A stretch of DNA of 64,000 nucleotides from Podarcis muralis (lineage: Eukaryota). The notes beneath the pieces were generated by a model. It saw nothing but the letters and a program-made list of their open reading frames with translations, was not told the origin of the DNA and searched no databases. The stretch spans positions 29,636,001 to 29,700,000 of the forward strand of contig NC_135655.1 in NCBI RefSeq assembly GCF_964188315.1, read 5' to 3'. The translations under genes and the position numbers were made by a program. Positions 1 to 64,000 of the stretch are shown here, in pieces. How positions within the stretch are numbered: position 1 is the stretch's first letter; each line of letters opens with the position of its first letter.

Positions 1-307
1 GTTATCCATTCTTGCTTTCAGAAAACCATTTTTTCCCATCCTGATAATCATTTCAGTAACTCCTTTCTTTTCTCTGACACATTTTATATATAAGGCCATC
101 AACTGAAAGCCTACTCAGAGTGTTATGGGTCAAAAGCAAACTTTGGGCCTATATGTGTGTGTCTGTGTCTGTCTGTATCACATTTTGCCCTGGGAGTTGT
201 GGACAGGAAATATATACAGAGTTGGAGATTGAAGCCCAGCTACTGTAACACCTTTGAAGTGGCATGTGGTTCCCTCCTGACCCTTTTGCTTCTGTGCTTC
301 CCTCAAG

Positions 308-1874
<1,567 letters not shown>

Positions 1875-3699
1875 CGCAGAAAAAAACCCCCCAAAAGACG
1901 TGGAGAGCAGGACATTTTTGGTCTCCCGCGCGACTAGGGAGTATAACAGGGCCTCTTTTCTTCTCTCTCCTCCCCTCAGCTTTTATGTCAACAAAGGCCT
2001 CCGCTTCAGAATGGCTACAGAGCCGCTGCTTGTTTTGCATTCCCTTGGCAACCAGGTAGTCTGTAGGAAACCTTAGTGCAAACTCTACAGTGGCTTCTGC
2101 CCTGTCTTCTACATAGGGGCCTCCAGTTTCTTTCCTGACTTCCTCGTTACCCAAAAGTTGCCACAATTGGCCCAAATGGGCTGTACCAGAAGGCTTGCTA
2201 TGGCCATCCTGAGGGATTATAGGGATGGGAAGAGCCAGAGGGAAAGGGGGGGGAAGGTGTCTTTCAAAAGGCCCATTGTGACTCGTTTTATACTGCACAC
2301 AAGCTGTCGCACAAAGGCAGAGTGGGAGATCTTATGGCCTAAAACTCTAATCGGGTGCTTGAAGGTTTTGCATAGAGTCTGTAAGCAGTCTCCAGGTGGA
2401 TGACTCAATACACCTAAATTCTGTTTTTAGCTAAAAGGGAAACTTGGTTGGACATATTGAGAGTGACAGATCTGGCTTCAAGCATCTGTTGTCTTGGTGT
2501 AGTCCTGGGGCAAGAGAAAGGATGATGTTCCACACAGTTTGGGAGAAACTGGGATGGAGGGGTGCTGGATTGTGTGTGCGTGCTTTGGGATGTAAGTTCT
2601 GGGATGTATTGTGAAAACACATCCCCTAAAGTGGATGAGTAGCAGACGAAGCCAACCCTTCTTGCTGGGTTGATAGAACAATCTGGGTCTCATTTCTACC
2701 CAGCAAGTCTGATAAGGAAGCAAGCAAATGTTTTAAAACTTATTCTTCTCTTCAGGCCAGAGGCAGGGCAGAAAACTAAGCCCAACTCATTTATAAGACT
2801 CCAGGGGAGGAATTGAACATCTTGCCCTTCTGGTCATTCTGTCAACACAAGCATTTCGGCTTGCAAGACGGGACAGTCCTGAGCACAGTTCCCCTCCCCC
2901 CCCAAAAAAACCCCTGAACCAATTGGAGGGGCAGGGGGAGGAGAGTTGGGGGCAGGGTGAAGTCCTTGTTCAAGGCTTCTGCTGACAAGACTCGATCCTA
3001 AGCCAGGTCCTCGGAAAAGTTGCAGTTCTGAGCAACCTCAGTCAATAGCATGGGGAAGAACAAAGTCCATGTCCTCCAGCCAAACCATTTCAATTTCATA
3101 TACCAGAGGTAGCCAACACAATTCTTTCCAGTTGTTGGACACCACCTGCAACATCTGGAGCTCCAGACAGCACAGCCAGTAGTCAGGGATGATGGAAGCT
3201 GTAGTTCAGCCACATCTAGCCACCCCTGATATAGAACTTCATTCTGAGTTTTGGATCTGATGTTTGGCAGAGGATTGGTTGAAACAACCCAGTCATGGAT
3301 TTCTCACGTTGCTGTTTGGTTTCTCAACTTGGGAGGGAAAGATCCAACTTCCAATTTTCATCCTTCTGTTTTGTTTTGGGATTTTAACTTTTGGTCTAGT
3401 TCCTTTATCATTGGCAGTAAAGGGACAGGTTTGCCTCTTGATACAGTGGATGACAGCTGGGTTGTGAGTGAAGGAATTAGTCCTAGAGCTATTGGTGCTC
3501 TAGAGCTTTAAATAAAGCAAGCCCACAATTCTGTGCAAAGTAGTTGTGCAAACTTGCATATCTGTCTTGCACAATTTAGTCTACTTTTCCTAGTTTTGAA
3601 GAAGGGCAAAGAGCCATCAGACTGAATCCCTTGTTTTCTGTTCCATTTTGTGAAATTTTGCCAGGAATCAGCTGGAAAGGTGTTCCTTTTTTTAAGAAA

Positions 3700-3705
3700 A
3701 ATAAA
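3700..3705 (+). terminator. Poly(A) signal candidate, ISM2
   Basis: AATAAA at 3700, with another at 3511; the site actually used cannot be resolved from sequence. Confidence 0.3.
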
Positions 3706-6700
3706 CTTAAAATTTTAGAGTGCTAAATTTTGTACTCAGTACCAACTTCCACATTTGCATGCAGAGCATAGCCGCCATTTTAGTACTCTCTGGTAGCCAG
3801 AAAGTCTGCCTAGGCGCTCCTAATCTTTTCTCTGTACTTTGAGAACTAGGAGGTTTCTCTTCTCTTAATATTAAAGGTCATATTTTCAAGATTCTGTATT
3901 ATAATGTAGCTTCTGCATTATCTGTCATGCAGATTCCTACGACAACGTTCACCCTTCCCTGATGCTCTGTAAGGTGTTTGCCAGCTTGGGGACACATCTC
4001 TCGTTCCTGCTGAAGTCAATAGCAATAACTCTAATTGGTTTGCAATCAAGTAAGATTGCTGCCTTGGCCTTTATACCAAGGTTCTTTTGAGCCAAGGCCA
4101 CATTCATGCCATACTTTTAAACCACTGTTACCATTTTAAAAAGTTGTGGCTTCCCTCAAAGAATTATGGGAGCTGTAATTCATTCAGGATGCTGAGAGTT
4201 GTAGGAGAAGCCTATTCCCATCATAGAGCTCCCACAATTATTTGGGAGGAGCTGTGATTATTTATAGTGGTAGCCTAGTGCTTAAAATGTATCATGTGAA
4301 AGTGGATTTGGCCGCTGACTCCAAGGACAGGAGCCTTTTGTTGGACGATGATCCAGAGTCCAGAACCATTTTCTTTCACAGGACATGCACAGCCAGAAAT
4401 TGGACGCTTGTGTGCTGTCCCTTCTTCTACCAGTTTTATTAGTGATGTCTTAAGTTTATGGAACTTCATCTTATGGCCTTTAGTCCCCTTTAAGTGATGA
4501 TTGGCCTTATAGGCATTCCAGCAAATTTTGTTGTGTGTTCCTGGTGGCACAACATGTCTGGCAGACTCCATGATGGACAAGCCATGATCTCAAGATGTTT
4601 GGACCACTCAAAAGACTGTTGGGGGAGAGGAGAAGTAGGTCAGCTTGGGCATTGCAACAAGACCCTTCTTTCTTTTTAGAGTATCTCCTTAAAAAAAACC
4701 ACAAAACCTCTCTTTCTCCCTTAAAGCTCACGCTTATTGCACAGGACTGACACAGGCTGTTGGACTGGGGTGGTTCTGCTATGGCACCTAGTAACTACAT
4801 TAGGAATCAGTAGGTCTGCTGTCTTATCTGGACTTCCTGAGTGAAAAATGTACCTGCGATCCTGGAAATAACGAAGGTGCTAGGGAGTTTTGTCCTATTC
4901 TATTGCTCGCTTCTATCTTCTGCTTCTGTCTCCAAACAGAATCTTAAGCTGGTGCATTTTGCTGCATTCAGTGGCTTGGCTTGTTTATGGCTCTACCTTG
5001 TAAGTTGCTACCATCAGATGCTGTCATTCTCTATCCCAGGATTAGGTGAGCTTTTCTGTTGGGGGCCACATTCCCTGGCAGAAATAGTCTGTCAGGGGCC
5101 ACATTCCAACAGCACGTGGGACCCAGAGTCAAAGGTAGGTGGGGCCGCCACCTTTCTTTCTCTCTCTGCCACCCTCTTTCCCCATATTTTTGCCCTGAAA
5201 CTAGGTCCAGGACTACGTCTTAGGGCCACAGGTCATGTCCCCCTCCTGCTGCAGCCCTTTCTTTGTGGCATCTTCTCTCAGCTCAGGCTGTTGTGCTTAG
5301 AAAATTGTGCTCATAAAACCAAAAAGTGTGCTGGCAGAGAAAATAAGTGTTTAGGAAGAAGAAGCATAATGAAATAAATTTGAATACTTTGAGGACTACA
5401 GCAAGTGCAGGCAGATGAATGCGGAAAGTTGCTGGTGAAGCCAAAATGAAGGCTGCAGCCTGCCACTTACTGATTGTTGTACTTCCAGAGCCTTCTTATT
5501 CCACACCCCTCCTATTCCCTATCACGGCCCTGCTCACATCTGATATAGCGGGGTCCGTTGTCAATAAATGTTGATCTTTAATTGCTCACAGGCAAAGAAT
5601 AGCCAACTGTTGACCCACTGGCAAAATGTGTCCCACAGCAAAAGATAGGCATAGCTTGACCCGGCAGTGTGTGGAGCCAAAGTGGGTGGAATTTGAAGGC
5701 TTGCAAAATAGCTCTCACCCCTCAATCCCTTCTCTCTCTCTCCTGTCTTTGCTCACATACAAACACGTAAAGGGGAAGTGATTTCTAGGAGGACTTCTCA
5801 AAGAGCAACAGTGAGACTAGATAACAATGGGGAAAGGCTTAGCTTTCATCATTGGGTGGGTGGAGCATGTATGAGTCACAGATGCCTGTCGGAGTTTGAT
5901 CTCTCTACCACTAGCGTATCAAATGCCACTGTTTTCACAAGCACCTTAGACTCCCAGAAAGTGTTGCGGTCTCATTTGGGTGAGTATATACCAAGGAACA
6001 AGGGTTTATTTTTATACCATGTAACTAAGATTCTGTCTGGCGATTTCTATTTAAGCTATATTAAAAAGAAAAGAAAAAAGTATTGTATATTGTCCCTGCC
6101 ACATAATTTTATTGCTATATCAGCACACTGTTGTATAAAGATATTGTTAGTTCAACAAAAATGGCATTAACGAGATCTCCTTTATCTGAATTTAGATGAA
6201 AGCACTTTATTTCAAAGTACATGTGTTTGTGACCAACATTATTCAGATATAATATTGCTGGGCGGTTTAGTTCATTTTGAAATGGACGGCGCAGCCCCAA
6301 ATGATGCGCATTTTAGTTATGTGTCATTAGCTCCGTCAGTCAGGACCCGGGGAACTTTGCAGTCTCCCTGGGCATTCTATTGGGTGAACCTAGGAGAAAA
6401 GGGGCACCCAGGTATTTTCTATCAGGGCAAAGACACATGGAGAAGGAAAACCCCAGAAGAATCTTTGTTCTAGCTTGGCTAGGAACCACTCTATCCTGTG
6501 GCATTTTGAGATTCCTCGCTGGGTGGGGTGGGGGTGGAGGTGGGGAAGGGTCTTTTGGGAACTGCACACTGCCTTGTTTTCCAAAGAGGAGTGAATGTTT
6601 TTGATGTGGTTCTGTGGATTGGAGGATTGGGCCAGGTTCCTACTTCATGGCTGGTTCACTCGTCCCAAGTTTTTCCACTGCTTTTCAGTCTTCTCCTTGT

Positions 6701-7598
6701 ACAGTATTTATTGCTTGTAATGATTATGATAGCAGAAAGGAATGGACATTCTAGCAGTGCTGAATGAGACCTCGCTCTTGGAGGATATATGTGTGTGTGT
6801 GAAGTGCCAAAAGGTAAGCAAGATGACCGTTGTCTCTTTAAATGAATAAACTCTATTGTTAACAAACTGCAAATAGCCCACGTCTCTCTTATTCAGGGCT
6901 GGTGGAAAGTGAAGACCCTTTCTGCACCTTAATCCTCCAGGGTTTGTAGACTCAATCAAGAGCTGGAACTCTTAAACGCTTGTTTCGCCAGATCTCCAGG
7001 GTAATGAAGTAGGTAGCAGCTGACAGCTACGCTCCAAAGCCAGTTGAGCTGTGTTAATTACCAATTAATATATTGGTTAAGTACAGGAGAATATGATGTA
7101 CTCCTAACTTCTTGAATGAAGCCTGACTCTCTGTGATGACAGTGATCATTTTATTAGCGGCAGCGTTGGCACACTTAGTTATACTAAGAAGGCAGCGATG
7201 GTCTGTTACCCAGTTTACCTACCATGAATTTCATGCAGAATTCTCTTACCATCTCTCTCAAATTCTATCTCGTATCGCCGGCTAGCAGCCCCTTCTTGTG
7301 ATCCAGCCAACTGCTGCTTAACTCCCAGTTACCTCAGTCAACTGTATGAGCTGGGAAAGGCTGCTGTAGTCACAATTAGCCTACACTGGCCTACATGCTC
7401 AGTGGTCTGAGCAATGGTTGCTGTTCTGAGGAAAAGCAGCATATATTTGCATGCAACAGTTTAGTGTTTTGAGATGATGTCAATTAAATGGTATCTCCTA
7501 ATTTCTGATTCTCCTAAAGCAGATTCTCCTGCTACACTTAACCTATTTTGCAACTGTGAGGCCGAAAAACGTCAAGAAAAAGGCGAGACTTTCAATTA

Positions 7599-7827
7599 CA
7601 GTGGTACTTCGGGTTACATACGCTTCAGGTTACAGACTCCGCTAACCCAGAAATAGTACCTCGGGTTAAGAACTTTGCTTCAGGATGAGAACAGAAATCA
7701 TGCTCCAGTGGCGCGGCAGCAGCAGCAGGAGGCCCCATTAGCTAAAGTGGTGCTTCAGGCTAAGAACAGTTTCAGGCTAAGAACGGACCTCCGGAACGAA
7801 TTAAGTACGTAAACCGAGGTACCACTG
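7599..7827 (+). mobile_element. Tc1/mariner (Tigger-like) MITE, CAGTGGTAC-ended, 229 bp
   Basis: TA|CAGTGGTACTTCG ... CGAGGTACCACTG|TA; terminal inverted repeats plus TA duplication; no ORF. Confidence 0.9.
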
Positions 7828-9276
7828 TATATCTTTACATAACACTTGATATCCTACAGTCCCTGCCCTATAACTCTGCTGTCCTGATAAGTCAGTAGCA
7901 GTAACATTTCATTGCTCCATGCATTGCTAACTTCCCGCGCGCCCCCTCAAAAGCCGGAGCCAGCTGTAGCCTAAAGAGTTTAGGAGGGCATCTATTTGTT
8001 GTGCCTCAGGACTCCAGAAACATTCCAGCTGGCCTCCTGCTATAGAGCAACATTAAAGTCCCCCTGTATCTGGTTTGTCTTCAGACAGGTTTACAGCTGG
8101 ACTAAAGCCTGAGGATGGACAAGGACTTGAAGCAAAGCCAAGGGAGGCTAGTCTTTCAATGGGCAGCTGGATCCCCCTTCAGATAAGAATGCAAAGCACT
8201 CTCCACTGGGACCATGAAATGGGTGTGAGCCAGCAGCTAAATGTAGCCAGCATCAGATTTCAAAGTCTTCTGTGAAGCTATAAAGCGAGATCCAGCTGCT
8301 TGGGAGTGGGTGTGTATTTAAGCAACAGGGTGCTACTGAAAAGTTTGATGACAAGCCCAGAAAGAAACCAAAGCCCAGTTCACAAAGCAGGCACTTCTCA
8401 AACAGCTGCCCTGGGTGGGGATAGAGCAATAGCAGATAGTTGATTTACATCATCCAGCTGAAATTCTCTGCAGAAAAGCTGTAATGAGAACTTTCGTGGG
8501 GCATTTAGTTTCCCTCTGACTAGCTGAAGACGCCAAAGCTCCCTTGACTTGCTAATTCACTTCCTATAAAACTCACTTTAGTCTTTTGTACCTCAAAATA
8601 CACCCAACCATTCTCCACCTGGCAAATGGGGGAAATTGCCATTTAACCATGTAAGACCACCAGCTGATCTAGAAATCAATACAGTTAAGAACAAAGCCAA
8701 TAACGTAGTCACTTGTGCCAATGTTGCACAAGGAAGTCAGTGCAGCTCTTGTACAAGCTCACTATCCTAATTCCTTGGGTATTAGCCAATACAAGGCCGG
8801 AAATCACAATGAAGCCCAAAAAATGTTCAGTTACTAAAGATCATGAACATGCTATTTTAGCAAGCAAATAGTGTTTCAGATACATATAGTAAATGAGTTG
8901 CTGGTTCCATGCCCAACACGCAAAGCAGTTTTTTTTGTAGACGAGGCCTGTTTGTTATAAGGGCTGCAATTCTGATAACTGAAAATGGATTAGACATATT
9001 AGCATTGCTCTAAGAACCCAATTTCCAGGGTTTTTTCCTTTCTCAAAAGCAGCATCAATAGAAGTCTGACTCTGATACCACAGTGGATGTGGGAAGCTTG
9101 TTGAGCCCTTCCTCTGCTAGGTTTTGAGAAAACTAATGCTGGAAGGGAGACAACTACAGCCTGAACATCCAGACATTTTCCAGTCCCATTTTGGGTTGGG
9201 AATGGTATGTTATGAGACAAAGCCTTATTTTTCTATATAACATCTATTTTTCGGGGGCTGCCATCTTTGAGGTGCA

Positions 9277-9516
9277 CAGTCAAACCTCGGTTCCTGAATG
9301 ACTCCATTTTGGAATGTTTCAGCTCCCAAACCCCGAAAACCCAAAGTAAATGCTCTGGTTTTCGAATGTTTTTCGGAAGCCAAATGTCCAACGCGGCTTC
9401 CGCTTGAGTGCAAGAAGCTCCTGCAGCCAATAAGAAGCTGTGGCTCAGTTGTCAAACGTTTTGGAAGCCGAACAGGCTTCCGGAACAGATTATGTTTGAC
9501 AACTGAGGTTTGACTG
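9277..9516 (+). mobile_element. Tc1/mariner MITE, CAGTCAAACC-ended, 240 bp
   Basis: TIRs CAGTCAAACCTCGGTT / AACTGAGGTTTGACTG; TA on the right, CA on the left (mutated); homologous to 56507-56731. Confidence 0.8.
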
Positions 9517-9765
9517 TATGTGCTGCTTACCCTTGGGCTTGACTGCTTGAACATACCCAGGACAAAAATGTATACTCATCTGTCTTATGCTCAGCAAAAC
9601 CCAAATTACTTTTCTTGTCAAACGTATTTCAAAACTTCTCATCTAAACCTTGTTTTGGACTACCACTCCATCAACACCAGCCAGCACAGAAAACTGCTCC
9701 AGACTCTCTTCATTCTTTTATAGCGTCAGGCCCTAAATACAAGATGTGTAATAGAAACTTGCTAC

Positions 9766-9789
9766 AGCAGCAGCAGCAGCAGCAGCAGC
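9766..9789 (+). repeat. (CAG)8 microsatellite, intergenic
   Basis: Read directly. Confidence 0.9.
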
Positions 9790-11161
9790 TGTGTAATTTT
9801 AGTGAACAATTGTATTTCATAGAGCCATCCGTCATACTGTCCGCATGCGTAGGATTTACGGCTGGGACTGTCTTACTTTGGCAGGAGAATCAGGAATGAC
9901 TTCTCCAGATAACCACTGCAAATCAGTTTTCCAGCCATTGATCTTAAGCTTCTAAATATTTGCACCCCATTCTTTAGTCCAGCAATTTGTTCTGGCAGAA
10001 TGTAAACACATAGCATAAGCATAACTAAACCTACTGCAGCTGCTTTTGAAATCTAGAGAGAATTAAGTGCTACCTTGTCACAAACCTACATCCCATTATG
10101 TTGGGGAATACTGCCATCTTGTGAGCAACTTGCCACAATAAATACCAAAGGGAAATTATAAGCTAGAAAGAATCCAATAGAACAGCAGCGCTTGGATGTA
10201 TAGAGTAACAAGATTTGTCACATTACATTTCATAAGCAATAGCTTACTTCTGGAAGACCTATCATTCTCCATACAAGCATCTTAGTAGGCCAGCCTGTTC
10301 CTTGCTGACAATTTTGGCCATTACAGGTTTCAAGAAGTTAATGCACACATTTTCTTCTTGGATTTAGCCTTAGATATGTCCCACACAGTAAGGACATTGC
10401 TGACATAATGGTAGTTTACATTTGTGATTTACCAAGCATAGACGAACCCAAAGTGTAAATGAAATCCTCGCTTGAAAAACAACACAGCTGCCACAAACTG
10501 AGGCAACAATCAGAAATAGACCAGATCAGAAATGTCACACCAGATGTCTCTTCCAATAGTCAACAACATTGTATTAGAGGGGTGTGGTGCATCTTTAATT
10601 AGCACATCAAACCCTTCCTCCCACTTTTAGACTTAGCTCCTCGTTTCCTCAATATGTCAACAAAATCTGAACACAAAACTGCAAACTCTCTAAAAAGAAG
10701 CCTGCAACAGAAATTGCACAAAGTATGCAAAATAAGTTTGTTGTAGATATTTGTGCCAATTTAATTTAATTGTAGAATGTGGGGCTTTCAACTGTAACAT
10801 TTTGGAATTATTCCCAAGAATGCAGTTTTGGATAGGCTAATGGAACATCACTTACATCCTCCAAGACTGTATTAGAAGCATATGTTGAATCACTCTTAGT
10901 TGCTATCACCATCTCTCTGCAAAATGTGTAAAACAGCCTGTTCTTTTTGAAGTGTGGCAGAAGCTACATCCTCCAACAATCCTATCATGGCACAATTCTG
11001 AAGAGATCTGAGGACCGCAGTTACAGCACATGAAAAGGCTTTCTATCCTATGCCTTTCAGTTTTCCTGTTGTAATTAACAGTTCAAATGCATTTTATGCA
11101 GCAATACCCACCACCACCACCATGGGAAAGGCTCTAGCACTGTAAAAAACCCAGATATATA

Positions 11162-11387
11162 CAGTGGTACCTCGGGATAAGTACTTCATTCGTTCCGGAG
11201 GTCCGTACTTAGCCTGAAACTGTTCTTAGCCTGAAGCACCACTTTAGCTAATGGGGCCGCCTGCTGTTGCTGTGCCGCCAGAACACAATTTCTGTTCTCA
11301 TCCTGAAGCAAAGTTCTTAACCTGAAGCACTATTTCTGGGTTAGCAGAGTCTGTAACCTGAAGCGTATGTAACCCGAGGTACCACTG
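11162..11387 (-). mobile_element. Tc1/mariner MITE, same subfamily as 7599-7827, opposite orientation
   Basis: TA|CAGTGGTACCTCG ... CGAGGTACCACTG|TA; the interior is the reverse complement of the 7599 copy. Confidence 0.9.
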
Positions 11388-11656
11388 TAATGCTGAAGTC
11401 ATATACAACTGTGGCTTAAGATGCTGCTGCCCACAACTCTCAATGCTTTCATTCTGCTTCCTTTTAAGGGGTTTAATAAGGTATAACTTGGGAAGAGCCA
11501 GGATTCTGAGTTTGATGGGCATTACAGATTTCTGCTACTAATGCCTGTTCACAGATAAAAGGCCACCACAGAGATAATACAGCTGCGCACCCGTCAGAAG
11601 AAAACAAGAAATATGTCATTAGCCCAAGATGTGTTGCAAACTTTTCTAAGGAATTT

Positions 11657-11677
11657 CCTAACCCTAACCCTAACCCT
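11657..11677 (-). repeat. Short telomere-type (TTAGGG)3.5 tract
   Basis: The plus strand reads CCTAACCCTAACCCTAACCCT. Confidence 0.7.
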
Positions 11678-11811
11678 GCAAGCTGGAATACGAGGCCTCT
11701 GTCTTTTGCCTTCTAGTCTCTATTATAGAAGCAAGACTACTACTTAGCTGAAATATCTTCCCTCCTATCTCTCTACTCAGATAAGAGCCAGTACGTCTTC
11801 TTTAAGTTATG

Positions 11812-11817
11812 TTTATT
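11812..11817 (-). terminator. Poly(A) signal candidate, AHSA1
   Basis: AATAAA on the minus strand about 230 nt after the stop codon. Confidence 0.6.
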
Positions 11818-12049
11818 TAGCAATACGGGTGTATATACATTTATGAGAATCCACCTTTTGAATCCCCTGCAGCAGGAGACATGCATGAGCAGTGACAAGT
11901 TGGAATCTGTGCTGCTCAGTGGCCTTCAAGGCCATCCGGCCATCCTGCTTATCACAACAGTGAAACAAAGGATAAGAAAGGGACAGACAAGAAGCAAATC
12001 AGTTCACACGGCAGAATCTTTGGGTAGAGACTCTCCGCAGTAGCCAGTG

Positions 12050-15000
12050 TTAAAACAATCGGGCTCCATAACCAAACGTCTGTTTTATGCCCTCAAAGTA
12101 GTATCGTTGCCAGCCCTCCCTTGTTCTCTCTTCTTCGTTGGCTGGGATGCCCCTTCCTTCCAGGCGGATTTCTGTTTCACCAGCTTTGTCGATGAACGTC
12201 AAAGTGATGGTTGCAAAGTGTCCTAAAAGAGCCAAAGAAAAACCCCAACATTCAGCAGTGTGACACAGCCTGGAGAAACACAGCCAGACAAACTATCTGC
12301 TTCTTTCCTGATATGGTTAAGAGAAGAAATCTGCTCTTCTTCCCAAGATTGCAACAGCTGGGAAACACTCAACTCTTAACCAATCTACCCTTTAAATATG
12401 TCATATCCTGTATGATAGGGCAGATTCCCAGTACAGTGGTACCTCGCAAGACGAATGCCTCGCAAGACAAAAAACTCACTAGACGAAAGGGTTTTTTGTT
12501 TTTTGAGCTGCTTCGCAAGACAAATTTCCCTATGGGCTTGCTTCGGAAGACGGAAACGTCTTGCAAGTTTGTTTCCTTTTTCTTAACACCGTTAATACAG
12601 TTGCGACTTGACTTCGAGGAGCAACTCATAGCACGCGGTGTGGTAGCCTTTTTTGAGGTTTTTAAAGACTTTGGTGATTTTTGAAGCTTTTCCAAAACTT
12701 TCTCGACACCGTGCTTCGCAAGACGAAAAAAATCGCAAGACGACAAAACTCGCGGAACGAATTAATTTCGTCTTGCGAGGCACCACTGTAATAAGTACAG
12801 CCAATGCACGAGTTGCCGTACAAGCCAAGCAAAAACATAGCACAACCAAGGCCAAGGCTAGTAACCAACTGGGAAATGCTTGTGCTTTCAAGCATCTTAC
12901 AATTTAATAATGGGCACCTACTGCTAGTACAACATAGTCAGAGTATAGCTGAAGCATATGTCATTTTCTACTTTGTTATATGAAGTAGAATAACTTACCC
13001 TCTGGCCATGTTTTAAATCTCCACTTCATTGCAATCTGCTTCTCAGGAACCTGGAAAGGAAGGAAAGCCTAGTTATCTAGCAGGTATATTTTCATTTGAA
13101 TACCAAGAGAGTGACAGAGATTATACTGAAAAAAGCTGGGGGGGGTGTCAATATTATGTGAGAGTAGCTCAGGGTCTAAATACATATAACGCTTAATGAG
13201 TAATGTGCAACTACATCTCTTTTTTCTATAATTAACAAGCGCAACAGAGCAACTGTTATCAGAACTGCACTGTGCAAAGAAAGGAGGTTCTATCTGTCTG
13301 TCTGTCTAATTCCTCCACCTCCTTTCCCAGTCCAGGACTCAAGGCAGCTTATGCAGATAAAACAGAAATAGCTAAAAACACAATAAAGACAATCATTTAA
13401 AGGTAATGAAATATAAATAAAATAGTGTTTAAAAGATCCATTAAGAAACAACAACAGCAATAAAAACATCACAAAACCAGCCCTTTCCTCAAAATACCAA
13501 CTCCTATTGTAGAGAGATTTATTGAGATCAAAATGATCTAAGTTTAGCTACAGTTCACCAAGCTTGCCTTCATAACATTTCTTCTCTGAACCAGACATGG
13601 TTCAGAAATAACCACAGTTTAGAAGGATGAAGGTTGCTGTGCATACACTGTCTCCTCCCCTCCCCTCCTGCTCTGTAGTGAATAACCTCCAGGATTTCTT
13701 AAACTGATTACCTGTTACATCTAAACCAGGAAAGCATCATTTTCATTCTGACAGTGCAAAGGGGAAGGAGGAAGGAGCATAAAGGTGCAATGCTTGTGCC
13801 TGCCTAATCAAACTGAGTTTGTTATGTCTGAACTCGGCCAATATTATCCATTTGTTTTTTGGAAAAGATGTGTATTTCCACCTAAACCATCAGCAACACA
13901 AAAGAGTCTATCCAATTTTAGACTTGGTAAGGTAGTACAGGCATTAGCATTATTATTACTATTATCATTATCTGTACAACACCCTTCATCCAAAGATCAC
14001 AGGGCAGTTCGCAACATAAATGTTCAGAGCATTACAAAAGAAACAGATCATGGGCTAAAAAGAAGGCACGTCCCAGCTACTGAGCAACAGAAAATGTATT
14101 GTCAACAGTACTTACTAGTTCAGTGAACTCTCCAGTGACACTGCCGTCTAGCAGCTGGAATTTTCCTCCTTTGTCAGCCTCCAAAAAGGCAGGTGAGTGA
14201 GTAAAAGCCTGGACCATCTGCAGAAAAAAAAAAATTATGATCATTATGCATTAAAATGACCATGACTTCCACCCAATCTACTGAAACAACAGAAACAGAT
14301 GCTTGATTCCAGCACTCTGGAATCTGAGTCCTGATTCCAGTACCATCTCCCACTGGGGACGGGGGCACTTTCAAGGATGAAAGTAGCACCTCTTGGCTGC
14401 CACTTCATTTCCAATTAAGCAGAAGCAAATGCTCATCTCGGTGGGAGCTTCTTTGGAAGTAGGTCTCCTGCTGAAAGAACATATAACCCTTCCAGACTGA
14501 GAAGAAACAAGGTGACCCATAATCCTTGAAATATTTCCTAAAGGCCTAGAGGTCGCTTCTGCTGCAGAGTACCAACCACAACACCCTCTGTGTGTGAGCT
14601 AATAGGAGAAACATGGGGAGGACGTTAGTCTGAACAACCAGCAGAGATATTTATAACCAAATCTAATCTAAAAAGTGTACAAGGACTTCTCGACAGAAAA
14701 GGACCTGTAGACAGACCTGCAACTTACCTCTTGTGTGATAAACACTCTATACAGTTCATCTGGAGATGTTAAGAAAACGTCCTTCAAGTTTATCTTGCAA
14801 GTAGGAATTTTGACTCCTATCGATTTGGATTTAAGTGCATTGCCAGCAACTGGTTCAGTGGTCTAAAAATAGAATAAGTTACAATGAAGAACATATATTA
14901 ACTGATAGCTTATTTTGTTAGTTGATTTACAAACTTTTTTAAAAAAAGAACAGCACTCAAAATACAATCTAAAAATTGTGAAAACAATAGAAACTATATG

Positions 15001-18000
15001 CAATACAAATCAGTACAAGCACAACCTAAAAGCCAGATGCAATCAATATGAAACCAGCATAAAAAGCAAGCAAGCGGGGGTGGGGGTGGGAATTGTATAC
15101 ATGTAAACAGCACTGAGGAATGCAGTGTAACACTATGGCGCTCCCAAGACTCCTAAGCCTTGCTGCACTAGCAGAAATCCTTGGGCAGGCTCCCACTAGC
15201 AGAGCTAGTAGCTGAATCCCGCTCCAGCTGTGAGTTAAAAGACATGGGGAAATAAAAATATCTTCACCTGGTAGCTAAAGGTCCACAACGTAGATGCCAG
15301 GCAAGCCTCTGCTGGGAAAGCATTCCATAAATGGGGTGCCACCAAGGAAAATACTCCCTCCCTTGGCCACTTGCCTCATTTTGCTAGGGGCGGGGGGAGA
15401 TTTGGAGCAAAATAATTAATCCCGAACCCTGCTAATAAGATGGCTCATTCCCTGCAGCTGCTGAAAGAGCAAGGCACCAACCTGCAGCCACTTTTCTTCC
15501 TCACTGGACTCCAGTAGTCCCCAATCTTCAAGATACTGCAATCTGTTTTTGTTATACTCCCTCAAGAATTTTGGTCCAATTGTATGCCACAGAATATTCA
15601 CATTCCTATCAAAACTGCTTAGTGCCCAGAGCTACCTCATATGCCACACCACTAAGTCTGCTGCCACTAGGAGTGTAAAGTAGCCCTGTGCCTTATTATT
15701 CATCAGAGCAAAGAAATGTTAACCTATAAAATACACCTGGAATCTTGGGCTCTTACCTTCCGTTCCTCTGCTTTGCGTACAGGCTGAGGTGGGAGCTCTG
15801 ATTGTTCACCATTCACTGTGGGTAAGATCATGCCTTGGGTAAACTCTGAAAGGTATTAAAATCTCATTATTCCATTCAAAGCATCTAGAAAGAAACCACA
15901 TTTCATAACAATCATAGCTGTAAGAAAGCATCATTAAAGGAAGGCAGGATGTCACAGAAAATGGGATAAGAAAGCTACCACACACTTTGATAAATTTATA
16001 ACACTGGAACTTATCAGTTCAGACCTCCAAGAGGATGTACTGAAAGCTATACAAATGCTTTTGAGAGCAGGAAAGAGGGTCAAACAATAATTACATAATA
16101 CAGTGGTACCCCGCAAGACGAACGCCTCGCAAGACGGAAAACCCGCAAGACGAAAGGGTTTTCCATTTTGGAGGCGCTTCGCAAAACGAATTTCCCTATG
16201 GGCTTCCTTCGCAAGACGAAAGCCCATAGGGAAATCTCCTGGACAGCGGGGAAGCGCAACGCGTCTTCCCCACTGTCCTCGGACCTCCTCCGAAGGCTGG
16301 CGGTGGGGCGGAGAGACCTCCTCCCGCAGCCAGGCTTCGGAAGGCTGTAAAGCAGCCCCCCGCGACCCTCTCCCGGCTGGAGAGGTGACGCGCGCCTATG
16401 GCAGCAGCCTCCATAGCCGAGCGTCACCTCTCCAGCCGGGAGAGCACGCGCGGGGCTAAAGCAGCCCCCCGCGACCCTCTCCCAGGTGACGCGCGCCTAT
16501 GGCAGGAACCTCCATAGGCGCGCGTCACCTCTCCAGCCGGGAGAGCGCGCGCGGGGCTAAAGCAGCCCCCCGCGACCCTCTCCCGGCTGGAGAGGTGACG
16601 CGCGCCTATGGAGGCTCCTGCCATAGGCGCGCGTCACCTCTCCAGCCGGGAGAGCACGCGCGGGGCTAAAGCAGCCCCCCGCGACCCTCTCCCAGGTGAC
16701 GCGCGCCTATGGCAGGAGCCTCCATAGGCGCGCGTCACCTCTCCAGCCGGGAGAGCACGCGCGGGGCTAAAGCAGCCCCCCGTGACCCTCTCCCGGCTGG
16801 AGATGTGACGCGCGCCTATGGAGGCTCCTGCCATAGGCGCGCGTCACCTCTCCAGCCGGGAGAGCGCGCGCGGGGCTAAAGCAGCCCCCCGCGACCCTCT
16901 CCCGGCTGGAGATGTGACGCGCGCCTATGGAGGCTCCTGCCATAGGCGCGCGTCACCTCTCCAGCCGGGAGAGCACGCGCGGGGCTAAAGCAGCCCCCCG
17001 CGACCCTCTCCCAGGTGACGCGCACCTATGGCAGGAGCCTCCATAGGCGCGCGTCACCTCTCCAGCCGGGAGAGGGTCGCGGGGGGCTGCTTTAGCCCCG
17101 CGTGCGCTCTCCCGGCTGGAGAGGTGACGCTCGGCTATGGAGGCTCCTGCCATAGGCGCGCGTCACCTCTCCAGCCGGTAGAGGGTCGCGGGGGGGCTAA
17201 AGCAGCCCCCCGCGACCCTCTCCCAGCTGGAGAAGTGACGCTTGACTATGGCAGCAGCCTCTGAAGGCTGCTCCGAAGCCTGGCGGGGGGGGCGGAGAGA
17301 CCTTCTCCCCGCGCCAGCCTTCGGATGCCTGTCCTGAAGACTTGGGGTGGGAGAAGGGTTTTCCTTCCCACCGCCAACATTCAGAATGCTGTTCTGAATG
17401 TTGGCGGTGGGGAGGAAAAACCCTCCTCCCACGCAAGCCCCGGGAACAGAGGGAAAGCGCTGCGCGCCTTCCCCTCTGTTCCCGTACCTGTCCTGAAGGC
17501 TTGCGGTGGGGAGAAAAGCCCTTCTCCGCACCGCCAGCCTGGCAAGCGGTTTCCATAAGAACGCATTAATTGATTTTCAATGCATTCCTATGGGAAACCA
17601 TGCTTCGCAAGACGAAAAACTCGCAGGAAGAAAAAACTTGCGGAACAAATTAATTTCGTCTTGCGAGGCACCACTGTACTATATTAGAGACATGCAGCCT
17701 AAAGTTTGACTGGTAAACTCAGGGCAGGTATATATAATTTTCAGACCACAACTCCAAGTTCTCTAGTGCAGGCATGCACTACTGTGGCCCACAAGGCTTT
17801 TTTCCCCACAGTGATGTGGTGGCAGTCTCCTTGGTGCTACTTGAGACAAATAATCCATAATAATTACTATCAGCACTGAGATGGAAAATGATAATTCTTC
17901 ACATCCTTGAACGGAGTCTTGCCTCACCAGATTTACTTTGGTAGACCAGCAGAGGATGGAGAAGGTCCTTGAGGTATCACAAGTCCTAAGCCATTTAGTG

Positions 18001-21000
18001 ATAACCAGTACTTTAAACTGCACTCAGAAACACCCTGACAACCAGTGTAGCTGCTACAGTATGGGACTGATATTCTCCCCAAACCTGCTACATGTTAAAA
18101 TTTTAGCAGTGGCATTTTGTACTAGCTGAAGCTTCCAAAGAATCTTCACAGGAAGCCCCACACAGTTTGCTACAGTAATCCAGGCAATATGTACCTAAAG
18201 CCCTACACACTCACTCTCCACCGCTCATGCCAAGGAAAGAGGAGACCAGCCCATTGGTCTCTGGCTGCTTCTGCCATCATTTCTGCAGCCCACCCACTCC
18301 CCATGTTGGGGGCTGCATGTCTTCGGTGGGAAGCCTGCTCTACTCAAATAAGCTCTCCACAAGATTAAGAAGCCTGAAAGATCAGGGTATGAATCATGCA
18401 GGGAGCCTACTCAAATAGAACAGGCTCCTTGCTGCAGACATTCAGCCACCAACATGGTGTTAGGGGGAGTGGTGGGTGCTGCAGAAGGAAACGGTGCCAG
18501 GGGATGCAGGAGACGACAAGGCCAGACTTATTCCCTCTATCCCCTTCAGATGAGGGTTAATTGCAGGACAAGGGGAGAACAGGGATTAAGATGTATGACA
18601 AAGATAGACAAGTTTATTCTAAGCAAACTATTTCTAACAGATTTCAAAACTCCTTCGTCCTCCACAAGAACAGCTTTGACTCGACTATTTATTATACGCC
18701 TCTGTACTTACCTGTTTTGAGAGTGCTAATGTAAGTTTCCAAAGCACTGCTGATCTGATTTACACCTTCATGCTTCATCAGAGCTAGCAGGTTGGTGTCT
18801 GGCTCATCTTTGGCAAGACTAACGCTGATCTGAGAAGAAAAGGGGGGGGCAGGAATTCATATGGTTCCAACAGGACAAATCTCTTTTCACTGCACATACT
18901 CCTCCACCCTGTAATGCATCCATGCGGTAGCTTTTTGTAGATTTGAATGGTAGAAATCAGATATGAACTAATGGGGCTTAAAAATAATAAAAAGCTGAAG
19001 AGAGATAAAACTTGGGACTACTTGGATATCTGATCCCTCTTCAACGAAGCAGAAATCAGGAAAATAATCTGTAACTGTGTTCTTACCTCAATTTCATCAA
19101 CATCATTTTCATCCGATAGATTGGGAATCTCCACATATCCCTTATACTTCACACCTGTATTTGAAGTGCCTGTGAAAAGCAATATACTGAATGAATTGCT
19201 CAATTTCCCTTTCTAACAGCAACTTCTGACATGTTCTGGCATTCTAGAAAACTCTCTAAATTCCCTTTCTCTCTTCCCTTGGAGAAGGGGGTTGTTATCT
19301 GCTTCCTAACTATTTGAAAAGACTGTAGAAATTCTGCTTTTTGACAATTCAACCAGCACTCTACAGCAAGATCACATTACGTAGCTAAAAACAAAGCAGG
19401 AAAACTCACCTGTCCAAGTCAGCTTGATATTCCACTCATAGAAGAAAATCAGCTTTCCTTTGCGGTTATTGATTGAGGCTTCTCCATCCAATTTACTCAC
19501 TTCTGTCACTTCACAAGTTCCCTCTGCATTCTCTGCTCTAATAGCCAGAAGCAAACTTTTCAGTTTCTCTGAAGACCAGTTAGATGCATCTCTTTCAGTC
19601 CTAAGAAAAGAAAAAAATTCTCAAAATGTAAAAGGCAGTAATGAACAGCTGGTGCTTTTCAATGCTCCAGTGTTGCAAAGTTAGTTTCCAATGCATTGCA
19701 TACACCCCCTTTGTCCCATTCCCTAGAAACACATGGTATTTGGCTATACATCCTGAAAAGTTACACTTCCAAAACTGACTTCTTTTAGGGACACATGGAA
19801 GAGGGTAACCAAGGGTTTTGACTAACCACTCTGTATACCTCTACACCAGCGGTGGTGAACTGGATTTGGCCAGTGGGTCAGATTGCTATCTTTCCCACCT
19901 CTAGTGGGCTAAGCTTGACAGGTGGGCAGAACCACAAAGTTGTCGATCACCTGACATCAGATTACCTTTTCTGCTTGCAAGGGTCTTTGCATATCACTTC
20001 ACAAGACAGCACTTTGAAAGGGGCTTCTCATGACCCGCCAATTGCTGAGGCTTGCTAACACCCTTTCAAAGCACTGCACAATATAGTGCTTTGAAAGGGG
20101 CTTCTGAAGTGCTGTCTATTTGAAGCACTTCACACTGAGCTTTTCAGTTGCTAACAAACTCCCTTTTGGCTAAGCCAGGTTTCTACCTGCTCCACACCTG
20201 ATGTCATATGATGTTAGGTGTAGGGCAGTTGGGTATAGCTTGGACAAAATAGCCTTTTTACTTAATTCCCACCACTCAGCAATTAACCAATTATGTCCAA
20301 TATACATCTATATACATCTATAAAGGAGGGCTCCAACCATGACTAAGAACCCATACCACCTATTTAACCTTGGCTGATCAATTTCCTCAGCCCCATTCTG
20401 AATCTGTTACTTTACTTCAGCAGGATTATGAACCAGGAACAGCTAGACAACATAAGAGTTAGGTCCATTGGGATCCATTCAACGTCACACTCTTCTGGTT
20501 GTTCCATTAGTGCAAGCATTCCTGCTTGTCAGACAGAGCAATCCCCCCTCTCCTTCCCCCATGCACTGTTCTGGGGGTTCTCCTGACCCTCCAGAATGGA
20601 CTGGGTGTGGGGGGGGGGGCAAGGCCTCATTGCACTAGCAAGAGCTCTGCTGGTGCACAGGGCTAGCTGAATCCAGGCCACTTTAATTAATGTGCATGAA
20701 TAACTAAGTGCACTAATTTCAAAGTATAACTTAGTTATCCAGTCCTATGCTTCTAATACAATAGGATGGCTCAAGCTTGAGTTATACAAGAGTCATCACA
20801 TATTGAGCTTACACAGCCCCAAAACTTCCTTCTTAACTCTTAACTTCCTAGCTCTGGTGCAAGCAAAGCATATTGTTGAAGCTCTCACTAGTAAATCTGT
20901 CTAGTAAATTTCAGGCGTGGCCAAACTTGGCTCTCCAGCTGTTTTGGGACTACAATTCCCATCATCCCTGACCACTGGTCCTGTTAGCTAGGGATGATGC

Positions 21001-24000
21001 AAGTTGTAGTTCCAAAACAGCTGGAGGGCCAAGTTTGGCCACGCCTGCATCTAGTTAGACACAGACTGTCTGCTGCTGTGGAACCTACCTTTTTATTTCA
21101 TTTAAAAATTATATTTTTTGGTAAAACAATCTGGCAACATGAGAATGGCATCATACACACGCTTAATGAGTAGTCCAATCCCAGCAGGTTCCTATATTTC
21201 AATGAAAGAACAGGATGTACAGTTCTAGCCAACCCACAGGATTATTTTGAACCACTAGGTGGACGGACGGAGTGAACTCACAAACTGCTGAGATCATAGC
21301 TGTTAAATCTACCCAGCAGAGAAGTAACTTGTGACATGACAGAGACAGATTATACAAACAGATTTCCCCTTTCCCGCTCCTTAAAATACAAGAACTAAAT
21401 TCCAATACATCAGGCTTCTGCTTTGAAAACCAATCTAGATAAAATGTTTCTGTAGAATCTGCATGTAAAAACAAAGAGTGCTTCATAAGTTGAAGATGGC
21501 TATATGTTTCACAGTTGCTTGAGTGCTGCTGCATTAGCATTACATACCCTTGGAAACTACAGCTTGCTCACCACTGCAGAATGAGCTGCTGGCTCACTTC
21601 ATACTGCCTATGTCACTGTTTTTTCTTTTTGGCTCCGCACCCCCCAAGGTTGGGGCAGGAGGACAGAAGAAACTGCTGCTAACTGGAGAGCTCTCCATGG
21701 TTCTAGAGAAGCACACACACCTTCCTCGGATATGAATTAACCATGATGCTCAAAGAGACAGTGCATATTTCCCCTGTGGTTTAATTTAACTGGCAAGTTC
21801 CCAGAACAGGGAACCTACAGTATTTATCCTTCCTCCTTTAAAGCCTCCTGCAGCTGAAAAAATAGCAGCTGCTCACTCATCACAAATTAAGAGCATGGTG
21901 ATCATGTTTCTAGTTGTCTAAAGATGCAGAAGAGCCTGGATAAGGAGCAAAACTGATTGGACTGAAAATCTCAGGAACAGGAAAGACCTGGTAGATATAG
22001 TCACAAAAGGGTAGGACTGGACTTCTTTATACTAATCCTGAAAGCTGTGGGTTGCTACTAGGGATGGAAGAAGATACGGTTTTCTGTTTCACCCTGTATT
22101 TAACGCATGCAGCATTTTCTCCATTCTGCTGCAGTTCATCTTCTGCCAAAACTTACATTATTTGTCTCACTGTGCGCTGTGGTAAAATTATGTAACTTGC
22201 ATATTATAATTACACTGTTGTTACTTTATCCCACCCCATTCATTTCTATGCAAAGGAAACACAATGCAAATGTGGGGTGGTGGTGGCATAATCGATTACG
22301 TACAATTTGCAGGTGGAAAGCAACAGCAAACACTGGTCATATTTGCCAGATTGATATGCATTAAAGACATGAGGCAAATAAGCAAACACTAGCAACTTCT
22401 ACTTGGGTTCATCAGAGGTCTCCAGCATCCCTAAGCGGCTGTTCACAAGAGTCCATACCATAATAAATCAAGATGTAAAGTGCCATTGGCACTTGGTCTT
22501 TGCACTGCTGGCAAAATGCCATATTTACACAAGCCACACTGTGCACAGCAGCTGCTTGAAAATATTGTGCATAGTTCACTCCTTGCCCAGGTCAGTAAGT
22601 GTGGTGGCAATCGCATGAAAAGATTTTCAATAAGAAACAAAAAATAGAACGCTATACATAATAGTAGATGTACATGACCAAGTGACAATATGAAGGCATC
22701 CTGCATCTCCAGGTTTTTCTGGTTCATTTCTATTGGAATAGAAAAATGACTTTCTTACAGCAGCACACAAAAATTATTCTAGTTTTATAATAGTATTATA
22801 ATAATAGTTTATTATTTATACCCTGTCCATCTGGCTGGGTTTCCCCAGCACTCTGTCTCCAATAGTGACTACTGAAAATACATGATGTGATAGCAACAGC
22901 CACCCTCTCTGCTATCAGTGTCCTGCACTCAGGAATACTGCTTCTGTGTTTGGAAGCTCCATTTATATCAAAATTGTTGTCAAATCACCCATGAATTTGT
23001 ATGTGGCAGAATTGCTAGTTTGCTTAAGACAACTTGCGTCACCATTTTTCAAATTAAGACTGATTCCTATCTTGTCATCATTAATTCCACATTAAGGAAG
23101 CAATGAATGAAATCCTCCCCCATTCTCAAAATGCTCCTGGAACAGTTTCCCTGGATACCACCACTTCCTGTCTACCCACTTTCTCCACAACTACCACACT
23201 GCAAATCAGTGTGAAAAGCAATCAGATACAGCAACCCAGCTAAACAAAAAGCATGGCTTTGCATGTCAGAAACACAGTAAGCACAAACGCACCATTAAAA
23301 ATGACAAGGGGCTTCCTATTCTGGAGAGTGCTTCTGCAGCACCAGATTATGATACAGGTGGAGGGGCTGCCTCCCTGTTGCAAACTACTTTTATTCAGCA
23401 GGCACTCGCTGGCTTTGCCAGATGCTGCACCTGGCCCCTAGAAAAGACTGCCAACGTTTTTGTTTGTTTTAACCAGTCCCCAGCTCCCATGCACTTAAGC
23501 GCAGCTTGATCTGAAAGAAGTAGCTAGCGATCATATTTCTTTTTCCATGCCAAAAAGCACCCAAACTCTCACTAGCTGCCCTTCTACAGATCTAGCTGTT
23601 TTGGTTTTTTTAAAGGAGGTTAAACCAGGCCAGGGAGGTTTCTCTATCTCTCCTCACCCCTGTAATCTTTTACCACACTTATTTGAGAGTAAGGTCCACC
23701 GAACCCGAAGGGAAGTGACTCCGGCGCGAACACGCATAAGCGGTGGAGAATCTAGTGTGAAGGGGTCAGAGGCAAGAGACAGGGAGAGAGAAGCAGACAC
23801 GCGTCCCCGCAACCGCGGGGGTGTGGGTGGTTGTGGGTGTGGCGGTGGCAGCACGGCCGCCCTTATTCCCCCAAAGCCCTCAGGGGAAGAGCTGCACACC
23901 CCCCCCAAACACGAGCCACTTCTCCTCCGCCCCCCCCAGCCCCCGCTGCCTTCCCGGCCCCCCTCGCCCACCAGTGCCAGTTGTTGACGTTGGTGGCATC

Positions 24001-24051
24001 CGCGCGCTGCTCCACAATCCAGCGCGGATCTCCCTCTCCCCACTTGGCCAT
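12050..24051 (-). CDS. AHSA1: Activator of Hsp90 ATPase 1 (Aha1), complete CDS, 340 aa
   Basis: Exons (minus): 24051-23972, 19600-19410, 19169-19087, 18829-18712, 15845-15757, 14862-14728, 14217-14116, 13050-12999, 12222-12050. Total 1023 nt, all GT-AG, open frame MAKWGEGDPRWIVEQRADATNVNNWHWTERDAS...WQRYYFEGIKQTFGYGARLF*. Carries the NxNNWHW motif and the C-terminal AHSA1/START-like domain. Confidence 0.98.
12434..12788 (+). mobile_element. Tc1/mariner non-autonomous element, CGCAAGACG subfamily, 355 bp (AHSA1 intron 8)
   Basis: TA|CAGTGGTACCTCG ... CGAGGCACCACTG|TA; repeated subterminal CGCAAGACGA motif; about 120 bp left end and about 80 bp right end shared with the 16101 and 28380 copies. 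Confidence 0.9.
16101..17676 (+). mobile_element. Tc1/mariner non-autonomous element, CGCAAGACG subfamily, 1576 bp, with internal palindromic array (AHSA1 intron 4)
   Basis: TA|CAGTGGTACCCCG ... CGAGGCACCACTG|TA; same ends as the 12434 and 28380 copies; no transposase ORF. Confidence 0.92.
16348..17262. repeat. GC/CpG-rich palindromic minisatellite, units of 109 and 101 bp, about 8.5 copies
   Basis: TAAAGCAG unit starts at 16348, 16457, 16558, 16667, 16768, 16877, 16986, an inverted copy near 17087, and 17198. Each long unit contains a 34-bp inverted repeat around a 9-nt loop. Confidence 0.95.
20912..21047. mobile_element. hAT-type palindromic MITE, 136 bp
   Basis: Perfect TIR CAGGCGTGGCCAAACTT / AAGTTTGGCCACGCCTG; same core as 1087 and 36362; no clear target duplication. 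Confidence 0.8.
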
Positions 24052-26010
24052 CAGCGCCTCGCCGAAGGACTCGCCGCTTCTGCCTCTGCCCGGCTGGCTG
24101 GCTGGCTGGCGAGCGCCCGTCGCCCTCGCTCTCTCGCCGCGCGTCTGGAAGCTACTAGAAGCGCCGCCGGCAGCCGCGCCGCCTCCCAGCTTCCGGCAGC
24201 CGCCGGAGAGCTTCCTTCCGTTGCTCCCCGCCGCCGCCGCTCCTTACTCCCCCAGTACCATAGAGGGTATAAGCGTAACACACAGACACGCGCAGCCTGG
24301 GCAGGGGAGGAAACTGACATGAACACCGAGGGAAGCGGGAGGCACGTTATTGGGGCAGAGTGCATAGACGTAAAAGCAGAGTCTATATGTTGCCTGCCTC
24401 GCTTCTGGGTGCCGCCCTCCTTCTCCTGGAGCAAAAGTGACAGCTCGCTGTGGCAAATCCAGGATTTGAAGCGAAGCCGTGAATTGGCCAGCGGCCGAGT
24501 GTCCACCAGAAACAAAAGCGAGCGGCCTCTCGACAGGCTCTTTCCTACTCAGACCTGTTTTCGCGTGGGAATTAAGTGTTTAAAGACTTGAAGCCGCATC
24601 TACGCCGTCTAAGTGAGCGTCGGGTTGGGGCTGGGGGGGGGTCTAGAATTTCATAATCTCTGCCGGGAAGCATAGCTGTCAACGTTTCCCTTTTTTAAAG
24701 GGAAATTCCTTTATTCCGAATAGGATTCCTCGCAAGAAAAGGGGAAAGTTGACAGCTATGCTGGGAAGTGTCGCTCTATTTTTGGAGAAAATCCAGCTTC
24801 CTTTAACTGAAAGGGAGGAAGTTCACCGCGGAAGTGAAGGACTGCGGTGGTGTGTAACTCTTCGTTTTAATCTCTGCAACTCAGCCTGTGAGGCACGTAA
24901 AGGCCTCGAGAGACACAGGTTCGGACTGGCCTCCCACTGCCATGTCGACGTTCCTTGGCGTGTTTCACCTTGGAGATGCCAAGAGACAGGGAGACGCCGC
25001 CTGCCTGCCGGCATTCATCCATCCCTAACGCTGGGCTTCTTTGGACTACAACTCCCGTCATCCTTGGCTGGGGCTGATGGGAGTTGCAGTGCAAAACCAC
25101 TGAGGGGGTGGGGCAAAGGTTTCCCGCCACGGCGCTGCGGCGTTCGATCCAATGCCCGGGCTGTGTGCGTAGGCTTAACATTTGCGCGCCACTTTAACCT
25201 TTCCTTACTTCTGTGGCTCCTCCCTGCTTCTGGTTCCTCGCCTTGCCCCTTGTCTGGGCCGGAGCCCTTTCACTCCTAACCTAACGAAGCAACACAGCCC
25301 TTTTCAAAAGAAGCGGCGCGTAAACGGAGTTTTGCCTCCGCCCATGACCCGTAGTGACAGAAGCGGAGCGGGGGAGGAAGGAGAGCGAGAAAGGCTCGGC
25401 GCTGAGGGCAGCCCGGCTTCCTGCCTGGGAAGCGCGGCACAGCCTCTCCCGATGTAAAGCGTCGGCCTGAGAAACGCCGCCGCGCTGCGCTCTGTAGTCG
25501 AAACCGATGGCTGGGGAACCAGCTGGAAAACTACCTCTCCCGTGATGCTTTTCGAAAGCAACCGCCTTTCTCTTTCCCTGCCTGAGGAGCCGAGGAACAC
25601 GGCCCGCAGAAGGGCGCAGGGCCCAGCGCCGAGCATGGACGGGGGACCTGCGTGGTGCTGATCGGATCCCTGCCCGGCTGGTCGTCGCTCCCCGCCCTGG
25701 AGGCCCTGCTTCTCCGAGGGTAGGCGGCTGTCTTCTCCCTCCGTCGCGGGAACGGGGTCTCCGGCGCTTCCTCTGGCGGGGGGCTTTCTGAGCGAGGAGG
25801 CGCAAGACCGTGTCCTGAGGCAAGTGGAGATGCACCGGGCTCCTGCTTTCTGCCTCGCCCCTTCCTGGCGCTTGGGCTTGGCCAGAAGAGGTCCCAGCCG
25901 GTTATCTCATGCCCACCCCCACCCCGCGCCAGCAACATTGGCTGCTGCTATTTATACGGGGTCATGGACACCGGGATCTTCCGCCCCTGGGGACGCTGCC
26001 GCCTGAGGCA
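23790..26010. promoter_or_regulatory. CpG island and bidirectional promoter of AHSA1 and VIPAS39
   Basis: Dense CpG/GC region covering AHSA1 exon 1 and the upstream interval. Contains an HSE-like element (24142-24161), GGGAAATTCC (24700-24709) and CGGAAGT (about 24829). Candidate VIPAS39 non-coding exon donors are TAA|GTGAGC (24613) and AGG|GTAGGC (25720); which is used cannot be determined from sequence. Confidence 0.85.
24142..24161 (-). promoter_or_regulatory. Heat shock element (HSF1 site) candidate upstream of AHSA1
   Basis: Minus strand cTTCtaGTAgcTTCcaGACg: four alternating nGAAn units, two perfect and two with one mismatch, about 90-110 nt upstream of the ATG. Aha1 is a known heat-inducible co-chaperone. 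Confidence 0.6.
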
Positions 26011-26403
26011 GTCGCCTCACTTTGCTTCATGGGTGGGACGGCTCTGGTCACCCGTGTTGCCTGCTGCTGCCTTACATTCTAGCATAGGCGTCTCTCTCTA
26101 ACCCTTTTCTCTCTTTCTCTCTAATGAGATTGTAGTCTAATATAGGCAGAGAAGCAAGTAATGGAGGAGACGCAATGAAAAGAAAGGTTGGGTGGAATGG
26201 ACTTGCATGTTTCTTAAAGTCATGTTGCAGTGGAAACTTATGGGGAGGATGGGGCTACTGCCCCCCCCCCCAGCTGTGGAGGCCAGTCCACCCAATGCCA
26301 ATGGGGCAGTGCTCCAGCAGCATCAGTCCAGCCTTAGACAGCTGCCAGCCTATTTGCCTTCTTGCTTATATTCAGTCCAGGGAGTGGCGCTTCCTGTCAG
26401 CTT

Positions 26404-26426
26404 CCTCCTCCTCCTCCTCCTCCTCA
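26404..26426 (+). repeat. (CCT)n microsatellite
   Basis: Read directly. Confidence 0.85.
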
Positions 26427-27370
26427 TAGAACTGAGCAAGGAAGAGCAGGAAGGAGACGAAACTAGAATGGGTTGGCTCTACCTCACACTGATCTTGGTG
26501 TGATGGGCTGTTGGCCTCCTTGACTTCTGCCTTGCCAGCTGCAATGGGCACCATTCACCACTCTCTCTCCCACTAAGTGGTGGGAAGTTAAGGCCAAATA
26601 TCACAAATGCAGATTTGCTTGCAGATTTGTTCTGGCAGCAGGTGTAGGATTGCCTCCTGTGTCATTTCGAGTGGTGTGTTTTTAAACATGCCCTATTGGT
26701 CAGATCGATCAGTTGCTCAGTGAAAGACAATAAGCTTCAGAGTGAGCCAGTAAAAATAGATCAGCTGTACCTTGAAGCTGTACTGATTTCTAGCCCTCCA
26801 TGAATTTAGAGCTATTGTATGCAAATATTTGATTCAGGATTATTAAACTGTGGCATCAAGAAAACAATTGTAGTGTCTCTGAGGTTACTCTTGATGCCAG
26901 TTTTGGCCACACTTCTATGGCTGGTAAATCCGCTTTGCTTTACTTAAAATTAACAGCACAAACTGAGGAGCACTTCTCAAGACACTTCCTAGGCAAAGTG
27001 CCACTGAGAACTTAACCAGACTTTAAAAAAATAAACCTATAATTGATCTGGTACCATCATTACACAGTCTTTGCTTTTCCTTATCTGTTTGCTACGTCCT
27101 AAGTTTATTTTGCATATTCCCTGATGGTCAATGCATTTTTGAAAAAACAAAACAAAACAGAAGACCTATGGTGTGGGTCTCTTTCTGAGGAGTTTGAACA
27201 AATGCAGTTGTATTGTAGGACTTGGCTGTAGTCAATGGATTATGTGATGTGCTCTGGGTGGAAACTGGAAGCATGTAGATATGGGTCATGGATAGTGTGG
27301 TGGTCAGGGATTATTTCTTAATTGACCAAAGGTAATATATATGCAGTAAAGAAAAAAGTCTTATTTTCAG

Positions 27371-30300
27371 ATGAACAGAATAAAGGTTGATGAGGAAGAA
27401 TACTGGCACAGTTCCAAGTGTAAAGCATTTACGTTTGATGATGAAGATGATGAGCTCTTTCAGGTACAGTTCCTAGTCAGAACAAACTGAGAATGCACTA
27501 TGCAGTGTCTCCTTGCCTGAAATGTTAAGGAAAGCAGAAATCTGCATATAGTGTAGTCATTTTAAAATTATTGATAGATATCTTTCCATTGAAGGAATTG
27601 TGAAAGTAAAATTGAGGAATTGCTATACAGTGGTACCTTGGGTTACGTTACCTTTGGGTAACGTAATTTCGAGTTACAAATGCGGCAAACCCAGAAATAT
27701 ATACTTCCGGGTTTCGCCGCATCCACAGAAGCGGCGCCTCCGCATGCGGACTTTTCGGGGTAAGTACGGACCCTGGGACAAATTAAGTTCGTATCTGGAG
27801 GATGCACTGTATTTATATGAGCAGGAAGTATCATGCATGATTGAATGTGTACACTTCACAAGATATGTGGCACAGAACTGGGATTCCTGATCATCTCATT
27901 CTTCACTCATTAGCAGAACACGTTTCTAGCCCTTGTGGTTGTGAAGATGTGCTTGAAAGTGAGCTTGCATCTGCAGGTTCAGAAAATTGGTGTTGTGCAG
28001 AAGCATATTTCCCTACATCATAGCCTCCAATAGTCCTTACTCCAGATATATATTTTAGTCTTTTCTTGCCACATCATTTTTTCAAAGACCTATTTTCCTG
28101 CTACTAAATTGTTCCCTGCCAAACCATTTTAATGTCTTATAAAAGTTGAAAAATGGGTACCCAATAAAGCAACGTAATAGTGCTGCAGGGCAAATAGGCC
28201 TTATTTTAAATGAGGTGTGAACTTGTCATATAACATTCTTTCACAATTTGCATCTGGTATATAAGGATTTGTTTGACTTTTTGTGGGTGGCATGTGTCTA
28301 TAAAACTTTTATCTACATTTTGAAATGAGTATTTTAGATTTTAAAAACTATTTAGAGGTCTTTTGTTGAGTAAGTGGTACAGTGGTACCCCGCAAGACGA
28401 ACGCCTCGCGAGACGAAAAACTCGCAAAACGAAAGGTTTTTTTCGTTTTCGAGTTGCCTCGCAAGACGAATTTCCCTATGGGCTTGCTTCGCAAAACGAA
28501 GCTTGCCCCGGGGACAGCGGGTCTTCTCTTTTGAAGCAAGGGGCGGCGGGGAGATCGCTTCTCCCCACCGCCCCTTGCTTCAAAAGAGGTCTGCCCCCGG
28601 ACCTCTTTTGAAGCAAGGGGCTGCGGGGAGATCGCTTCTCCCGGTGCTCCGAAGCGGGGTGGGGGGGGCGGGAACACCTGCCCCAGCCGCCGGGCTTCGT
28701 AGCGCTGCTGCGAAGCCGGGCGGGGGGCGGGAACACCTGCCCCAGCCACCCCGCTTCGGAACGCTGCTCCGAAGCGGGGTGGGGGGGGCGGGAACACCTG
28801 CCCCAGCCGCCGGGCTTCGTAGCGCTGCTGCGAAGCCGGGCGGGGGGCGGGAACACCTGCCCCAGCCACCCCGCTTCGGAACGCTGCTCCGAAGCGGGGT
28901 GGGGGGGGCGGGAACACCTGCCCCAGCCGCCGGGCTTTGTAGCGCTGCTGCGAAGCCGGGCGGGGGGCGGGAACACCTGCCCCAGCCACCCCGCTTCGGA
29001 ACGCTGCTCCGAAGCGGGGTGGGGGGGGCGGGAACACCTGCCCCAGCCGCCGGGCTTCGTAGCGCTGCTGCGAAGCCGGGCGGGGGGCGGGAACACCTGC
29101 CCCAGCCACCCCGCTTCGGAACGCTGCTCCGAAGCGAGGTGGGGGGGGGCGGGAACACTTGCCCCAGCCACCGGGCTTCGTAGCGCTGCTGCGAAGCCGG
29201 GCGGGGGGCGGGAACACCTGCCCCAGCCACCCCGCTTCGGAACGCTGCTCCGAAGTGGGGTGGGGGGGGCGGGAACACTTGCCCCAGCCACCGGGCTTCG
29301 TAGCGCTGCTGCGAAGCCGGGCGGGGGGCGGGAACACCTGCCCCAGCCACCCCGCTTCGGAACGCTGCTCCGAAGCGGGGTGGGGGGGGCGGGAACACTT
29401 GCCCCAGCCACCGGGCTTCGTAGCGCTGGTGCGAAGCTGGGCGGGGGGGGGGGCGGGAACACCTTCTGAAGGCGGGCGGGGGGCGAAAGTCTTTGTCCCC
29501 CCTGCCTGCCTTCCCAGGGGCTTTTAAATCGCCCCGGACAGCGGAGAACTCCTCCGCTGTCCCGGGGCGATTTTAAAATGCCGCCCGCCAGCATTTTAAG
29601 ATCGCCCGGACAGCGGAGAAGTCCTCCGCTGTCCCAGGGTTTTTTAAAATGCTGGGGGTGGGAAGAAAAGCCCTTGTCCCCCCCCCCCCCAGCCTTCAGA
29701 AGAGGTCCGGGGACAGTCTGTCCCCGGACCTGGTCTGAAGGCGGTTTCCCTAGGAACGCATTACTTGATTTTCAATGCATTCCTATGGGAAACCGTGCAT
29801 CGCAAGACGAAAAAACCGCAAGACGAAGAGACTTGCGGAACGAATTAATTTCGTCTTGCGAGGCACCACTGTATATAAATTTTGATGGATAAATAAATTC
29901 AGCTTGTGCACAAACATAGAATACATCTGTTCTTGGGATACCGGTTCTTTAGAATGAAAGTGTACAGTCTATCTGGATGGAATAGGGCTTGCCTTCATTT
30001 TCACTTTGGTTTTGTTCATAGCTGAAGGAGTCAAAACGAACAGTGAACAGCCTCCGAGATATTGTAGATGATGACGATGATCTTGAGAAGTTCAGCTGGA
30101 GTGGGGAGCCTGTGGGCAGTAAGTGGAGCAGAATGTTTTTGCATCTATCACCCATTCTTTGAATCTGAATTTGATTATTGCTGCCCTCTGTCAAGAAAAA
30201 TCTCATTAGAGCTACACCTACTAGGAAATATGGCCTAGTGAGGTTTAGTATGCTTAATGTTGAGCAGGAAAAGTGTCTAATAGTTTCATACATTACCACA

Positions 30301-33300
30301 ATTGTTTATTTTGCCTATTTCGTGCTTGAATTCCCCCTACCTCTGTTTCTGACAAACAAATGCAGGGAATAAAATGACTGCTTCTTTCAAAAACAAGTAG
30401 ATTGATGGTACATGGGGGGGGGGGCAGGAATCCAAACCATGGTGTGTTTTGTGAAAACCCAGCTTGTTCCCTTCACTCATTCTTCACTACTTACCCCAAA
30501 TCCTGAGTGCATCATTCCTATGAGCCTCCCTATCAAAGAATTTCCCATGAAGGTAGTCTGTGCTTTGAATATTCCTGATTTTCCTCTGTTTTCCATATGT
30601 TTTCCAAGAAAGAGTTTTTTAAATATCAAGGGTAGTTTAAGAGTTAAATGTCTCTTATGAGGTGATGATTTAGAAAAGTAAAACATGAGAGCTAGGCCCA
30701 AAAATCATGTATTCCAGAATCAATAACCCTTCTCTGCTCTAGAATTTTAAAGGCCTCATCTTATACTTGCTAGAGAATTTACTCAGATTGTGGTCTTTTT
30801 CTCTCCATAGGCATTTCCTGGTCAATCAAGGAGACCGCCTCCAGCAGCAACAATAGTGCTGAGGGAAGAGACTTGGGTGGGCAAAGAGGCTCTTCTTCAT
30901 ACGGAGCATTTCCCAAGCAAGCCTCTTCTTACTCACTGAGCAGCTTTTTCAAAGGTAGGACCTTTACTGGGACTTAGAATCACAGAATTGTAGAATTGGA
31001 AAGTACCCTGCAAGTTTTCTAGTCCAGCCTCCTGCAATGCAGGAATCCCAACTAAAGCATCCCTGACAGATGACCATCCAAGGAAGGAGAGATCGCTAGC
31101 TGCCAAGGGAGTCCATTGCACTGTTGAACAGTTCTTACCATCAGAAAGTTCTTCCTGATATTTAGTTGGAATCTCCTTTCTTGTAACTTAAATTCATTGG
31201 TTCAGGTCCTATCCTATTTCTTCCATGTGACAGCCCTTGAGATATTTGAAGATGATCCAAAGGGTGTACAATTATATTCTGATTCTTTTTATTTGGTTTT
31301 GCTATTAGTATAAAAATGGGGAATTCGTGGAAGGGAATTTGGGTCGACCTTAGAAAAAGGTTTTAAGAAGGAGTATTGACGTATAAAGACTGATGTATAT
31401 AAGGTAAAATTGGATACATAAAATGAATTAAATATAATAATGAACTAAATATAATAAGGTTAAAAATTGGGGATAAGAACTTGTTGAACTAATAAATGGA
31501 ATACAAGAAGGGGAGGCATGGGGAAGTCGTGGAAATAGGTTATTGAAAATAAGGATTGTAAATGTTGAGTCTTTTTAAAAAAATTTCTTTTTTCTGGACT
31601 TTTTTTGAAAATTTCAATAAATATCTTTTTTTTTAAAAAAAGAGAGATATTTGAAGATGGCTACCATATCCCAGGCTAAACATACCCAACTCAACCATTC
31701 CTTATAAGGCTTGGTTTCCAGACCCTTAATAATCTTGGTCGCCTTCCTCTGCATATGATCCAGCTTGTCAATACCCTTCTTAAATTGTGACTCCCAGAAC
31801 TGGACACAGTATTCCTAGATGTGTAATGGGTTTTCAGTGTGTGGTGATGAATCTACCTTTCTTAGCCTTTCTTACTTGCTCTTTCTTTTCAGGAAGAAAC
31901 AAACATGGGAGCTTTCAGTCACTTTCAGATGGTAAGAATCTAGATCTTTGTCCCCAGATTGCTTGAATAGTCGGCTTCTCCTTGCACAACACAGTGGAAA
32001 TTGGCTCCACTTTCTCCATTTCCCTGGCTAAAATTCTGACCATCTCTCTCCTTGAGTACTGCAACCTGCTTCTTTCTGGCTTTCCCTTCCCATCAGAGTA
32101 CTTCCATATCTATTCAGAGTCCTACTTCCCAAACAGAATATATGGGAAGGTAGCTAACAGAGAGTAGCCTCAGAGATCATTATATAACTGTACCCTTGAA
32201 GCTGGCACTCCTTGCTCCCTTTTGGCTTTTAGAAAGAAGGTGATAAGTTGTGTTTGTTGCGGTTTAGTCATCCAGGATTTTCGTTCTAATGTTTTTACAA
32301 CTTCTGGTTGTAACTGATGCTGTTTTATTGTGACTTCATAATTTTGATGGTGCTTCTGTTCCAAATGCAGTGTTTTTGAGCTACTTGGTGGACCAAAATG
32401 ACATGGAAAGGAGGGCTCTAAATTGTGTGGTTTTTTAATAAAAAAATGCTGTTGTTCTCTCTTCAGCTCTTACAGACACAGGATTTAAAAGTTACGCCCC
32501 AGAACTGCGCAGACCAAAAGCAGACTACAAGGTAGGTATATTTTTGGTAGCCTGGATTCAGGACAACATTAAGGGGGAAAGGGTTTGAAGCTGCAAACAC
32601 TCCTCTTCTTCGCCAAGGGCTGCTCTCTGGATGCTCACTCCACAGAGACTAGGGCTGTGATGCTGTGCATGCTTATTTGAGTGTAAGCCTCATTGAACAT
32701 ACTTGGATGATGTCAGGAGGTTTACAGCACAATCCTGTGCATGTTCCACTCTGTTCAAGTGGTACTTGCTCCCAGGTACTGGTTCACAGAATTGCTGTCT
32801 TAGAAGCTCTCTACCTTTAATAAGCAAGGAGATTCTCTCTAGTGGGTGGAAAAGGAAAATGGGGAACCATGCTCCTGCATTGTCCCTTTTCTGGAAACTG
32901 CCATCATAACAATGTATTAATTTTGTCCATTTAAATAATGGATAGCAAATCTCACTGAACATGTTGGCATCAGGGACAACTAATGTGTAGTGGGCATCAA
33001 CCTTTATTTTTTTACATTTATATTCTGCCTTTCATCCAGCCTGGAACCCAGGGTGGCTTACATGGGGTTTCCAGGCAGTCTCTGCACTGATCAGACCCAA
33101 ACCTACTTAGCTTCTGCAAGGTGGTAGCCTTATGGGGCCTTCAGACCATACCCAGGGACCATGCAGCTCTTCGACTTTCTTTCACTGTCAGTGACCAGCG
33201 GCATAGCCTGGCACGATACACATTCAATTTTAAGCCAATCCTAATGCATGGCAGACCATATGCACACCCCCCCGCAGGCTTGCAGCCCTTTACTTGCAGA

Positions 33301-36300
33301 ACATCTTAAATATGTCATCCCTCCCACAAAGCTGTCTTCACAGGCTGTGGCTGCTTTTATTGTGCTGTGTTCCAGACATGTCTTGGGTGCTTTTGCAAGC
33401 AATACTAGTCGCAAATGACTCTCCTATGAGTCATTTGATGGGATGCAAGCAATGTTACTTCTCGCACCCCACTGTTGGGGTATCTCAATCATACATATAA
33501 GACGAAGGAGTTTGTCCTAATCTGTGCTTCTCAAAATATTTTGAGTGTTAAAGGCATCATGGTTTTGTTTTGTTACATTTCAGGATTACAGCAGTGACTG
33601 GAGCCCTAAAGACACAGTAAGGCGGCTGCAGAGAGGCAAGGTGAGACATCTTCCCTGCTTCTGAAAGGGCCAACCTTTGAATTTTTGGGTGGTGCTCCCA
33701 TGCATATCCATTTCTTCTGCTCCTGCATGTCAACGCTGGAGATGTGGCTGTTGGTGGCTTTTCAGAGTTCTCTGTAAAGAACAGCCCTGTAATTTCCCTG
33801 TCTGAAAAGGAGGAGTTGAGGTCCTGCAAATGTCAGGAATGCCAGGGGATTATAGCAGAGGTAGCAGTCTCTGCTCCATAATTGAAGCATGTCCCAAATG
33901 GCAAGGAATAATATGTTATTTCACTGACAGCTTTGGAGCAGGTATCCTGAGAAAGCATCCATAGATCTGGTGCAGGGCTCTTGATGCTTTCCGTTGGTAG
34001 ATCAAAGGGGAACTAAGTTATTTTTTGTGAATATAGAGGTAGTACATAAGCTGCTCCTGGCTGCTTTAGAACTGGCAATGAGCTGATATGCCACACAACA
34101 TCTGTGTTTAGGAAACCTTTCTGTAACCTTTAGAAAGTGAATTCTTTGTTCCATTTTAGTCTTAGAGGTTAGGATGAGAAATTGGGGGTATAAGAAAGGA
34201 AAGTTCCCAGGGGCTATAAAGGCAACTACCAGCTCATCAGTTTATACAGAGCTGATAGTTTATCAGCTCTGTAGATTTAGGCCAGGGGTAGTCAACCTTT
34301 TTGTACCTACCGCCCACTAATGCATCTTTCTTGATAGTTAAATTTCCTTACCACCCACCAGTGCTCGATGGAAGGAGGATTCAGCTTGTGCCGTAGAACC
34401 CCCTACCGCCCACCTAGAATCCTGAAATGCCCACTAGTGGGCAGTAGGGACCAGGTTGACAAGCCCTGATTTAGACAGTGGGTTCCTAACAGAGACTTTG
34501 CGTAGTGATCTAAGGCCTGCAGTTGGGATAGAATGACCAAAATTCTTTTTCTGAAAGAGGATTCCTGTTGTACAAATCCCCAGTAAGGACTACCTCTCAG
34601 TGTGTGTATCTGCTCACATTGCAAATTCATGGACATAGAAGCACATGATAAGCTGTGTCTTGGTGGCTCAGAATAATTTTAATTGTGCCAAGACTACCAC
34701 TCTGGCAACAAAGGCTTCCATTGGTATGTTTTGGCTCCTGAACCGCATGGAGAACAAATGACACATACAAATGATTAACCAAGTGCAGCTCCACTTCTGA
34801 GGAGTTTTATGATGAGCCACCTGTGTAGCTGTCTGTCTGAAGCAGGCCTCCACTCAGATAATCCAGGTTCCTCTCTAATCCTTCCATTATTCTCATTCCG
34901 TTCTAGATCTGCTCACTGGAGAGGTTTCACTCCCTACAGGACAAGCTGCAGCTACTGGATGAAGCTGTTGCAGTGCATGATGGGAATGTCATTACAGCCG
35001 TAAGTGCTGTGATCTTAAAATGTAGGGCAGAACAGGATGGGAGATACATGGCTACAGCCTAGTATGATCCCATTAACTTCTGGTTCTGTGGCCATTTGCA
35101 TCTGAATGTGGGGGGTTTTACAATCAGTTTTCATATATTGGTTCTGATTAGCTGGAATTGAGTTTTAGATACTGGTTTCGTTGATCATTGGAAATATTAG
35201 GTTGCATTTTAGGAGACAAGGCATTTCCTTAACTTCCCTTGCCTCCAAGGATATGAGGTATAAATGAACCTTATGAAGCTCTTTGAATATTTTCCCTAAA
35301 ATGTCCCAAGGTCCAGATGCCATGTAAATGTTTAGGTTTCTAACGCAGCAGAAAAACGCAAGTGTGCTTTTTCATATACAAGGTTCCACTATAAGTCACC
35401 TCCCAATTAGGTTAATGAGATGGGAAAGATTATTTCCCTGACGCCTTTGAGAACTTCTGCCTGGCTAGTTTATTCTCCTGGGTTTTGTAGGCCACTAGCT
35501 TTACCATGCGTATGAAATCAGTTTCTCTCCAATTCTGGGCAGATACCACAAATCAGGAGGGACGCGGGTGGCGCTGTGGGTAAAAGCCTCAGCGCCTAGG
35601 GCTTGCCGATCGAAAGGTTGGCGGTTCGAATCCCCGCGGCGGGGTGCGCTCCCGTTGCTCGGTCCCAGCGCCTGCCAACCTAGCAGTTCGAAAGTACCCC
35701 CGGGTGCAAGTAGATAAATAGGGACCGCTTTCTAGCGGGAAGGTAAACGGCGTTTCCGTGTGCGGCTCTGGCTCGCCAGAGCAGCGATGTCACGCTGGCC
35801 ACGTGACCCGGAAGTGTCTCCGGACAGCGCTGGCCCCTGGCCTATAGAGTGAGATGGGCGCACAACCCCAGAGTCTGGCAAGACTGGCCCGTACGGGCAG
35901 GGGTACCTTTACCTTTACCTTTACCACAAATCAGATGCTGTCGCATCTGCTTCCTAAGCAACCATTTCCAGTTATGCCTCAGGATTGTGGCAGAAAATAA
36001 GCACCTTGTTGTCCATTTTCTTTCAGATCCTAATATTTCTGAAGAGAACCTTGAAGAAAGGTATGTGTGCCTGAAAAGTGGCTAGACCCAGTGGCAGGGG
36101 GCCAGGGCAGATTGGCTGTCTTTCCAGACCATTAAGATTACTACTTTTTTTTGCCTCCTTATCACAGCATTTGTGTTCATCATAATTTTAGTGCCAACAA
36201 CTAGAAGGGGATAGCTTTGTTTGGAGTGGGAGGGGAACAGCCTTGCTGCAGAGGTTGACTATAGCGGCACTTTACTAAGCATGGAGAGATTGGGGGATGA

Positions 36301-39300
36301 GGATTGTTGTCACTCACCATCAGAGATCTGATGAGTACCATTTGTGCATCACGTTCTAGACCAGGCTTCCTCAGCCTCAGCCCTCCAGATGTTTTTGGCC
36401 TACAACTCCCATGATCTCTAGCTAGCAGGACCAGTGGTCAGGGATGGTGGGAATTGTAGTCTCAAAACATCTGGAGGGCCAAGGTTGAGGAAGCCTGTTC
36501 TAGACAGCATTATTGCAGCTGACATATTGGGAGGGAGTGGTGGATGGAGAAGGAGCTGCACTTCCTCTGTGGCAATATTTTGCCTTTTGGATGGTTGGAA
36601 AATGCAATTTATTCACCTTGGAAATGGTGCCTTGACACAGACATTTGGGATCCAAGTAAGCCACTGAGTTGACAAAAGGCTGCCTCAGGTGACCGATTAG
36701 CACTGACATTTGGATTCAGTGCCCAAAATCAATAACTTGATTAATCCAAGAGGGCCACAGTTTAGGCTTTCACCTGTTCTGACAAACCATATGATGACAA
36801 CTGTGTGCATCCCAGACCATTAGCCACCTGTATTATTGGAAATGAAATCTATTAAGATAAAAGAAAGTGCCATCTTCCTGCTAGTACCTGATGTGAATGA
36901 GAATGATTCACTCCTGACCAGGCCAGTCAAGCACTTCTTGTCTGTTCATCCAGAAATCCTGTTCAGAGAGCTGGAGCTGCGGCAGGTGGCCTTGCGCCAT
37001 TTAATACACTTTCTCAAGGAAACAGGGGACCAAAAACTCCTCCTGGACCTGCTGAGGTAAGATCCCAATGGAGCAATTCTTGTTTTGTAGGGCAGTTTTA
37101 CCTGCCAAGTAATATGTATAAAAATGCATATGCTAGAGTCAAATGTACGTAAAAACTCTTATATCAGTGAAAATAAGATACAATGATGCATTATATTCAG
37201 TTGTTTTGCGAGAATGTGTATTTTGGAGCAAAAATAGAAAATTTGTTTATTAGCAGAAATTCACAGTCAAATGCTGATGAATTTTCAAGAGGACTTAAAA
37301 AAAATCACAAACTAATGTGAAAATCTGGGGAACTGAATTTTAAGAATGGAAGAATGAGAAACTGAAATGGAGAGATTTGCCCATCCTTAGTGCTTAGCAG
37401 GACTGATGCTTGTTTTTCCTCTGCAGGTTCCTGGACAGGACAGAGGAGGTTGCAGTGAGTATCCATCATGCCCTGGCTCACTTCTTATTTATAGGAAACA
37501 AAGATGTCCTGAGACATCCACTCAGGGCTGGCCCCAGCAAACTGAAGCAGCTGCCTCAGGTGGCAGAATCCCATGGGGTAGTACCCCACAAGCATTCCTG
37601 CTGCTGCCAGGGTTGCAGGATGGCTTCTGGTGGGATCTTGCCAGAAGCCACAGCCACATAACCCCAGGAAGCGAGGCTTCAGCTGCAGGGAGGCGGCAAC
37701 ACCTTCCCATTGCACCTCAGTTGGCGAAACGGGACAGGCCACCCCTGTATCCATTCAGTATATATTTACTCTGCACATCCTACTAGTTTAAGTCAACCCT
37801 TCTTGAGCCTGCTGTGTGTGTGTGTTCCTGCCTTCTCCAGCTGACACAGTACCGTGAGCACCTGATGATCCAGGATGTGGAGAAACGAAAGGAGTTTCTG
37901 AAAGGTTGCGTTGGGTAAGTAGGTTATGCAGACATTAGTTTTTATAGGATGAAATGAGTTTGAGCCCTAGACGTGAGGTGATTGCCAGTAAGCAGAATGG
38001 CCTTACTGTTCCCACAAACCAGGAAGGGGAAGAGCAATGAAGAAAAGCTTTAAAATTTAGAAAAATTGTGACAGCAGTCCCTAACATGACGTTAGATGTG
38101 GAGAAATGAATAGAGAGACATTTCTCTCTCTCTCTCCTAGTACTAGAACCCAGGACCATCCAGTGAAGCTGAACAGTGGTAGGTTCAGGACAGACAAAAG
38201 TAGGATTGGGGAACCTGTGGCTTCCAGTTGTTGTTGGACTCTTTAACTTCCATCAGCCCTAGTCAATAGGACCAGTGGTCAAGGATGATGGGAGCTGTTG
38301 TCCAGGAACATTTGGAGGGCCAGAGGTCCCCCAACCCTGTTAAAGATCTTAGGGCCAATCCCTGGCATTTCCCAGTAGGCCAGAAATTGAAAGCAGCTCA
38401 TTTTTAGGGTGGGCAGGGAGCTCCAAAAATAACCACCAACGTAGTTCATAATTTACGCTTCAAGATTGTCATGCACAACAACCCAATTGGAACTAAGGAT
38501 GGACAAAATCAGCAAACCAAAGGGAGGGAGAAATCCAAAACTGAAGAGAAACTCTTCTCCAATTTAGGTTACCATTTTCATTGGAAGATGCTGCTCATGT
38601 TCAAGACCATTATACGCTTCTGGAGAGGCAGATCATCATTGAGGTAAGGTCTCTTGCTCCGCCTTTGGGCACATGTGACTGGGAGTTCTCCCTCCTGACT
38701 CTGATCTGTTTGTTGTAACACCAAAGCTTCCTACTTGGATTGAAAGGGGGGAAATTACTGGGGGCTTGGCTTAATCAAGCAAGTCACATCTGGGATGTAG
38801 GATGGCTTCCTTGCTGTAGCCAGTCCATCATGATAGATGCTGAGAGACTGTTTAGCCTTCAGGTCATGCTGATAACTTACAGCCCTGCACTGATTTATAA
38901 GACTTGGCTGTAAAAGATTACAATTCTTGCTTTTAAAGAAACAACCTGAAACTCCTACTGTTATTAATAATAAGTAATATGCCATTGGAAGCCTGTCTTT
39001 AATTATTTTTATTTTATTTCTGCTATTTGTATACCACTTAACCACCAAAGTTTCTAAGTGGTATACATAAAGATTACAAAAAGCATCCAGTGGATAAAAT
39101 CATACAGTGGCTCTGTCTCTGATAACCTTCCACTGGCAGGCATTTTTAGACAAGCTTCGGGCATATGGTGTCTGGTATGGCTGTTGTCAGTTTGCTGAAA
39201 TTGTTTCAACAATGTTTATCAATTTTATTGTTGTGTTTTACCTGTCTTTACCGCTGCATTTTTGTGTTTTGTGTCTTCTTGTTAGCTGCCTTGAGCACCA

Positions 39301-40157
39301 TTTGGTGGAAAGGCAGGATACAAATTTTAACAAATATTACTACTTGCATTCCACCTTTCCTCCAAGGTGCTCAGGATGACATGCAAGAAGTTTCCCTTTT
39401 CCCTCCTGCACAACAACCCTGTGAGGTAGCTTGAGCTGAAAGACAGTGGCTGGACTAAGATGACTAAGAGTGCAGCCCAGTGTCCACTTACCTGGGAGTG
39501 AGCCCCACTACCTGTAGTGAGCCTTATTTCTGAGTAAATGCTTGTAGGATTTCTGCCTCAGTATGCCTCATGATTTGAGCTGAGATTTAAAACTGGTCAT
39601 CCTTGTCCCTATTATATTACCTTATAATTATCCTTGTTTTTCACGCATCATGTTTTTTCTGGTCTCCCCCCCCCCCCCCCAGGTAAATGACAAACATTTA
39701 GAGTCAGCTGGGCAGACGGAGATATTTCGGAAGTACCCTCGAAAGGCCTCCATCCTAAACATGCCACTGGTCACCACGCTTTTCTACTCCTGCTTCTATC
39801 ACTACACGGAGACTGAGGTTAGGGTAACAAATATGGCGGGTCCTCTGTATTAGTTACTGAAGCCTCATGCCCTGCTGAAGAAAAGGGGGAGCAAGATTTG
39901 GCTCACATGGCCTGGCCAACCAAAGTAGCCTGTTGCCTCCAAATTGGCAATATTCTGTTGCCAGTATTGCAGGATTTCCGAGAAAGTGAATAGCTGGTCC
40001 AGGTATAGGGATACTGTATGGGAGACTCCTTCCTGTCTTACGTACTTGGTTCAACCAGTTCACATTATAATAAATATTAGCTATAACTGGAAGAAAGTAA
40101 TGCACCATTAGTAATGCAGTGGTTGTTAAAGGTTTGGAACATCATATTCCAAAAGTA

Positions 40158-40207
<50 letters not shown>

Positions 40208-43200
40208 TAAAATAAAATAAAATAAAATAAATAAAGAGTGGCTAGCTAGAGGTTAGCTAACAAGTTAAGTGAGCATTGGGATTTTAAAATAATAATTTAC
40301 TGAAAGGAAAGGTACAATGTACAGTTTTTTTTTGTGTTTGCAAATGTGTGTAAAGATGAACAGATGGATAGATGGATTAGATGTGAAAATGCTAAAATAA
40401 ATTTTCTGGCATTATAGACTTTAAGTCAGTTCTTGATTTGTTGTGGCAGAGCTAAAGGAGACTAGGTTTTAGAGAGCATAGAGTGCAAGACTCGGACTTG
40501 GTCGTGAGAAAGAGGTGATCAGAATATTGCCAGTTTTCTATAAATTGCCTGCCATCTATAGAATAGAATATTACAGAATAGTTGAGGTACCAACTAGGAT
40601 GGGTCATCGCTATCCCCTCTCCTTTGTTAAATTTGCCATGTCTCTTCCTTCCAGGGAACATTCAGTAGTCCAGCAAACTTGAAGAAAACCTTCAAGGTAA
40701 GCTGTCTGCTGGGTATAATATCTGTACATTCTAGGAGAGGGCAACACTGTTAGAAATGTGCAGTGGAAATAAGGCAAAGGTGTGCTTTGGGTGAAGGAAT
40801 TAAGTCCTACAACAGATGACCAAGTCTAGCCGCAGCAGCTCAGTATAGCAAAGTTCATTGCACTGGCCTTTAGCACTTCAGTTTGGCATTGTGCCTTCCA
40901 GATATTGCTGCACTTCATCTAGTTGCTGGGTTGTACCTTAAGAATTGATTGGTGCCAACCAGGAGCTCGCAACCCAAACTGCTGTCAATGCCTTTTCTAA
41001 CATTTCAATGTTTCTGCCTTCTAGATCCCAGACAAACAGTATGTGCTGACAGCCCTGGCTGCTCGTGCCAAACTCCGGGCTTGGCATGATGTAGATGCTT
41101 TGTTCACCACCAAGGTGAGTCAGGGTGGTTTTCTGAAAGCTTGGGTCAAATATTGGGCCTTCATTGGCTCACAGATCACCCGGGATCTGCCAATAGATCC
41201 CAGTCTATATACTTGCCACCTCTGCTTTAAGATACCTGCCCTCCTGTAATACACTAGAGATCATCTCATCCATCAGTAGATGCTTGTTTCAGGCCTCTTT
41301 CACTCTTTCCCTTTAAGGAAACAGACTTGAGAATACAGTGATAGATGTGGGAGGCTGTTCATAAAGTCTGCAGTCAACCTCCATTGGAAAAGAGTGGAAT
41401 CCTCAGCCAAAGGAAGGATGCTTTTGCCATTTGAGTGTATAAGGAGGGGCATGCAGACAGAGGAGGAGCTGTCTTGAACATCCTTTGTTTGCTGTTAAGA
41501 GGTTTTTTGCTGCATTTCCCATCCTGAAATCTCTGGGTTGCTTTTGTCACAAGATCTAATGTTAATGTGATTTTCGTATTGTGATTTCAGAACTGGTTGG
41601 GCTACACTAAAAAGAAAGCTCCTATTGGTTTTCATCGGGTAGTGGAGATCTTGCAGCGGAACAATGCCCCAGTACAAGTAAGTGAGTGACTTGCCCTGTT
41701 TCAGCATACCAGTATCCTGCCTCTGAAGTTAGAGACTTCTAACTCTACCCTGCAATTTCTTCATGTATACCACAAGTATATTCATCTTCATTTGGCTGTG
41801 CATAAGATATTGGAAGGGACAAGCCCCTCTGGCTGTGCTTGGTTTTCCTACTCCATGATGGTTTTCTCAATCAAATCTATCTTTGAGTTAATTTATCTTT
41901 GTTTGACGCATGGGGTTACTGGCTTGACCGTGTGCCTTTTGCATTATATATATATATATATTTTTATCCAGAAATATAAACAAGAATAAATTTAAGCAAA
42001 AGCAACTCCTTTTGATGGAGGAAGGCAGGTGCAGAGAAATGTGGTTTACAGCTAAACTTGGGAGATGGAGAAGAGAAGTTTTGGGTAGCTCTGCTCTGTT
42101 GATGCTTCCTGTCTTTCTTATGCAGGTCTTACAGGAGTACGTGCGCCTGGTAGAAGATGTTGAGACCAAGTTGAACCTTGCAATGAAATACAAGTGCCAT
42201 GACGTTGTTATAGATGTGAGTCCTTGCTGTGTGTGGTGAGGAGGAGGCAGCTCTTGTTCCTGACTGTTCTGGGTAGTTTGTCCTTAGACATAAGACGCTG
42301 CCTTTATACAGAGCCCAACCATTAGTCCATCTATCTCAGTGCTGTCTACACTGACTGGCAGCAGCTCTCCAGGGTTTCAGACAGAGGACATTCCCAGCCC
42401 TACCGGGAGATGCCAGGTGTTGAAACTGTTTTATACAAGGCAGCTGCTCTACCCCTGAGCTACATTTCTTCCCCAGAGGATAAGAACACTTTCTTTCCAA
42501 AAAGGTTGAAGTGAAAGTACTGATTCTCCACTGGGGCAGTGCTCTGTCCCAAGGTTCCAGATACAGACCAGTGTGAAAGATTTACTGATACCCCTAAGGA
42601 CCCAGTTGCAGGGATTCCAAAGAAAGATGCCCAGAACACCTGAGTGATCTGTCCTAGTGCTTTATTATAGAGAGAGACATCAAGAGACTCACATACAACA
42701 ATACAATGCTGGCTTCCTTGCTTCACCTCAGAATGGATGCTGAAGTAGCAAGCACCATGGTTTTATCCATGAGGGTTTAATATGTTAAGTGTTACTTATA
42801 CAAAAAGCAAGCTGGCAACAATAATCCAGGTAACTCACCCCTGCCTTAGAGGCCCGTTCCCAACTCTCATCCATCTCTCAGATAAAGAGAATAGTTGGCA
42901 GGCAGCCAGTGGGCCTGGGTAACAGCTTCCCCTCTCCCAGTTATGCCAAAAGCTAAGGCTGTAAAGCAAGCACAGAAGCATATGTGATATGTAGCAACTC
43001 ATACCAATTAATTCACGATGACGTTTACATGCCTTTCACCATTTGGTTCCACACAGGCAGCTTATTTACTTAAAGCATATCTATTCAACTTTCATCAAGC
43101 AGAGTCCAGGGCAGCTAGCAGACAACAGAAAATTAAAAGAACACTATAGTACAAAAGCAAAATAATAAAGATGACAACAAGGCTAAGAACAGTGGAGTAA

Positions 43201-44937
43201 AAACCGCATTCTTCCACCAAAACCCAATTCTATTAGTAAGAGTTTCCAGCAGAGTTAAAAACTATTTTCTAGCAATGCTTAAGATGCCCAAGTTTCAAAA
43301 GCTGTCCTTCTAAAAGGAATGCCTTGATTTGATGGTGGAATGCCATTAATGATGGGCCAAAGTCAGTGTCTCCTGGGAGGGAGTTCCAGAGTGCAGGCAC
43401 TGAGAAGGCCAACTATGCTCTATCACTCTGAGATAGAGGACTGCCGTGCACCTTAGCTGGCTTTTGCTTTTTAACTAGACCTACAAAGACTTGAAGGATC
43501 GTCTCCAGTTGATGGCGTACAGATGTAAAGTTGATCGGGGTTCTCCAGCAGAGGAGAAGATTGATAGCATCCTCAGCAACCCGGTAAGAAAGAACAACTC
43601 ATTCACACAGTTTGCTCCAGGGCCGTCTTTAGCATATGTGGTGCAGGGGTGCAAAAATCCGCCCAGCACCCCCAATTTTTTTTGGGGGGGGCAGGTCAAG
43701 GTTGTTGAGCTTTTTATAGAGGGGCAGCTCATAACTCATAAAAAGCGGCAACAATAACTCCATCTTTCCATTTTTGTGATCATGCAAAAATGAAAGACAC
43801 CACTAGGGGGCGCCGCCAGATACGTTGATTCTGCAGCTCTTCCGCAAAAGAGAACAGAAACGACCCATCAACCGCAATCACCGGGGGGTCCCGGTTAAGG
43901 GCTTAGGCGGCTTCAGCGGTGGCCGCCCCCCAGAATTTGGCGCCCGGGTGCGCCGCATCCCTTGTGCCCCTGGGTAAAGATGGCCTTGGTTTGCTCTCAT
44001 TCCGTTTTTTTCCAGGTGCCAGCTTTGATTTAGTTGCAGAAAGTAAGGTTGAGCAATAAGGGCAAGCAGAAGTGATGTTGGGAAGAGCGGTTGATAAATG
44101 TTTAGTGATCCTACTGTTGGCTCTTGTCACAGCTTTATCCTTTCATTTTCTCATGTGTGGTAGACATCGTCAAACTCATACCACATGCCAACTTTTTTTT
44201 TTTTTGTAAGGGGGACTCTTGTGAGATAGTGGTATCACTTTTATATCAGGGCAAAACAAAACAAAAGCCAAGTATCTGTGTTCGTTTATCATGCCAGGCA
44301 GTTGCTTTTGAGAGTCAACTGTTAGCTTGCATCTTTCCCCCTGCTGCCTCCAGAAATCCAATTCTACCTTTCAGATTCAATTTCATTTCCATTTTACAGT
44401 GTAGTAGTGACTTGTAACAGTATACAGCTAGAAACCCAAGAAAATTCAGGACATGATTTCTGTGTACAAAATCCTTCTCCTAAATCAGAAGCTTAAAGAC
44501 TTAATCCCCTTTAATGATACAGATGGCAGTAAAACTTACCTTCTACTTAATGGAGATGATTTGTGCAAGTTAATTGCTTGTTGTTTGCTTTCCTATATGT
44601 CCTATAAGCTTGTGTGAAACAGGGCTTCTAACGTGGGTTTTTTATTAATCCATTTCAAGCATTAACCCAAGATTGCTGGCTCTTCTGTTTCTACCGGATT
44701 GTCACTTAGTTGCACTGAAATTAAAGTCTCATATCTCTATTTTGGTTAAAAGATTAAAATATATAATTTTACTCCCATTGTTTTCTCACAAATTGAGTAT
44801 GGAGTCCTGTCTCCCCATCTGTTTTGACAGGTGTAGGTTCACTGGCTGTTGTCCAGGCAGCCGGGAGGTGTGATGATATTTGAAACTAGCCATATCTCAT
44901 TCTGTTTCTCTTTCAGCAAATCCGATGGAAGAATTGA
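27371..44937 (+). CDS. VIPAS39: VPS33B-interacting protein (VIPAR/SPE-39), complete CDS, 490 aa
   Basis: Exons: 27371-27463, 30022-30118, 30811-30954, 31893-31931, 32467-32531, 33584-33640, 34907-34999, 36027-36060, 36954-37056, 37427-37454, 37841-37914, 38568-38643, 39683-39817, 40655-40696, 41025-41114, 41591-41677, 42126-42215, 43479-43583, 44917-44937. Total 1473 nt, all [41 protein letters not shown]...QIRWKN*. The ATG directly follows an acceptor, so a non-coding first exon must lie upstream. Confidence 0.97.
27628..27809 (+). mobile_element. Tc1/mariner MITE, 182 bp, degenerate right TIR (VIPAS39 intron)
   Basis: TA|CAGTGGTACCTTGG ... GGAGGATGCACTG|TA; carries the family subterminal motif GGACAAATTAAGTTCGT. 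Confidence 0.75.
28380..29871 (+). mobile_element. Tc1/mariner non-autonomous element, CGCAAGACG subfamily, 1492 bp, with internal 120-bp array (VIPAS39 intron)
   Basis: TA|CAGTGGTACCCCG ... CGAGGCACCACTG|TA; about 120 bp left and 130 bp right ends nearly identical to the 16101 copy. Confidence 0.92.
28646..29463 (+). repeat. G-rich minisatellite, 120-bp higher-order unit (about 61+59 bp), about 6.8 units, 14 subunits
   Basis: Sequence lines 28681, 28801, 28921 and 29041 are identical except one C>T at 28938; GGAACAC recurs 14 times at about 60-bp spacing. Confidence 0.97.
30976..31815 (-). mobile_element. CR1 LINE 3' fragment interrupted by a later insertion
   Basis: ATTCT-type terminal repeats at 30976-31000 and typical CR1 3' sequence; it resumes at 31644 after the insert. 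Confidence 0.7.
31255..31643 (+). mobile_element. 5'-truncated poly(A) retroposon (L1/Tx1-like) nested in CR1
   Basis: A-rich sequence ending in AATAAA and an A tail; 16-bp TSD GAGATATTTGAAGATG at 31239-31254 and 31644-31659. Confidence 0.75.
34283..34468. mobile_element. hAT-type MITE, 186 bp
   Basis: ATTTAGGC|CAGGGGTAGTCAACC ... GGTTGACAAGCCCTG|ATTTAGAC; TIRs plus a 7/8 TSD. Confidence 0.8.
35557..35921 (+). mobile_element. Full-length Sauria SINE
   Basis: tRNA-like head with A box (GTGGCGCTGTGG) and B box (GGTTCGAATCC), (ACCTTT)n tail, and 13-bp TSD TACCACAAATCAG at 35544-35556 and 35922-35934. High CpG retention suggests a young copy. Confidence 0.92.
36362..36497. mobile_element. hAT-type palindromic MITE, 136 bp, perfect 8-bp TSD
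   Basis: TTCTAGAC|CAGGCTTCCTCA ... TGAGGAAGCCTG|TTCTAGAC; the TSD fits the hAT-Charlie NTCTAGAN preference. Confidence 0.9.
38201..38339. mobile_element. hAT-type palindromic MITE, degenerate copy
   Basis: Same core (TTCCATCAGCCC...GGATGATGGGAGCTG); ends TAGGATTGGGG / CCCCAACCCTG; no TSD seen. Confidence 0.55.
40159..40235 (+). repeat. (AAT)16 followed by (AAAAT)5 microsatellite
   Basis: Read directly. Confidence 0.95.
42290..42452 (-). mobile_element. tRNA-derived SINE fragment (family also at about 46430-46620 minus and 57800-58000 plus)
   Basis: Minus head GTAGCTCAGGGGTAGAGCAGCTG; shared 3' part (...TAGATGGACTAATGGT...AGGCAGC). Confidence 0.5.
42574..43038 (-). mobile_element. Possible solo LTR
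   Basis: Termini TGAAAG / CTTTCA; minus-strand TATAA at 42796-42800 and AATAAA at 42661-42666, in LTR order; no TSD found. Confidence 0.35.
43618..43988. mobile_element. hAT-type MITE, 371 bp, carrying a CTCF consensus
   Basis: GTTTGCTC|CAGGGCCGTCTTTA ... TAAAGATGGCCTTG|GTTTGCTC; perfect 8-bp TSD and 12/14 TIR match; inserted 35 bp after a VIPAS39 donor. Confidence 0.9.
43799..43814 (+). promoter_or_regulatory. CTCF motif candidate
   Basis: ACCACTAGGGGGCGCC matches the core consensus CCACYAGRKGGCRC with no mismatch. Confidence 0.6.
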
Positions 44938-45660
44938 GAGCTGCTCACTCATCATGGAAGAAGCCTGATTTTACTGGAACAATGAAGGCAAGCTGCCAAA
45001 CATAGCTCTGCATTGGTTTTAATCCACTGCCCAGATTGTAGCTGGCTCTGCTTTTGGATCCTGGGACAGAACCCAAAGGAGATGTTCAGCCAACAGAACC
45101 AAAGCTAAAAAGCTGAAATCCAGCACTCTCTTTTCAACTTGACCATATGATGAATAGAACATGATTGCATAAATGAGAAAAGTAAATGTGATCAAGAAAC
45201 TGGCACCCAAACACTTCTTGCAGACTATCTGTTCATCTGAGTCAGGAAGGACGGCTCCCTGTGAAATTGTTATTTATAGGAATTGTTTCCAGTCCTTTCA
45301 TTTTATCCAGGTCCAAAGTGCGGGACAGTGACTGCTTTGATAGGATTGAAACTCAAGATAATTGGGACTTTTATTTAACTGAGGAAGGGCTGTATAGAGA
45401 TTCTTCAAGGCTATCTAACCCCACCCGTGTTCTTCTCCCCAGATCATTGTATAATAACCACTTGCCTTTAGGCCAAGGAGAACATAAAACCAATTCTAGT
45501 TGGAGACTGACCAATATGCTTCTTGGACAATGGTTGCATTTTCCCTCAGCAAGGGCTAATAAGACTACTTGTTCTTTGGTACTTCTTTCATAAAATGTAC
45601 CACAGGCCTGGATCCCTTTCTCTTCTGCCCTCTTTCTCCTTCATTTTTTCCATTCCTGTA

Positions 45661-45666
45661 AATAAA
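45661..45666 (+). terminator. Poly(A) signal candidate, VIPAS39
   Basis: AATAAA about 720 nt after the stop, followed by a GT/T-rich tract (tgtgtg, tgtgttttctt). Confidence 0.6.
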
Positions 45667-46763
45667 GCTTTGCCTCCCTCTGTGTGACTGCAATGTGTTT
45701 TCTTGCTTTTTTTATCTTGCAAAAGTAGAATAGCCAGCTGGGGTTATCATGGGGTTGTACCCTCAAGGGATTATAAGTAAAATGGGAAATTATTATCTAG
45801 GGACTCTAAAGCATTTTTGTCCACTGTGACTCTTCAGTGAGAGGACATACATACTTTTTTATTTATATTTATGTTTATATATTAAAACACCACTCAATAT
45901 TTTTTTTAAAAAAACCCTACAAAATATAAAACAGAAAAATCAAGAAAAACCCAACTACAAAACATACAAAAGTTTAAATACTAAAACACATTAATATTAC
46001 CTCAACTTTCTAAGCATCTGGGTGTTTTTTTATTATTATTGTTATGTATTAAATTCCTATATGGCCCTTTCATCCAAGGATCACAGGGTGGTTTAAGAAC
46101 ACAAAAAATGCATAACATAGTAACAAACGAGCAATAACCTCCAGTGTGCATACTTGTCTAAAGAGTGCAGTGAAGATGCCTGCTTGATCTCAATAGGGAG
46201 TTCCAATAGGCACTGTCGCATTAAAGGATCAAGTTCTTACAAATGCAGAATGGGTATGTGGGCACCTGTAGTGCCAGTCCACCAAACAAAGCAGTCAAGT
46301 GGGCACATATGGGATAAGGTGATAGGTGTTGAGATTCCTGCATTGCAGGGGCTGGACTAGATTGCCCCCAGGGTCTCTTCCAATTCTATGATGCCACAGG
46401 CATTTCAGTATAGTGATGTTGATTCACGCTGGACTCAAAAGAATTCACTTGCACATGTATTGGAAGCTGCTTTAGCCTGAGTCAGACCAATGGTCCATAT
46501 AGCTCAGTATTACCTACACTTGACTAGCACTTGACCATGGTTTCAGAGTGTCTTTCATAGTCTTACCTGGAGAAGCCAGGGACTCTTAACTGGGGACTTT
46601 CTTCAGTTGCTCTACCACCCTTGCACATCCTGTTTGCATATTCCTGCCAGGCCATGCAAAGCAGTAAGCTGTTGAACTTGGAACTGGGAGAGAAGATTCA
46701 AACTCCCATCTAACCACTAGAAGCAAGCTTTAACACTGACTATTTTCAGATGTTCCTTTAGGG

Positions 46764-46886
46764 CAGCCTTTCTCGACCTTGGGTCCCCAGGTGTTGTGGG
46801 ACTACAGTTCCCATCAGGGCCAGTGGTCAGTGTTTATGGAAGTTGCAGTCCAAGAACATCTGGGGATCCAAGGTTGAGAAAGGCTG
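46764..46886. mobile_element. hAT-type palindromic MITE
   Basis: CTTTAGGG|CAGCCTTTCTC ... GAGAAAGGCTG|CTTTAGAG; 7/8 TSD match. Confidence 0.8.
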
Positions 46887-47787
46887 CTTTAGAGTATATG
46901 AAGAGAACAGCTTTAATGTATGGTTTATACATAAGCTAGTACCACATGTGTCAATCGGCCAATTCTGGTATGCCTGGTTTTAAAGTTTATATTTTTAGGT
47001 AACTGCATTCATTTCCCCTGTTTTGCTTTAAGGTGAAAAATAAGGCAAGGAGTTTTGCTTTTTGTAAGTTGCCCTGGTAATTTCTTATGCATTAAAGGTC
47101 AAGGATATAAATGTTCCTTGTGCCTGTCTTGGAAGGCACTTCAACCCCAAAGGACACAAGGGACAGTTAGTCTGGAACACATAATTTAATGCAAGAGTCA
47201 TTTTTAAAATAAATTGAATTTAGTTTAGAATTTTCCCTTCACACATAAGCATATATTGTAAGAGTAGAGAAAGTCAGCCACCTTAGACTCTACAGTCATA
47301 ATGGCTGTTCATACTAAATAACAATTTTCAACACAAGGTAGCAGATTTAGACAAAGATGTCTAAAGCTCTGGAAAGTTCATATAAGACAGTTCAAAGTAG
47401 TCTGTACCTTTTAAAGAGTTGCTCAGATTCCCTGTAGGGAGGGAAATTATTTGCTGTCTCCTTTAAAGGCAGTAATTATGAAGTCATCACGTGCAAAAAT
47501 GGGTTCTAGAAACAAGGTTCAGTTACCAGGCATTTGCCATGACGACGGTGGTTTTGTTTGATAGTGTGGCAGTTGAGCAGGACCCAGAAGCTTTTGGAGT
47601 GAAAAGGGATGGGATGCTGTGCACTGCAGCTGCCTGTTTCTTTCAGCGGATGTGAAAGCTGGTAATTGGGTGAGGGTCTTTCCTTCTTTCCCCCTTTCTT
47701 GTGCCAGGCGAAGGCAATTTTGCTTCTCATGGCCATCAATGGTTCAACAGGACAAGATAGGTCCTTCCATTTCAATAGTACTATCCT

Positions 47788-48036
47788 CCAGTGTTGTGTA
47801 GTGGTTAAGAGTGGTTAAGTCTCGTAATCTGGGGAACTGGGTTCGCTTCCCCGCTCCTCCACATGCAGCTGCTGGGTGACCTTGGGCCAGTCACACTTCT
47901 CTGAAGTCTCTCAGCTCCACTCACCTCACAGAGTGTTTGTTGTGGGGGAGGAAGGGAAAGGAGAATGTTAGCCGCTTTGAGATTCCTTAAAAGGGAGTGA
48001 AAGGCGGGATATCAAATCCAAACTCTTCTTCTTCTT
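47788..48036 (+). mobile_element. tRNA-derived MIR/Ther1-like SINE (probably Squam3)
   Basis: GTGTAGTGGTTAAGAG A-box head, GGTTCGCTTCCC B-box-like motif, core GGGTGACCTTGGGCCAGTCAC, (CTT)n tail; homologous to 59125-59380. Confidence 0.75.
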
Positions 48037-48445
48037 GATGGCAAATTGATGACTTTGGGGAGTAGCTAGTTTCTTTTTTTCTTCTTTTTTTAAGGCTGTA
48101 TTTTGAACTGAGCATGGGCTGAAGGACAAGGGACATCCACTCCATTCATTCCCAAGAGCTGTGCAAATAGCCACAGAGGTAATGTCTGGAAGTCTCCCCC
48201 TTTTGTTGGAAGCCCAGAGTTTGTGGCAGAGAAGTTTGTTTCTCGTTCTGTGCCACTTCCCTGTGCGGTTGACTAAAGGCAAAAGTACCCGAGGCTCTGG
48301 GTGGCACACAAGAATGGCCACATGCACAATAGTTGATTTCACCCTTGCAGAAAGGGTGGTCACCACAGAGCAGTTGGAAATGGATGACCATTCTGCCACT
48401 ATTGCAGCTGCCGCTCACCACAGAAGGTTTCTGTTCAAGCTCAAG

Positions 48446-51400
48446 ATGGATGATATTATGGCGAACCTGAAGACCTTTCAGCCCGACTATGGAGCAGGGA
48501 TACATGAGCCCCTGATGAGCTTAAAATGTCGTGCCAAAGGACTGACAGTGACTGCCTGTGCCCACGCATTCTTCTTCTGCAGACTGCTCCAAGCCACCAG
48601 GTAAAGTAAGGAACAAAAATCATTCCTGTAAGATTTCCTGCTGTGGATTAAAGCTGCATTATATTAATGGAACACCACTTTCTTCCCTTTTTCTCAGTCT
48701 GTGGTCTACATGGGCAAAGCATAAAGGGACCTCACACACTTTTATCTTAAGACTTCATTCTGACTTGTGCAGCTTTCCTCCTTCTGTTTTTATAATGAAT
48801 TGATTTTAGAATGCTGTATTATTTTACTGTTGTTAGCCACTTTGAGCCCGTCTTCAGCTGGGGAGGGCAGGATATAATTATTATTTTTTAAATTCTTCTT
48901 CTTATTATTATTATTTTATTTCAACAGTTTGAGTTTATTGATCTGTCCATGATGCAAGACATTGTTTGTAATGGATATTAAAGAGGGATGAAAATCACAT
49001 AGAATCATAGAATTGTAGAGTTGCTTTTTATTTTTGCTATTGGGTGCTGGATGTTGCTTGTGTAATCTCATTGTATTTATAGTATTGACATTTTTCATAT
49101 GGTATTATATTTGCTGTTGTGTTGTTTTGCTATGTTATTATGAAATTGTTTGTGAGATGCCTTCCTGTTTTCTTGTTGCAGGCTACTTTTAGCATTTTTG
49201 TGCATGTAAAAGCAGCCTACAAATAAAACGAATGAATGACACTGCCATTTATGTTCTTCCTCAGGCAGAAAAGAGAGGGTGACAGCCAAGGCCTGAAGCT
49301 TGGGATTATTGGTGGAGGCCATATTGGGAAACAGCTGGCCAGGACAATGTTGCATCTGGGTGGCATGTCAGGAAAGAGCATCCAGATATCTACAAGGCGT
49401 CCAGAAACTCTGGGTAAGACTCAGGTGCTTGACAGGCATTCAGCAATCAATTTAGTAATCACAAAATTTAGGTGCACTCCTGCCTAGAGATCCAGGTGGA
49501 GGTCTAGGTAGAGGGAAATAACTAGATGGAGGGAAGCTTAGAACAATGAAATCCTTTCCAATAATCATCCCTGAAGATAAAGAGGAGGAATATTAAAAGT
49601 CTTTTTATAGTTTTTGAAAGGTGGCCAGTTTCTGAGGTTTGGCGATTTTCGAATTATAGACTTTAAATCTGAGTTTTTGAAATAGTGCCAGGTGATTATT
49701 ATTTTTTTGCATTTGTTTCTGGGATAGAGGCTTCAGTCCTCCATGGCCCAGAAGAACTGTGGTGTATGACAGCTATCTGTGGTCATTATGCAAAGTTCTC
49801 AAAGTGTCATCAGACGAGAGGACTTGGCTATAATGAAGTCATCTCGCATCACTCTTGTGGCCCATTTTCTTTCATGTTAATGTATTCAAAAAGAAATTAC
49901 AGACATTAACTCCATCCCAATGCCCTCTACATTAAGACAGATGGAAAACATCCTCATAAGTACACTATGTGCTATAAGGGCATACCTAGAGATGTTCTTA
50001 GTGGCTTCTCTGTAACTATGCTATACACCTCCCGAGGAAGCAGAGGCTGCACATCATCTGGAAGTGATGGTGGAAGAAGCTTTTTACTGAAACTGGCTTT
50101 TAATGGTAGAGAAAGGTAGGATACAATAATCAGCATTCTGCTTGGTACCCACTTCAGATTATTGGAACGGTGTATGCTATACAAACCAAGTGAGCTGTCT
50201 CTGTGTGTAGGATCACACAACCTTGCAGTGCAGTCCTAAACAGGTTTACTCAGAAACAAATCCCTCTGTGCTTGGGTGAGAGCACCACTGTGCTCTTAGC
50301 TGCAAGTGCATGGGGTTGCAACCTCAGGAATTAAATAGGTGGCCATTCTTATGCCGGAACAAGAGATCATTCTTCCTCTCCATTGTCTTTTCCAGGAGAA
50401 TTTGAGACACTGGGAGTTGCCTGCTTTTATGACAACAGGAAGCTGGTGGGCTGGGCAGATGCTGTATTTCTCTGCTGTCTTCCGTCTCACCTCCCACACA
50501 TTTGTGCAGAAATCCAGGATGCACTTACAAAATGTTGCATTATCTACAGCTTGGTCACAGCTATCCCTCTGCCCAGGTACTGTGCATTAAAACATCAGAG
50601 CTAGCTTAATTTGAATATATCATCCAATTGTGTGACACAACTTAAAAGCAACAAGTAACTATTTCCTCTGAGTTAAGCAATTGCTGGTGTCACAGTTGTG
50701 GTGAACCTTACCTATTCAAGGTGACCCTTCCTAGTACTATCTGCTTTACTTGGGAACTAGATCTAAGGATTTTGCTCATATTATATTTTAGAATTCTGAG
50801 ACTAGCAGTGCAAATCTATGCATGTTTACTCAGAAGCAAGTCTCAAGGAAACTCTCCCAACTAACTGTGCATCAAATTATAGCTTGGGACCGCAATCCTA
50901 TGCACATTTCCCCCAAGAATGCACAGCTAGTATTATAATTAGGTGTGTGACAGTGCTTAGTTTGTGCCATTTGATGCAAAACATGTACATTCTGGGTTAT
51001 AAGGAAAGCCATGTTTGAAGTTTTTCCAATGTAACTTAAGCAGGGCACACTACCAGATGTCTTTGGTTTCTTATCTGCTTATACTATGACACACACTTGC
51101 TCACTCACTGCAACCATGGTACAAGCTTGAACCCCTAAAACCTCACATTGCTCAGAGATTGACACATTACAGAATGACCATTCTGGCCTGTATTGTGAGT
51201 TTTCTTAAGGATGTCAGGAATGGTGATTGCAAACATATCGTTTTCATAGTACCAGGCTCCACCCATATCTTCCACCGAATATTTAATCAGTGTGTTGTTT
51301 TAATGGGATTGCTTTATTGTATATTTTAATGATGAGTTTATGTTTCAGTGTTTTAATGGGATTTTTATTGTGAATTTTAATCATTTATATTTTAATGCTT

Positions 51401-54400
51401 GTGCAACTGATTTTTAGACTTGTAAACCACTTAGAACCCTGTTTTGGCATTAAGGGGTATATAAATGAATAACTACAGCAGCAACATGTAGAAATTGGGG
51501 GCAGTGATTACAATCCAGTCCAGTGAGCCCACACACATGCATGAATGCATTTTGAAGGCATGTAATAGGGGACTCAGCTACATTCAGGCAATGATATCGT
51601 TAAACATACGACACCAGATGGTGCTGTAGTGTCTGAGCCTTTGTCAATGTGATTTTCCATAATGAGCTTTAGAACATGTTTTATCATTCTTCTTCTGCCT
51701 GCTTGCCTCTCAGACCAAAGTCCATCTGATTAACTCTGCTCTTATTTGCTTTTAGGCTGAAACAACTTCTTTCCTCCAATAACATCTTGAGGCCACAGTA
51801 CAAGTTTGTGGAGAGTGGACTTTTTCAGATGTGGGAGGCCAGCAGGACAGTTGTGGAAGCCCTCAAAGACCCAGCTGTTATCCAAGCCACATGTCCCTGT
51901 AACCCTAATGGTAGGTGAACTATCTTTCTTCACTTTGCAGCCTGTATGCAGAAGAGAGCTTGGTTATTCTTATGTGGTTAATTTAATGTTCACCTCTTAT
52001 AATCAAAGCCCAGCTTTTGTATCTGTATGCAGGGAGGTGAAATAGGTTCATTTGCCATGTCCTGGATCACAATGCACAAAATAAACCATCCTCCAAAAAC
52101 ATAGGAGGCCTTCTGACATCTCCCCGCTATATGTGGCAAATGAGTGATTATATCTGAGCATTTCCAATACTTAACGTTTGTATCTGAATATTTTGTTCAG
52201 CCCACCTGCTGTTAAAAGCAAAGTTCACTTTTGCTACAGTTTTAACCATTTTCTTTTTTAGTCTTGGATGTTTGAACCCCATTTCTGTTAACATTTCCAC
52301 TCCCCCCCCCCCCCATTCCACAGCTTTCTTTTCTCTCACTCTCTACCACCAGAAGTCTGTCCTCTGTCCCTGCGTTGGTCAATTACCCCTTCTCAGTGCT
52401 TTTTTTCTGGGGGTACACACGGATACGCATACTTTTTTGAGTTAAAATGAGAGTAACCCTAAACATGTAAAAAAACAACAACAACAAAACAACACTGCCT
52501 CTTATAATTTTTCTCTCCAGCCCAGAAATGGAGTCTCAGATGCAGATGCACCATCCATTATAGCTGGCTGCCATCAGCTTGGGAAAAGTGGCACCAGCAT
52601 CACATGCCTACCTCTGAGACTCAATCCACACATGCAGCAGAATGAGATAGTGGAGTGGGCTGGAAGTGAGAGAAATTATTTTTGTTCATGCTTCCCCCAT
52701 TATTATTTTTTTTAAAAGCTTCCAGTAAATAAAGAAGTAGCATATTTGCAAAAGGCAACTGAGCTCCTTGCTGCGCTAGTTTTCTATGTACAAGGACTTG
52801 TTTCTACAGAAGATTTTAAAAATGTGATTCATCCACCTGTAATCCTAAAGTAGTAGCTGCCTCAGAAGTCAACCATTTTATTCTTGACTCATTTAGCTGC
52901 CTGTCAGGTCAGAGTCTGTATCCACGGACAGGAGGAGAGATGCAGGTATTCTCTCAGCCCAATTCCCATTCATGATCCTGCTTGTGTGGGCCTTATATGT
53001 TTTCCCCAAAAAGGTGCAGGAAAGGGCCTCAGACAATGGCAATCCCTAACCAGGGAGAAGGGTCACAAATTGAAAGGAAAGGTTGGCTTAAGGGCTGCAT
53101 CATGTTGTGCAGGCCTGGCCTAGCAGTATGGTGAACCAAACACTTTGTATGTCTAATATAACATTTGTGTTATCTTACAGCGGAAATTGTTGTCAATACA
53201 AAGTGGCTGGCAGCAGTTTTCTATGCAGCTCTAAACAGCTACACATGGCAGCGTGTAACCTACATGAGAGCCCTGCTCTTCCTTAATGAAGCGTGTTTTC
53301 CTGCAAAAGCTAGCACCACCTCCTTAGATAATAGATCGGAATCGCCAGAGCTAGTTTGTGAAAACTTCATCAACCAAGCCTTCGCTTCCACCCTGCAATG
53401 TAATAAGTAAGTATGACAAACTAGAAATTTACTCTTGACCTACTGAGCATTTTAAAAAGTGGATGGAGCTTCATCTATGCATGATACTGAATTAGAAACA
53501 CGCTTTCCAAGTAAAAGAACCCTATGTTCTTCGGTCCTGATGACCCAACCCCCCCATTTTCTTGTTCTCCAAACCCTACTCAGTTTAAACTTCCAGAAGA
53601 CATAGAGTTTATATAACTGGATAGTTTAACATCTGGGGTTAGTGTCTGCTTGAGACAGGGTTAAACCTAAAGTTAGGCAGTTGCGTGGAAGTTGTTGGAA
53701 ATGTTTCCATGTGGTAGTGAGTTCCTAACATTGAAAAATCATGCATCCTGTGTATAGTCCTGATTGTGTGTGGGGTTGCTATACCATTGCCATGGCCACT
53801 AAGTATATGCAGCACTGGCATGGGACTCTGGTGTGCAAGAATGGATGCTACCTTTCCCCATGCTTCAGTTCTGCTGAAAATCCCCATCCAGACTGTTATT
53901 GGCTTAAAGAGGTAAGCTTCTACCGACTGTTATTGCTAAAAGGGAAGAAACATTAAGGTGACATTCAACTAAATACTTGTACTAGCGCAATAGGATTTCC
54001 TTTCCTCTCTCTGCACATGCCCCATGCATCTGCTCGTGAGGGTTGGGAAAACCTCCAGCACAAATTTAGGGGGTGCATGGAGAAAGGGGGGGGGGTATGT
54101 TTTGTTGCACAGGGAGAAATCCTTGCGTTGATGGAATGTTCACCTTAGCGCTATGTTGAATACAACCCATCAAATGCATTTAATGCCATCTCTGTTGTGG
54201 ACTGACCAAGAGAAGGCAGCTTCCAAGCTGTGCAGTATATTCTGTTCGTTGTTCTTTTGTCTTGTTTTCTCTTAGCAGCCCTTGCATAGAAAGAAAGAAA
54301 GAAAAGTGGTTAGCAAGTTAAATATTAAATCTTCCCATTTTTATCTGCAAGACCTCTATAACAACAAAAATATAAGGATAGAATGGTGGCATTTATATGT

Positions 54401-55530
54401 GCGGAAGTTGCCCAAGGTCGTTTGACCCTTTATAAAATATCATTCTCTTTTTCTCTCCTAGAAAAGACTGTGTAAGATTAGAGTTTAGAGTTTAAACATA
54501 GCACATTACTTTACTTGGTATGCTAAAACACATTTACATTAATATATGAGACTGGCTAAATATGTAGAGACTTATATTCCAAGGCACATAGCAGCATAAA
54601 ACAACAACTGCTGCTCTCATTGTGAAACTCACTCTCACTCCCTACAGTTGATAACAGACCTAACTGAAAAAAACACCTACTGTGGTGACATTATAGAATT
54701 CTATACTACATTAATTCTTTCCATAGCATTTTGGATGCACCACTCCCTTTGGTTTCAAATATGCATTCAATAGTAACAACAACAACAACAACAACAACTT
54801 ATTATTTATACCCCGCCTGTCTGGCCGGGTCTCCCCAGCCACTCTGGGCAGCTTCCAACAAAACACTAAAATACAATAACCTATTAAACATTAAAAGCTT
54901 CCCTAAACAGGGCTGCCTTCAGATGTCTTCTAAAAGTTTGGTAGTTGTTGTTGTTTAGTTGTTTAGTCGTGTCCGTGACCCCATGGACCAGACCACGCCA
55001 GGCACTTCTATCTTCCACTGCCTCCCACAGTTTGGTCAAACTCATGTTTGTAGCTTCGAGAACGCTGTCTAACCATCTTGTCCTCTGTCGTCCCCTTCTT
55101 GTGCCCTCAATCTTTCCCAACATCAGGGTCTTTTCCAGGGAGTCTTCTCTTCTCATGAGGTGGCCAAAGGACTGGAGCCTCAGCTTCACGATCTGTCCTT
55201 CCAAAGTTTGGTAGTAGTGACCTATATATAAATGTTTTCTGTTCCCCTAGTACTTTCCCATGGTTTGACCTGACAGCTGTACAGCAAAGGGACTCACCTT
55301 TTAGCCAGTTTCTTGAATCAACTACATCTTTCCAGAAAGTTGCTTTATTATATCGTAACTTGATTGCTGTATTATCTACAAACACTGAAGAATCAATTAG
55401 CGCTGTCTCTAAGAAGACATCTCTTTCAGCTGTGCTACTGAACCCCACCAAGACTTTGATTCATGGCCTAGATGGGACTTTCATAAGCAAAGTAGAAGAG
55501 GGATCTAGTTCTGATTCTGAAGAGACATAA
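48446..55530 (+). CDS. NOXRED1: NADP-dependent oxidoreductase domain-containing protein 1 (P5C-reductase-like), 381 aa
   Basis: Exons: 48446-48600, 49265-49413, 50396-50576, 51756-51910, 53181-53406, 55251-55530. Total 1146 nt, open frame. Contains ACAHAFFFC, the Rossmann motif [35 protein letters not shown] and [10 protein letters not shown]. The start codon is uncertain because the frame stays open upstream to an ATG at 48182. Confidence 0.93.
54775..54945 (-). mobile_element. L2/CR1-group LINE 3' end
   Basis: The minus frame ends [16 protein letters not shown], typical of an L2-type ORF2 terminus, then a short 3' UTR and a (GTT)n tail. Confidence 0.65.
54946..55202 (-). mobile_element. 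Bov-B (RTE) LINE 3' fragment, 5'-truncated
   Basis: The minus frame reads [39 protein letters not shown], a typical RTE/Bov-B ORF end. (AAC)n tail; 13-bp TSD AAAGTTTGGTAGT at 54933-54945 and 55203-55215. Confidence 0.9.
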
Positions 55531-55820
55531 ATTAATTATGGTGTGACTCCAGTCAAGAAGAAGTAGGAAAGGTATTGCTTTTAATCTCAGTACTAAAACC
55601 TATGTAAGTATTAAGTAACTACTACCCTTTCTAACCACATACATTTCAGGAATCCAAATAGTGATTTGTAATGAAAAAATATATCAATAGGGGGTGATAT
55701 TTAGCAATGGAAAGTTTGTAACACAGGCTAAGCAGGGAAGAATTGCTACAAACTGAATCTCAGGAATGACATGTTTTTAAAATGTTTAGATCCTATCATA
55801 TCTACGCTATGGTGTGGTAA

Positions 55821-55826
55821 AATAAA
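55821..55826 (+). terminator. Poly(A) signal candidate, NOXRED1
   Basis: AATAAA about 290 nt downstream of the stop. Confidence 0.45.
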
Positions 55827-56506
55827 GTGAAAAGAAACACTAATATAATTATTAGCCATTTGTTCTTTTACCTCTCATGTAGCTAAACCTGTACTCCTTC
55901 ATCTGCCACTGTTTTTCTCTAAACCTCATAGCTGAACACAAGTGATTTAAATAAATAACATATGCAATGTTGCAATACAATGGTGATGAACAGCTGCCTC
56001 AGTTCAGGATAAATGGAAAACAGGAACATCACTTCTTAGCTGAAGCTAAGCATGATCACTTGAAAATATATTCAACGAAAAACTGTGGAACACAACTTCT
56101 AAGCAATCCAATGAACACAGTGTCCATTGCTTCATGAATAAAATTTTGTGTGAACGCGGCCTATGAAGCAAAATCCATATTTTATGAACTCAAGGATGAA
56201 TACAAAATTCTGTGGCATAAAATGTAAATATCCAAAACCATAGATTCAGAGTTTTTTATATTATAAAAACACTTGACATTTACTATACACTTCATATAGA
56301 TAATCAAGGTAATCCTTACAAATGTGTACTGTAGATGGAGATACTATGGATGAGGGATGGTTGCTTGACTATGGTTAAATGGTGAGATCATGGCTGGGGC
56401 AAAGTTTTAACCGTGGCTTTCACAGTGCACGTTCACAGCCATCACACTACAGTCTGGCTCACACACCTTGTTAAGACAAACCATAGCTCCAATGACAATA
56501 TACATA

Positions 56507-56731
56507 CAGTCAAACCTCAGATCCCAAACACCTCCATTTTGGAATGTTTCGGCTCTCGAACAAAGAAAACCCAGAAGTAAATGCTCCAGTTTTCAAATGT
56601 TTTTCAGAAGCCGTATGTCCAATGTGGCTTCTACTTGAGTGCAGGAAGCTCCTGCAGCAAATTGGAAGCCACACCTCAGTTATTGAACAGGCTTCCGGAA
56701 CAGATTGCGTTCGTCAACCGAGGCTTGACTG
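56507..56731 (+). mobile_element. Tc1/mariner MITE, CAGTCAAACC-ended, second copy
   Basis: TA|CAGTCAAACCTC ... GAGGCTTGACTG|TA; the interior aligns by eye with 9277-9516. Confidence 0.8.
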
Positions 56732-57282
56732 TACTGCTAATGTGCTGCACTAAGCTAAACCATGGTTTGGCTCATTGATCCCTGGGCTCATGGTTTTGTT
56801 CTCTCCACACTAACCACAAGCTTTAAGATTTGCTCTAAGATTTACAGTTTATGGTTTGCCCAGGGTACCTAAACCATAAGCTTGTGTTTGGATGATATTA
56901 TAAGTCAGACCATGTCTTAGCTCAGTGCAGTAGCAGAAAGAGGACCAAATCATATGCAATCTCCTCTCCAGGAGCCTCCACACACTTGTACGCACACTTG
57001 GGCTAAGCAATGGTTTAGGGTTAGGCTGTTGTGTGAATCAGGCCAATGTGAGCCCTCACAAAGAGCAAGGAAAAGACCTTAAGATAAACTCCAGTAAGAA
57101 CACTCTCCTGTGTTTCTGTGTGCTGTTTCTGTGTTGACACCACAGCTGCATGACTGTCCTCTTTGCCATGTTTAGGATTAGGCTGCAGAAAAGCACATCT
57201 CTGTTTGCTCTGCAACCACTAGTCCAACTAGCTGCTCAGTGAATGGGGACCACACCCAACTTGATAGTGTTAAAAAACCCAA

Positions 57283-57288
57283 TTTATT
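57283..57288 (-). terminator. Poly(A) signal candidate, SAMD15
   Basis: AATAAA on the minus strand only 13 nt after the TGA. Confidence 0.5.
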
Positions 57289-57301
57289 TCTTTTGGGAAT
57301 A

Positions 57302-59895
<2,594 letters not shown>

Positions 59896-59912
59896 GTCCC
59901 CTGCCAGCCCCG

Positions 59913-59947
59913 AGCAGCGGCAGCAGCAGCAGCAGCAGCAGCAGCAA
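59913..59947 (+). repeat. (CAG)n tract, read as (CUG)n in the SAMD15 5' UTR
   Basis: gcagcggcagcagcagcagcagcagcagcagcaac, about 20 nt upstream of the SAMD15 ATG. Confidence 0.9.
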
Positions 59948-60287
59948 CGGCGCCGCTATGGCAACGCGTCCTTCCTGGAACGGTCTCCATGGCTACCAGC
60001 GCTTCCGGGAAGTGCGCCGCCTTTCCTTTCCCCATCCCGCCCGCCAGAGAAGCCTCTGTAGCAGCCTGACGAAAGCGGCCCTTTCGAAAGCGGCCGGCTT
60101 TAGGCGGGAACTACGTAGGGCGGAGGCCCGAGAGGAGGAGGAGGAGGAGAAGGAGGCTGCGGTGGTGGTCGCGGGTGAGGGAGGGGGACGGGAGCGGCTA
60201 CGATCGCCGCTCGGCTCTTTCCGGCTTTGCTCGGCTCCGCTCGACCCTCCCCGGCTGCTTTCGGGCGGCTCAGCCCTCCGCCTTCCC

Positions 60288-60459
60288 ATGTCGGACGTGC
60301 TGGCCGCCGCCGCCGCCGTGGGCACCCGCTTCGAACCCTCCGCGGCCAACGGCTTGGGAGGAGGAGGCGGGGACGGCGGCGGCGACAGTTGCCCCGCTGG
60401 CGGGGCTGGAGACGACGAGAAGAAACCGCGCCTCACGCCTCCGCTGCCGCCTTCCTCAG
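60288..60459 (+). CDS. TMED8: TMED8 (GOLD-domain protein), first coding exon only
   Basis: ATG TCG GAC (MSDVLAAAAAVG...PPLPPSS) ends at the phase-1 donor CAG|GTACTT. It is head-to-head with SAMD15 in a CpG island, and vertebrate TMED8 begins MSD. The exon is poorly conserved, so identity rests mainly on synteny. No later exon was recognised in the window. Confidence 0.72.
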
Positions 60460-63400
60460 GTACTTCAGGGGCCTCCCTCGCGGCTGCGGGGTGGAGATAG
60501 CGGGGCCGGGGGCAAAAGAAAACGCCGTCTCTGTCAGGGCCTTCCCCCTCCCCGGGGACTGACGGAGCGCGGGAGGAGGGCCCGTGTGGCTCGCCACCTC
60601 CCTCGCTCCCTGGAAGGTCCCCTGACAGCGGCGCTGCAGGCAGAAATCCAACAGGTGCCCCCTCCCTGTGGCACGCGTGTGCGCCACCTGTTGAACTTCT
60701 GCCGCTCGGGGAGCTTCTTGGCATTCAATAAGCAAAACGAGGGGAGCGGCGAGGTCGCGACGGGAGGCGTTTACTCTGGGGGAAACCGGGTTGGGGCGCG
60801 CGGCGAGGAGCCCGGGCTGAGGCGCTGGGGGTTGGGGCTGCTCTGCTGGCGCTGCAGGTGTTCGAGGCGAGGCGTCGCGGAAGCCTGAAAAGAGTCATCC
60901 TGAGGCCGGCTGGGGGTCCTGAAAAGACAGTTGCTGGCCGCCTCCTGGTCAGTAGAAAGAACAATCCATTTCTGTTTCCAGACAGACCCTCCTAGACTTC
61001 CGTTTTAAGTATCCAGTCGTCCTTGGTTTGATGCCTTCGAAAACTCGAGGTGCAAGTGAATCGCTCGAGGGAGTATGAAGACCATGGGGTTTTCTTCTGA
61101 ATAAATATTTGTAGGATTGGACTGTCATTGTAGTTCCGTGGTTTTTCCTAAGGAACTCAGCGCATCCTTTCCTCCCAGGGACATGGGTTAAAAAGGACCC
61201 CTACCCTTTTGGGATTTTCGCCTTTGCACGCCATTTTCCATGACAACATAGTGCTTAAGCTACAAGTAATAATTAAAGTTAAGTTTACATGCGTCCTTTC
61301 ACTATCGTATACATCTGTAGATGTGCTAGCTCCATCCATACCAGAATTTATGCCTTGAGTGTTGGCAGATTACGCATTTTTCTGCAATTGTCGTTGCTTG
61401 GACAAGTGGTTTACTGGTTGGATAAATTGTCACCTTTTCTTTATGTTGATCAGTTGAAACCAAGGTACAAGGAAGAGTCATGCATATTACAGAAGACCAG
61501 GGTATTAGGTGTGTTGGGGCAAGGCAGAATTGCGGCATGAAAGACTTCCTGAAGATGGGCTGCCCATATTGATGTTCTTCACAATTGTGGTATCCCAGTA
61601 GCTAGAAGTGGAACCAAAGAGCATAAACTCATTTCCATTGTAACAGAAAGATCAGCGTTAAAAATAACTGGATATCACAGAATCACTTTAATAAGGAGAT
61701 CACCAAGAACTTAATCAGTACTGTGTAGAACAGTATTGAACAGGTGTCAGAACAAAATCATAATACTGCATTATATGTTTTGCAGTAACCATCAATGTTT
61801 TATTTATCAATCAAGAAATAGTGTGGTGGAGCATAATATACTGCAGTATTGCTTGTTTGATGAGCTTGTTTGATATTCTTGTTTGTCAGGAGCTAGCCTT
61901 TAATAGCTTTTGTTCCCTTGGGTTACTGCATTGTTTAATTTTTCCCTCAGCATACCAGTTGTTTTCTAATTGGGCTAATGCACCTTGGTGTAACTGTTGC
62001 ATCAGGTAGCAGACAGTAGTGGCATTGCCATGAACTTCTTTGCTTTCTTGTTTTATGCACCAGACACTTCACTTTTAAAATCTCAAGTGTAATAACACAG
62101 CATAGAGAGGTTTAAGTGAAAGCAATGGAAATGTGTTGTTGACTAATCATTAAAATGGAGGATCCTAGAAATCAGTGGTAGATTTAAAAGTATACACCCT
62201 GTGCACAGACTTAAGACTCTGTGCAGCTTAGCCCCCACCCCAGTTGTTGTTATTATTTATTAGTCACTTAGAAAAAGTGACCTACAAACAGTAGAAATAA
62301 TGAAGTCAATTACAATTAGCACAGCCAATAAATACCTTAAAAAACTGAAAATCTATACAAATAAAAGGCAGGTCTAAGCAGATCCTGCCCCAGAAAATGA
62401 GGCCACAAATACTTCAAAACCCCATTAGTATACATTGGTATCTGAGAGGATACCTTTGATCAGAATATCCCTATTTCAAATCTAGTTTCTGCCATCTGAA
62501 TTCAACGGTAGACATAAGGAAGCCATAGACTTAATCTCTCACCTTCAGTTATCAGCAGGATAATTTCTGACAATTGTTTGTAAGGATCACAGCAAAATAA
62601 TGTATGTGGAAGTGCTGTGTAAATGCCAAGTCCCCCCCACCACTGAATAAGCAGTGCCTAATGTTAGTTAGCTCCCACATATCAATATCAATATGCAAAG
62701 GATGTTGAGTAATAATAATAAGTGAAATATAAAAATGGAATCATCTGTTGCTACAGTATTGGGTGTCAGTGCTGGCTTTGAGACAAGCTGGTGATTCTCC
62801 TAGATGGAGATTGGAGTTCTGGACTTTTTTCTCCTGTGTTTGCAAAGCTAATGCACTTCTTTTCTTCTTAAAAACACACAACTCTCACTGTGCAGCTGTG
62901 ACAACCTTAAAGTAAATACCTGCTTCTGTTCTGGTTCCCTATTATTGGTTACCTTCTATAACTGTGGGAGGAAGTCTCCCTCACCACACTTCTTTCCCCT
63001 TTATTTATTTATGGGTTAATTGTGGTGATCCTCAGAACTTCTAAGCCATTGATGGGTTTGGATTCTAAATAATTTGTTTGTTTGTTTTCAATCAAAATCC
63101 TGCACGAAAGGGAAGCCCCCAATCATATTATGCAAACAATATTGGAGCCCCCCACACCTGTACTATAATTTCTGCTCAACAGCTTCTCTCAAAACCCGGA
63201 CAGTTGCTGCCTACACATTTTCAAGTCTTATCTTCACATCCTTAAGAGCTAAAAATGTACATTTTAAAAAAATGAATACAAACAAAACCAGCTTGAAATT
63301 GTTAGCATGCTGAATACTGTACTTGATGCCAAAATCTATACTGGCTTAAGGAAATTGTAGAATAGCTTTACTGTATTTGTAGTACGGTACAGTATCCTTA

Positions 63401-64000
63401 ATTTTTTTGTAAAGATGTAAAGTTTCTGTTCATCTGAGCAGATAAGCACTAATGTAAGAGGGATCTTTTATGCTAAGCCCAGGTTAAGGAAGGAATTATA
63501 AAATTAGTTGTTGAGACTTTATCACAACAAGCAGTGCTTTTTTCTTTAAACATATTTAGGGGTACTCTCATTTTCCTACTCATATTGAAATAATGCCCCT
63601 CAATGAGGCCAAACTTTAGATTCACAAAATGTTTAGGGGTATGCATACCCCTGCGTCCCCCCACAAAAAAGCACTGACAACAAGCATTTACTTACTGCTT
63701 TGGATAGTTTTCTGAAAATCTTTAAAATTGAACAAAAGGGCAGGGCAACAAAATTACAGTACCTGTAAAATGATTTAGCAAATCACTTCCAGAACTTAAA
63801 TGTTCAGAACTGGCTTTCTAAAATCGTTTTAAGAACCAGTACCCCTGGATTCCTCCTGATGACCCATAGACTCACCAAGCTGGGGCTGATGAGCTGAAGT
63901 CCAACAACTGCTGCAGCTGGTGGTGTCAAGCAACTATTTTTTCTCTCTCACTCACTCATTCACACCCCCCCACACCCTACCTCAGAGATGAAAATGCTGG

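What the first reader, a model, noticed from the sequence alone, without database searches (positions are those of the whole stretch)
12434..29871. A transposon chassis with swappable hairpin cargo: one MITE family, three different interiors
Seen: elements at 12434-12788 (355 bp), 16101-17676 (1576 bp) and 28380-29871 (1492 bp) share TA TSDs, CAGTGGTACC TIRs and about 120/80-130 bp ends with repeated CGCAAGACGA motifs, yet their interiors differ. In the two long copies nearly every module is a hairpin: GGACAGCGG..CCGCTGTCC at 29536 and 29608 (related at 16241), 28526-28588, and 17366-17420. A different module is amplified in each. The GCTCCGAAGC..GGGGGCGG..ACC module appears about twice in the 16101 copy (16286, 17270) but 14 times in the 28380 copy. 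Known: MITEs carrying tandem repeats occur in some taxa, e.g. Xenopus. Inference: a mobile minisatellite generator that seeds copy-specific, CpG-rich, structure-forming arrays into introns of housekeeping genes; I know of no description of it in lizards.
Basis: partly seen in the sequence, partly recalled or inferred. Interest (0 to 1): 0.78.

Follow-up and report, generated by a model that had tools for sequence, protein, structure and literature searches.

The report
Tigger-type lizard MITE with hairpin arrays
Three copies of one small non-coding cut-and-paste transposon sit in introns of two lizard housekeeping genes, and each of the two long copies has expanded a different GC-rich palindromic repeat between the same conserved ends; this is real, but it is a known kind of repeat-carrying transposon, here seen in a lizard.

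Summary
Three same-strand elements (355, 1576 and 1492 bp) share TA duplications, a 22-bp terminal inverted repeat, about 120-bp and 84-131-bp ends, and repeated CGCAAGACGA motifs. Both long copies are packed with significant DNA palindromes. One carries a 914-bp array of a 101/109-bp double palindrome. The other carries 13.4 copies of a 60-bp hairpin, arranged as a 120-bp dimer.

The "swappable cargo" reading is only partly supported. The two long interiors share the same two hairpin module classes (homology above all 200 shuffles). They therefore look like one long form that expanded different resident repeats. Only the 914-bp array and the short copy's 149-bp core have no detectable relative in the window.

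The terminal repeat matches published Tigger (pogo superfamily) termini. It does not match the CCGTA termini listed for Passer in lacertids.

CpG is undepleted (o/e 0.6-2.0 against 0.14-0.27 in flanking introns), so the copies are young or unmethylated.

MITEs that carry tandem repeats are already described (Xenopus miDNA4 and Xstir, bivalve pearl/DTC84). This scan has also reported the same kind on other DNA of this genome (s1-152707, s1-179025).

No genome-wide copies or reads could be examined. The verdict is a new member of a known kind, of modest interest.

The parts
12434..12788 (+). Copy A, the short form (355 bp), with TA at 12432-12433 and 12789-12790. It lies in the last intron of AHSA1, about 220 bp from the last coding exon.
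12434..12555 (+). A 5' end: 22-bp TIR plus direct repeats of the CGCAAGACGA motif
12556..12704 (+). A interior: 149 bp, 40% GC, not palindromic (z -0.1), with no detectable relative elsewhere in the window
12705..12788 (+). A 3' end (84 bp shared with B and C), including the right TIR
16101..17676 (+). Copy B, a long form (1576 bp), with TA at 16099-16100 and 17677-17678. It lies in an internal AHSA1 intron.
16101..16221 (+). B 5' end
16222..16347 (+). B left hairpin modules: a palindrome built on the end motif, one GGACAGCGG-type hairpin and one GAAG..GGCGG-type hairpin
16348..17261 (+). B-specific array: about 8 units of a double palindrome in a 101-bp and a 109-bp variant, forming 210/319-bp higher-order repeats. 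71% GC, CpG o/e 0.88. No relative elsewhere in the window.
17262..17545 (+). B right hairpin modules: four GAAG..GGCGG-type units and one GGAACAGAGG-type hairpin, homologous to modules of C
17546..17676 (+). B 3' end (131 bp, 91% identical to C), which itself forms two hairpins
28380..29871 (+). Copy C, a long form (1492 bp), with TA at 28378-28379 and 29872-29873. It lies in the intron after the first coding exon of the + strand gene.
28380..28499 (+). C 5' end
28500..28644 (+). C left hairpin modules: a long hairpin at 28526-28588 nested in a GGACAGCGG-type arm, plus a partial duplicate
28645..29452 (+). C-specific array: 6.7 x 120 bp, which is 13.4 x 60-bp GAAG..GGCGG-type hairpin units in two alternating variants. 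The first four 120-bp units differ by 0-1 bases. 76% GC, 14 GC boxes, 7 G-quadruplex motifs.
29453..29740 (+). C right hairpin modules, including the GGACAGCGG hairpins at 29536 and 29608; homologous to modules of B
29741..29871 (+). C 3' end

Best explanation
These are three copies of one non-autonomous Tigger-type (pogo superfamily) cut-and-paste transposon family of a lacertid lizard.

Shown: each copy has a TA duplication, a 22-bp terminal inverted repeat, and conserved ends that carry five (5') and two to three (3') direct copies of CGCAAGACGA(A).

Inferred: a Tigger transposase encoded elsewhere binds the terminal repeat and these subterminal repeats and moves the elements.

Shown: the two long copies share an interior made of two classes of GC-rich palindromic modules of about 40-60 bp.

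Inferred: palindromic, near-identical neighbouring units fold back during replication or repair. They therefore gain and lose units by slippage, unequal exchange and template switching. One lineage expanded a resident 60-bp hairpin into a 120-bp dimer array. The other expanded a 101/109-bp double palindrome. The short copy is a different subfamily or a gap-repair deletion derivative.

The arrays are by-products of this instability and travel with the element. Nothing here shows a function. High CpG and near-identical array units indicate that the copies, or at least the arrays, are young.
For: Structure: termini, TA duplications and shared ends. The motif is confined to the elements, 21 hits against 1.2 expected. 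All three copies share the same left/right asymmetry at TIR position 8 (A on the left, G on the right), so they descend from one lineage.

Family: published tables list autonomous Tigger elements whose TIR has the same first 13 bases and ACGAA at the same offset, in a scorpion. A close variant is listed in a turtle. The scorpion element also repeats its inner TIR motif subterminally. A Tigger-like MITE of Rhodnius has the same first 13 bases. Two further MITE families in the window, at 7599-7827, 11162-11387, 27628-27809 and 56507-56733, have Tigger-type CAGT..CCTC termini and a shared GGAAC motif near the 3' end.

Shared long form: arms of both hairpin classes occur as inverted pairs in both B and C. 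B and C interiors are similar beyond all 200 shuffles.

DNA-level palindromes: the modules fold equally well on both strands (z -7.4 to -13.5 on the minus strand). No Rfam family matches.

Youth: the first four 120-bp units of C differ by 0-1 bases. CpG o/e is 0.6-2.0 in every part, against 0.14-0.27 in the neighbouring introns. The ends of the copies nevertheless differ by 8-15%, which suggests diverged source lineages rather than long residence.

Known kind: PMC3879986, PMC9659126, PMC12628747.
Against: No autonomous partner was seen, so the Tigger assignment rests on termini alone. No other genomic copy, orthologous empty site or read could be examined. The timing of array growth (before or after insertion), array-length polymorphism and copy number are therefore all untested. 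The 914-bp array of B and the 149-bp core of A have no detectable relative in the window, so capture from elsewhere is not excluded for those two parts. High CpG could reflect absence of methylation rather than youth. An earlier follow-up in this scan named a similar element Passer rather than Tigger.
Confidence: 0.7

Rival explanations
1. True cargo capture (Pack-TIR-like). The conserved ends repeatedly pick up unrelated genomic segments during gap repair, and these segments then expand. On this view the interiors are acquired, not inherited.
For: The double-palindrome array of B and the core of A have no similarity to any other part of the three elements or to the rest of the window. Each copy shows its own palindrome right at the inner edge of the 5' end, which is the kind of junction that template switching leaves. 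First-reader notes elsewhere in this genome propose Pack-TIR-like Tigger MITEs (s1-189849, s1-152877; unchecked).
Against: B and C share both hairpin classes and are significantly similar. The 372-aa frame across the C interior has no protein relatives. No host-gene fragment was seen. A 64-kb window cannot show a donor locus.
Confidence: 0.12
2. Functional mobile CpG islands or structured elements. The arrays are kept unmethylated and act as promoters, insulators, replication barriers, or sources of hairpin RNA in the host introns.
For: The interiors meet the sequence criteria for CpG islands (over 1.2 kb, 69-71% GC, o/e 0.74-0.81). Their values resemble the real promoter island at 23.5-26 kb (o/e 0.79). 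C has 14 GC boxes and 7 G-quadruplex motifs. The hairpins are very stable.
Against: Both strands fold equally well and the stems are near-perfect Watson-Crick pairs, as expected for DNA palindromes and not for a selected RNA. No Rfam match was found. The arrays differ between copies, which argues against a conserved role. Youth alone explains the retained CpG. No expression or methylation data could be obtained.
Confidence: 0.08
3. The family belongs to Passer or another non-Tigger pogo or Tc1/mariner lineage, as an earlier follow-up in this scan stated for a similar hairpin-packed element.
For: Follow-up s1-152707 named a similar element Passer. Termini alone do not prove which transposase acts on an element.
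Against: The published Passer tables give CCGTA termini for Podarcis muralis, Lacerta, Zootoca and Anolis. This family starts with CAGTGGTACC, like the catalogued Tigger elements.
Confidence: 0.07
4. The arrays are assembly artefacts, that is, collapsed or inflated repeats.
For: Palindromic GC-rich arrays are hard to assemble, and no reads could be laid.
Against: The arrays have ordered unit variants, partial edge units and unique junctions to flanking modules. Intact TIRs and TA duplications bound each element.
Confidence: 0.03

Closest known systems
miDNA4, a Tc1/mariner-type MITE of Xenopus tropicalis that carries a satellite (Scalvenzi and Pollet 2014, as summarised in PMC9659126 and PMC12628747)
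   Same: It is a vertebrate, TA-target, non-autonomous element. Its internal repeat exists as a single unit or as arrays of variable copy number between conserved ends.
   Different: It has one repeat type, flanked by AT-rich microhomologies. Here there are at least three GC-rich palindromic unit types, and different ones expand in different copies. The termini here are Tigger-type.
Xmix MITE / Xstir tandem repeats of Xenopus laevis (Hikosaka and Kawahara 2004, via PMC12628747)
   Same: Tandem repeats ride on a MITE, and the published growth model rests on stem-loop formation during replication.
   Different: Xstir arrays are built from the MITE itself and become free satellite arrays. Here the arrays stay inside intact elements in the copies seen.
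pearl / DTC84 / CvA elements of bivalves and DINE-1-like elements of insects (PMC3879986)
   Same: [quoted passage not shown] Core repeats of related elements share little similarity. A palindrome in the repeat is proposed as the hotspot for changes in array length. Every copy differs.
   Different: Those elements have AA target duplications and are probably Helitron-related, with about 160-bp units and a microsatellite tail. Here the elements have a TA target and Tigger-type TIRs, and the units are whole palindromes of 40-110 bp.
Tigger-like MITEs (for example Rhodnius MITE_109, PMC4678618) and autonomous Tigger elements with CAGTGGTACCTCG termini (PMC7386202, PMC9219625 tables)
   Same: They have TA duplications. 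The first 13 TIR bases are identical, and 18 of 22 match the scorpion Tigger TIR. The scorpion element also has direct subterminal repeats of the inner TIR motif.
   Different: Those MITEs are 300-650 bp with no internal arrays reported. No lacertid Tigger is listed in those tables.
Tetris foldback transposon of Drosophila virilis (PMC4079207)
   Same: It is a DNA transposon whose internal repeats give rise to tandem arrays.
   Different: In Tetris the repeats lie in long terminal inverted repeats. Here the TIR is 22 bp and the arrays are central.

Membership tests
Tigger family (pogo superfamily), non-autonomous derivative | TA target-site duplication | tested here: met
   TA flanks both ends of all three copies.
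Tigger family (pogo superfamily), non-autonomous derivative | Short TIR (about 17-26 bp) that starts with CAGT and resembles catalogued Tigger termini | tested here: met
   The TIR is 22 bp. Its first 13 bases and the ACGAA at positions 18-22 equal the scorpion Tigger TIR in the published tables. The turtle Tigger TIR is similar.
Tigger family (pogo superfamily), non-autonomous derivative | An autonomous partner in the same genome with the same termini, encoding a CENP-B_N/HTH_Tnp_Tc5 + DDE_1 transposase | not testable with these tools
   No transposase is present in the window. No lizard genome collection was on hand. First-reader note s1-188970 reports an autonomous pogo element 34 Mb away, unchecked.
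Passer family (pogo superfamily) | Termini CCGTA/CCGTA, as listed for Passer in Podarcis muralis, Lacerta, Zootoca and Anolis | tested here: not met
   The termini here are CAGTGG..., against the Passer tables.
MITE (strict sense) | Small size (up to a few hundred bp), no coding capacity, TIR and TSD | tested here: inconclusive
   Copy A (355 bp) fits. B and C (about 1.5 kb) exceed the usual size and are better called non-autonomous elements. The frames across the arrays are repeat-encoded, and the 372-aa frame has no relatives.
MITE (strict sense) | High copy number in the genome | not testable with these tools
   Only three copies are visible in 64 kb. Earlier follow-ups report hundreds to thousands for similar elements (s1-179025), unchecked here.
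Tandem-repeat-containing MITE | A tandem array enclosed by intact TIRs and TSD, with unit number differing between copies | tested here: met
   Arrays lie at 16348-17261 and 28645-29452, inside intact elements. The 60-bp hairpin is present as single diverged units in B and as 13.4 units in C.
Tandem-repeat-containing MITE | The same arrays recur in other genomic copies, or vary in length between individuals | not testable with these tools
Pack-TIR / gene-fragment-carrying transposon | An interior derived from a host gene or other identifiable donor locus | tested here: not met
   No protein relatives were found for the interior frame. The array of B and the core of A have no similarity elsewhere in the window. 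A donor outside the window cannot be excluded.
CpG island | Length over 200 bp, GC over 50%, CpG o/e over 0.6 | tested here: met
   The B interior is 1324 bp, 69% GC, o/e 0.81. The C interior is 1241 bp, 71% GC, o/e 0.74.
CpG island | Unmethylated in the germline, or promoter activity | not testable with these tools
   No methylation or RNA data could be reached.

The most novel reading that the evidence does not exclude
The long form is a mobile CpG island. It is a Tigger-borne block of GC boxes and palindromes that escapes germline methylation. Each transposition or repair event reshapes its hairpin array, so the family delivers new, copy-specific, promoter- or insulator-like and replication-stalling sequence into introns of broadly expressed genes. 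This would be a lineage-specific source of orphan CpG islands in lacertids.
Probability: 0.1. Interest if true: 0.6.

Novelty: new member of a known kind. Interest (0 to 1): 0.3.

Why it matters
If the family is as abundant and young as the earlier notes suggest, it offers a convenient vertebrate case for watching minisatellites arise inside a DNA transposon. It has identifiable unit variants, palindrome-driven rearrangement, and possibly polymorphic insertions in introns of genes such as AHSA1. It also matters for annotation. CpG-island callers and hairpin or ncRNA finders will flag these interiors in lizard genomes, and they should be masked as transposon sequence. It does not change what is known about how such elements work.

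Tried and rejected
Polymorphism, array length, expression and depth-based copy number remain untested.

3. Other copies by DNA pattern. The TIR pattern gave 0 hits in viral contigs and 0 in metagenome contigs. These collections are not expected to hold lizard DNA.

4. Other copies through a repeat-encoded ORF. The search for homologous proteins with the 372-aa frame across C gave no hit.

5. The search of earlier findings by sequence with the C and B units returned nothing.

6. Rfam at gathering scores on 7000-31000 gave no family.

7. The Passer assignment from an earlier follow-up was rejected for this family, because published Passer termini are CCGTA.

8. A recurrent 'shufflon-like' loop flip in B is unlikely. 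Apart from the edge unit at 16395, loop orientation goes strictly with the 101-bp or 109-bp unit variant at all six other loops listed. Few flip events followed by higher-order amplification are enough.

9. Literature search by sequence strings and by lizard or lacertid terms found no description of this family.

10. The + strand gene. Its exon pieces match VIPAS39 only from my recall. Pfam and PDB searches of the pieces were blank.

11. Spliced models. AHSA1 exons were searched one by one by reference and were never joined.


Full report
**What is there**

The window holds three copies of one element family on the same strand:
- A at 12434-12788 (355 bp)
- B at 16101-17676 (1576 bp)
- C at 28380-29871 (1492 bp)

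The 22-nt terminus occurs exactly six times, as the two ends of each copy, against none expected. Each copy is flanked by TA on both sides. In all three copies the left terminus has A at position 8 and the right terminus has G, so the asymmetry is inherited from one lineage.

The 5' ends align over about 120 bp at 85-88% identity. The 3' ends align over 84 bp in all three copies and over 131 bp between B and C, at 89-92%. The motif CGCAAGACGA occurs 21 times against 1.2 expected, and only inside the elements. There are about five direct copies in each 5' end, two or three in each 3' end, and one inverted copy in the right terminus. A profile search finds no further copy of the family in the window.

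**Interiors**

- **A** has a 149-bp, 40% GC core. It is not palindromic (z -0.1) and has no relative elsewhere in the window.
- **B and C** have GC-rich interiors (69% and 71% GC) made of palindromes. Every module folded as single-stranded DNA beats its shuffles (z -3.1 to -12.5). It does so equally on the opposite strand (z -7.4 to -13.5). These are therefore DNA palindromes and not strand-specific RNA structures. No Rfam family matches.
- **B array.** B carries a 914-bp array at 16348-17261, with periods 109/210/319 and 86-92% matches.
- **C array.** C carries an 808-bp array at 28645-29452, with 6.7 units of 120 bp at 98% matches, which is 13.4 units of 60 bp. The first four 120-bp units of C differ by 0-1 bases.

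**Are the interiors really different?**

Only in part. Two hairpin classes occur in both long copies. One has arms like GAAGGCTGGCGGTGGGG, found as inverted pairs about 30 bp apart. The other has arms like CCGGGGACAGCGG.

The non-array interiors of B and C are similar beyond every one of 200 dinucleotide shuffles. The best score is 43.6 bits, against a shuffle mean of 21.2 and a maximum of 28.8. Summed scores are 1821, against 837 +/- 151.

The unit that C expanded is the same class that sits in B as at least five single, diverged units. B and C are therefore best read as descendants of one long form that expanded different resident repeats. They are not the same ends loaded with unrelated cargo. 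The double-palindrome unit of B and the core of A are the exceptions, because nothing in the window resembles them.

**Family**

Published tables of autonomous pogo-superfamily elements list Tigger elements whose TIR shares the first 13 bases, and the ACGAA at positions 18-22, with this family. The scorpion example also repeats its inner TIR motif subterminally, the same layout as here. A turtle Tigger TIR is close. A Tigger-like MITE of Rhodnius has the same first 13 bases.

The same group's Passer tables give CCGTA termini for Podarcis muralis, Lacerta, Zootoca and Anolis. I therefore file this family as Tigger-type. I do not adopt the 'Passer' label that an earlier follow-up of this scan gave to a similar element (s1-152707).

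The assignment rests on termini only. No transposase is in the window and no lizard genome could be searched.

**Age**

The intronic background has CpG o/e of 0.14-0.27. Every part of every copy has 0.6-2.0. The ends of the copies nevertheless differ from each other by 8-15%, and only about a fifth to a third of those differences are CpG transitions.

The simplest reading is recent insertion from already diverged source lineages, with very recent growth or homogenisation of the C array. Lack of methylation is the alternative, and I could not test it.

**Context**

AHSA1 lies on the minus strand. Its first coding exon is near 24.0 kb, further exons lie at 19.4 and 19.1 kb, and the last coding exon is at 12053 to about 12215. 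The evidence is Pfam Aha1_N (E 8e-23) and AHSA1 (E 5e-9), plus a PDB match to human AHSA1 (E 7e-32). The exons were searched one by one by reference and were not joined.

A and B are therefore intronic in AHSA1. C lies after the first coding exon (27350-27487) of the divergent + strand gene. I recognise that gene as VIPAS39-like from recall only, because Pfam and PDB were blank.

**Mechanism**

Shown: the architecture, the palindromes, the shared modules, the differential arrays and the undepleted CpG.

Inferred:
- The elements are mobilised in trans by a Tigger transposase that binds the TIR and the subterminal repeats.
- Arrays grow by fold-back-promoted slippage, unequal exchange and template switching.
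- A is a deletion derivative or a separate subfamily.

Published models for repeat growth inside MITEs invoke the same stem-loop and microhomology processes (PMC12628747). Conserved flanks acting as a 'cassette' for variable core repeats is the stated conclusion for DTC84 (PMC3879986).

**Novelty**

MITEs that carry tandem repeats are known in vertebrates (Xenopus miDNA4 and Xmix/Xstir; PMC9659126) and in invertebrates. I found no paper describing this in lizards.

This scan has already reported the same kind on other DNA of this genome. Follow-ups s1-152707 and s1-179025 called those copies young, probably polymorphic members of abundant repeat-breeding transposons. I could not check those claims. 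The verdict is a new member of a known kind.

**Limits**

- Pattern scans of viral and metagenome contigs were blank, as was a protein search with a repeat-encoded frame.
- Copy number, polymorphism, the timing of array growth, methylation and expression all remain open.

Noticed in passing
window 7599-7827 (+), 11162-11387 (-), 27628-27809 (+): This is a second MITE family of about 180-230 bp with TA flanks. It has the same first 13 TIR bases (CAGTGGTACCTCG) and a GGAACGAATTAA-like motif near the 3' end, but different subterminal repeats (TTCAGG(T/C)TAAGAAC). It is probably served by a related Tigger transposase.
   Followed up: partly
window 56507-56733: This is a third Tigger-like MITE of about 225 bp with TA flanks. 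Its termini are CAGTCAAACCTC.. and ..GAGGCTTGACTG, and it has a CCGGAAC motif near the 3' end.
   Followed up: no
window 16348-17261: In the array of B, the loop of the first palindrome occurs in both orientations. Apart from the edge unit at 16395, orientation goes strictly with the unit variant at all six other loops listed: the 101-bp units have one orientation and the 109-bp units the other. One second-palindrome loop, at 17081, is also flipped. The last 180 bp or so (17013-17195) is an inverted copy of earlier units (183-nt arms, 92% complementary).
   Followed up: partly
window 28645-29452: The two alternating 60-bp half-units of the array of C have swapped arms. The 5' arm of one pairs perfectly with the 3' arm of the next, so the 120-bp unit folds as one long hairpin (-57 kcal/mol, z -9.0). 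The last three units carry a linked variant pair (CACTTG and CCACCGGG), which gives a 361-bp higher-order period.
   Followed up: partly
window 23500-26000: A CpG island (60% GC, o/e 0.79) lies between the AHSA1 start (minus strand, ATG near 24051) and the + strand gene whose first coding exon is at 27350-27487. It is a likely bidirectional promoter, matching the AHSA1/VIPAS39 head-to-head pair that I recall from human 14q24.
   Followed up: partly
window 20898-21061: This is a palindromic element of about 165 bp (72-nt arms, 85% complementary, 20-nt loop) in AHSA1 intron 1. It looks like a foldback-type MITE of another family.
   Followed up: no
window 59161-59946: A second CpG island (62% GC) holds a 244-aa minus-strand frame with a weak, sub-threshold partial SAM-domain match (E 0.001). 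It also has trinucleotide runs, (TCG)n at 59729-59805 and (AGC)n at 59913-59946. It is probably the first exon of a SAM-domain gene.
   Followed up: no
window 12541-12570 and 16190-16238: Each copy has its own small palindrome exactly where the conserved 5' end meets the interior. In A the last CGGAAGACG motif is followed by its inverted copy. In B the TTTCCCTATGGGCTT segment is followed by its inverted copy. These may be footprints of template switching during repair.
   Followed up: no

What the first reader, a model, noticed from the sequence alone, without database searches (positions are those of the whole stretch)
16348..17262. Palindromic array whose spacers occur in both orientations (shufflon-like pattern)
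Seen: long units carry a 34-bp perfect inverted repeat, CTCTCCCGGCTGGAGAGGTGACGCGCGCCTATGG / CCATAGGCGCGCGTCACCTCTCCAGCCGGGAGAG. The 9-nt loop is AGGCTCCTG (F) or its reverse complement CAGGAGCCT or a variant (R), in the order R,R,F,R,F,F,R,F,R (16402, 16503, 16612, 16713, 16822, 16931, 17032, 17141, 17252). The second spacer is also flipped once (17075-17105). Block 17068-17170 is an inverted copy of 16381-16483 and shares a private variant (AGCCGAGC 16415 / GCTCGGCT 17129). Short 101-bp units always carry an R loop, giving a 210-bp higher-order repeat. Inference: the array grows and rearranges by fold-back or template switching, or by cruciform resolution, not by simple slippage, and may be somatically invertible.
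Basis: partly seen in the sequence, partly recalled or inferred. Interest (0 to 1): 0.72.

Follow-up and report, generated by a model that had tools for sequence, protein, structure and literature searches.

The report
Flipped hairpin loops in transposon-borne repeat
A 0.9-kb array of hairpin-forming repeats inside a very common lizard cut-and-paste transposon has some hairpin loops reversed, which looks like a frozen record of a few rare copying errors later spread by ordinary repeat duplication, not a working genetic switch.

Summary
All nine loops sit at the stated coordinates in the order R,R,F,R,F,F,R,F,R, one spacer loop is flipped, 17063-17195 is an inverted copy of 16356-16488, and all three short units carry R.

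The context is new. The array fills the 7-nt loop of an older 13-bp hairpin inside a TA-flanked non-coding DNA transposon (MITE, 16101-17676). Its ends occur thousands of times in this lizard genome. Two more family copies lie in the window, one with a different hairpin array and no flips. This scan has noted many such hairpin-array transposons elsewhere in this genome.

A map of orientation markers shows that the string needs only about three inversion-type events. These are one loop-only flip (units 3, 5 and 6 are near-identical copies), one block inversion, and one arm/loop discordance in unit 9. Tandem duplication in 109, 210 and 319 bp registers explains the rest. Every breakpoint lies inside a stem, as expected for replication template switching or inverted-repeat "flip-flop".

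Illumina reads from another individual show both loop forms among paralogous units genome-wide, so the forms are real. Whether this locus still switches could not be tested. Nothing supports a shufflon-like or somatic switch. This is a new member of known kinds, of modest interest.

The parts
16099..16100 (.). TA target-site duplication, left
   Evidence: TA directly flanks the terminal inverted repeats of all three family copies in the window.
16101..16221 (+). Left chassis of the MITE: a 22-nt terminal inverted repeat (CAGTGGTACCCCGCAAGACGAA) and five subterminal CGCAAGACGAA-type repeats
   Evidence: Read depth here is about 9,400 against about 1.3 in unique flanks. Most family reads diverge after 16221 (tables 2 and 7).
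16222..16328 (.). Interior hairpin modules to the left of the parental hairpin
   Evidence: The single-strand DNA fold shows serial hairpins. Read depth falls stepwise inward.
16329..16341 (+). Left arm of the parental hairpin (GCCAGGCTTCGGA)
   Evidence: It is a perfect 13-nt inverted repeat with 17272-17284.
16340..16347 (+). 8-bp direct repeat GAAGGCTG bounding the array, left copy
   Evidence: Array-less relatives join 16339 to 17263 with 8 shared letters (table 5).
16348..17262 (+). Array of 8.7 double-hairpin units (109 or 101 bp), 71% G+C, CpG observed/expected 0.88
16612..16620 (+). Loop of unit 3, F orientation: a loop-only flip in an otherwise direct unit
   Evidence: Marker map.
16822..16830 (+). 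Loop of unit 5, F orientation. The unit is a copy of unit 3 with 3 differences.
16931..16939 (+). Loop of unit 6, F orientation. The unit is a copy of unit 3 with 1 difference.
17063..17195 (-). Inverted block, the reverse complement of 16356-16488. Both spacer halves, the spacer loop, the main loop and the private arm variant are all reversed together.
   Evidence: (pair I4, 95%).
17198..17262 (+). Truncated unit 9, direct again. The variant arm lies LEFT of an R-type loop, whereas in unit 1 it lies to the right.
17263..17270 (+). 8-bp direct repeat GAAGGCTG, right copy
   Evidence: (table 5).
17272..17284 (-). Right arm of the parental hairpin
17285..17545 (.). Interior hairpin modules to the right of the array
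17546..17676 (-). Right chassis and terminal inverted repeat of the MITE
17677..17678 (.). TA target-site duplication, right
12434..12788 (+). Second copy of the same MITE family, 355 bp, without an array
28380..29871 (+). Third copy of the family, carrying a different 120-bp hairpin array (28645-29452). All 26 of its asymmetric loops and cores keep one orientation.

Best explanation
The array is a young, CpG-rich minisatellite that grew inside the loop of a pre-existing hairpin in a non-autonomous TA-inserting DNA transposon (a MITE of the Tc1/mariner-pogo type). Each unit holds two hairpins. One has a 34-bp stem and a 9-nt loop. The other is a spacer hairpin with a stem of about 7-9 bp and a 5-nt loop.

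Because the array is close to its own reverse complement, a polymerase that stalls in a stem can switch to the complementary strand, copy across a loop, and switch back in the opposite arm. That reverses only what lies between the two switch points. About three such events happened here:
- a loop-only flip that created the F unit type;
- an inverted copy of at least 133 bp near the 3' end of the array;
- a loop-versus-arm discordance in the last unit.

The resulting unit types were then multiplied by ordinary tandem duplication (slippage or unequal exchange) in registers of one, two and three units. The orientation string is therefore an inherited record and not a switch, and it needs no function.

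Shown here: the anatomy, the marker orientations, the position of breakpoints within stems, the near-identity of like units, the transposon context and its high copy number, and the existence of both loop forms in another individual's reads. Inferred: template switching as the chemistry, the order of events, and neutrality.
For: - Marker map: every asymmetric marker is '+' from 16348 to 17030 except the loops at 16611, 16821 and 16930. All markers are '-' in 17070-17179, then '+' again from 17198.
- Units 3, 5 and 6 differ by 1-3 nt. Units 2, 4 and 7 share the same 8-bp deletion and differ by 1-2 nt. Tandem Repeats Finder reports periods 109, 210 and 319.
- The spacer loop is direct in 8 of 9 cases, which points to direct duplication as the main mode of growth.
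- The array sits between perfect 13-nt arms and 8-bp direct repeats. Array-less relatives give the joint 16339>17263.
- The parental loop AGGCTGCT is the reverse complement of the edge-unit loop.
- All three copies have a TA duplication and terminal inverted repeats, and there is no Pfam hit in the element.
- Depth is about 9,400 over the transposon ends and about 20-190 over array bins, against about 1.3 in the flanks.
- Reads laid on the F loops carry the R form in 17/73, 24/27 and 25/46 cases (table 4), so both forms exist genome-wide.
- The sister array at 28645-29452 has 26 loops or cores and no flip, so flipping is rare.
- CpG observed/expected is 0.88 against 0.28-0.42 in the background.
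- Loop inversion by template switching is documented: 69 loop-only inversions in rRNA hairpins, with loops of up to 7-8 nt (PMC8794818). [quoted passage not shown]
Against: - No read or contig spans this particular array, so its structure in other individuals, and even independent confirmation of the exact unit order, is missing.
- With perfect arms, a loop flip leaves no footprint. Template switching therefore cannot be told apart from other inverted-repeat-mediated routes.
- F-type units occur at other loci too. That fits either an old flip that spread with the array or recurrent flipping.
- The count of three events is a parsimony minimum drawn from only nine units.
Confidence: 0.68

Rival explanations
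1. Flipping is recurrent and continuing. The loops invert at an appreciable rate in the germ line, or even in the soma, so orientation is hypervariable between alleles. This would be a nuclear counterpart of the flip-flop 'minute inversions' of chloroplast hairpins.
For: - Both loop forms occur in long-arm units elsewhere in the genome (table 4).
- Unit 9 compared with units 1 and 8 needs a second loop-versus-arm change within the variant lineage.
- F and R are still exact reverse complements.
- The arms are long (34 bp) and perfect, and the unit is very stable as a hairpin at -61 kcal/mol.
Against: - In the six interior units, orientation tracks unit type perfectly: 3 of 3 short units are R and 3 of 3 long standard units are F.
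- The sister array has 0 flips in 26 loops or cores.
- The spacer loop flips only as part of the block.
- No locus-specific polymorphism was seen, though none could have been seen with these data.
Confidence: 0.17
2. The flips come from recombination or repair between the inverted arms and not from replication template switching. Candidates are cruciform or hairpin processing, or fold-back priming at a break, for instance during gap repair after transposon excision.
For: - All breakpoints lie in stems.
- The array's right junction is an inverted copy of the neighbouring parental sequence, as fold-back priming would produce.
- Chloroplast small inversions of 5-50 bp bounded by 11-24 bp inverted repeats are attributed to stem-loop-mediated recombination (cited in PMC12928735).
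- Hairpin-mediated fold-back inversions are documented in yeast (PMC7467729).
Against: A 9-bp spacer is too short for two duplex arms to synapse, and cutting a cruciform gives hairpin-capped breaks and not an inversion (both from established knowledge). The sequence alone does not discriminate between the routes.
Confidence: 0.25
3. The whole array grew by repeated fold-back doubling ('rolling hairpin'), so that loop orientation alternates by construction.
For: A long F unit followed by a short R unit forms a larger palindrome about the spacer. Arms 16578-16639 and 16694-16755 are 62 nt long and 100% complementary (pair I14).
Against: - Fold-back doubling would also alternate the spacer loop and the two unlike spacer halves. 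These are direct in 8 of 9 and 7 of 8 cases.
- R units keep the same left and right spacer halves as F units, so only the loop is reversed.
Confidence: 0.04
4. The pattern is an assembly or consensus artefact of a palindromic repeat.
For: No independent contig or read spans the array. Contig pieces laid on it carry 5-10 differences and come from paralogues (table 8).
Against: - Both loop forms, and both long and short arms, are present in raw Illumina reads of another individual (table 4).
- The flips are exact reverse complements.
- The inverted block carries a private variant consistently.
- Flank contigs of two individuals run into the transposon ends, with 0-2 differences in the window's flanks (table 8).
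Confidence: 0.05
5. It is a shufflon-like programmed inversion system driven by a site-specific recombinase.
For: None beyond the presence of segments in both orientations.
Against: - It lies in a vertebrate genome, inside a non-coding transposon present in thousands of copies.
- There is no protein family hit in the element.
- The inverted pieces are 9-nt loops and encode nothing.
Confidence: 0.01

Closest known systems
Tandem-repeat-containing MITEs (DTC84 of the clam Donax trunculus and pearl-type elements; PMC3879986) and the foldback transposon Tetris of Drosophila virilis (PMC4079207)
   Same: A non-autonomous transposon 'cassette' with conserved ends carries an internal array of tandem repeats. 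Repeat variants sit in a definite order, and palindromes in the repeats are thought to drive length changes. The transposon spreads the repeats around the genome.
   Different: Here the ends are of the TA-inserting Tc1/mariner-pogo type. Each unit is almost wholly two hairpins. The array sits in the loop of an older hairpin, and some loops are reversed. Reversed loops are not mentioned in the one abstract I read (DTC84); for Tetris I saw only the start of the abstract.
Loop inversions by short-range template switching in replication (PMC8794818; PMC5453318)
   Same: The loop of a perfect hairpin is replaced by its reverse complement while the stems stay intact, in a single event with switch points inside the stems.
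   Different: Those cases are single hairpins in rRNA or microRNA genes, mostly with 4-nt loops. Here the loop is 9 nt between 34-bp arms in a tandem DNA repeat, and the product was then copied by duplication.
Minute 'flip-flop' inversions in chloroplast hairpins (summarised in PMC12928735: 5-50 bp inversions bounded by 11-24 bp inverted repeats)
   Same: A short spacer between inverted repeats is found in both orientations, and the stems are unchanged.
   Different: That system is an organelle genome with its own recombination machinery and documented recurrence between close relatives. Here the genome is nuclear, and recurrence is not shown.
Shufflon of IncI plasmids (Rci recombinase and sfx sites; from general knowledge)
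   Same: Only that DNA segments occur in both orientations.
   Different: The array has no recombinase, no specific crossover sites, and no coding segments whose ends are exchanged. The host is a vertebrate. It is not a member and does not work like one.
Flip/flop terminal hairpins of parvoviruses and AAV (from general knowledge)
   Same: An asymmetric loop within a palindrome exists in two orientations that are reverse complements.
   Different: That flip arises by hairpin transfer at a molecular end during rolling-hairpin replication. Here the hairpins are internal to a chromosome, and the spacer markers contradict rolling-hairpin growth.

Membership tests
Non-autonomous DNA transposon (MITE) of the TA-inserting Tc1/mariner-pogo superfamily | Terminal inverted repeats | tested here: met
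   The 22-nt ends match at 20 of 22 positions, and the same ends occur on three elements in the window.
Non-autonomous DNA transposon (MITE) of the TA-inserting Tc1/mariner-pogo superfamily | TA target-site duplication | tested here: met
   TA flanks both ends of all three copies.
Non-autonomous DNA transposon (MITE) of the TA-inserting Tc1/mariner-pogo superfamily | No transposase gene; high copy number | tested here: met
   There is no Pfam hit in the element's ORFs. Terminal depth is about 9,400 against about 1.3 in the flanks in raw reads.
Non-autonomous DNA transposon (MITE) of the TA-inserting Tc1/mariner-pogo superfamily | An autonomous partner whose transposase binds these ends (this would decide between Tc2, pogo and Tigger) | not testable with these tools
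   No search of this genome or of a repeat library was available. Earlier notes of this scan call the family Tc2-like or Tigger-like, without a check.
Tandem-repeat-containing MITE | An internal array of tandem repeats between conserved flanking modules, with array-less or differently filled relatives | tested here: met
   The array-less joint appears in reads.
Template-switch loop inversion | The loop is replaced by its exact reverse complement, with unchanged perfect stems | tested here: met
Template-switch loop inversion | The event arises during replication by two strand switches | not testable with these tools
   Perfect stems leave no footprint, so this needs experiment or ancestral reconstruction across many copies.
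Shufflon / programmed invertible DNA | A dedicated site-specific recombinase encoded nearby | tested here: not met
   There is no protein family hit in the element and none among the window's larger ORFs scanned.
Shufflon / programmed invertible DNA | Both orientations of the same segment present within one individual or population at this locus | tested here: inconclusive
   Reads on the array are dominated by paralogues, and unique-locus coverage is about 1.3x.
Higher-order repeat (HOR) satellite | A multi-monomer block repeated with higher identity than neighbouring monomers | tested here: met
   Like units are 97-99% identical while neighbouring units differ by the loop and an 8-bp indel. 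However, three registers (109, 210, 319 bp) coexist, with only 2-4 copies each.

The most novel reading that the evidence does not exclude
The several hundred copies of this double-hairpin unit in the lizard genome flip their 9-nt loops recurrently in the germ line. Orientation would then be a fast-evolving, homoplasious character, and this family would be a natural vertebrate reporter for the rate and strand bias of short template-switch mutations, as chloroplast hairpins are in plants.
Probability: 0.15. Interest if true: 0.55.

Novelty: new member of a known kind. Interest (0 to 1): 0.28.

Why it matters
The array is a clean, easily read example of two known mutational processes acting together in a vertebrate nuclear genome: stem-bounded inversion of a hairpin loop, and tandem duplication. 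It lies inside a transposon family that breeds hairpin arrays.

It has no sign of function. Its value is as material. Hundreds of near-identical perfect hairpins with an asymmetric loop could be used to count template-switch events once long reads or a full genome search are applied.

It also carries a warning for annotation. Such arrays are CpG-rich (observed/expected 0.88) and could be mistaken for CpG islands or regulatory devices.

Tried and rejected
- **Locus-specific reads.** Four runs were laid on 15800-18000. The array is swamped by paralogous copies, and no contig or read bridges it. Neither polymorphism at this locus nor the exact unit order could be checked.
- **Orthologous site in the related organism B.** Its flank contigs stop at 16094 and restart at 17677 without entering the transposon ends. 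This hints at an empty or diverged site, but no joint was listed, so the point is unresolved.
- **Rfam scan of the whole window.** No match.
- **Pfam scan.** No families for the ORFs inside the element. Among the larger window ORFs there was only a sub-threshold SAM-domain fragment.
- **Public metagenome contigs.** The long hairpin pattern found nothing. A shorter 10+10 palindrome found seven single, non-arrayed sites in unrelated contigs. I took these as chance palindromes and did not open them, and one is labelled a human-gut metagenome contig.
- **Earlier findings by sequence and by words on loop orientation.** Both were blank.
- **Literature search by the transposon's terminal sequence.** Only cloning primers came up. 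No paper on lizard hairpin-array transposons was found in the held library.
- **Nested hAT-type insertion with an 8-bp target duplication.** I considered this and set it aside. The inserted piece has no terminal inverted repeats, and its ends are inverted copies of the parental loop.
- **Rolling-hairpin growth.** I considered and rejected this because the spacer markers are direct.
Full report

Yes. The sequence at 16348-17262 is a tandem array with reported periods of 109, 210 and 319 bp. The loops read CAGCAGCCT, CAGGAACCT, AGGCTCCTG, CAGGAGCCT, AGGCTCCTG, AGGCTCCTG, CAGGAGCCT, AGGCTCCTG, CAGCAGCCT.

F and R are exact reverse complements and differ at 7 of 9 aligned positions, so an inversion and not point mutation relates them. 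The arm core occurs 16 times in the 64-kb window, all within the array, against 0.01 expected. The arms are a perfect 34-nt inverted repeat in unit 3. In the other units they carry one or two mismatches or an 8-bp deletion in the left arm.

The spacer loop TAAAGC is direct eight times and reversed once, at 17089. The inverted block is real and slightly larger than stated: 16356-16488 against 17063-17195, 133 nt, 95% (pair I4). It shares the private arm variant. All three short units (2, 4, 7) carry R.

**2. What surrounds it?**

The array lies inside a transposon. The 22-nt sequence beginning CAGTGGTACC occurs six times in the window as three inverted pairs: 12434/12788, 16101/17676 and 28380/29871. 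Each pair is flanked by TA on both sides.

The first copy is 355 bp and has no array. The third copy carries a different 120-bp hairpin array. The ends carry several subterminal CGCAAGACGAA-type repeats. No ORF in the element matches a protein family, and Rfam finds nothing in the window.

Raw Illumina reads of another individual of the same species give a depth of about 9,400 over the element's ends, against about 1.3 over the unique flanks. That means thousands of copies. The array bins reach about 20-190, so the unit itself is multi-copy (table 2). I estimate several hundred units genome-wide, but this is rough.

Flank contigs of two individuals run about 20 nt into both ends of the element, with 0-2 differences in the window's flanks. 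The insertion is therefore present in both (table 8). Earlier notes of this scan describe many transposons of this family with hairpin arrays elsewhere in the same lizard genome. The general phenomenon has thus been found before on other DNA, and only the loop-orientation pattern is particular to this finding.

**3. Where in the element did the array arise?**

The array is bounded by the 8-bp direct repeat GAAGGCTG (16340-16347 and 17263-17270). Just outside that lies a perfect 13-nt inverted repeat (16329-16341 and 17272-17284).

Reads and contigs from related copies join 16339 directly to 17263, skipping 923 bp with 8 shared letters. This joint is seen in 29 reads of X24, one contig of X15 and two contigs of X1. 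Contigs of X1 also continue after 16347 with the sequence found at 17271 onward (tables 5 and 7).

The parental state is therefore a hairpin with 13-bp arms and a 7-nt loop, and the array fills that loop. The parental loop sequence (AGGCTGCT) is the reverse complement of the loop of the two edge units (CAGCAGCCT). The last 12 nt of the array form an imperfect inverted copy of the parental sequence that follows. From this I infer that the array was seeded by fold-back or template-switch copying at that loop.

**4. How many inversions does the string need?**

I mapped every marker that is not its own reverse complement: the two unlike spacer halves, the spacer loop, the main loop, the private arm variant, the 8-bp deletion and a G-to-T arm variant.

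- From 16348 to 17030 everything is in one orientation, except the main loops at 16611, 16821 and 16930.
- From 17070 to 17179 every marker is reversed together.
- From 17198 the orientation is direct again.

Units 3, 5 and 6 (F) differ from one another by 1-3 nt. Units 2, 4 and 7 (R) share the same deletion and differ by 1-2 nt. The three F loops are therefore one flip copied by duplication. The block is a second event. Unit 9 has the variant arm to the left of an R-type loop while unit 1 has it to the right, which needs a third event: a second loop flip or an arm-to-arm conversion.

All switch points fall inside stems. Everything else is tandem duplication, and the spacer markers confirm that duplication was direct. 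This rules out growth by repeated fold-back doubling, which would alternate those markers.

**5. Is flipping frequent?**

The evidence leans against it, but the test is weak.

- In the six interior units, orientation follows unit type perfectly.
- The sister array in the third copy has 7 + 6 loops and 13 cores, all in one orientation.
- On the other side, both loop forms occur among paralogous units. Reads laid on the F loops of units 3, 5 and 6 carry the R form in 17/73, 24/27 and 25/46 cases (table 4: a C put in before the loop and one base left out after it).
- The number of F-type reads on unit 3 exceeds what this locus alone could give at about 1.3x coverage.

F-type units therefore exist elsewhere. 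That fits either an old flip that spread with the array or recurrent flipping. The reads also show that both forms are real sequence in an independent animal and not a product of the assembler. Nothing spans this locus's array, so polymorphism or somatic switching here remains untested.

**6. Mechanism**

The unit is an extremely stable hairpin as single-stranded DNA: -61 kcal/mol for unit 3. The whole interior of the element folds into serial hairpins.

Replication through such DNA is expected to stall. Short-range template switching, with a switch to the complementary strand in one arm and a return in the other, replaces a loop by its reverse complement and leaves perfect stems untouched. 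This outcome is documented: 69 loop-only inversions were found in rRNA hairpins, including 7-8-nt loops, plus a microRNA case (PMC8794818). [quoted passage not shown]

The same outcome is known as 'flip-flop' small inversions in chloroplast hairpins, where it is attributed to recombination in the stem (summarised in PMC12928735). With a 9-bp spacer, synapsis of two duplex arms is sterically implausible (general knowledge), so I favour template switching. The sequence itself cannot decide. Array growth by slippage or unequal exchange is standard minisatellite behaviour.

The high CpG content (observed/expected 0.88 against 0.28-0.42 around it) and the 97-100% identity of like units indicate a young array, or possibly an unmethylated one.

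**7. Comparison with known systems**

The carrier belongs with the tandem-repeat-containing MITEs (DTC84 and pearl-type elements, PMC3879986; Tetris, PMC4079207). These have a conserved cassette, an internal array, ordered variants and palindromes in the repeats. The loop reversals belong with template-switch loop inversions and chloroplast minute inversions.

The shufflon comparison fails on every defining feature: no recombinase, no crossover sites, no coding segments, and a vertebrate host.

I found no paper in the held library describing these lizard elements. Absence from that library does not prove that they are undescribed in repeat databases, which I could not query.

**8. Verdict**

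This is a new member of known kinds: a transposon-borne hairpin minisatellite whose loop-orientation string records about three stem-bounded inversion events followed by tandem duplication. I see no evidence of function or of ongoing switching. Interest is modest at 0.28. The open possibility is that loop flipping is recurrent across the family, which would make it a useful natural reporter of template switching.

Noticed in passing
window 16289-16341 and 17272-17325: Two hairpin modules flank the array. Within each module the arms mismatch at one position. The right arm of the left module pairs perfectly with the left arm of the right module, and the G-rich cores of both modules are in direct orientation. 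The perfectly kept hairpin is therefore the one across the linker where the array was born, and not the one across the cores.
   Followed up: partly
window 28645-29452: The third family copy carries a 120-bp array at 98% identity, built as arm-core-arm'-loop twice. Arms pair across the loops with compensating differences between the two half-units. All 26 loops and cores are in one orientation.
   Followed up: partly
window 16101-16221, 12434-12530, 28380-28500: The left end of each family copy has four to five direct CGCAAGACGAA-type subterminal repeats at a spacing of about 16 nt, while the right end has fewer. They are probably transposase binding sites, and the asymmetry between ends is conserved.
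   Followed up: no
window 15800-16094 and 17677-18000 in run X13 (organism B): The related species' flank contigs stop just short of the transposon on both sides instead of running about 20 nt into it, as in the two individuals of organism A. The site may be empty in that species.
   Followed up: partly
window 24000-26000 and 59000-61000: These are two further G+C-rich stretches (0.61 and about 0.54) without tandem repeats and without the transposon ends. An ORF at 59164-59895(-) gives a sub-threshold SAM-domain match (E 0.0014, below Pfam's cut-off), perhaps an exon with a CpG island.
   Followed up: no
window 16522, 16732, 16841, 16950: At the 11th base of the right arm, many or most paralogous reads carry C where this array has G: 171 of 219, 34 of 83, 33 of 38 and 23 of 28 reads. 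The genome-wide majority unit therefore differs from this locus in its stem (table 3).
   Followed up: no
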